Source of the DNA: Crenotrichaceae bacterium
GTDB lineage: Bacteria > Pseudomonadota > Gammaproteobacteria > Methylococcales > DRLZ01
Reading direction: 5' to 3'
DNA: 24,000 bases
Assembly (NCBI GenBank): GCA_011322755.1
Contig: DRLZ01000201.1
Location: forward strand, 3,021-27,020
Shown here piece by piece: positions 1-24,000 of the stretch; the first letter of the stretch is position 1, and every line of letters begins with the position of its first letter. Both the position numbers and the translations under genes were made by a program. Under the pieces are notes generated by a model. That model saw nothing but the letters and a program-made list of their open reading frames with translations, had not been told where the DNA came from and searched no databases.

Positions 1-19
1 CTTTGGAGCAAGATGCATC

Positions 20-409
20 ATGAATGACCGCTGGAGTACCCAAAAAACCAATTTTTCAATCAACAGTATTCTCAATACAATCGAACCAGCTGTACGCCTT
101 GTAACCGGGATCGTACTCATACTCATTTCCTGTGCATTGACTTACTGGTTGATCACCTCATTATATCTTTTATGGGATACGCCAGAAGATGTTGGCATGA
201 TCAGATTTTTTGAACGCTTGTCAGCTGGTGACAATGTGCTGGTGTTGCCTGCAGGGATTGTTGAGTTCCCGCATGCCTGGACTATTGTAATCGGTGTTTT
301 CTTTTGTATTTTGTTAATGAGTATTGTTGCGACACTGGTAACTGCATTATTTCGAGAAGCATTTCGTATTCTGTTTCCATCACAGAGAGAAGCAACGAGT
401 GACAGTTAG
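20..409 (+). CDS. Hypothetical small integral membrane protein (2 predicted TM segments)
   Basis: The 129-aa ORF has two long hydrophobic stretches (VTGIVLILISCALTYWLITSLYLLW and WTIVIGVFFCILLMSIVATLVTALF). A GGAG lies about 11 nt upstream of the ATG. I recognise no family. Confidence 0.45.
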   Translation: MNDRWSTQKTNFSINSILNTIEPAVRLVTGIVLILISCALTYWLITSLYLLWDTPEDVGMIRFFERLSAGDNVLVLPAGIVEFPHAWTIVIGVFFCILLMSIVATLVTALFREAFRILFPSQREATSDS

Positions 410-423
410 ATCGTCACATGAAT

Positions 424-1386
424 TTATTTTTGAAGCTGGTGTTCTGCAAAGTACGAAGAACGAACCATTGGACCGCTGGCAACATATTTGAATCCGATAC
501 GTTTGGCAAAATCGGCCAGTTGGTCAAATTCCTCGGGTGACAGGTAGTGCTTAACAGCGAGATGATGGTGACTTGGTTGTAAATACTGCCCCAAGGTTAA
601 CATATCGCAATGATGTTGTTTTAGGTCAGAAATGACCGTTTCTACTTCTTCAATTGTTTCCCCCAATCCAAGCATCAGCCCGGATTTCGACAGTACATCT
701 GGATATCTTGTTTTAAATATTTTCAGTAATTCCAATGATTGCTGGTAATCCGCACCAGGGCGACATTGCAGATAAAGTCGTGGAACTGTTTCCAGATTAT
801 GGTTAAAAATATCAGGTAGATTGTTTTCAAAACACTGCATTGCTACTTCTACCCGTTTTCGAAAATCAGGAACAAGAATTTCAATTCGTGTCTTAGTGTC
901 CTGTTTACGAATCTGTTTAATGCAGTCGGCAAAGTGTTGTGCGCCTGCATCGCGTAGGTCGTCCCGGTTGACTGAGGTAATCACAACATGTCGTAGTTGT
1001 AGCGCATTGACAGCGGCTGCAAGCTTTTCCGGTTCTTTTGTGTCGGGCGGTTGTGGGCGGCCATGTGCCACATCGCAAAATGGGCAGCGTCGCGTACATA
1101 AATCACCCAGAATCATAAATGTAGCGGTCGAGCGATTAAAACACTCACCAAGATTGGGACAGGCTGCTTCTTCACAAACGCTATGTAATTGATGTTTGCG
1201 TAAAATGCTTTTTACAGCGGTTACCTTTGAACCTGTTGGTAATTGAGAACGTATCCAGTCGGGTTTGCGGAGTAACGGGGTGGTCGTTTCAACCTTAATC
1301 GGTATGCGGGACAGTTTATCCCTGTTGCGCAGATGCGTCTCTGGCGTGGATCGTGACGGTGCTTGATGTTCACTAAAATCGGACAT
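424..1386 (-). CDS. lipA: Lipoyl synthase (radical SAM)
   Basis: The 320-aa product carries the N-terminal auxiliary cluster motif [12 protein letters not shown] and the radical-SAM motif [10 protein letters not shown]. Length and overall sequence are typical of LipA. Confidence 0.95.
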
Positions 1387-1533
1387 TGTTGCCTATAAAA
1401 GTATAAGTGACTTCGTTAACAGGAAGCCAGTTGACAGACGCAGTGTACGTCTATCTCAGAACCTGATTCAAGATTTGACAAGCATGTATTCCATTATGGC
1501 ATTAACGATGGAATAGATCTGTCTACTTGTATG

Positions 1534-2103
1534 TTACGAGTGGTTGGAATGCTGAATGGGTGCAGCAAAAGATCGTAAACCGAAATGTATCATAACGATC
1601 AGACTGGAATAAACTAATGTCGATAACAAATATGGCGAATAATACGGAGCGACACGTGTAAAATAGTCAGTCAATACTAAATCACTGAAACGCCCGGAAA
1701 ATAAATAAAAACTGATATTGGAAATCAGGAAAGCAATTGTTGTTGCTGTAATGAGTAGTCCGGTGGATTGAACGAATCCACGTGTGGAGAGCAAATTGAG
1801 GTGAGTACAAAAAAATCCTGATGCCCACATAACGCCATAGGTTGGAATAAGAAACACGTATGCTGGAGAGATGCAGTAACTACTGACACCAGCATATTCA
1901 ATGGCAATAAAATCGATTAATGCTGCTTCAAGTAACAAGATGACAAACCATTTTATTTTGCGGAGATAGATCCCCCCAAAAAAGAATACGGCCAGGGATG
2001 CATCAGGTAAAGTAGCAACAGAGCCAAAATGATTAAACCGGGTTGCAAGCATTAACAGACACAAGCCGGTTAATGCCCATCCTGGATTTTTTAATGCTGA
2101 CAT
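1534..2103 (-). CDS. btuM: BtuM-like solitary (ECF S-component-like) cobalamin transporter candidate; polytopic membrane protein
   Basis: A ~190-aa protein with about 6 TM segments lies 54 nt downstream of btuB on the same strand, under the same B12 riboswitch. The ORF track starts at a GTG (2112). The ATG at 2103 is preceded by AAGGTG at good spacing, so I prefer it. The protein contains the His, Asp and Cys residues (RFNHFG, LIDFIA, SSYCISP) that, as I recall, are important in Thiobacillus BtuM. The family call comes from context plus memory, not from an alignment. Confidence 0.55.
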   Translation of the reverse strand: MSALKNPGWALTGLCLLMLATRFNHFGSVATLPDASLAVFFFGGIYLRKIKWFVILLLEAALIDFIAIEYAGVSSYCISPAYVFLIPTYGVMWASGFFCTHLNLLSTRGFVQSTGLLITATTIAFLISNISFYLFSGRFSDLVLTDYFTRVAPYYSPYLLSTLVYSSLIVMIHFGLRSFAAPIQHSNHS

Positions 2104-2166
2104 GGAAAACACCTTTAGAAATTATCGGGATTATCCACACTGTAACAAAAAATTGACGATCAATCT

Positions 2167-4068
2167 CTAAAAACCTTGCGGAGTATAGCGTAGTGTAAAG
2201 AGAAAATTTCGATCATCCTGATTAAAATACCGTACTTTCTCATATTTTTTATCTAACAGATTACCAACTTTAGCCTGAATCACCCAATCAGGATGTGGTC
2301 GATATTCTCCGCGCAAATCGACAGTGACAAAGCCACCAACGCGGGTGCTGTTAAACGCATTATCAAAGCGTCGACTTTCACCACGAACAGTTGTGCCAAG
2401 TGTAAATGAGCCGATACGATAGTTTCCAAGGCTTCGATCCAGATTAAAAGTAAACATTCGTTCAGGGCGTCTCGGTAACACATTGCCATGTGTTGCTCCA
2501 GAGCTGCGGTCTGTTGGATCAATTAACGACACATTTGCAGCGATCTCAAATCCGTATAGATGTGTTGATGCGGTTAATTCCAGACCGCGAATACGTGCAT
2601 CAGAAACGTTGGCGGATGTAAATGGGGATGTGACGTCAGCAGGATCAAGCTGCACAGTAGAGATCAAATTGTTTACCCATGTCCAGTACCCATTGACAGA
2701 CCAGTCAATATGATAATGTGAGCCACGAATTTGTAACTCAACACTTTGAGACTTTTCTGGATTCAGGTTGGGGTTGGATTTAAAAAACTGGCTGTCTGGA
2801 AAATACAGTTCATTAAACGAAGGCGCTTTAAATGCACTCCCGTAGGAACCAATCACTTTAATACCACTATCAAAACGATAGCCAATCGCGATGTCACCAG
2901 TCAGATTATTGCCGAATTGCTCATTGTTATCCAGACGAATACCAGCGAGCCAGTCAACTGCTGCATAACGACCCTGATATTGAAAGAAGCCGGCCTTATT
3001 GTCACGACTTTTTTCTGAATAGTTTGTTGTACCGCCAACCAGATCATTCCAGTATTCAAAGCCCGTGGTTAACTCATGATCATCATTTACGCGATAGTTG
3101 ACCTGGGTTAGGGTGCTGACTCTGCGTGTTACAAATGAACCGGTGAATTTGCCATTATTAAAATTGTCGCTTTCATCTTTACTGCGCCCGCCAGATATGG
3201 AAATATCCAGTTGATCTGTTGGTGTGAGAGTAAGCTTTCCTCCGTATACCTGATTGACCGTTTTGCCGCGATTCTGAAAGCTGCCATCAAATTTTGTATT
3301 GCCATTTGTTTGTAAAAAATTACCTTCAAGTTTAGCAAAATCATTAAATGTATAACCTAGTTGGGCTGAACCGGCGGTTCTTAAATAACCATCGTTGTCT
3401 GGTTCATTGTCAAAACACCCTGCTTTATTCAGAATTCCTGAACAGGCGTTAAAACCATTGGTATGATAGTGACTGGCGTTGAGGCTAAACGAGAGATTAT
3501 TGATACTGCCTGATACACCGCCTGCAGCACGATAGGTTTTATCGGATCCACCTCCAACGATAGCGTAAGGCTTGATGGCATCAGTTTTTTGTCGGGTAAA
3601 AATCTGAATCACTCCACCGATTGCCTCAGAACCATACAAGCTGGCACGCGGTCCCCGCACAATTTCGATGCGATCGATCAGTTCGATTGGTAATTGTTCA
3701 ATCGCAGCTGATGCAGTTGTTGCAGAAGCAACGCGTTGCCCGTCAATTAACACCAGAACATGATCAGAATTGGTGCCACGCAGAAAGATCGAGCTGACTT
3801 TGCCTTGTCCGCCACTATTGGCAATACTGATACCAGGCGTTCGTTGTAAAGCATCCTGAACTGAAGTGACCTGCCAGCGCTCGATGTCTTCACGGGTAAT
3901 CACAGATACTGGTGATAGTGAGGCGTTTGTGGATATGGCTGTTCGCGTTGCTGTGACAAACATCGTATCCAGTGTTGTGACATTGTTGGATGATGCTGCT
4001 GCATAAACAGTGGTTGTTGATAAAGATATAGCACTTAACAAGACGTTAAGAAATTGATGGCGATTCAC
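2167..4068 (-). CDS. btuB: TonB-dependent outer-membrane vitamin B12 receptor
   Basis: The 633-aa product has a signal peptide (…TTTVYAAA), a TonB box (DTMFVTATR), a plug domain and a beta-barrel. The C-terminus (TLRYTPQGF) ends in the usual aromatic residue. The start is GTG at 4068, with GGAG 8 nt upstream. A cobalamin riboswitch lies directly upstream. Confidence 0.9.
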   Translation of the reverse strand: MNRHQFLNVLLSAISLSTTTVYAAASSNNVTTLDTMFVTATRTAISTNASLSPVSVITREDIERWQVTSVQDALQRTPGISIANSGGQGKVSSIFLRGTNSDHVLVLIDGQRVASATTASAAIEQLPIELIDRIEIVRGPRASLYGSEAIGGVIQIFTRQKTDAIKPYAIVGGGSDKTYRAAGGVSGSINNLSFSLNASHYHTNGFNACSGILNKAGCFDNEPDNDGYLRTAGSAQLGYTFNDFAKLEGNFLQTNGNTKFDGSFQNRGKTVNQVYGGKLTLTPTDQLDISISGGRSKDESDNFNNGKFTGSFVTRRVSTLTQVNYRVNDDHELTTGFEYWNDLVGGTTNYSEKSRDNKAGFFQYQGRYAAVDWLAGIRLDNNEQFGNNLTGDIAIGYRFDSGIKVIGSYGSAFKAPSFNELYFPDSQFFKSNPNLNPEKSQSVELQIRGSHYHIDWSVNGYWTWVNNLISTVQLDPADVTSPFTSANVSDARIRGLELTASTHLYGFEIAANVSLIDPTDRSSGATHGNVLPRRPERMFTFNLDRSLGNYRIGSFTLGTTVRGESRRFDNAFNSTRVGGFVTVDLRGEYRPHPDWVIQAKVGNLLDKKYEKVRYFNQDDRNFLFTLRYTPQGF

Positions 4069-4249
4069 TAAAGTTACTCCGCAGGTTCCGGTTTGACAGG
4101 AAAAATTTTGTTAAAAATAGCGGAGGAATAGGAGAGGCGTGGTTAAACTCCGCAGAAAGGTGACGAAAACACAGAGAATACCTATTAGGTATGGTGAAAT
4201 TATTATTCACCGATACAGACGAACCTTCCAGTACCGCCCTCCGCAGTAC

Positions 4250-4470
4250 GAAAATACAAGTCTCCAGGCCGGTCTCCGGACTTGTGTGGGGATGTTTAAT
4301 CCTAGTGAATAGCCTTCCCACATTGATGCAGTGGCATACATATTCACAAAAACCTGTTTCTGAAACGACGTTCAGAATTTCAAATATCACACACTTACCG
4401 TTGCGGGGGCAGCGTCGGCTTCGAACCGACTTCCCGATTATTCCGACGAATGTCGGACACCTGGCAAACA
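4250..4470 (-). promoter_or_regulatory. Cobalamin (B12) riboswitch aptamer in the btuB leader
   Basis: Read on the minus strand, the 5' part is GGTGTCCGACATTCGTCGGAATAATCGGGAAGTCGGTTCGAAGCCGACGCTGCCCCCGCAACGGTAAG. Further 3' come GCCACTG…GGGAAGGC and the B12 box AGTCCGGAGACCGGCC (plus-strand 4267-4282). All of these match the conserved core of the cobalamin riboswitch class. Confidence 0.9.
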
Positions 4471-4864
4471 GCAAAGCAGTCTAATACAGAATGTTTGTTG
4501 TGTCAAAAGGCACACCGGATGAGCGTATTATAATGATTAGAAATCAGGTGTAATGAATAACGCATTTAAAAATATTATTGTTATTTTGTATATGAGTAAT
4601 CGAAAATAGGACATATCGTTAATTGATATAAATAAAACTGTACTTTTTCTGTTATGCGCATACTATTTGCCTATCCAGTCAGCTATGTCTTTGATGTCTG
4701 GAATCTTTATGGGGTTACTAACAACCTGCGGTTACTGTGTTGGGTGGCGCTCTGAATCCTCATGTATGATTTCTACGTGGTTTTCATGCGTCTTTTGCTT
4801 TGTTTTGGCGCTGCAGAGTGTTTATATATTTTCCATTTAATAAATCTGAGGAGGAGTATCCATC

Positions 4865-5989
4865 ATGAGTTTTAATCTAATCGATGTGATTAAAGATCAA
4901 CTAAGTGAACAAGTATTAGATCAGGTAGGCAGTCTGTTGGGAGGTGATTCAAATCAGCTCAGTTCAGCAGTCGGAAGTGCAATTCCAGGTCTCTTGAGTG
5001 GGCTGATAAATCTGGGTGCCGATGCAACAAGCGCAAATGCAATGGTCAGCGCAATCAATAATCAAGATGACAGTATTCTGGATAATCTTGGCGATCTTCT
5101 GAGTAGCAAAGAAAGCCAGGAATCTTTGCTGGAATCAGGATCCAGTCTACTTTCCTCGTTACTCGGCAATAATGCGCTTGGTAACTTGGCAAGTGCAATC
5201 AGTGGATTCAGCGGGCTTGGAAGCAATTCAAGCAAATCTCTGCTAGGATTGATCGCCCCCGTTGTTTTTAGTGTAATTAAGCGCAAATTAATTGGTAGTG
5301 GCGGTTTAAATGTCAACAGTTTAATGGATATGTTTAATGGGCAAAAAGATAATATCGTTGCAGCTATGCCTGCTGGTTTTAAACAGCAGCTAAAATCATC
5401 TGGTTTTATGGGTGACTTTTCAGAGACTCTTAATGATGCGACTGAAAATCTCAGCGATGTTGCGGAGCAAGCGACTTCCTCTGGTGCTGCGTGGCTTTCC
5501 AGACTTATTCCTCTCGTTATTTTTCTTGGTGTTATTTGGTTTGCCTACAACCAGTTTCTCAAGAGTGAAATCGAAATTCCTGAGATTAAGTCGGAACCAG
5601 TTGTTGATAATTCAGTGGAACTGCAAACAAAAGCGATCAAACCGGCAGCTGTTCGTACAACTGGTAGTGTTAGACCAGTAAGTAATGTAAAAGAGGAATT
5701 GAGTGTTATTCTTGGCTCTGTTACCAGTTCGCTTGGTTCGATTACAGATGTAGAGTCGGCAGAGCAAGCGATCCCTCAGCTAAGTGTTGCCAGTGAAAAA
5801 CTTGGTGGCTTGGTAAACATGGTAAACAAGCTGCCAGACGCTGCGAGAACACCAATACAACAGATTATTTCTGGAGATGTGCCGCAGATACAGGCCATGG
5901 TTGATAAAGTGAGTGCTATTCCAGGAGTCGGACCTGTTATACAGCCAGTAGTGGATACTTTACTTGAAAAGCTGGCATTATTTGAATAA
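4865..5989 (+). CDS. DUF937-like domain membrane protein (N-terminal DUF937-type region, one TM, C-terminal extracytoplasmic region)
   Basis: The 374-aa ORF has a strong SD (GAGGAGG) before the ATG. The N-terminus (LIDVIKDQLSEQVLDQVGSLLGGDSNQLSSAVGSAIPGLLSGL) resembles the DUF937 family pattern. A single TM segment is present (WLSRLIPLVIFLGVIWFAY). Confidence 0.6.
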   Translation: MSFNLIDVIKDQLSEQVLDQVGSLLGGDSNQLSSAVGSAIPGLLSGLINLGADATSANAMVSAINNQDDSILDNLGDLLSSKESQESLLESGSSLLSSLLGNNALGNLASAISGFSGLGSNSSKSLLGLIAPVVFSVIKRKLIGSGGLNVNSLMDMFNGQKDNIVAAMPAGFKQQLKSSGFMGDFSETLNDATENLSDVAEQATSSGAAWLSRLIPLVIFLGVIWFAYNQFLKSEIEIPEIKSEPVVDNSVELQTKAIKPAAVRTTGSVRPVSNVKEELSVILGSVTSSLGSITDVESAEQAIPQLSVASEKLGGLVNMVNKLPDAARTPIQQIISGDVPQIQAMVDKVSAIPGVGPVIQPVVDTLLEKLALFE

Positions 5990-6004
5990 ATCGACGCACG
6001 AATG

Positions 6005-6037
6005 CCCTGACTTCTTTATGCGGAGAAGAAGCCAGGG
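6005..6037. terminator. Imperfect hairpin downstream of the DUF937 gene (possible terminator)
   Basis: CCCTGACTTCTT (6005-6016) pairs with AAGAAGCCAGGG (6026-6037) with one mismatch. No clear T-tract follows, so this is weak. Confidence 0.25.
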
Positions 6038-6161
6038 TGCTTCAAAGCATCGTTTGTTACTGTCAATATGCAGGGTGAAGCATCTGTCTCGGTGAGCGAA
6101 TGCTATTTTGATAATAAAAGCACTGCAAAATAGTAACCAACTTACGTTATTAACTTTTTCT

Positions 6162-6335
6162 TTATTCCTTTAGAGTACAGGAATGATGATAAGGGCTTAC
6201 TTCGGCGCAACTGGTTATGTCGGGGTAATGTCTGCACTCGCCAGCTCGTGGGCCATTGTCATTCACACAGTCATTGCCACACCCGGTGACGGTTAAAACT
6301 ATCATAAACATTGTAATCTTTATTAGAATTTTCAT
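6162..6335 (-). CDS. Small cysteine-rich putative lipoprotein (57 aa)
   Basis: The internal ATG at 6335 has GGAG 5 nt upstream. The product, MKILIKITMFMIVLTVTGC…, has a lipobox-like LTVTG|C. The mature part (~38 aa) has four further Cys and three His. The longer ORF-track start (6398) would overlap the 3' end of metG, so I disfavour it. Confidence 0.45.
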   Translation of the reverse strand: MKILIKITMFMIVLTVTGCGNDCVNDNGPRAGECRHYPDITSCAEVSPYHHSCTLKE

Positions 6336-6363
6336 AATGACTCCGAATATAATTTCTGTCAGT

Positions 6364-8433
6364 TTATTGTATTCGCATTCCAGGTTTTGCTCCTTCATCG
6401 GGTTCTAATAGAAAAATATCTGATCCACCAGGACCGGCTGCTAACACCATACCTTCAGAGACTCCGAATCTCATTTTTCTGGGCTTCAGATTAGCAACCA
6501 TAACAGTCAGGCTGCCTTCAAGATCTTCGGGTGCGTATGCTGTTTTTATTCCGGCAAAGACTTGCCTTGTTTCACCGCCGAGATCAAGTGTAAGTTTGAG
6601 TAATTTCTTGGTACCTTTTACCTGTTCAGCCTTGACTATTTTAACCACTCTCAAATCAATCTTGGTGAAGTCTTTATAGTCTATTATTTCTGCTAATGGT
6701 TCATCCTGCTGTATTTCAGGTGTCACTATAGTTTTCTCAGGCTGAGTACTGGGTTGCGAAATGACTTCAGCCTTTGGGGCTTCTTCCTGTTTGATTTCTT
6801 TTTCAATGCCTAGCATGGCATCAATATCATCTTTATTGACCCGCATCATCAATGGGTTAAAGGTGTTGATAACATGATCAACTAATGGTTTGGTATCAGT
6901 AGGCCAGGATTGTGCGTCGATGTTGAGAAACTGCTCTGTGGCAATCGCCGTCTCCGGGAGTACTGGACGTAAATAAGCCATGAGAATTCTGAACAAATTG
7001 ATGCCCATGCTACAAATTTCTATGAGCTCCTGGTTTCTCTCGGAATCCTTTGCGATTACCCAGGGTTTTTTCTCGTCAATATATTGATTTGCCTGATCTG
7101 CGAGCTCCATAATTTTACGCATTGCTTTTGCGTATTCGCGTGTTTCGTAGGAGCCTGCAATTTCAAATTGCGCATTGACGAATGAGCGGAATAATTCTGG
7201 CTCGCAACAGTTTTCAGAGAGTGTGTTGTCTCCTCGCTTTTTGATAAATCCACTACACCTGCTGGCAATATTAACGACTTTGCCAACCAGATCTGAGTTA
7301 ATGCGTTGAGTAAAGTCATCAAAACTCATATCAAGATCGTCTACACCATTGTTCAGTCTAGCGGCAAAATAATAACGTAGATGTTCAGATTTTAAATGAT
7401 CTAAGTACTGTCGAGCGGTAATAAATGTCCCTCGTGACTTGGACATTTTGTGTCCATCAATTGTTAAAAACCCATGTGCAAACACACCATTCGGTGTTTT
7501 GTAACCTGCACCGCTTAACATTGCTGGCCAGAATAATGCGTGGAAATTGATAATATCCTTGCCGATAAAATGATACAGTTCAGTGTCACTTGCTGATTTC
7601 CAGTATTCATCGAAGTCTAGCCCTTCTCGATCACACAACGCTTGAAAACTTGCCATATAACCGATTGGAGCATCCAGCCAGACATAAAAGTATTTTCCGG
7701 GAGCGTCTGGAATTTCAAAACCGAAATAGGGTGCGTCTCTGGAAATATCCCACTCTTCCAATCCAGTTGTTAACCATTCATCAATCTTGTTTGCCATCTC
7801 TGGTTGTAAATGACCTGCATGCGTCCATTCCTTCAGCATGTCTGTAAATTCAGGCAATTTGAAAAAATAATGTAGCGAGCTTTTTTCGACAGGTGTCGCA
7901 CCAGAAACAGCCGATACAGGATTTTTAAGATCACTGGGTGAGTAAGTGGCACTGCAGACCTCGCAATTATCGCCATGTTGGTCGGCAGCACCGCAACGCG
8001 GGCATTCGCCTTTGATAAAGCGGTCTGGAAGAAACATATTCTTCTCGGGATCAAAGAGCTGGGTGATTGTTCTGGTCGCAATCAAATCCTTATCGCGTAA
8101 TTGTTTGTAGATTTGCGCGGAGAGTTCTCTGTTTTCATCAGAATGTGTGCTGTGATAGTGATCAAACGCAACGCTAAAATCATTAAAGTCAGCAATGTGA
8201 TCTTTTGCTACTTGTTCGATAAGCTGTTCCGGTTCGATTTTTTCTTCTTGAGCCTTCAGCATAATTGCGGTTCCATGTGCATCATCTGCACACACATAAT
8301 GACAGGTATGTCCGCATTGTTTCTGGAAGCGAACCCAGATGTCAGTTTGAATATATTCGACCAAGTGTCCTAAATGAATAGGGCCATTGGCGTAAGGAAG
8401 TGCACTGGTAACGAGTATTTTTCTTGATGACAT
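6364..8433 (-). CDS. metG: Methionine--tRNA ligase with C-terminal EMAP/Trbp111-like tRNA-binding domain
   Basis: The product has the HIGH motif (PIHLGH), KMSKS, and the zinc knuckle [17 protein letters not shown]. The C-terminal domain reads [14 protein letters not shown]…GMRIQ. I prefer the start at [17 protein letters not shown] (8433) over the 30-codon upstream extension. Confidence 0.95.
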
Positions 8434-8803
8434 AATATAATTCTTGTGTTGTTTACTAAAATACCGACGCTTGATGCTTGCCGGGGTGGTAAGGGTAATT
8501 GACCACGTTGTCGCTATCTCCACGAGCGAGTAGCAACATTATTTTCCTCATTATTATCTGAACTAACATATCAGATTAGAGATCAACAATGTACCTACTT
8601 GATGATTTCTGCAATGAGGCTTGTCAATAGCGGGCATTGGTAGACAGCCCTTATAAAGACAGATTTCATAATTTTTCAGAATCACACGAAATTATAAAGC
8701 AGACGGCTTTTTCGGATGGAAACGGAAAAACCCAGTAGAATAACTGGCATTGGGTTTTCAAGCAAATAAGCATGCTAGATCCGGTCAGGAGGCCGGGCAT
8801 ATA

Positions 8804-9898
8804 ATGACACTGAATACACAGCAAATAGAACAAAAACTGGCTGAAATTAACACTCCTTATACACAAACTGACCTTGTTTCATCGCATTCGGTTGAATCGA
8901 TTGACATTGATCTTGCAACTGGACAGTTGATAGTGAATCTGCAACTGGGATACCCGTGTAATGGTTTTAAAGATGAGCTAATAACCTCTGTAAAACAATC
9001 GCTTGAGTGTATTTCTGAGGTTGATAAAATCACTGTTAATGTGCGCTCGAATATTGTTCCACATGCAGTGCAAAATGAGTTAAAACCGATGCAGAACATC
9101 AAAAATGTGATTGCTATTGCATCTGGAAAAGGCGGTGTTGGTAAATCCACCACTGCAGTCAATCTTGCATTGTCATTGTCGTCTGATGGAGCGCGAGTTG
9201 GGATTCTTGATGCTGACATCTATGGACCAAGCCAGCCGCGTATGCTGGGCTTGTCCGGACCACCTCAGAGTCCAGACAATAAGCACATGCAGCCCAAACA
9301 AGCCTATGGCATCCAGACCATGTCGATCGGATATTTGATTGAAGAAGATACGCCGATGATCTGGCGTGGTCCGATGGTAACTTCTGCTTTGCAGCAGCTG
9401 TGTGATGACACGTTGTGGGATAATCTTGATTATTTGATTGTAGATTTACCGCCAGGAACAGGAGATATCCAGTTAACACTGTGTCAGAAAATTCCGGTGA
9501 GTGGTGCGGTCATTGTGACAACACCACAGGACATTGCTTTGCTGGATGCAAAAAAAGGCTTGAAGATGTTCGAAAAAGTGGATGTGTCAGTGCTGGGAAT
9601 CATAGAAAATATGAGCATTCATGTTTGCAGTCAATGTGGGCATGAAGAGCCCATTTTCGGCACAGGTGGTGGTGAAGTAATGGCTCAGAAATATAATACA
9701 ATGTTCCTCGGTGGTGTGCCTCTTGATATTCATATTCGACAACATGTCGACCAAGGGCATCCAACTGTTGTTGCTGATCCTGATGGCTCTATTGCCCGTG
9801 CTTACGGTGATATCGCACGTCGAACAGCAGCAAACTTGTCACTACGACCGAGGGAATACCGTGGTAAATTTCCAAAAATTGTCGTAGAAAATAAATAA
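8804..9898 (+). CDS. apbC: Fe-S cluster carrier ATPase ApbC/Mrp
   Basis: The product has a deviant Walker A (ASGKGGVGKST) and the CxxC motif (CSQCGHEE). It is divergent from metG, as in enterobacteria. I prefer the start at MTLNTQQ (8804), which has GGAGG upstream. Confidence 0.92.
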   Translation: MTLNTQQIEQKLAEINTPYTQTDLVSSHSVESIDIDLATGQLIVNLQLGYPCNGFKDELITSVKQSLECISEVDKITVNVRSNIVPHAVQNELKPMQNIKNVIAIASGKGGVGKSTTAVNLALSLSSDGARVGILDADIYGPSQPRMLGLSGPPQSPDNKHMQPKQAYGIQTMSIGYLIEEDTPMIWRGPMVTSALQQLCDDTLWDNLDYLIVDLPPGTGDIQLTLCQKIPVSGAVIVTTPQDIALLDAKKGLKMFEKVDVSVLGIIENMSIHVCSQCGHEEPIFGTGGGEVMAQKYNTMFLGGVPLDIHIRQHVDQGHPTVVADPDGSIARAYGDIARRTAANLSLRPREYRGKFPKIVVENK

Positions 9899-9933
9899 TT
9901 TAATGAACACAAATACGCATAAAGGATAGTCGC

Positions 9934-10500
9934 ATGGGGGTTAAGTCAGATCGCTGGATTCGTAGAATGGCTCAGGAGCATGAGATGATATCGCCTTTTG
10001 AATCAGGACAAATTCGGAACAACGGATCAGAGCGAGTGATTTCCTATGGCACGTCAAGCTATGGATATGATGTTCGCTGTTCGGACGAATTCAAAATTTT
10101 CACCAATATTAATTCAGCTGTCGTTGATCCAAAAGACTTCGACTCACAAAGCTTTGTTGATTTAAAGTCCGATGTTTGTATCATTCCACCAAATTCATTC
10201 GCACTTGCAAGCACAGTAGAATATTTCCGGATACCGAGAGATGTTTTGACGATTTGCCTGGGAAAATCGACCTATGCACGTTGTGGCATTATTGTTAACG
10301 TTACCCCGTTGGAACCAGAATGGGAAGGTCATGTCACGCTGGAGTTTTCCAACACTACACCTCTGCCCGCACGGATTTATGCCAACGAAGGTGTCGCCCA
10401 AATGCTGTTTCTTGGCGCGGATGATATTTGTGAACAGTCGTATAAGGACAAAGGCGGGAAATATCAGGGGCAAACAGGTGTTACACTACCCAAAGCATAA
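9934..10500 (+). CDS. dcd: dCTP deaminase
   Basis: The 188-aa product closely follows the Pseudomonas/Neisseria-type Dcd pattern (SDRWIRRMA…[14 protein letters not shown]…[39 protein letters not shown]…GGKYQGQ). Confidence 0.93.
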
Positions 10501-10515
10501 TCACAGGTGGCATTT

Positions 10516-11352
10516 ATGGCAACGCATCAGCAAAAGACAATTCTTATCACCGGCTGTTCCAGCGGTATCGGGCTGGATTCAGCAAGACAGCTAAAAAGCA
10601 AAGGTTACCGTGTATTCGCGACAGCCCGTAAAACTGAGGATGTCGAGCAATTGCAGAACGAGGGTTTTGATGCACTGCAGCTCGATTTGCAGGACAGCAA
10701 AAGCATCCACAAAGCTGTTGCACAAGTGCTTGAAAAAACCAATGGACAGCTGGATGTTTTGTTTAATAACGGCGCAGTCGGCCAGCCTGGCGCTGTTGAG
10801 GATTTAACGCGTGATGTTTTACGCCAACAGTTTGAAATTAATTTGTTTGGTACACATGAGCTGACCAATCTGATCATACCGGTGATGCGCAAACAAGGAT
10901 ATGGCAAGATTTTATATACCAGTTCAGTACTCGGTTTTGTCGCCCTTAAGTATCGAGGCGCGTACAACGCTAGTAAATTCGCTCTTGAAGGTCTGGTTGA
11001 TACCCTGCGGTTGGAACTAAAAGGCACCCAGATTTATCCTGTACTGATCGAACCTGGTCCTATTCTTACAAAATTTCGTGAAAATGCTTTTCGTTTGTTT
11101 ACAGAAAATATTAATGTCAGTCAGAGTGCGCATGCGAAAATATATGAAGGACTAACTGAGAAGCTTGGAAGCGAAGGTCCTGTTGTTCCTTTTACTCTGG
11201 GGCCCGAAGCTGTTACCAAAAAAGTTATTACTGCACTGGATAGTTCCAAGCCATCTGCGCGTTACTATGTTACTTTTCCAACCTATTTGCTCGGTTATTT
11301 AAAGCGTCTTCTTCCTGATTTTTTACTCGATAAGGTTTTGTTAAAAATCTAG
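10516..11352 (+). CDS. Classical short-chain dehydrogenase/reductase (SDR) family oxidoreductase
   Basis: The product has TGCSSGIGL (TGxxxGxG), NNGA and the catalytic YNASK. I prefer the ATG at 10516, which is preceded by AGGTGG, over the GTG at 10507. Confidence 0.85.
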   Translation: MATHQQKTILITGCSSGIGLDSARQLKSKGYRVFATARKTEDVEQLQNEGFDALQLDLQDSKSIHKAVAQVLEKTNGQLDVLFNNGAVGQPGAVEDLTRDVLRQQFEINLFGTHELTNLIIPVMRKQGYGKILYTSSVLGFVALKYRGAYNASKFALEGLVDTLRLELKGTQIYPVLIEPGPILTKFRENAFRLFTENINVSQSAHAKIYEGLTEKLGSEGPVVPFTLGPEAVTKKVITALDSSKPSARYYVTFPTYLLGYLKRLLPDFLLDKVLLKI

Positions 11353-11367
11353 TTGAGCGTGTGTCTG

Positions 11368-11385
11368 ATGTTTCACGTGAAACAT
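11368..11385. repeat. Perfect palindrome ATGTTTCACGTGAAACAT (copy 1 of the TGTTTCACGTGAAACA motif)
   Basis: I read this directly from the sequence. It lies 16 nt after the SDR stop codon. The 16-bp core is 11369-11384. Confidence 0.95.
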
Positions 11386-11404
11386 TTATTGTATCCGTGA
11401 AGAT

Positions 11405-11431
11405 GTTTCCGTTGTTATCAACAACGGAAAC
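11405..11431 (+). terminator. Perfect 12-bp stem hairpin (GTTTCCGTTGTT-ATC-AACAACGGAAAC), possible terminator of the dcd-SDR unit
   Basis: I read the stem-loop directly. The downstream tract (TTACGTTTG) is only weakly U-rich. The stem termini, GTTTC…GAAAC, echo the neighbouring palindrome. Confidence 0.4.
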
Positions 11432-11690
11432 TTACGTTTGAAAAGTAAAAAATCTCGTGTCTAACAAACCATAAGGATTGTGATGCTGACTTTGAATTGA
11501 TGGGTGAATGGTACTCACTCTTCTTTCTGCTGTCCCGGTTATGGTTAAGTAACCGTTTCTAAATGCTGGCGCTTGACAGAAAAGCTTGCTAGCTGACAAA
11601 CTACGTTGCGCTTACCAAAAATATCATCGTTGTAATGATTGCTTTTGAACGCTTATTCACTTAATTCTTGAAATTCCCTCTCGTTTTACA

Positions 11691-12068
11691 ATGAACAAAA
11701 CCCCATCCATCGTTATTACTGTTAAGACTAGTTATCTTGAAAATGAATCACATCCTGACAAGTCACATTTTGTCTTCGCATATCAAATCTCGATTGAAAA
11801 TACCGGCAGGTCATCAGCGAAATTACTCGACAGACATTGGATAATCAGTGATTCAAATGGTCGAGATGTCACCGTAAGAGGTGAAGGTGTCGTTGGCGAA
11901 CAGCCAGAGCTGGAACCGGGTGCGGTGTTTACTTATACCAGCACTGCTGTTATTCAGACGCCTGTTGGGGTAATGAAAGGCCAATATCGCTGGATTACTG
12001 ATGAGCAGGAATACTTTTATACACAGATTCCACAATTCACACTTTCAATTCCACGAACCCTGCATTAA
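11691..12068 (+). CDS. apaG: ApaG (DUF525) protein
   Basis: The 125-aa product has the typical ApaG pattern (FVFAYQISIENTG…RHWIISDSNGR…VRGEGVVGEQPELEPG…FTYTS). apaH follows directly. Confidence 0.9.
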   Translation: MNKTPSIVITVKTSYLENESHPDKSHFVFAYQISIENTGRSSAKLLDRHWIISDSNGRDVTVRGEGVVGEQPELEPGAVFTYTSTAVIQTPVGVMKGQYRWITDEQEYFYTQIPQFTLSIPRTLH

Positions 12069-12077
12069 TCGTTACAG

Positions 12078-12893
12078 ATGACGCTCTATGCAATTGGTGA
12101 TGTGCAAGGTTGTTATTCTTGTTTGCAGCAGTTACTCGACAAAATCGAATTTAAGCGCAATCAAGATCAGCTATGGTTTGTGGGTGATCTGGTTAATCGT
12201 GGTCCAGATTCACTCGGTGTATTGCGCTTTGTCAAAAGTTTAGGCTCATCTGCAGTGACTGTGCTTGGCAATCATGATCTGCACTTAATAGCTACTGCAT
12301 ACGGATTCAAAAAATTAAAATCTCGTGACACAATCCAAACCATACTCGATGCTCCAGACTGTAGCGAATTAATTGACTGGCTGCGATATCAGCCACTGTT
12401 TCACGTGAAACAATCTTACTGCTTGGTTCATGCTGGCATTGCTCCTCAGTGGACGATTCATCAGGCAGGTCGTTACGCACAAGAGGTTGAAACAACCTTA
12501 AGAAGCGATCAGATTGCCGAATTTCTCAAGAATATGTATGGCGACAAACCTGATCGCTGGAATGAGAGTCTTAGTGGTTGGGAGCGATTGCGCTTTATTA
12601 CCAACGTTTTTACACGTATTCGCTATTGCACGATCGACGGGGCTTTGCAGATGAAAGCGAAACACTCTCCTGCTGACAATGACGATGAAAACATTATTCC
12701 CTGGTTTGAGGTCAATAACCGTCAGTCAGCAACTGCCACGATTATCTTTGGACACTGGTCAACGCTTGGGCTTCAGCATTACCCGCATGCCCTGTCCCTG
12801 GACACTGGTTGCGTCTGGGGACGGCGTTTAACAGCTATTCGCCTGAATAGCGAACAAAAAGTATTCCAGGTACATTGTGGACAGTCAGCTTAA
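12078..12893 (+). CDS. apaH: Bis(5'-nucleosyl)-tetraphosphatase, symmetrical (Ap4A hydrolase)
   Basis: The product has metallophosphatase motifs (GDVQGC, GDLVNRGPDS, GNHD, VHAG, GHW). It shows apaG-apaH synteny, convergent with folA as in E. coli. Confidence 0.93.
   Translation: MTLYAIGDVQGCYSCLQQLLDKIEFKRNQDQLWFVGDLVNRGPDSLGVLRFVKSLGSSAVTVLGNHDLHLIATAYGFKKLKSRDTIQTILDAPDCSELIDWLRYQPLFHVKQSYCLVHAGIAPQWTIHQAGRYAQEVETTLRSDQIAEFLKNMYGDKPDRWNESLSGWERLRFITNVFTRIRYCTIDGALQMKAKHSPADNDDENIIPWFEVNNRQSATATIIFGHWSTLGLQHYPHALSLDTGCVWGRRLTAIRLNSEQKVFQVHCGQSA
12397..12412. repeat. TGTTTCACGTGAAACA palindrome, copy 2 (inside the apaH coding sequence)
   Basis: I read this directly. It encodes …LFHVKQ… of ApaH. 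Confidence 0.95.
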
Positions 12894-12902
12894 AATCACC
12901 CA

Positions 12903-13394
12903 TCAGGCTGTTTTTTCTCGCTTAAACTCTAAAAATGAAAAGGCCGGGACACTCTCTTTGGCTGGATGATCCTCTCTACCTGTTTCGACCCATGATCCGT
13001 CTAATTCTGGAAACCAAACATCTCCATGATAGTCACGGTGTATTTTTGTCAGGTAAAGCTTATGGGCGAATGGCAGCACTTTCTGATAGACATCACTACC
13101 ACCAATAAACATGATCTCTGGTGTGAGCTGATGGTTGTTAAACACATCTTCAAGACTATGGGCAATCGTGCATCCAGCTGTGTCAAATGCTGGATTTCTA
13201 CTTAATACAATATTCTCACGGCCTGGTAATGGCCTTCCAAGTGACAGCCATGTGTTGCGGCCCATTACAATCGGTTTTCCGAGGGTTATCTTCTTAAAAT
13301 GCTTCAAGTCAGCAGAAATATGCCATGGCAATTGATTGTTGATGCCGATGACACGATTTGTTGACATGGCAACAATGATAGAAATGTTACCCAT
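12903..13394 (-). CDS. folA: Dihydrofolate reductase
   Basis: The 163-aa product has ISIIVAMSTNRVIGINNQLPWHISADLKHFKKITLGKPIVMGRNTWLSLGRPLPGRENIVLS, typical of type I DHFR. Confidence 0.95.
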   Translation of the reverse strand: MGNISIIVAMSTNRVIGINNQLPWHISADLKHFKKITLGKPIVMGRNTWLSLGRPLPGRENIVLSRNPAFDTAGCTIAHSLEDVFNNHQLTPEIMFIGGSDVYQKVLPFAHKLYLTKIHRDYHGDVWFPELDGSWVETGREDHPAKESVPAFSFLEFKREKTA

Positions 13395-13413
13395 GTGTTA
13401 TTGCTCGTTGTAA

Positions 13414-13429
13414 TGTTTCACGTGAAACA
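13414..13429. repeat. TGTTTCACGTGAAACA palindrome, copy 3 (20 nt upstream of the folA start codon)
   Basis: I read this directly. It lies in the folA leader or promoter region. Confidence 0.95.
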
Positions 13430-13670
13430 CTGTTGATATCCATAAATGAATGAGAGTATGCCAAGCTAAGCGCCAGTCGCGTTTCAGTGTACATTGTTGT
13501 TTCCAGGTAAATGTATGAACACCTGTTTGATGGAGGATTCAACACATTCTTTCAGCTTTGATTAATTTTCGATGTCATATGATACGTTATGATATGATCA
13601 GTTAACACTAATAAAGACCAGCCACAATTGTATTTCACCTGCGTACGGTCTATTTTCAGCGGAGAACATA

Positions 13671-14219
13671 ATGAACTTGCTAGATTTAATAATGAATGAT
13701 TCAAACAACCAGGTCGTTGGTCAGTTGGCTAAACGTGCTGGTGTTCCTGAAAGTGAAATAAGCAATATTCTTGCCCAAGCTATACCAGCTGTTTCTCGTG
13801 GTATGAAAGCTAAAATGTCGGATCAAAATGGACTTTCCAGCATCCTGGATATTTTGAAAGACAAACAGCCGGAACGCTATATAGAAAAACCTGAAGTATT
13901 GGCAACAGATAATAGTGTAATCGATGATGGTAATTCTATTCTAGGTCAGATTTTTGGCAACAAGGATACCAGCCGCGAAGTTGCATCACGAGTCGCCACT
14001 AAAACAGGAAGTAGTTCTGGCGTTGTTAAAATGCTGTTGCCAATCATTGCAAGTCTTGCGATGGGCGCATTAAGTAAAAAAAGTAATGCAGGTGCTGCTC
14101 AAGCTCAAGCAAGTCAATCATCAGGGATGATGGGTATGGTAAAGGATTTTATTGATGCTGATGATGATGGTAGTATCGTTGACGATTTGTTCACAATGGC
14201 GGCCAGACGATTCTTCTAA
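13671..14219 (+). CDS. DUF937-like domain protein
   Basis: The 182-aa ORF has GGAG upstream. The N-terminus (NLLDLIMNDSNNQVVGQLAKRAGVPESEISNILAQAIPAV) is related to the N-terminus of the 4865-5989 product. A hydrophobic segment is present (MLLPIIASLAMGAL). Confidence 0.6.
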   Translation: MNLLDLIMNDSNNQVVGQLAKRAGVPESEISNILAQAIPAVSRGMKAKMSDQNGLSSILDILKDKQPERYIEKPEVLATDNSVIDDGNSILGQIFGNKDTSREVASRVATKTGSSSGVVKMLLPIIASLAMGALSKKSNAGAAQAQASQSSGMMGMVKDFIDADDDGSIVDDLFTMAARRFF

Positions 14220-14274
14220 CGATATTTCCCATTGACTACTCAATTAGTAATTATTAAACGATAAGGAGAACATT

Positions 14275-14706
14275 ATGGGCTTATTTGATTTTGTATCGAA
14301 CATCGGCAACAATTTATTTAACAAAGATGAAGAAGCAGGTGAAAAAATACAGGCTTATATCGAGGAGCAAAATCCCGGTATCAACAACTTGACTGTTGCG
14401 TATAATGATGGGGCAGTTACATTAGGAGGACAGAGCGACTCATACGAAGCTGTGGAAAAAGCAGTGTTAATGGCTGGCAACGTCAAGGGTGTCAATGTTG
14501 TCCTCAACGAAGTTGCAGTCGATGAGCCACCAACAGAAAAGGTAGAGTATTACCTCATTAAATCGGGTGATACCTTGTCGAAAATTGCCAAACAATACTA
14601 TGGTAACGCCATGGATTACCCCAAGATTTTCGAAGCAAATCTGGAGGTCATTAAAGACCCTGACAAAATCTTTGTCGGTCAGAAAATTCGCATTCCTCTT
14701 GCTTAA
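14275..14706 (+). CDS. kbp: BON + LysM domain protein, Kbp/YgaU-like (potassium-binding protein family)
   Basis: The 143-aa product starts MGLFDFVSNIGNNLF…, as in E. coli YgaU/Kbp. It has a central BON-like region. The C-terminal LysM reads YYLIKSGDTLSKIAKQYYGNAMDYPKIFEANLEVIKDPDKIFVGQKIRIP. Confidence 0.85.
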   Translation: MGLFDFVSNIGNNLFNKDEEAGEKIQAYIEEQNPGINNLTVAYNDGAVTLGGQSDSYEAVEKAVLMAGNVKGVNVVLNEVAVDEPPTEKVEYYLIKSGDTLSKIAKQYYGNAMDYPKIFEANLEVIKDPDKIFVGQKIRIPLA

Positions 14707-14728
14707 GGAAATAACTGCCAAGTTTATC

Positions 14729-14754
14729 AAAGGGGTGAATCTTCACCCCTTTTC
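14729..14754 (+). terminator. Rho-independent terminator after kbp
   Basis: The structure is AAAGGGGTGAA-TC-TTCACCCCTTTT: a GC-rich stem followed by a T-tract, 23 nt after the stop codon. Confidence 0.75.
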
Positions 14755-14787
14755 AATACCTGTCACTTTCCATTCAGCGATGCCTAG

Positions 14788-15114
14788 ATTTATACAAGAG
14801 AGATAAAAAGGCTTACTTGTATTGCTTGTAGTAGTACCCTAGGAGTTATAAGAACAAGCGCACTCAAGGCATTAGAGGAATTTCCCAATACTGTTCCTGG
14901 TTTAATCGTTGCCGCTGGATATGGATTGGCATTTTATTTATGACGCATGAATATAAGAACACTGCTTGTAGGAATTATATATGCAGTTTGGTCGGGTGTA
15001 GCTCTCATATTTATCATCATCGCAGGTGTGTTTTTATACAAGGGAATACCAGGCGCTTTAGCAAAGTTGTTTTTTCATTCTGGTAACGCTGTGGTAATAA
15101 GTGATTGTCGCTGA
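14788..15114 (+). pseudogene. Decayed SMR-family (EmrE/SugE-like) small multidrug/guanidinium exporter gene
   Basis: The frame-1 translation reads …IACSSTLGVIRTSALKALEEFPNTVPGLIVAAGYGLAFYL*RMNIRTLLVGIIYAVWSGVALIFIIIAGVFLY…. This parallels the SMR pattern (…AEVIGTxxLKxSEGF…; …PxGxAYAxWSGxG…). The open frame is ~109 codons, the SMR size. It has no start codon, an in-frame TGA at 14941-14943, and Ser in place of the essential TM1 Glu. Confidence 0.5.
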
Positions 15115-15150
15115 TACAGGTGGCACTGATCCCTTGAAAATATAAAATGC

Positions 15151-15209
15151 TTGACAAGACTTTCAATATGTTCTTTAATTTCTGTAAAGACAGAAACTAA
15201 AGAACATAT
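15151..15209 (+). promoter_or_regulatory. Candidate promoter (TTGACA-17-TTTAAT) overlapped by a 19-bp imperfect inverted repeat (candidate autoregulatory operator)
   Basis: TTGACA is at 15151-15156 and TTTAAT at 15174-15179. The left arm ATATGTTCTTTAATTTCTG (15166-15184) pairs with CAGAAACTAAAGAACATAT (15191-15209) with one mismatch across a 6-bp spacer. The site is 36 nt upstream of the regulator ATG. Confidence 0.45.
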
Positions 15210-15244
15210 ATTGGCTATTCATACTTACTTAGAGAATATAGACA

Positions 15245-15778
15245 ATGAAGCTTACACCGTTCATGGAGCGTTTTATTTTGCATTGGGGTGAAATGGGTAC
15301 TCGCTGGGCTGTGAATCGTTCGGTTGCACAAGTACATGCGTTGTTATATTTATCGCCAAATCCCCTGCATGCCGAAGAAATTGTAGAAACATTAGGCTTG
15401 GCGCGTTCCAATGTATCAAACAGTTTGAAAGAGTTACAGAGCTGGGGACTTGTTAAAACAATACATGTGATTGGTGACCGCCGCGATCACTTCGAAGCGC
15501 TAAAAGATGTTCAGGAAATGTTTAATCGCGTAATTGAGGGACGGCGTAGACGCGAGATAGAACCAACGCTGACTTTGCTCAGAGATTTATCAATTGAGGC
15601 AGAATCAGATGAATCGGTTGACCCAGCTATGAAAAAGCAGATTGATGAGATGCTGGAATTTCTGGACACCATGACGACCTGGTATGACACCATTAGAAAA
15701 TTACCCAATAAAACATTAATGCAACTCGTCAAACTTGGAGACAAGGTGACAAAGCTACTTCGATTGACTCATGGATAA
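15245..15778 (+). CDS. GbsR/MarR-family winged-helix transcriptional regulator
   Basis: The 177-aa product reads FMERFILHWGEMGTRWAVNRSVAQVHALLYLSPNPLHAEEIVETLGLARSNVSNSLKELQSWGLVK…GDRRDHF. This matches the GbsR-type pattern (F.E..G..FE..G.PR…PLS..EI...L..S...VS…GDRR.Y). Confidence 0.8.
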   Translation: MKLTPFMERFILHWGEMGTRWAVNRSVAQVHALLYLSPNPLHAEEIVETLGLARSNVSNSLKELQSWGLVKTIHVIGDRRDHFEALKDVQEMFNRVIEGRRRREIEPTLTLLRDLSIEAESDESVDPAMKKQIDEMLEFLDTMTTWYDTIRKLPNKTLMQLVKLGDKVTKLLRLTHG

Positions 15779-15816
15779 TATCATCCAGGGGTGATTTAAA
15801 AAAATTTGATTCTATA

Positions 15817-15834
15817 TTACTGTAATTACAGAAA
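15817..15834. promoter_or_regulatory. Second copy of the TTnCTGTAAnnACAGAAA motif (contains the 12-bp palindrome CTGTAATTACAG)
   Basis: TTACTGTAATTACAGAAA here matches TTTCTGTAAAGACAGAAA at 15179-15196 at 15 of 18 positions. It lies 24 nt upstream of the SDR-DoxX start codon. Confidence 0.35.
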
Positions 15835-15857
15835 TTACACAAAATAAGGAAGTTGAA

Positions 15858-17144
15858 ATGAAAATATTACTCACCGGAGCATCCGGTTTTATCGGCCAGC
15901 ATTTGCTGATGGAATTAATCAATGCCAAACATCAGGTGATTGCATGTTGTCGCAACCCACAACGATTAAGACAGCGGTTTCCTGAGGTGGTCGTGTTGTC
16001 TGCTGATTATTCCAATATGACAGATGTGACAGACTGGCTTCCTTATCTGCACAACGTCGTTATCGTTATCAACGCGGTTGGTATTATTCAGGAATCAGCG
16101 AAACAGTCATTTGCCAATCTGCATGCAAATGCTCCAATTGCACTTTTTCAAGCCTGTGAGGCGGTGGGAACGAAAGTAATTCAGATTTCTGCTCTGGATG
16201 CAGGCAGCCAGCAAGCAACACGTTACCATGCCAGTAAGGGAATAGCAGATGAGTTGTTGCAATCACTGGCGATCGACTGGTTTATTTTCAGACCTTCCAT
16301 TGTTTATGGATCAGGCGCGAAGAGTATGGCGTTGTTCAGGGCGTTGGCTGCTTTGCCAGTTATTCCATTAGTTAGTGATGGAAAACAGCAGATCCAGCCT
16401 GTTTACATCGACGATCTGGTTGCCGCAATCTTACGCTGTGTCAATGATCAACGACCTACCAGACAGGTTGTTAATGCGGTCGGTCCGCAACCAATTGCTT
16501 TTGTCGATTTAATGGAAAAACTTGGGCAATGGCTTGGGAAAGTCAAGGTACACACGTTACCATCACCTGCCTGGACTGTTCCGCTGCTGGCTCCACTGGG
16601 ACGTTTAATCGGTGAACCCGCTTTGAATAGAGAATCCATTGCCATGTTACAACATGGTAATACAGCAGATGTCGAGCCATTTGCAAACCACTTAGGATAC
16701 CTTCCGAAACATATTGACCAGGTATTGCAGCACACCATTCCCACCCAGGCTGACCGTTGGCATGCCTATCTTTATTTTATGAAACCGACGCTGCGATTCG
16801 CCATCGCTGTTGTCTGGCTCTGGGCTGGCTGTGTATCAGCGTTCGTGTATCCGCTTGAAAACAGTTATCAAATGTTGGCACAGGTTGGTATTTCAGCAAC
16901 GCATGCCCCCATCGTTCTCTATTCAGCGTCAGCACTCGATTTTGCTTTGGGGATAGCTCTGTTGCTGAATTGGAGGCTACGCCAGGTTATCTATGCTCAA
17001 ATCGCAATCATGCTGATATATTCAGTGGTGATTAGTATCACGTTACCTGAATACTGGGCACATCCATTTGGCCCGATGATAAAAAATCTGCCATTGCTTG
17101 TGGCATTGTTGATTCTACTGATTCTTGAGGAACAAAAACCATGA
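15858..17144 (+). CDS. Atypical NAD(P)-binding SDR (epimerase/dehydratase-like) fused to a C-terminal DoxX-like 4-TM membrane domain
   Basis: The N-terminus is MKILLTGASGFIGQHL (Rossmann GxxGxxG) and YHASK is present. About 130 C-terminal residues form four hydrophobic helices (FAIAVVWLWAGCVSAFVYP…, LPLLVALLILLILE). Confidence 0.8.
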   Translation: MKILLTGASGFIGQHLLMELINAKHQVIACCRNPQRLRQRFPEVVVLSADYSNMTDVTDWLPYLHNVVIVINAVGIIQESAKQSFANLHANAPIALFQACEAVGTKVIQISALDAGSQQATRYHASKGIADELLQSLAIDWFIFRPSIVYGSGAKSMALFRALAALPVIPLVSDGKQQIQPVYIDDLVAAILRCVNDQRPTRQVVNAVGPQPIAFVDLMEKLGQWLGKVKVHTLPSPAWTVPLLAPLGRLIGEPALNRESIAMLQHGNTADVEPFANHLGYLPKHIDQVLQHTIPTQADRWHAYLYFMKPTLRFAIAVVWLWAGCVSAFVYPLENSYQMLAQVGISATHAPIVLYSASALDFALGIALLLNWRLRQVIYAQIAIMLIYSVVISITLPEYWAHPFGPMIKNLPLLVALLILLILEEQKP

Positions 17145-17614
17145 CTTATCTCACCTTGAAAACACTGCATGTATTGAGCATGGTGTTGTTATTTGGAACC
17201 GGGCTCGGCAGCGCATTTTACAAGTTTATGGCAGATCACTCTGGTGATGTGCGCTCGATCATGACCACCAACCGCCATGTGGTATTCGCTGACTGGTTGT
17301 TTACAACACCGACAATTATTATTCAACCAGTGACAGGCTATTTCATGCTCTCGCAAGCACATTTTCCAATAACAACACCCTGGTTGTTGGCATCAATTAT
17401 TCTGTTTTTGATCGCAGGTGCCTGCTGGCTGCCAGTAGTGGTATTGCAAATACGTATGCGCGATATCTCGGTACAAGCTGTCAGTCATCAAAAACCGCTA
17501 CCTGATCTCTATTTTCGCTACGCACGGATTTGGTTCTGGTTGGGTGTTCCTGCTTTTATTGCGATGCTGCTGATCGTCTATTTAATGGTTTATAAACCGG
17601 TTTTATGGGGTTAA
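17141..17614 (+). CDS. DUF2269-like integral membrane protein (4 TM)
   Basis: The 157-aa ORF overlaps the upstream gene by ATGA (start/stop overlap). The N-terminus, LTLKTLHVLSMVLLFGTGLG, is typical of the DUF2269 pattern as I remember it. Confidence 0.6.
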   Translation: MTYLTLKTLHVLSMVLLFGTGLGSAFYKFMADHSGDVRSIMTTNRHVVFADWLFTTPTIIIQPVTGYFMLSQAHFPITTPWLLASIILFLIAGACWLPVVVLQIRMRDISVQAVSHQKPLPDLYFRYARIWFWLGVPAFIAMLLIVYLMVYKPVLWG

Positions 17615-17617
17615 ACA

Positions 17618-18214
17618 ATGAATACACTTCCTTTATTACAACAAACACTCGGTGATGACTGGAGTTCACTTCCAGCGGTCATTCAACGTCATTATCAGCT
17701 TGACCCTCAAGGCAATACCAACAGCGTTATTCATGGCATCATGCATATTCATTATCCTGGTTACATTAAACCGGTAATAAAGATCGCCCGTTTAATGGGC
17801 GCTTTGATCGACTTGAAAGGTGATGCTATGCAGGTAACCGTTAGCAAATGGATAACTGATAATTCAGGTGTATTACAGTGGAGGCGTGATATTCAGGCGC
17901 CTAATGGTAAAACGACTGTGTTTTCTTCACGCATGGAATATCAACGTGATAATGAATTGATAGAGTTTGTCGGACTGGGCTTTGGTATTCGTCTCAGGCT
18001 TGGTGTTGAAAACCACCAGCTAATCTACCGAAGTAATGGACATCTATGGCAATTCTGGAAAATCAGGATACCAATACCCGATGTGTTGTTCCTCGGACAT
18101 GCAACCATTATCGAAAAACAGGTTGATGACGAGAGCTTTGAACTGGATTTTAAAATCATTCACCCAATGTTTGGGAAAACCTACGAATATGGTGGCACTT
18201 TCCATTATCAATAA
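17618..18214 (+). CDS. DUF4166-like domain protein (soluble)
   Basis: The 198-aa ORF starts 3 nt after the upstream stop codon. The N-terminal LGDDWSSLPAVIQRHY resembles the DUF4166 signature (LG..W..LP..V.R.H). The family assignment is from memory only. Confidence 0.55.
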   Translation: MNTLPLLQQTLGDDWSSLPAVIQRHYQLDPQGNTNSVIHGIMHIHYPGYIKPVIKIARLMGALIDLKGDAMQVTVSKWITDNSGVLQWRRDIQAPNGKTTVFSSRMEYQRDNELIEFVGLGFGIRLRLGVENHQLIYRSNGHLWQFWKIRIPIPDVLFLGHATIIEKQVDDESFELDFKIIHPMFGKTYEYGGTFHYQ

Positions 18215-18896
18215 GAAAAATCAAAACTAAATACAAGTGGGTTTTGTATCACCTGTCATTCTATTCAACCATATGAGGCTATTGCTAATAATGAGAAACT
18301 GTATGTTCTATACCAACTTGGTTTAATCGCCGCACTGGGTATAGGGTTCGCATCTTATGTACTTATCTTTACTGTGTTTGGCAGGGATGTGACGATGAAA
18401 AAATTGGAAGTTCGTCGTTCTTCATTGTGCCATTCTGCAGTGGGGTAACAATGGGCTTGTTTTTGCATTCATACCCAAACTTACTTCAAGAGGAAAAAAA
18501 GGGGACAGATTTATTTTCATTCGTCTTATAGTGCGTTTGATTTCGTGACTGCTCGTTGATTGATGGCAATTCAGAGTGGTGAAGATTGCTGAGTCGTGAT
18601 GGTGTGCTTTCCTTAATATGTCTATCTGGTATCTTTCCTCTTGAGTAAGTTGAGTTGTGCAGGCAGTAATTCAATCAGCTGGAAAATACTTGACCCGACT
18701 GGCACTTGAGTTCAAAGTAGGCATTATGTTGCTTGATTGTAAACAGTATTTCATAAAGTAAATTTAGCGGATTATCACAATTTAATCATATTGCCATTAT
18801 CCATATCATGGATTTCCAGCAAGCGAATGTATTATGTATAAATGCTGTTTTACTTCATTGTGAAAAGGCGATGATAATTAATAGGGGCTTTTTATG

Positions 18897-18920
18897 TTAG
18901 TAAGTACCTTAGTAAGTACC
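18897..18920. repeat. Tandem direct repeat 2 x TTAGTAAGTACC
   Basis: I read this directly. It ends 30 nt upstream of the ATG of the large secreted-protein gene. Confidence 0.9.
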
Positions 18921-18950
18921 ATGGTTGTCTGAAATATTTGGAGATAGCTG

Positions 18951-20228
18951 ATGATTCACAGAATATCTGGTTTTCTAAAGCATGACCGCCACTTAGTTGT
19001 TATTCTGCTACTGGTGACTCTATTGGTGGTCGGTAGTTCTAACGCTCACGCATATACAGTTGAATGGGCTGTTCAGGGTCGAGGTGAATCCATTCTTAAG
19101 AATCCACAGATCGCTGTGGATAGCTTAGGCAATATTTATGTTAGCGGAAGTTATGGGACAGAAAGATACCTTTTGCCAGGTTCTAGCGGAAAGGTGACTT
19201 CTAATGTTGAGAAAACTAACGAAACTACGCTCACAAACAAAACAACACAGGATTATTTGTCGAAATACAATAGTAACGGTGAGCTGATTTGGGTAAAAAG
19301 CAGTGATGACAGCTTCGAAAAAATTGCTGTTGATGAAGCTGGTAATTTGTATGCGATGGGTCTTTTCATTATCAAAGAACATCAAAAAAGGTTTAGCACA
19401 AGTGTGGATCGTGTCTATGGTCTTTTGCTGGTGAAGTTTTCTACTAACGGTAACAGGGTTTGGGAGAAACGTGTTGTTAGTGACGGGATTCCTGGTAATT
19501 ACAGCAGTGGTCTTACAGACAGTGAATTTGGAGATCTAAATGGAACGAAATTTGTAGTCGATGGAATGGGTAATTTATACGTTACGGGGCATTTTTATGG
19601 AGGTGCGATTTTTGGAAAAGACGAACCAAATGAAACCAACTTTGATCTATACAGTTCTGCATATGTGGCGAAATACAATGCTGATGGTGAACTGGTCTGG
19701 GTGAAAACCAGGAATAACAATATTGACACAATTGCTGTTGATGATACAGGCTCTTATTATCTGGTCCACCAAAGTGCAAGAAGGCAATTCTTTAGTCGTC
19801 GTCGACTCCATCTGGACAAATACACAGCGAATGGCAAACGAATCTGGTCAAAACAGGTGCTTATTCCTGCGTGTGATAACGAATGTACTCGTAGAAATGG
19901 TCATTTTATTGGCTACCCTGGCATTCATGTGTCTAAGATTCTTGTTGATGGTTCAGAGAGTGTCTACATGGCTGGGTATTTTTTTAATAGTGTAACCTTT
20001 GAACCAGGTGAAATGGGTGAAACCACACTCTTAAACAAATACGCTGAAGGCAGCTACTATATTGCAAAATATACAGCCGTTGATGGCACATTTATAAGGG
20101 TGACACGCCCAGCCAATCATCATGTAATCAAAACAGGTTTTGATATTGACAATGCTGGCAATGTCTTTTTTTCTGGTGTTACTGATTTACACGGGGCTGT
20201 CACCCCTAGGTCAGGGAGAAGTCAATGA
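18951..20228 (+). CDS. N-terminal part of a large secreted SBBP-type beta-propeller protein (signal peptide plus blades 1 to 6), terminated by a frameshift
   Basis: GGAG lies 7 nt upstream of the ATG. The signal peptide is MIHRISGFLKHDRHLVVILLLVTLLVVGSSNAHA|YT. Repeats of the form D..GN.Y..G.F…FG…(F/Y).AKY…G..W.K occur, which is the SBBP beta-propeller repeat pattern. The ORF ends in the middle of a repeat unit (…DIDNAGNVFFSGVTDLHGAVT…). Confidence 0.8.
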   Translation: MIHRISGFLKHDRHLVVILLLVTLLVVGSSNAHAYTVEWAVQGRGESILKNPQIAVDSLGNIYVSGSYGTERYLLPGSSGKVTSNVEKTNETTLTNKTTQDYLSKYNSNGELIWVKSSDDSFEKIAVDEAGNLYAMGLFIIKEHQKRFSTSVDRVYGLLLVKFSTNGNRVWEKRVVSDGIPGNYSSGLTDSEFGDLNGTKFVVDGMGNLYVTGHFYGGAIFGKDEPNETNFDLYSSAYVAKYNADGELVWVKTRNNNIDTIAVDDTGSYYLVHQSARRQFFSRRRLHLDKYTANGKRIWSKQVLIPACDNECTRRNGHFIGYPGIHVSKILVDGSESVYMAGYFFNSVTFEPGEMGETTLLNKYAEGSYYIAKYTAVDGTFIRVTRPANHHVIKTGFDIDNAGNVFFSGVTDLHGAVTPRSGRSQ

Positions 20229-23200
20229 AACGATTCTGAGACACCATTTTCTTGCAAAATATAACCAGGATGGTTTTTTAATTTCTGCTGGAGAAATCGA
20301 TTTCAAATGTGATTGTTTTTCAAATTTCGATCCTGTAGATCTCGTTGATAATGCTGGCAATGTGTATGTGGTGGGGCTTTTCTTTACTCCGCCTGTAACA
20401 TTTGGATCTGGAAAAGGCACTGAGATTACATTAACCAAGAGCAAAGATCTTCATCGGCAAAATAGCGAGTTCTTTTTGGCGAAATATCAACATATTCCAG
20501 ATTTAATCACGCCAGTTACAGGGACGTCAGTCACTGTAGAAAAGCGGATCTCCAGTTTTGCAGATGATGCAGAGGAGTTTGCCACCACAGGTCTTGTGTC
20601 TTTAAACAGTGATCGAATAGTGATGGTCGATAGCAGGAGAGATGATCTTGTTACCAGAAAACCTAAGAACCGACTTGTCGGTTTACGTTTTACTGCTCTA
20701 GGAATTCCAAATGGTGCAACAATCACGCGTGCCTATGTTCAATTCCAGGCTAATCAGGAGAATAAATCAGATACTACAATTGTAACTGACTTGACCATCA
20801 CGGGAGAACTGACTGGGAATTCAACGCCATTTAATACTGAAAACTATAATATTTCGTCGCGCATTCAAACTGATGCAACTGTTAACTGGATTCCTGAGCC
20901 ATGGGATAGAGTGGGCGCATCCGGCAATGAACAGAAAACCAGCAGTATTATCCCGATTGTTCAGGAAATTATCGACCAGCCAGGATGGTCGCCAGGCAAT
21001 TCTCTTGTGGTTATGATTTCAGGGAAAGGTGAACATGATGCTGAATCTTATGATGGTATGTTAGCCGCTGCGCCATTGTTGCATATTACCTATGTTGCTG
21101 GATCGGGAAAAGGTGATTCTGCTTTGGAAGATCCGTTATCTCCTGTTGATACAGTGGTTGTTGTAGACGCGCAAATCACGGCTGGTTCTGATGACGCCGA
21201 AGAAAAAACAGAGTCTGGTTCTGTCAATCTGGTGAGCAAGGATCTTGAACTGGGTGAGAGCCACTACAAAAGCCGTCTTGTGGGCATGCGTTTTACTAAT
21301 CTGAAAATTCCGTATCAGGCCATAATTACTCGCGCCTATCTTCAATTCCAGGTAAATGATAGATCATCCAGGCCAGTGACTTTGAATATTGCAGGTGAAG
21401 CCATCGATGATGCGCCGACTTTTACTGCTTCAAAAGCAAATATTTCTTCAAGAATCAAAACCAGAGCTGTTGTTGAATGGGTTCCAAGACCGTGGATTAT
21501 TCGAGGTACAGCCGGGCCGGACCAACAATCTCCGAACGTTGCTGGTATCATCCAGGAAATAGTCAATCGGCCTGGCTGGTCGAGCGGGAATGCGCTGGCG
21601 TTTATTATCACCGGTAACGGTGAGCGTACTTCTGAATCATTTGAAGGAAACTCCTCAGCAGCACCCTCACTCCATGTGGAATTTTCAACAGCAACTGTCA
21701 GCCCAGCCCTTGATGTGGATGCAGGTTTGGATCAAGTAGTTGTTTTGCCCAATGGTATTTCACTAAACGGTAATATACATATCAACGGCTTACTGAATCC
21801 ACCTGGAATAAAAACAACCTGGCGCCAGGTAAGTGGCTCGGGTACGGTCAAATTTTCAGACCCTTTAGCCATTAAGACAACAGCCAGCTTTGATCGGGAA
21901 GGAATCTATGTTCTGGAATTGACAGCTATTGATGACAGCGTTACCAGTACTGATACAGTCACCATTTCTGTCTATCCTGTTTTGGCTTTTGAGTGGGCGA
22001 TCAATCCACTAGGTAAAAGATCTCAAGTTTTTGATATGACATCTGATGACTCAGGCAATATTTATCATATCGGCCGATTCAGCAAAACACAGATCTTTGG
22101 TCTTGGAACATCTGCTGAAACGATACTGACCAGTTTCGGAAAGAATGATATCTTCATGGCTAAATATGAAGCTGACGGTGATTTTGCCTGGGTTAAACGT
22201 GCCGGTGGGGAATTCGGTGATGCTGGTCTCAGCATCACCACAGATCGATCTGACAACCTCTATGTTTTGAGCAGGTTTGACAGGAATATAACATTTGGTT
22301 CAGGGGAAATTGGTGAAATAACACTGACCAGTAAGCGTGCCAATTTTGCGTTGGCAAAATATACGACTGATGGTGATGTGCTTTGGGCTATACGTATAGG
22401 TAGTGAAACGGGACTCAAACCGAGCAGCCTGGAATATGGAGGTATTATTTCGGATGACTCAGGTAACATTTATCTGACAGGCTACTCTCCTAAACTGGGA
22501 GCAATTGGTTCGAACGAAACGAAAGAAACCAAACTCTTTTTTGGCAGAGACCCCTATGCAGCAAAGTATACCACTGATGGAAAACTGATTTGGGCTAAGT
22601 CGCTTTATAGTCCAGGTAATAGAATCTTTTCTGCTATTACCCTGGATAAATCGGGAAATGTTTACATCGCTGGTTCTGTTTTTAATAGCGTTGGAAATGC
22701 AACTTCAGGATATCCTGTTAGTTTTGGTGAGGGGGAAGTGGAACTTACATTTCACCCCAAAAAACCAGAACTCTATATGGCTAAATATGCTGGTAGCAAC
22801 GGAAAATTGATCTGGGCAAAATATGTGGCAAGGAATCATCCTAAACATAAGCTATCGATTTCAGATATTGCTGTGAACAGTTCTGGCAACATTTTTATCG
22901 GAGGTTTCTTTGAAAGAACAGCAAGTATTGGCTCAAGACAAACAACTGAAATTAAACTCAAAAGTGAGGGACACTTCGATAGTTTCGTTGCAAAATATAC
23001 GACTGATGGCAAAGTTGTGTGGGGTAGAAGTGCTGGTGGAACAGGTTATGATATCAATAAGCATATTGCTATTGACCAATCAGGGAACCTGTATACCTCA
23101 GGTTTTTTTGAAGAAGAATTAAATTTTAAGCTAGAGGAAGGTGGTGAGGTCTTGCTCTCCAGTCATGAAGAAAATGATCAATTTATCTCAAAGTATACGA

Positions 23201-24000
23201 CAGAAGGTAAACTGGTTACAGCCAGAAGCATAGGAGGAATAGGGGGTAAACAAGGGATAGGAGAAGGAGGAATCTGCTGTGTTCGCCAGTTCATGTCTGT
23301 TGATCTTTTTGATAATATTATTGTCTTGGGAGAGTTCCAGGGCTCTGATACTTTTGGACGAAATGAAGTGAATGAAACGATACTCACAAGTGATGGTCGT
23401 AATGACCTGTTTTTGGCGAAGTACAAGGGCAGCTTTGCTTCTTCTAATCCTCCAGTTAAGCGGTCAGTTACAGTGGAAGCACGGGTACTAAGAAGCGCCG
23501 ATGACGTTGAAGAGGTGATCACGACGGGGCATGTCAATATAGACAGTGTAGATTTAGAACTGGGTACAGATGGTGAGAGGAATCAGTTTGTGGGACTTCG
23601 GTTTGATGGGCTTATTATTCCTCGTGGTGCTATGGTCACCAATGCTTATATTCAGTTTCAGGCGAAGAAGATGTCTTCAGGTGCGGCCCGTTTCCTAATT
23701 TATGATATTGCTGCGAATGATGCGTCTTTTGCTAATAGTGATCGCACTATTTCTTCCCGTCAGACCAGCAAAATTGTGGAATGGAATCCTCCACAATGGG
23801 TAAAAGGTGATGCTGGGGGAAACCAGCAAACCCCAAACATTGCCTCACTTATTCAGAAACATGTCGGAAAAGACAGTGACTGGATAATTGGTAGTACGTT
23901 GACATTCCGTATCGAAGGTGATGGCAAGCGCATTGCTGAATCATATGATGGAAATCCAGTGGCCGCTCCACTATTGCTCATTGAGTATGAACTCCAGTAA
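20140..24000 (+). CDS. Continuation of the same protein in the +1 frame: end of blade 6, blade 7, two DDAEE modules, PKD-like domain, second 7-bladed propeller, third DDAEE module
   Basis: The 1286-aa ORF has its stop codon at 23998-24000, the window edge. From about 20206 the translation (LGQGEVNETILRHHFLAKYNQDG) completes the repeat that the upstream ORF breaks off. The first ~22 codons (MILTMLAMSFF…) are the out-of-frame reading of blade 6, so the annotated ATG is probably not a real start. Confidence 0.8.
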   Translation: MILTMLAMSFFLVLLIYTGLSPLGQGEVNETILRHHFLAKYNQDGFLISAGEIDFKCDCFSNFDPVDLVDNAGNVYVVGLFFTPPVTFGSGKGTEITLTKSKDLHRQNSEFFLAKYQHIPDLITPVTGTSVTVEKRISSFADDAEEFATTGLVSLNSDRIVMVDSRRDDLVTRKPKNRLVGLRFTALGIPNGATITRAYVQFQANQENKSDTTIVTDLTITGELTGNSTPFNTENYNISSRIQTDATVNWIPEPWDRVGASGNEQKTSSIIPIVQEIIDQPGWSPGNSLVVMISGKGEHDAESYDGMLAAAPLLHITYVAGSGKGDSALEDPLSPVDTVVVVDAQITAGSDDAEEKTESGSVNLVSKDLELGESHYKSRLVGMRFTNLKIPYQAIITRAYLQFQVNDRSSRPVTLNIAGEAIDDAPTFTASKANISSRIKTRAVVEWVPRPWIIRGTAGPDQQSPNVAGIIQEIVNRPGWSSGNALAFIITGNGERTSESFEGNSSAAPSLHVEFSTATVSPALDVDAGLDQVVVLPNGISLNGNIHINGLLNPPGIKTTWRQVSGSGTVKFSDPLAIKTTASFDREGIYVLELTAIDDSVTSTDTVTISVYPVLAFEWAINPLGKRSQVFDMTSDDSGNIYHIGRFSKTQIFGLGTSAETILTSFGKNDIFMAKYEADGDFAWVKRAGGEFGDAGLSITTDRSDNLYVLSRFDRNITFGSGEIGEITLTSKRANFALAKYTTDGDVLWAIRIGSETGLKPSSLEYGGIISDDSGNIYLTGYSPKLGAIGSNETKETKLFFGRDPYAAKYTTDGKLIWAKSLYSPGNRIFSAITLDKSGNVYIAGSVFNSVGNATSGYPVSFGEGEVELTFHPKKPELYMAKYAGSNGKLIWAKYVARNHPKHKLSISDIAVNSSGNIFIGGFFERTASIGSRQTTEIKLKSEGHFDSFVAKYTTDGKVVWGRSAGGTGYDINKHIAIDQSGNLYTSGFFEEELNFKLEEGGEVLLSSHEENDQFISKYTTEGKLVTARSIGGIGGKQGIGEGGICCVRQFMSVDLFDNIIVLGEFQGSDTFGRNEVNETILTSDGRNDLFLAKYKGSFASSNPPVKRSVTVEARVLRSADDVEEVITTGHVNIDSVDLELGTDGERNQFVGLRFDGLIIPRGAMVTNAYIQFQAKKMSSGAARFLIYDIAANDASFANSDRTISSRQTSKIVEWNPPQWVKGDAGGNQQTPNIASLIQKHVGKDSDWIIGSTLTFRIEGDGKRIAESYDGNPVAAPLLLIEYELQ
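20530..21093 (+). other. Unassigned ~188-aa 'DDAEE' module, copy 1
   Basis: The sequence is VTVEKRISSFADDAEEF…RLVGLRFTALGIPNGATITRAYVQFQ…NISSRIQT…WIPEPW…GWSPGNSLVVMISGKGEHDAESYDG…AAPLLHITY. It carries an insertion where copies 2 and 3 have DLELG. Confidence 0.75.
21154..21684 (+). other. Unassigned ~177-aa 'DDAEE' module, copy 2
   Basis: The sequence is VVVDAQITAGSDDAEEKTESGSVNLVSKDLELGE…RLVGMRFTNLKIPYQAIITRAYLQFQ…NISSRIKT…WVPRPW…GWSSGNALAFIITGNGERTSESFEG…AAPSLHVEF. Confidence 0.75.
21709..21978 (+). other. PKD-like / Ig-like beta-sandwich domain
   Basis: The sequence is LDVDAGLDQVVVLPNGISLNGNI…TTWRQVSGSGTVKFSDP…TASFDREGIYVLELTAIDDSVTSTDTVTISVYP. This is the typical VDAG.DQ…W.QVSG.G.V.F…G.Y.L.L.A.D… pattern. 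Confidence 0.7.
23467..23997 (+). other. Unassigned ~177-aa 'DDAEE' module, copy 3 (C-terminal)
   Basis: The sequence is VTVEARVLRSADDVEEVITTGHVNIDSVDLELGTDGERNQFVGLRFDGLIIPRGAMVTNAYIQFQ…ISSRQTS…WNPPQW…ESYDGNPVAAPLLLIEYELQ*. Confidence 0.75.

Follow-up and report, generated by a model that had tools for sequence, protein, structure and literature searches.

A probable pseudogene for a secreted two-propeller protein in a Crenotrichaceae bacterium carries three copies of a widespread beta-sandwich module

Introduction

The 24,000-nucleotide stretch of DNA analysed here (the window) ends in what is probably an ancestral gene for a Sec-exported, multivalent, non-enzymatic binder of polymers or surfaces, now inactivated in the Crenotrichaceae bacterium, a relative of methane oxidisers, that carries it. 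Giant secreted repeat proteins are common in environmental bacteria, and the locus is regarded as a copy of one that has been inactivated; its main value lies in one of its parts, a module of about 175 residues (module A) that belongs to a very large, conserved and well-predicted domain family without a database model.

Gene Anatomy and Domain Order

The first open reading frame (ORF1, 18951-20228, forward strand) encodes 425 amino acids and begins with an ATG that has a GGAG Shine-Dalgarno sequence 8 nt before it. The second (ORF2, 20140/20176-24000) lies in the +1 frame, ends in a stop codon at exactly 23998-24000, and lacks both a Shine-Dalgarno sequence and a signal peptide; a two-residue variant of it is present in the protein collection as P0095. 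With the CCCC run at 20203-20206 shortened by one C, the two join into a single 1,682-amino acid reading frame in the order signal peptide, seven SBBP blades, module A1, module A2, PKD-like Ig domain, seven blades, and module A3 (Table 1), an order that an earlier note on this DNA had proposed and that is borne out by Pfam, the module-A HMM, and a blade HMM. The N-terminus, read by eye, shows a hydrophobic core of 13 residues behind a basic n-region, and then an AHA↓Y cleavage motif that lacks a lipobox cysteine, and the equivalent N-termini of the homologues P0096-P0100 end in AQA↓LDLEWA.

The absence of an enzymatic domain, an anchor, and a C-terminal sorting signal, also claimed earlier, held in Pfam searches of the joined protein at E<=1, which returned no catalytic, anchor, or sorting family. 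Catalytic families were likewise not detected by Pfam and NCBIfam sequence models, and C-terminal signals of the T9SS Por_Secre_tail/CHU_C, PEP-CTERM, and RTX types gave no match at E<=1, A3 reaching the last residue. The AT-rich gap upstream of the gene is present at the length first described. It contains one weak sigma-70-like match (18849-18878), and its promoter-like matches do not exceed shuffled expectation; promoter and terminator scans of the gap and the downstream spacer found nothing beyond chance, and an Rfam search of the same regions (E<=1) returned one chance-level match only. The DNA repeats share only 60-80% identity, and a recent internal duplication as the source of the repeated parts was rejected on that ground.

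Table 1. Features of the locus, with window positions and residues of the joined protein
Feature	Position	Strand	Details
Upstream non-coding gap	18215..18950	.	736 bp, 37% GC
Sec-type signal peptide	18951..19052	+	aa 1-34, MIHRISGFLKHDRHLVVILLLVTLLVVGSSNAHA followed by Y; read from sequence
SBBP beta-propeller 1, seven blades	19053..20511	+	aa 35-520; Pfam SBBP and blade HMM; frameshift within blade 6
CCCC run with 1-nt insertion	20203..20206	+	ORF1: ...AVT PRSGRSQ and stop; restored: ...AVT LGQGEVNETIL
Module A1	20530..21096	+	aa 527-715; module-A HMM 200 bits
Module A2	21160..21690	+	aa 737-913; module-A HMM 247 bits; best-conserved copy
PKD-like Ig domain	21721..21972	+	aa 924-1007; Pfam K319L-like_PKD
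SBBP beta-propeller 2, seven blades	21982..23448	+	aa 1011-1499; blade HMM E 1e-25 to 1e-33
Module A3	23467..23997	+	aa 1506-1682, last residue; module-A HMM 188 bits; stop 23998-24000

The Frameshift

The restored segment AVTLGQGE aligns with TITFGPGE of the homologues, and the repaired junction corresponds codon for codon to intact homologues; read most simply, the CCCC run arose by insertion into an ancestral ACC CTA GGT. The run is present in all three assemblies found, namely the window, the Logan assembly of SRR7787298, and GCA_053478325.1, the C run of the latter two (L001 and L003) being identical to that of the window. Together the three sample a Crenotrichaceae (Methylococcales) bacterium in two SNP haplotypes, the other two assemblies differing from the window by 5-6 SNPs and having the same five in-gene variants in common. 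Because L001 and L003 share SNPs and may derive from the same reads, the evidence for the frameshift is two-fold rather than three-fold. Since the insertion occurs in every assembly found and in both haplotypes, the gene has most likely turned into a pseudogene recently, a status that rests on one frameshift, and the full-length protein is probably not made in the organism. The earlier note had described a protein on the proviso that the two ORFs be joined, and the proviso does not appear to hold in the cell; the product of ORF1 would be a truncated secreted fragment of ~5.5 blades.

A sequencing or assembly error, with the organism making the full 1,682-residue protein, is improbable, although it retains more weight than any other alternative considered here. 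The shift sits in a homopolymer, a classic error site, both frames otherwise stay open over 5 kb, and the homologue in a Methylococcales MAG (L007) is split into three ORFs, such that splits do arise in assemblies of this family. Against this, a run of four nucleotides is short for a systematic error, and it is identical in assemblies from two haplotypes 5-6 SNPs apart. Five of the six SNPs that separate the haplotypes fall within ~3 kb of the gene, versus one in 10 kb upstream, a crowding that fits the relaxed constraint of a pseudogene, but the five (three synonymous, two non-synonymous) are too few for selection to be judged. Neither a close orthologue nor an intact (CCC) allele was found by protein scans of genome and metagenome contigs or by a DNA pattern search in which the C run could be 3-5 bases long.

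The Propellers and the PKD-like Domain

Two seven-bladed SBBP propellers are predicted, the first from its blade count and the second also from its alignment with CylK. The SBBP model (PF06739) scored 79.5 bits against a gathering cut-off of 20.5, over five stretches, and a blade HMM trained on block 2 alone recognized 14 units, seven each within aa 52-513 and aa 1016-1499, as many as the earlier note had counted. Blade 6 of block 1 crosses the repaired junction with E=1.2e-10, and propeller 1 shares 33-37% identity with the N-terminal propellers of P0096-P0102. LipL53 family membership (NF047494) was considered and rejected, the score being 162 bits against a 400-bit cut-off and the lipobox being absent. 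The PKD-like domain passes the K319L-like PKD model (PF22352) marginally, its 27.9 bits lying just above the cut-off of 27, and falls below the threshold of the classic PKD model (15.4 vs. 23.5). Structure prediction and Foldseek comparison, which had been suggested for both propellers and all three modules, covered propeller 2 and A2, giving a CylK-like propeller and a CBM-like beta-sandwich, respectively. The AF2 model of propeller 2 (pLDDT 71.7) has as its top PDB match the seven-bladed CylK propeller (E 1.9e-16, ~496 columns), followed by L-rhamnose-alpha-1,4-D-glucuronate lyase and a PL24 lyase at TM ~0.3.

Module A: Sequence, Fold, and Distribution

Exactly three copies of module A are recognized by its HMM in the joined protein, and these are the three unassigned modules of the earlier description, for which Pfam and NCBIfam indeed hold no matching model. 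The consensus of the module is GSDDAEE...SSDLEL...VGxRF...IPxGATIxxAYxQFQ...NISSRxRT...W.P..W...QEIVNRPGW...TGxGxRxAES...APLLHVEY, with D13, D14, E16, R46, Q64, R100, W109, W114, and W142 invariant and about 50% identity across phyla; in the A1/A3 alignment, A1 shows two insertions and a degenerate SSDLEL motif. PDB sequence searches with A2 alone and with an A2 profile, and a literature search for the DDAEE motif, gave nothing relevant. The AF2 model of A2 is a beta-sandwich (pLDDT 97.4) whose best Foldseek match is the chondroitin-sulfate-binding CBM 8wab (E 1.5e-7, TM 0.61-0.64), followed by the alginate-binding CBM96 7vbo (E 7.7e-7, TM 0.56) and then by TGF-beta/BMP9/myostatin prodomains, and the modelled sandwich can be superposed on 7VBO.

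Membership of CBM96/DNRLRE by sequence (PF24517, NF033679) was rejected, the joined protein and 71 members of the module-A family giving no match at E<=1, in a search where a true CBM96 in L015 served as positive control and scored 132.6 bits. Module A was not filed under CBM96 because its hhalign comparison with true CBM96 sequences from L015 and L028 was not significant (probability below 1%).

The module is no oddity of this locus; it belongs to a family of 18,203 representative proteins at E<=1e-3, or at least 18,000 clusters at 50% identity, spread over many phyla, among them Proteobacteria, Bacteroidota, Planctomycetota, Chloroflexota, and Actinomycetota, which ranks it among the larger families that Pfam and NCBIfam do not yet cover. 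Members are appended to Metallophos phosphoesterases, a phytase, a subtilase, a glycoside hydrolase, and many Ig/cadherin domains, seldom to polysaccharide lyases, and they directly follow propellers of four families (SBBP, FG-GAP, phytase-like/NHL, and an SGL-like type). One member is a 980-aa protein of Methylobacter marinus A45 (L015, 5592-8534). The attachment of the module to such varied catalytic and Ig/cadherin domains resembles that of accessory binding modules and supports a similar role by analogy. Genes in which the module seems to stand alone have a propeller gene or an alpha-2-macroglobulin gene immediately before them, appear to be products of gene splitting, and for this reason give no independent context.

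Proposed Role and Alternative Readings

The intact ancestral protein of ~1,680 amino acids would have been exported by the Sec pathway and would have resided outside the cell or on its surface. Each seven-bladed propeller would carry one or two beta-sandwich A modules behind it, with the PKD-like Ig domain acting as a spacer. The A modules may have tethered the protein to an extracellular polymer, either the bacterium's own exopolysaccharide or sheath or an environmental glycan, possibly by means of Ca2+ held by the invariant acidic DDAEE/SDLE patch, and the propeller faces could have provided further ligand-binding surfaces. The 1-nt insertion in the C run of blade 6 would then have inactivated the gene. 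The earlier guess of an adhesin or glycan-binding protein fits the predicted likeness of the module fold to CBM96 and to the chondroitin-sulfate-binding CBM. Module A itself may tentatively be proposed as a previously undescribed extracellular family with a CBM96/TGF-beta-prodomain-like fold and a distinct invariant acidic/Arg/Trp set, that is, a new carbohydrate- or other ligand-binding family, possibly Ca2+-dependent, found habitually after beta-propellers and phosphoesterases.

The conservation of module A is unusually strict for a CBM and could point to some other role, catalysis included. This conservation and its invariant residues, the co-occurrence of the module with phosphoesterases and phytase, and the fact that propeller 2 finds its best PDB matches among enzymes, with CylK first, would favour the protein being an enzyme, whether through a catalytic propeller of the CylK, propeller lyase, sialidase, or phytase type or through a catalytic module A. 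Such an activity is nonetheless unlikely, as no enzyme family matches at the sequence level, the CylK match has just 20% identity and the other enzyme matches a TM of ~0.3, the N-terminal Ca-binding domain that CylK requires is absent here, and module A occurs in 3-8 tandem copies and beside unrelated catalytic domains, as is typical of an accessory module.

Little more can be said for a module A that binds no ligand and acts as a prodomain- or chaperone-like element, or as a C-terminal domain that sorts or anchors the propeller next to it, which is an equally unlikely reading. It draws on the prodomains among the fold neighbours, on the position of the module directly behind propellers of four families, and on the fact that it closes the protein at the very last residue in every close homologue and in 66 of the 149 top family members. 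However, the module is also found internally, at the N-terminus, and in tandem arrays of up to eight copies (3-8 per protein), some members bear their own T9SS CTD or PEP-CTERM signal after it, and CBM96 shares the prodomain structural neighbours yet is a proven CBM (PMC9971899).

Recoding that bypasses the frameshift and yields some full-length protein is very improbable by either of two routes, namely a +1 slip at CCU-AGG-U (ORF1-frame site ACC CCU AGG U) upon stalling at the rare AGG codon, as at the Ty1 site CUU-AGG-C, whose product would carry the junction peptide AVTPGQGE / AVTPGQGEVNETILR, or transcriptional slippage on the run of seven T at 20166-20172, 30 nt upstream of the site, whose product would carry FFLVLLIYTGLSPLGQGE. 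The peptide AVTLGQGEVNETILR is not expected across the junction. Among the Arg codons of the window's housekeeping ORFs, AGG is the least used (2.2 per 1000), and the frameshift is kept in both haplotypes with the downstream 3.8 kb still open; however, AGG is not special at the site because the gene has 11 of them (6.5 per 1000), intact homologues carry the same segment in one frame, no stimulatory element was identified at the site, and contig scans found no more distant orthologue for testing its conservation.

Significance

Knowing what module A binds would allow better annotation of thousands of extracellular proteins now labelled 'hypothetical', and, if the ligand is a polysaccharide, the module would establish a new CBM family with CBM96 as its relative. 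The arrays of propeller and module A paralogues in Methylococcales are candidate components of the matrix, sheath, or surface of methanotrophs.

Comparison With Known Systems

The whole architecture of the locus, which the earlier note had judged the least explainable element of the window, is common to a paralogue family. Full-length homologues with the order seven blades, A, PKD, seven blades, A were found in Methylococcales genomes only, often as tandem paralogues, and by its sequence the window protein is a predicted member of this Methylococcales-restricted family. Signal peptide type and part order are common to P0096-P0100 (~1,430-1,460 aa), the two tandem genes of L005, and the split gene of L007 (P0103, named 'SBBP repeat-containing protein' by NCBI), and identity to the window protein is 41-45% for P0096-P0100 and 39% for P0103. 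Each homologue examined has 7+7 blades, as confirmed in two of them by the blade HMM, and the last module A reaches the C-terminus in all those of ~1,460 aa. Whereas most homologues have one module A after propeller 1, the window gene has two, and the L007 gene has the same tandem A-A pair; homologues are often found beside FG-GAP-propeller paralogues in tandem arrays, but the window gene stands alone and carries a frameshift. No characterised full-length homologue was found, the Methylococcales relatives all being uncharacterised, which agrees with the earlier note.

The Leptospira lipoprotein LipL53, described as an extracellular-matrix adhesin (PMC3130794), has the same type of SBBP repeat and, like the window protein as predicted, is extracellular or surface-located, but it is without the two propellers plus modules. 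The C-terminal propeller of CylK (PDB 7FH6/7RON) resembles propeller 2 in its seven blades and long intra-blade loops, at an identity of 20%. CylK, however, is an alkylating enzyme whose active site requires its N-terminal Ca-binding beta-roll domain (PMC8916777), and the window protein has no such domain.

The closest structural parallels to module A are CBM96 (TM6-N4 of lyase Dp0100, PDB 7VBO) and 8WAB, which are likewise appended accessory modules with a ~175-residue beta-sandwich, at 15-17% identity to module A, and TGF-beta-prodomain-like structural neighbours are common to CBM96 and module A. CBM96 binds its ligand through basic residues in its N-terminal part, in a groove formed by Lys10/22/25/27/31, Arg36, and Tyr159 (PMC9971899), whereas module A is acidic there. 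In the colinear, non-significant hhalign alignment, the DDAEE/SDLE stretch lies opposite this alginate-binding region, and the ligand and binding mode of module A may therefore differ from those of CBM96.

Architecture of the Split Gene

From the sequence alone, an earlier note had described 18951-24000 as two overlapping ORFs of one very large secreted protein, with two sets of seven SBBP blades, three copies of an unassigned module (module A, ~175 aa) and a PKD-like domain, behind a 736-bp gap, a description that is accurate because the ORFs, Pfam, blade HMM, module HMM and gap agree. The ORF overlap contains GTC ACC CCT AGG, and removing one C from the CCCC run gives a single frame of 1,682 aa. 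In a Pfam scan of this joined protein, SBBP (79.5 bits, cut-off 20.5) and a K319L-like PKD domain (27.9 bits, cut-off 27) both scored above cut-off, with no other substantial match, while NCBIfam gave a single match, to the SBBP lipoprotein family LipL53, whose 162 bits lie below the cut-off of 400. A blade HMM trained on block 2 alone recovered 14 units, seven per block as had been counted, including block 1 blade 6, which crosses the repaired junction (E=1.2e-10). The HMM of the 'DDAEE' module (module A) found exactly three copies, the third stopping at the protein's final residue. The gene thus combines a Sec-type N-terminus, two seven-bladed propellers, three modules of the fold of CBM96 (an alginate-binding carbohydrate-binding module) and one Ig spacer; scans of the joined protein found no catalytic domain and no known sorting signal, in agreement with the note, and the reading frame is disrupted by a frameshift. 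The upstream gap (37% GC) contains an imperfect inverted repeat whose 30-nt arms are 73% complementary and 99 nt apart; it has no Rfam match.

Features of the window, its joined protein and related loci
Feature	Sequence	Position	Strand	Remark
ORF1	window	18951-20228	+	425 aa, starts with ATG
ORF2	window	open from 20140, stop 23998-24000	+	ends at exact window edge; +1 frame relative to ORF1
CCCC run	window	20203-20206		
T7 run	window	20166-20172		
CCU AGG U	window	region 20202-20210		ORF1 frame
SNPs inside gene	window	19976, 20583, 20584, 20632, 21657		3 synonymous, 2 non-synonymous
SNP upstream of gene	window	15624		
Inverted repeat	window	18486-18515 / 18615-18644		
Cobalamin riboswitch	window	4250-4479	-	Rfam RF00174, 99 bits
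TonB-dependent receptor	window	2167-4068	-	Plug + beta-barrel
DUF6580 gene	window	1534-2112	-	
DUF937-family genes	window	4865-5989; 13671-14219	+; +	
Propeller blades	joined protein	aa 52-513; 1016-1499		7 + 7
Module A1, A2, A3	joined protein	aa 527-715; 737-913; 1506-1682		
K319L-like PKD	joined protein	aa 924-1007		
Five-gene array	L004	3530-22243		Methylococcales MAG
Three-ORF relative	L007	5547-10970		Methylococcales MAG
Module A gene	L015	5592-8534	+	980 aa
Pectate-lyase-like gene	L015	8943-10847	-	genuine CBM96
Loci with module A ORFs	L080; L081	4824-6627; 3062-6729		~200-240 aa

Origin of the Frameshift

In alignment, the junction ...GAVT/LGQGEVNETIL pairs codon for codon with ...GTITFGPGEPGATTL of intact homologues, which locates a 1-nt insertion in ancestral ACC CTA GGT. 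Read from its sequence, ORF2 has neither a Shine-Dalgarno sequence nor a signal peptide of its own, and the genome and metagenome collections searched yielded no intact allele or close orthologue. The gene is most likely a recent pseudogene whose protein is probably not made in this genome. A minor alternative is that recoding restores the frame, either by a slip at CCU-AGG-U, a heptamer similar to the +1 frameshift site of Ty1 that includes the rarest Arg codon among the neighbouring genes (AGG), or by slippage at seven consecutive T (the T7 run), which precede the C-run insertion by 30 nt. An assembly artefact, likewise a minor alternative, has to be set against the recurrence of the frameshift: the ORF1 product is encoded identically on L001 (Logan assembly of SRR7787298), a 2-residue variant of ORF2 (P0095) is encoded on L003 (DBKQLA010000094.1, GCA_053478325.1), and the CCCC run is identical in both. 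Compared with the window, L001 and L003 have five variants in common, so that two haplotypes exist, both frameshifted; the frameshift is genuine or, at a minimum, reproducible. Of the six SNPs that separate the haplotypes, five lie inside this likely pseudogene, within ~3 kb, and one in the 10 kb upstream, an enrichment compatible with relaxed constraint or with rapid evolution of a surface protein, six SNPs being too few to choose.

Relatives and Genomic Surroundings

Full-length relatives occur in Methylococcales, named nothing more functional than 'SBBP repeat-containing protein'. Proteins P0096-P0100 (~1,460 aa, 41-45% identical to the window protein) are ordered signal peptide, 7 blades, A, PKD, 7 blades and a C-terminal A, and L005, from a MAG, has two tandem genes with 7+7 blades each. 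On L004, a 1.36-Mb MAG contig, five large genes follow one another, four with FG-GAP and one with SBBP propellers; each encodes two A modules, of which the second forms the very C-terminus, and the array is closely preceded by an IS1595 transposase and RtcR/RtcB. L007, on a 3.3-Mb MAG contig, repeats the order of the window gene (7 blades-A-A-PKD-7 blades-A) but in three ORFs, one break falling inside a module A, through either real decay or assembly frameshifts.

Apart from a 100%-identical Crenotrichaceae bacterium copy, the closest relatives of the window methionyl-tRNA synthetase are 83-87% identical, and those of Methylobacter and Methylomonas ~69%. The genes upstream of the split gene are housekeeping and small conserved ones (MetG, Mrp/ApbC, dCTP deaminase, SDR, ApaG, a PF00149 Metallophos phosphoesterase, DHFR, DUF937, BON-LysM, MarR, an epimerase-DoxX fusion, DUF2269 and DUF4166), and on L003, which is nearly identical, the downstream side has a convergent LysR regulator, a beta-carbonic anhydrase and a BatD/VWA/MoxR operon. 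None of these neighbours hints at a dedicated system for secretion or glycans; crossing of the outer membrane by type II secretion would be a guess. The base composition of the gene matches that of its surroundings, and the locus is an ordinary one, an accessory gene in decay whose product is a giant secreted repeat protein. Elsewhere in the window, a cobalamin riboswitch precedes TonB-dependent receptor and DUF6580 genes, probably a B12 uptake operon, and two separate DUF937-family genes are present.

Structure of Propeller 2

A model of propeller 2 (block 2) with A3 reached a mean pLDDT of 71.7, the propeller mostly scoring ~60-94 per 10-residue block and A3 being poorly modelled because of a shallow alignment. 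Its best PDB matches were structures of the alkylating enzyme CylK, whose propeller is seven-bladed (E 1.9e-16, ~496 aligned columns, 20% identity), followed at far lower scores by propeller lyases and sialidases. CylK catalysis, however, needs an N-terminal domain (PMC8916777) that the window protein lacks, and enzymatic activity is therefore not proposed.

The Module A Family

A noteworthy by-product of the analysis is module A, whose family is very large and strongly conserved and has a CBM96-like fold predicted with confidence but no database model. A single module as query retrieved ~50%-identical homologues in which the module itself has no Pfam annotation, and among 1.84 billion representative proteins a profile built from 25 sequences matched 18,203 (E<=1e-3), of which 5,728 reached E<=1e-30. 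Top matches carry 3-8 copies per protein, and 66 of 149 end with a module A. When two sets of members (71 and 40) were scanned with Pfam, no model fell on the module, and PKD, Big and cadherin-like domains appeared as partners, with Metallophos phosphoesterases in 12 of the 40; further partners are purple-acid-phosphatase N domains, phytase, subtilase and CotH, to which SBBP-search matches add a glycoside hydrolase and a second subtilase. Some of the proteins bear T9SS or PEP-CTERM sorting signals. The module occurs in Methylobacter marinus, Photobacterium lipolyticum, Winogradskyella, Lewinellaceae, Planctomycetota, Chloroflexota, Gemmatimonadota, Nitrospirota, Aminicenantes and Actinomycetota. 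Apparently stand-alone module A ORFs on L080 and L081 directly follow either a gene for a phytase-like/NHL propeller or one for an alpha-2-macroglobulin and are probably pieces of larger genes that were split; L080 also has a Poly_export (Wza-like) gene close upstream.

Comparison with CBM96 and LipL53

An AlphaFold2 model of module A from the family alignment is an all-beta sandwich (pLDDT 97.4, pTM 0.92). Foldseek against the PDB ranked the chondroitin-sulfate-binding CBM 8wab first (E 1.5e-7, TM 0.61-0.64) and CBM96 7vbo second (E 7.7e-7, TM 0.56), followed by BMP9, TGF-beta and myostatin prodomains, structural neighbours that CBM96, a family tied to the DNRLRE domain, shares (PMC9971899). 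By sequence, module A does not qualify as CBM96: PF24517 gives module A no score, and hhalign with a genuine CBM96 is colinear and not significant. That CBM96 (132.6 bits to PF24517) lies beside a module A gene in Methylobacter marinus A45 (L015), in a pectate-lyase-like protein convergent with a protein of propeller-like region, PKD, Big_7 and C-terminal module A; a gammaproteobacterial MAG (L028) likewise has a two-copy CBM96 protein and a module A gene at one locus.

By analogy with CBM96, 8wab and LipL53, an SBBP lipoprotein that binds extracellular matrix (PMC3130794), the intact ancestral protein may have been an extracellular or surface-retained multivalent binder, its A modules attaching it to a polymer and its propellers offering further binding faces. 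The earlier suggestion of an adhesin or binding surface protein is to that extent supported for the ancestor; given the frameshift, the full-length protein is probably not made here. For alginate binding, CBM96 uses Lys and Arg residues in its N-terminal part (PMC9971899), whereas in the non-significant colinear alignment the module A counterpart of this basic stretch is acidic and invariant (D13, D14, E16, D30), and so the ligand or binding mode of module A may differ from that of CBM96, Ca2+-mediated binding being one possibility.

Follow-up and report, generated by a model that had tools for sequence, protein, structure and literature searches.

Our results indicate that a module of ~180 amino acids, present in three copies in the window (the whole 24,000-nucleotide stretch of Crenotrichaceae DNA that was analyzed), belongs to a distant sister family of CBM96/DNRLRE that lacks a curated model. 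This assignment is based on its fold and on a weak, controlled sequence similarity. What is new is a family without a curated model, and what is already known is the fold that it probably shares with CBM96/DNRLRE. At a probability of about 0.6, we infer that each copy is an autonomous extracellular beta-sandwich, distantly sister to CBM96, that most likely serves as a noncatalytic binding module.

Three module copies in a split propeller gene

The features of the locus are listed in Table 1. An earlier note on this DNA had picked out the triplicated module by eye; all three copies lie in one plus-strand ORF, and their HMM envelopes (20518-21102, 21145-21693, and 23455-23997) agree with the boundaries proposed there within ~12 nt. 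The signature motifs that it described ([SA]DD[AV]EE, DLELG, VG[LM]RF, AY.QFQ, ISSR, W.P..W, ES[YF].G, and AAP.L) were all found. The copies are 39 to 45% identical. In the MAFFT alignment, 51 columns are invariant and the other two copies are 45% and 40% identical to copy 1; BLASTP aligned copy 3 with copy 1 at 39% identity (E = 6e-35) and with copy 2 at 43% (E = 5e-44). DNA identity among the copies is just 62 to 72%, even in the best-conserved 90 nt, which indicates that the duplication is old, not recent, and that this is, in agreement with the earlier note, no low-complexity repeat. Copy 1 is degenerate: the insertion that had been noticed where the others have DLELG comprises 8 residues, and the strand D-L-E-L is replaced by R-I-V-M. 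This copy lacks D32, L33, E34, and R159 (HMM numbering), residues that are 91 to 96% conserved family-wide. The proposal that a module follows each propeller holds for copies 1 and 3 but not for copy 2, which is preceded by copy 1. The C-terminal position of copy 3 is typical of the family.

Table 1 Features of the window protein and its gene
Feature	Position	Strand	Remarks
Upstream ORF (425 aa)	18951..20228	+	Sec-type signal peptide, then SBBP beta-propeller blades (PF06739, E = 7.8e-11)
Overlap of both ORFs (89 nt)	20140..20228	+	
Main ORF (1286 aa)	20140..24000	+	Stop codon 23998-24000; order: end of propeller 1, copy 1, copy 2, PKD domain, propeller 2, copy 3, stop
Module copy 1 (188 aa)	20530..21093	+	In frame in ORF 20140..24000
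Module copy 2 (177 aa)	21154..21684	+	Copy used for the structure model
K319L-like PKD (Ig-like) spacer domain	21721..21972	+	ORF residues 528-611; PF22352
Second SBBP beta-propeller	21982..23454 (approximate boundaries)	+	PF06739, E = 8e-14
Module copy 3 (177 aa)	23467..23997	+	Ends at most 2 residues from the stop codon

Upstream and main ORF belong to one gene that is now split, the upstream ORF being its N-terminal part. The signal peptide of the upstream ORF, MIHRISGFLKHDRHLVVILLLVTLLVVGSSNAHA/YT, was read directly in the sequence, and the blade pattern of the first propeller runs on beyond a +1 change of frame near 20205-20212 (acc cct a ggt), through which alone the two ORFs are joined. 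A 160-mer at this junction is identical in two further assemblies, one of them from a strain only 98.5% identical. Programmed +1 frameshifting was considered and rejected, as CCU-AGG gives tRNA-Pro no good +1 re-pairing site. We treat the frame change as a mutation or a split gene, and owing to it the gene may be a pseudogene.

PF06739 matched the flanking propellers with 51.7 and 42.2 bits (gathering cutoff, 20.5), and PF22352 matched the spacer after copy 2 with 29.5 bits (gathering cutoff, 27). A LipL53-family SBBP model aligned with the second propeller (E = 2e-31, below its cutoff), whose blades have a common AKYT(T/A)DG..W repeat (repeat family D2).

Predicted fold and probable relationship to CBM96/DNRLRE

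Pfam-A, NCBIfam, and PDB sequence searches with the module returned nothing above threshold. Against PDB sequences, neither single copies nor a profile brought up more than noise, and PF24517 was never reported, even at E ≤ 10, with positive controls for the DNRLRE/CBM96 model search scoring 73 and 99.6 bits. NF033679 reached 16 bits (E = 0.0099) on the whole window protein against a cutoff of 34 and did not match single window copies; sub-threshold matches to this model occurred in 8 of 33 family members (best E, 0.0011). The TGF-beta propeptide family, PF00688, gave no Pfam match, and the module stands in bacterial proteins that have no growth-factor domain. A literature search on the DDAEE motif produced nothing relevant. 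The earlier statement that the module has no named family therefore stands in that no Pfam or NCBIfam model matches above threshold, nor any characterized Pfam or CAZy family with high confidence, but must be amended in that the module is a remote relative of DNRLRE/CBM96 (PF24517, NF033679).

The AlphaFold2 model of copy 2 is a beta-sandwich of ~11 strands plus one helix (residues 130-137), with a pLDDT of 96.3 and a pTM of 0.91. Together with 39 positions that are at least 85% conserved over 716 module copies, this bears out the earlier view of a discrete folded domain under selection. In a Foldseek search of the PDB, the best match was 8WAB (E = 5.5e-8, TM 0.65, rmsd 4.0 Å, probability 1.00), the CBM of a chondroitinase, and the second was 7VBO (E = 1.7e-6, TM 0.55, rmsd 6.3 Å, probability 1.00). 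The comparison with CBM folds that had been suggested thus places two solved CBM96/DNRLRE members first, in keeping with the proposed accessory beta-sandwich. BMP9 and TGF-beta prodomains come after these. Prodomains of TGF-beta, BMP9, and myostatin and the C-terminal domain of latent aurone synthase had TM scores of 0.37 to 0.48 at probabilities of 0.87 to 1.0, and no enzyme is found among the significant Foldseek neighbors. When a bona fide PF24517 member was modeled as a control, its neighbors ranked identically, with TM scores of 0.89, 0.84, and 0.50. The predicted structure suggests that the module shares the fold of 8WAB and 7VBO and probably belongs to the same superfamily, with TM scores outside the CBM96 family's own range.

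7VBO is the CBM96 founder, the alginate-binding TM6-N4 of Defluviitalea phaphyphila Dp0100, whose groove is lined by lysine and arginine and which carries structural Ca2+ (PMC9971899). 8WAB is a chondroitin-sulfate-binding CBM described as a DNRLRE protein (PMC12611786). For the published DNRLRE domain of TtPHBase, the match to 7VBO has E = 3.4e-6 at 16% identity (PMC12278694), comparable to the present module.

When 716 module copies were searched with a DNRLRE HMM, the best scored 23.1 bits (E = 2e-6) and 80 scored at least 10 bits, a level reached by none of the shuffled and reversed controls (maximum, 7.5). The best E value of the reciprocal HMM search was 1.1e-4. With hhalign, the probability was 0.1% against a single DNRLRE sequence, 3.6% (P = 0.012) against a 25-sequence DNRLRE alignment, and at best 33% (P = 4.6e-4) when a 312-sequence module alignment was used. 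The window's three copies, searched singly, did not match the DNRLRE HMM (E of about 1 to 2). These scores point to a sequence similarity that appears real but weak.

The residue register between module and DNRLRE is ambiguous, with two competing alignments. The DNRLRE hallmarks are an invariant W-x-E, then (T)W(N)N.P, and an ADAYV-type strand at the N terminus; all 25 sequences of the DNRLRE alignment have W78, E80, and P89. In the module, NISSR stands at the W-x-E position and DDAEE in place of ADAYV, and the equivalent of V.W.P alone is kept. A by-eye alignment with the TM6-N4 N terminus, rebuilt from mutagenesis primers (PMC9971899), was dropped, as its HMMER score was negative; it had set the ligand-binding residues Lys25, Lys27, and Arg36 opposite E32 and Q41 (copy 2 numbering, corresponding to E34 and Q42 of the HMM). 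A 43-aa fragment of TM6-N4 used as a query for the Dp0100 protein yielded no candidate.

As modeled, the module has its secondary structure elements in the same order as CBM96/DNRLRE, with a short helix after a D(V/I)(T/A) motif, and the two share a hydrophobic-[LM]RF strand, an A.[LI].[LF] strand, (T/V)W..P, and a C-terminal AP.L.V.[YF] strand. Both are extracellular, often occur in multiple copies, and are found with NHL propellers, PKD domains, and S-layer or adhesin-like proteins. The module differs in being ~30 aa longer, in its TM scores (0.55 to 0.65, versus 0.84 to 0.89 for a true member), and in lacking the invariant W-x-E while having near-invariant motifs of its own (DDAEE, SSDLEL, NISSR, and GxGxRxAESY). 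It is strongly acidic (-13), whereas the groove of 7VBO is basic, and its partners are propellers, phosphatases, and proteases, whereas those of characterized CBM96 are polysaccharide lyases. Other folds are more remote. The prodomain "arm" of TGF-beta, BMP9, and myostatin (PF00688; 4YCI and 5NTU) reaches a TM of just 0.39 to 0.48 with no sequence similarity, and it is a eukaryotic domain that stands as a single copy N-terminal to a growth factor and has a role in latency. CBM6, CBM35, CBM36, and the shielding domain of latent polyphenol oxidase resemble the module in beta-sandwich architecture and in an accessory role beside catalytic or binding domains, but these jelly-roll CBMs and the shielding domain match weakly (TM 0.25 to 0.42, probability often <0.9) and have no sequence relationship to it.

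A large family of exported proteins

An exhaustive HMMER search, of the kind proposed earlier, gave the size and distribution of the family: 17,811 cluster representatives (clusters at 50% identity) carry the module, with up to 8 copies per protein. Its recurrence in large secreted proteins of environmental bacteria, which the earlier note mentioned, extends over many bacterial phyla and groups, including Gemmatimonadota, Chloroflexota, Cyanobacteria, Planctomycetota (anammox), methanotrophs, and Acidobacteriota. Among the best 150 of the 17,811 representatives with multiple copies, there are 2 to 8 copies per protein, separated by spacers with a median of 99 aa, roughly the length of an Ig domain. 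A signal-peptide-like N terminus was present in 100 of 137 module proteins, a T9SS CTD frequently follows the last copy, and the proteins of the family are Sec or T9SS exported. In several cases, a "small" family protein is a fragment, the gene having been split by assembly or by a frameshift. One phage copy lies within a structural gene block; a viral origin of the module was rejected, with only 2 matches in 2.9 million viral contigs.

The order beta-propeller, (PKD), module is a family-wide architecture. The usual kinds of partner are beta-propellers, PKD/cadherin-like Ig repeats, metallophosphatases, and subtilases. Partners include PKD and cadherin-like domains, Calx-beta, NHL, SdiA-regulated, and SBBP propellers, Metallophos/PAP, PhoX, Peptidase_S8, and beta-helix domains; ~15 of 41 genome-encoded members have an SdiA-regulated or NHL propeller. 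Neighboring genes also show propeller-CBM96 architectures of a similar kind. No glycoside hydrolase or polysaccharide lyase was among the partners listed for 81 sampled proteins (25 commonest families in two alignment scans). The locus scan used a 7-sequence alignment, the 33-sequence alignment being too diverse. Three long contigs had unrelated neighborhoods, with neither conserved gene neighbors nor a conserved secretion-system neighbor.

Proposed binding function and competing explanations

Near-invariant polar residues of the module include D16, D17, E19, E20, D32, E34, Q42, R47, Q65, R101, Q125, and R159. DDAEE coevolves with ISSR, T90, and Y164, and D32 coevolves with D69/E70. We predict that the binding site is probably the near-invariant polar cluster formed by the DDAEE strand, the ISSR loop, and the AESY.G strand; D32, E34, D69, and E70 would form a second, acidic cluster. 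Copy 1 is missing several residues of this putative site. The mean net charge is -13 ± 5.7, and cysteine is almost absent. Since the module is acidic and the polyanion-binding grooves of CBM96 are basic, recognition through the predicted cluster would probably be mediated by a cation (Ca2+), or the ligand would not be a polyanion. CBM36 binds its ligand through Ca2+ (cited in PMC9971899). As a binding module, each copy would tether the remainder of the exported protein to a polymer or surface outside the cell, or target it there, the cargo being the two SBBP propellers here and Ig-like stalks, phosphatases, or proteases in other proteins, and tandem or dispersed copies would add avidity.

Cross-phylum conservation of the module is unusually high for a CBM. 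This raises the possibility, which we consider rather unlikely, that it is not a conventional CBM but an acidic, cation-dependent recognition (or even catalytic) domain directed at a target found across many habitats. Candidates would be the surfaces of minerals or particles, metal-complexed organic phosphorus, and a universal component of the envelope. Such a target would explain both the conservation and the fusion to purple acid phosphatase, PhoX, Metallophos, phytase-like/NHL propellers, and proteases rather than to glycoside hydrolases or lyases.

About equally improbable is a Ca2+-stiffened spacer or stalk without a specific ligand that projects propellers or enzymes from the cell surface. 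Many Ig-like, cadherin-like, and Calx-beta repeats serve as projecting spacers. The module's copies are interleaved with Ca2+-dependent repeats (cadherin-like, Calx-beta, and TSP3 domains) and often lie cell-proximally, directly before a T9SS CTD, and the acidic, nearly cysteine-free composition and the structural Ca2+ of 7VBO (PMC9971899) would fit such a role. Against this, spacers rarely have ~40 positions, many with polar residues, that are near-invariant from phylum to phylum, Ig-like spacers already stand between copies, and the nearest structures are ligand-binding modules.

The position of the last copy, which ends at most 8 aa from the C terminus in 45% (67/150) of the best 150 of 17,811 representatives with multiple copies, the window protein included, bears on two further explanations. 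The first, which we regard as unlikely, is a C-terminal export, sorting, or anchoring domain that is read by a secretion system or bound to the cell's own envelope glycan; the terminal strand, which closes with an aromatic residue (...LHVEY), is consistent with it. However, internal and N-terminal copies are frequent, and about half of 35 short tails after the last copy resemble a separate T9SS sorting domain, so that in these proteins the module itself is not the signal for sorting. The window protein carries a classical Sec signal peptide, and the neighborhoods described above hold no conserved secretion system. If the anchor were the glycan of the cell itself, this would be one particular form of the binding-module explanation.

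The second explanation, which we judge still less probable, is that the module caps or chaperones its neighbor, a propeller or an enzyme, until proteolysis removes the module. Models for capping are the TGF-beta/BMP prodomain arm and the C-terminal extension of latent tyrosinases and aurone synthase; significant Foldseek matches to prodomains and aurone synthase and the existence of subtilase partners agree with this. Yet the CBM96 structures are closer (TM 0.65 versus ≤0.48), a 1:1 latency domain would not be expected in as many as 8 copies per protein or in tandem without a partner in between, and the extreme heterogeneity of the partners makes a conserved cap interface unlikely.

Finally, the many invariant charged residues could instead indicate a metal centre or catalysis, but a cryptic enzyme or metal centre on a jelly-roll scaffold (as in PL7, PL18, and GH16), with invariant Asp, Glu, Arg, Gln, and His as catalytic residues, is very improbable despite the unusual conservation of charged and polar residues and the covariation of acidic ones, as no enzyme is a significant structural neighbor, tandem arrays and degenerate copies such as copy 1 are atypical of catalytic domains, and the module is often accessory beside bona fide enzymes.

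The family bears on ~18,000 protein clusters (50% identity), which rank with the largest proteins that environmental bacteria secrete and are labeled "hypothetical" by current pipelines. Its definition beside CBM96 is conceptually no surprise, but would be useful to domain databases (as a Pfam, CAZy, or NCBIfam model) and would provide a testable annotation as an extracellular binding module. The fold class of CBM96 and the TGF-beta prodomain would gain a large acidic branch. This branch may show a new ligand specificity, with roles in cell surface display, attachment to the biofilm matrix, or tethering of exoenzymes for phosphorus or protein scavenging.

A triplicated module, a probable remote relative of DNRLRE/CBM96 domains

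The three copies of the module in the main ORF are approximately 177 to 188 aa long and share 51 invariant columns in a MAFFT alignment, copy 1 being 45% and 40% identical to the other two. BLASTP links copies 1 and 3 with an E value of 6e-35 and copies 2 and 3 with an E value of 5e-44. DNA identity among the copies is just 62 to 72% in their best-conserved 90 nt, which suggests that the triplication is ancient and has been maintained at the protein level. All of the motifs listed in an earlier note on this sequence are found in the copies, as is the insertion it described in copy 1, where the D-L-E-L strand is replaced by R-I-V-M.

No match to Pfam-A was obtained for any of the three copies, and 33 members of the family gave no consistent Pfam-A match even at E≤10. 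For the module, NCBIfam yielded just a sub-threshold match to DNRLRE_dom (NF033679; 16 bits for the whole protein, with a cut-off of 34), a model that also matched 8 of the 33 family members below threshold (best E, 0.0011). Neither a single-copy query nor a profile query retrieved anything but noise from PDB sequences. In a large protein collection, proteins consisting of the module alone have no precomputed Pfam domain and bear the source name "hypothetical protein."

Two genuine DNRLRE domains (99.6 and 73 bits) are present in two loci with module genes, L040 (Methylobacter marinus A45) and L001 (positions 1-2724). One of these seeded a DNRLRE alignment of 25 sequences whose database members all belong to PF24517. 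Comparison of the module with DNRLRE profiles by hhalign was weak (probability, 3.6%), and with a module alignment of 312 sequences the probability was 33% (P = 4.6e-4). The DNRLRE HMM gave a best score of 23.1 bits (E = 2e-6) against 716 module copies, 80 of which scored at least 10 bits, while the maximum for three shuffled sets and a reversed set was 7.5 bits; the reciprocal HMM search gave a best E value of 1.1e-4. None of the three window copies was significant against the DNRLRE HMM when searched one by one. The alignment is ambiguous, with two rival registers that match the YLRF strand to either VGMRF or AYIQF. DNRLRE domains harbor an invariant W-x-E, whereas the module lacks it and has other near-invariant motifs of its own. 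We conclude that the two are remotely homologous, with the module in a sister family outside DNRLRE itself. The earlier note, which could assign no named family, was right at the level of the family, where no Pfam or NCBIfam match exceeds the cut-off. In L040, the module gene and the gene with the DNRLRE domain are convergently oriented, and in L001 the DNRLRE domain may lie in the same gene as the module, with a masked run of N between them. As DNRLRE domains are encoded right beside module genes, the two related domain types seem to coexist and not to be interchangeable.

The AlphaFold2 model of copy 2, based on a 33-sequence alignment, is very confident (pLDDT 96.3, pTM 0.91) and displays a beta-sandwich of approximately 11 strands with one helix, in agreement with the fold proposed previously. 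The closest PDB structures identified with Foldseek were 8WAB, a chondroitin-sulfate-binding CBM (E = 5.5e-8, TM 0.65), and 7VBO, an alginate-binding CBM (E = 1.7e-6, TM 0.55), followed by the BMP9, myostatin, and TGF-beta prodomains (TM 0.39 to 0.48); classical CBMs trailed the prodomains with weak scores. CBM96 was founded on 7VBO, whose authors equate it with the DNRLRE domain NF033679 (PMC9971899), and 8WAB is a DNRLRE-domain protein according to PMC12611786. As a control we used P0288, a bona fide PF24517/NF033679 member (pLDDT 97.2), which retrieved the same neighbors in the same order at closer distance (8WAB, TM 0.89; 7VBO, 0.84; BMP9 prodomain, 0.50). The predicted structure therefore places the module within the CBM96 fold neighborhood, beyond the structural range of the family itself.

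The host gene and other genes in the window

The main ORF encodes, in order, the tail of SBBP propeller 1, copies 1 and 2, a PKD domain, SBBP propeller 2, and copy 3. It shares 89 nt with the upstream ORF in a different frame, and the blade pattern of the propeller runs through the +1 frame change near positions 20205-20212. The 160-mer at the junction has identical copies in two other assemblies, one a hydrothermal-vent metagenome contig from a different strain (PRJNA290104; 98.5% identical over 20.5 kb) and the other a Logan contig (2 mismatches), indicating a genuine split instead of an isolated assembly error. The out-of-frame start of the second ORF (MLAMSFFLVLLIYTGLSPLG) is hydrophobic and could act as a chance signal or anchor if this ORF is translated alone.

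Features by position (window coordinates unless indicated)
Feature	Position	Strand	Remarks
TonB-dependent receptor gene	2167-4068	-	directly downstream of the riboswitch
Cobalamin riboswitch	4250-4479	-	RF00174, 99 bits, E 6e-24
First DUF937 gene	4865-5989
ApaG (DUF525), ApaH-like metallophosphatase, folA/DHFR	11691-13394	+ (ApaG, ApaH-like), - (folA)
Second DUF937 gene	13671-14219
BON+LysM protein	14275-14706		follows second DUF937 gene
Upstream ORF	18951-20228	+	Sec signal peptide and start of SBBP propeller 1
Main ORF	20140-24000	+	1286 aa, stop 23998-24000
Module copy 1	20530-21093	+
Module copy 2	21154-21684	+
K319L-like PKD domain	main ORF residues 528-611	+
Module copy 3	23467-23997	+	ends two residues short of stop
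Phage module gene	L082 5983-7482		IMG/VR UViG_3300044712_000851; one of two viral matches

The remaining genes are housekeeping genes (lipoyl synthase, TonB-dependent receptor, MetRS, Mrp/ApbC, dCTP deaminase, ApaG/ApaH-like proteins, and folA). The TonB-dependent receptor is likely BtuB because a cobalamin riboswitch sits directly upstream of its gene, and the ORF that overlaps the riboswitch (4046-4474, minus strand) is probably spurious. The position of the apaG/apaH-like genes opposite folA resembles the arrangement in E. coli and would fit an origin in a gammaproteobacterium.

Distribution and architecture of the family

A word-indexed profile search identified 579 relatives (top E, 2e-85). 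HMMER, run exhaustively against 1.84 billion cluster representatives, detected the module in 17,811 of them at E≤1e-3; this number falls to 12,828 at E≤1e-10 and to 5,540 at E≤1e-30, and a protein can have as many as 8 copies. The earlier note mentioned similar modules in other environmental bacteria, and 314 module stretches were confirmed in GTDB species representatives. The lineages include Gemmatimonadota, Chloroflexota, Methylomirabilales, Aminicenantes, Myxococcota/Deltaproteobacteria, anammox Planctomycetota, Cyanobacteria (Calothrix, Leptolyngbya), Kiritimatiellae, Actinomycetota, and others, along with the gammaproteobacteria Photobacterium lipolyticum and Methylobacter marinus. Only 2 matches were found in 2.9 million viral contigs. 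In one (L082), the module forms the N-terminus of a 499-aa protein encoded two genes downstream of the major head protein (phrog_1328, E 1e-59); this may be a phage decoration or fiber protein in which the module serves adhesion. On the long-read metagenome contigs L078 to L080, several family proteins of 200 to 260 aa follow propeller/macroglobulin ORFs with gaps of 0 to 260 nt or an overlap, and are probably pieces of larger genes broken by assembly frameshifts.

The top 150 listed representatives, which are multi-copy proteins, have their copies separated by a median of 99 aa, roughly the length of one Ig-like domain, and 67 of them have a copy whose end is no more than 8 aa from the C-terminus. 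By eye, approximately 20 of 35 short tails after the last copy resemble T9SS sorting domains; Por_Secre_tail was detected in 4 of 31 proteins. A crude test found a signal-peptide-like N-terminus in 100 of 137 proteins. In three samples of 9, 31, and 41 proteins, partner domains were K319L-like and other PKD domains (up to 21/41), SdiA-regulated/NHL/SGL/SBBP propellers (~15/41), Cadherin-like/Big_9 (10/41), and Metallophos/purple acid phosphatase (6/41, 2/31, and 3/9), with Calx-beta, PhoX, Peptidase_S8, beta-helix, and DUF11 occasionally present. No glycoside hydrolase or polysaccharide lyase was among the partner families listed for the three samples, of which the two alignment scans list the commonest 25 of 48 and 25 of 34. 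No conserved gene neighborhood was found around module genes on three long contigs. Proteins combining propeller, CBM96, and PKD domains are encoded near some of them, and in L080 an adjoining ORF has a faint phytase-like match on a propeller.

Putative function of the module

In a set of 716 module copies, conservation reaches at least 85% at 39 positions, including (HMM numbering) D16, D17, E19, E20, S30, D32, E34, Q42, R47, Q65, R101, T104, W110, W115, Q125, Q135, W143, R159, and L174. Copy 1 of the window lacks D32, E34, and R159, and D69 is absent from all three window copies. Mean-field DCA (Meff ~617) recovers the beta-ladder contacts and shows coupling of the DDAEE strand to the ISSR loop, T90, and Y164, and of D32 to D69/E70, suggesting that the conserved motifs come together in space. 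With a mean net charge of -13 ± 5.7, the module is highly acidic, and it is almost devoid of cysteine, whereas 7VBO, which has a structural Ca2+, binds alginate via a groove lined with Lys/Arg (PMC9971899). This suggests that the chemistry differs.

The best-supported interpretation is that the module is a putative non-catalytic extracellular binding domain of a CBM96-like superfamily. It would anchor proteins of the propeller, adhesin, or exo-enzyme type, in some cases multivalently, to a polymer or surface outside the cell, and cations are probably involved. A rival possibility is that the module is a structural spacer stiffened by Ca2+. The fold is also seen in TGF-beta prodomains and in the C-terminal domains of latent PPO, in line with a prodomain-like shielding function, but arrays of several copies speak against this. 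A role in C-terminal sorting or anchoring is difficult to reconcile with the presence of internal copies and with T9SS CTDs that are separate from the module. The unusual conservation could point to a cryptic enzyme or metal center, a possibility disfavored by the structural neighbors and the degenerate copies.

For a binding domain of this kind, the fold and general role are already known. What is new is a large and widespread family without a curated model, whose chemistry and partners are unlike those of characterized CBM96 members. Phosphoesterases (purple acid phosphatase, Metallophos, and PhoX) recur beside the module, and these recurrent partners may link the family to phosphorus scavenging.
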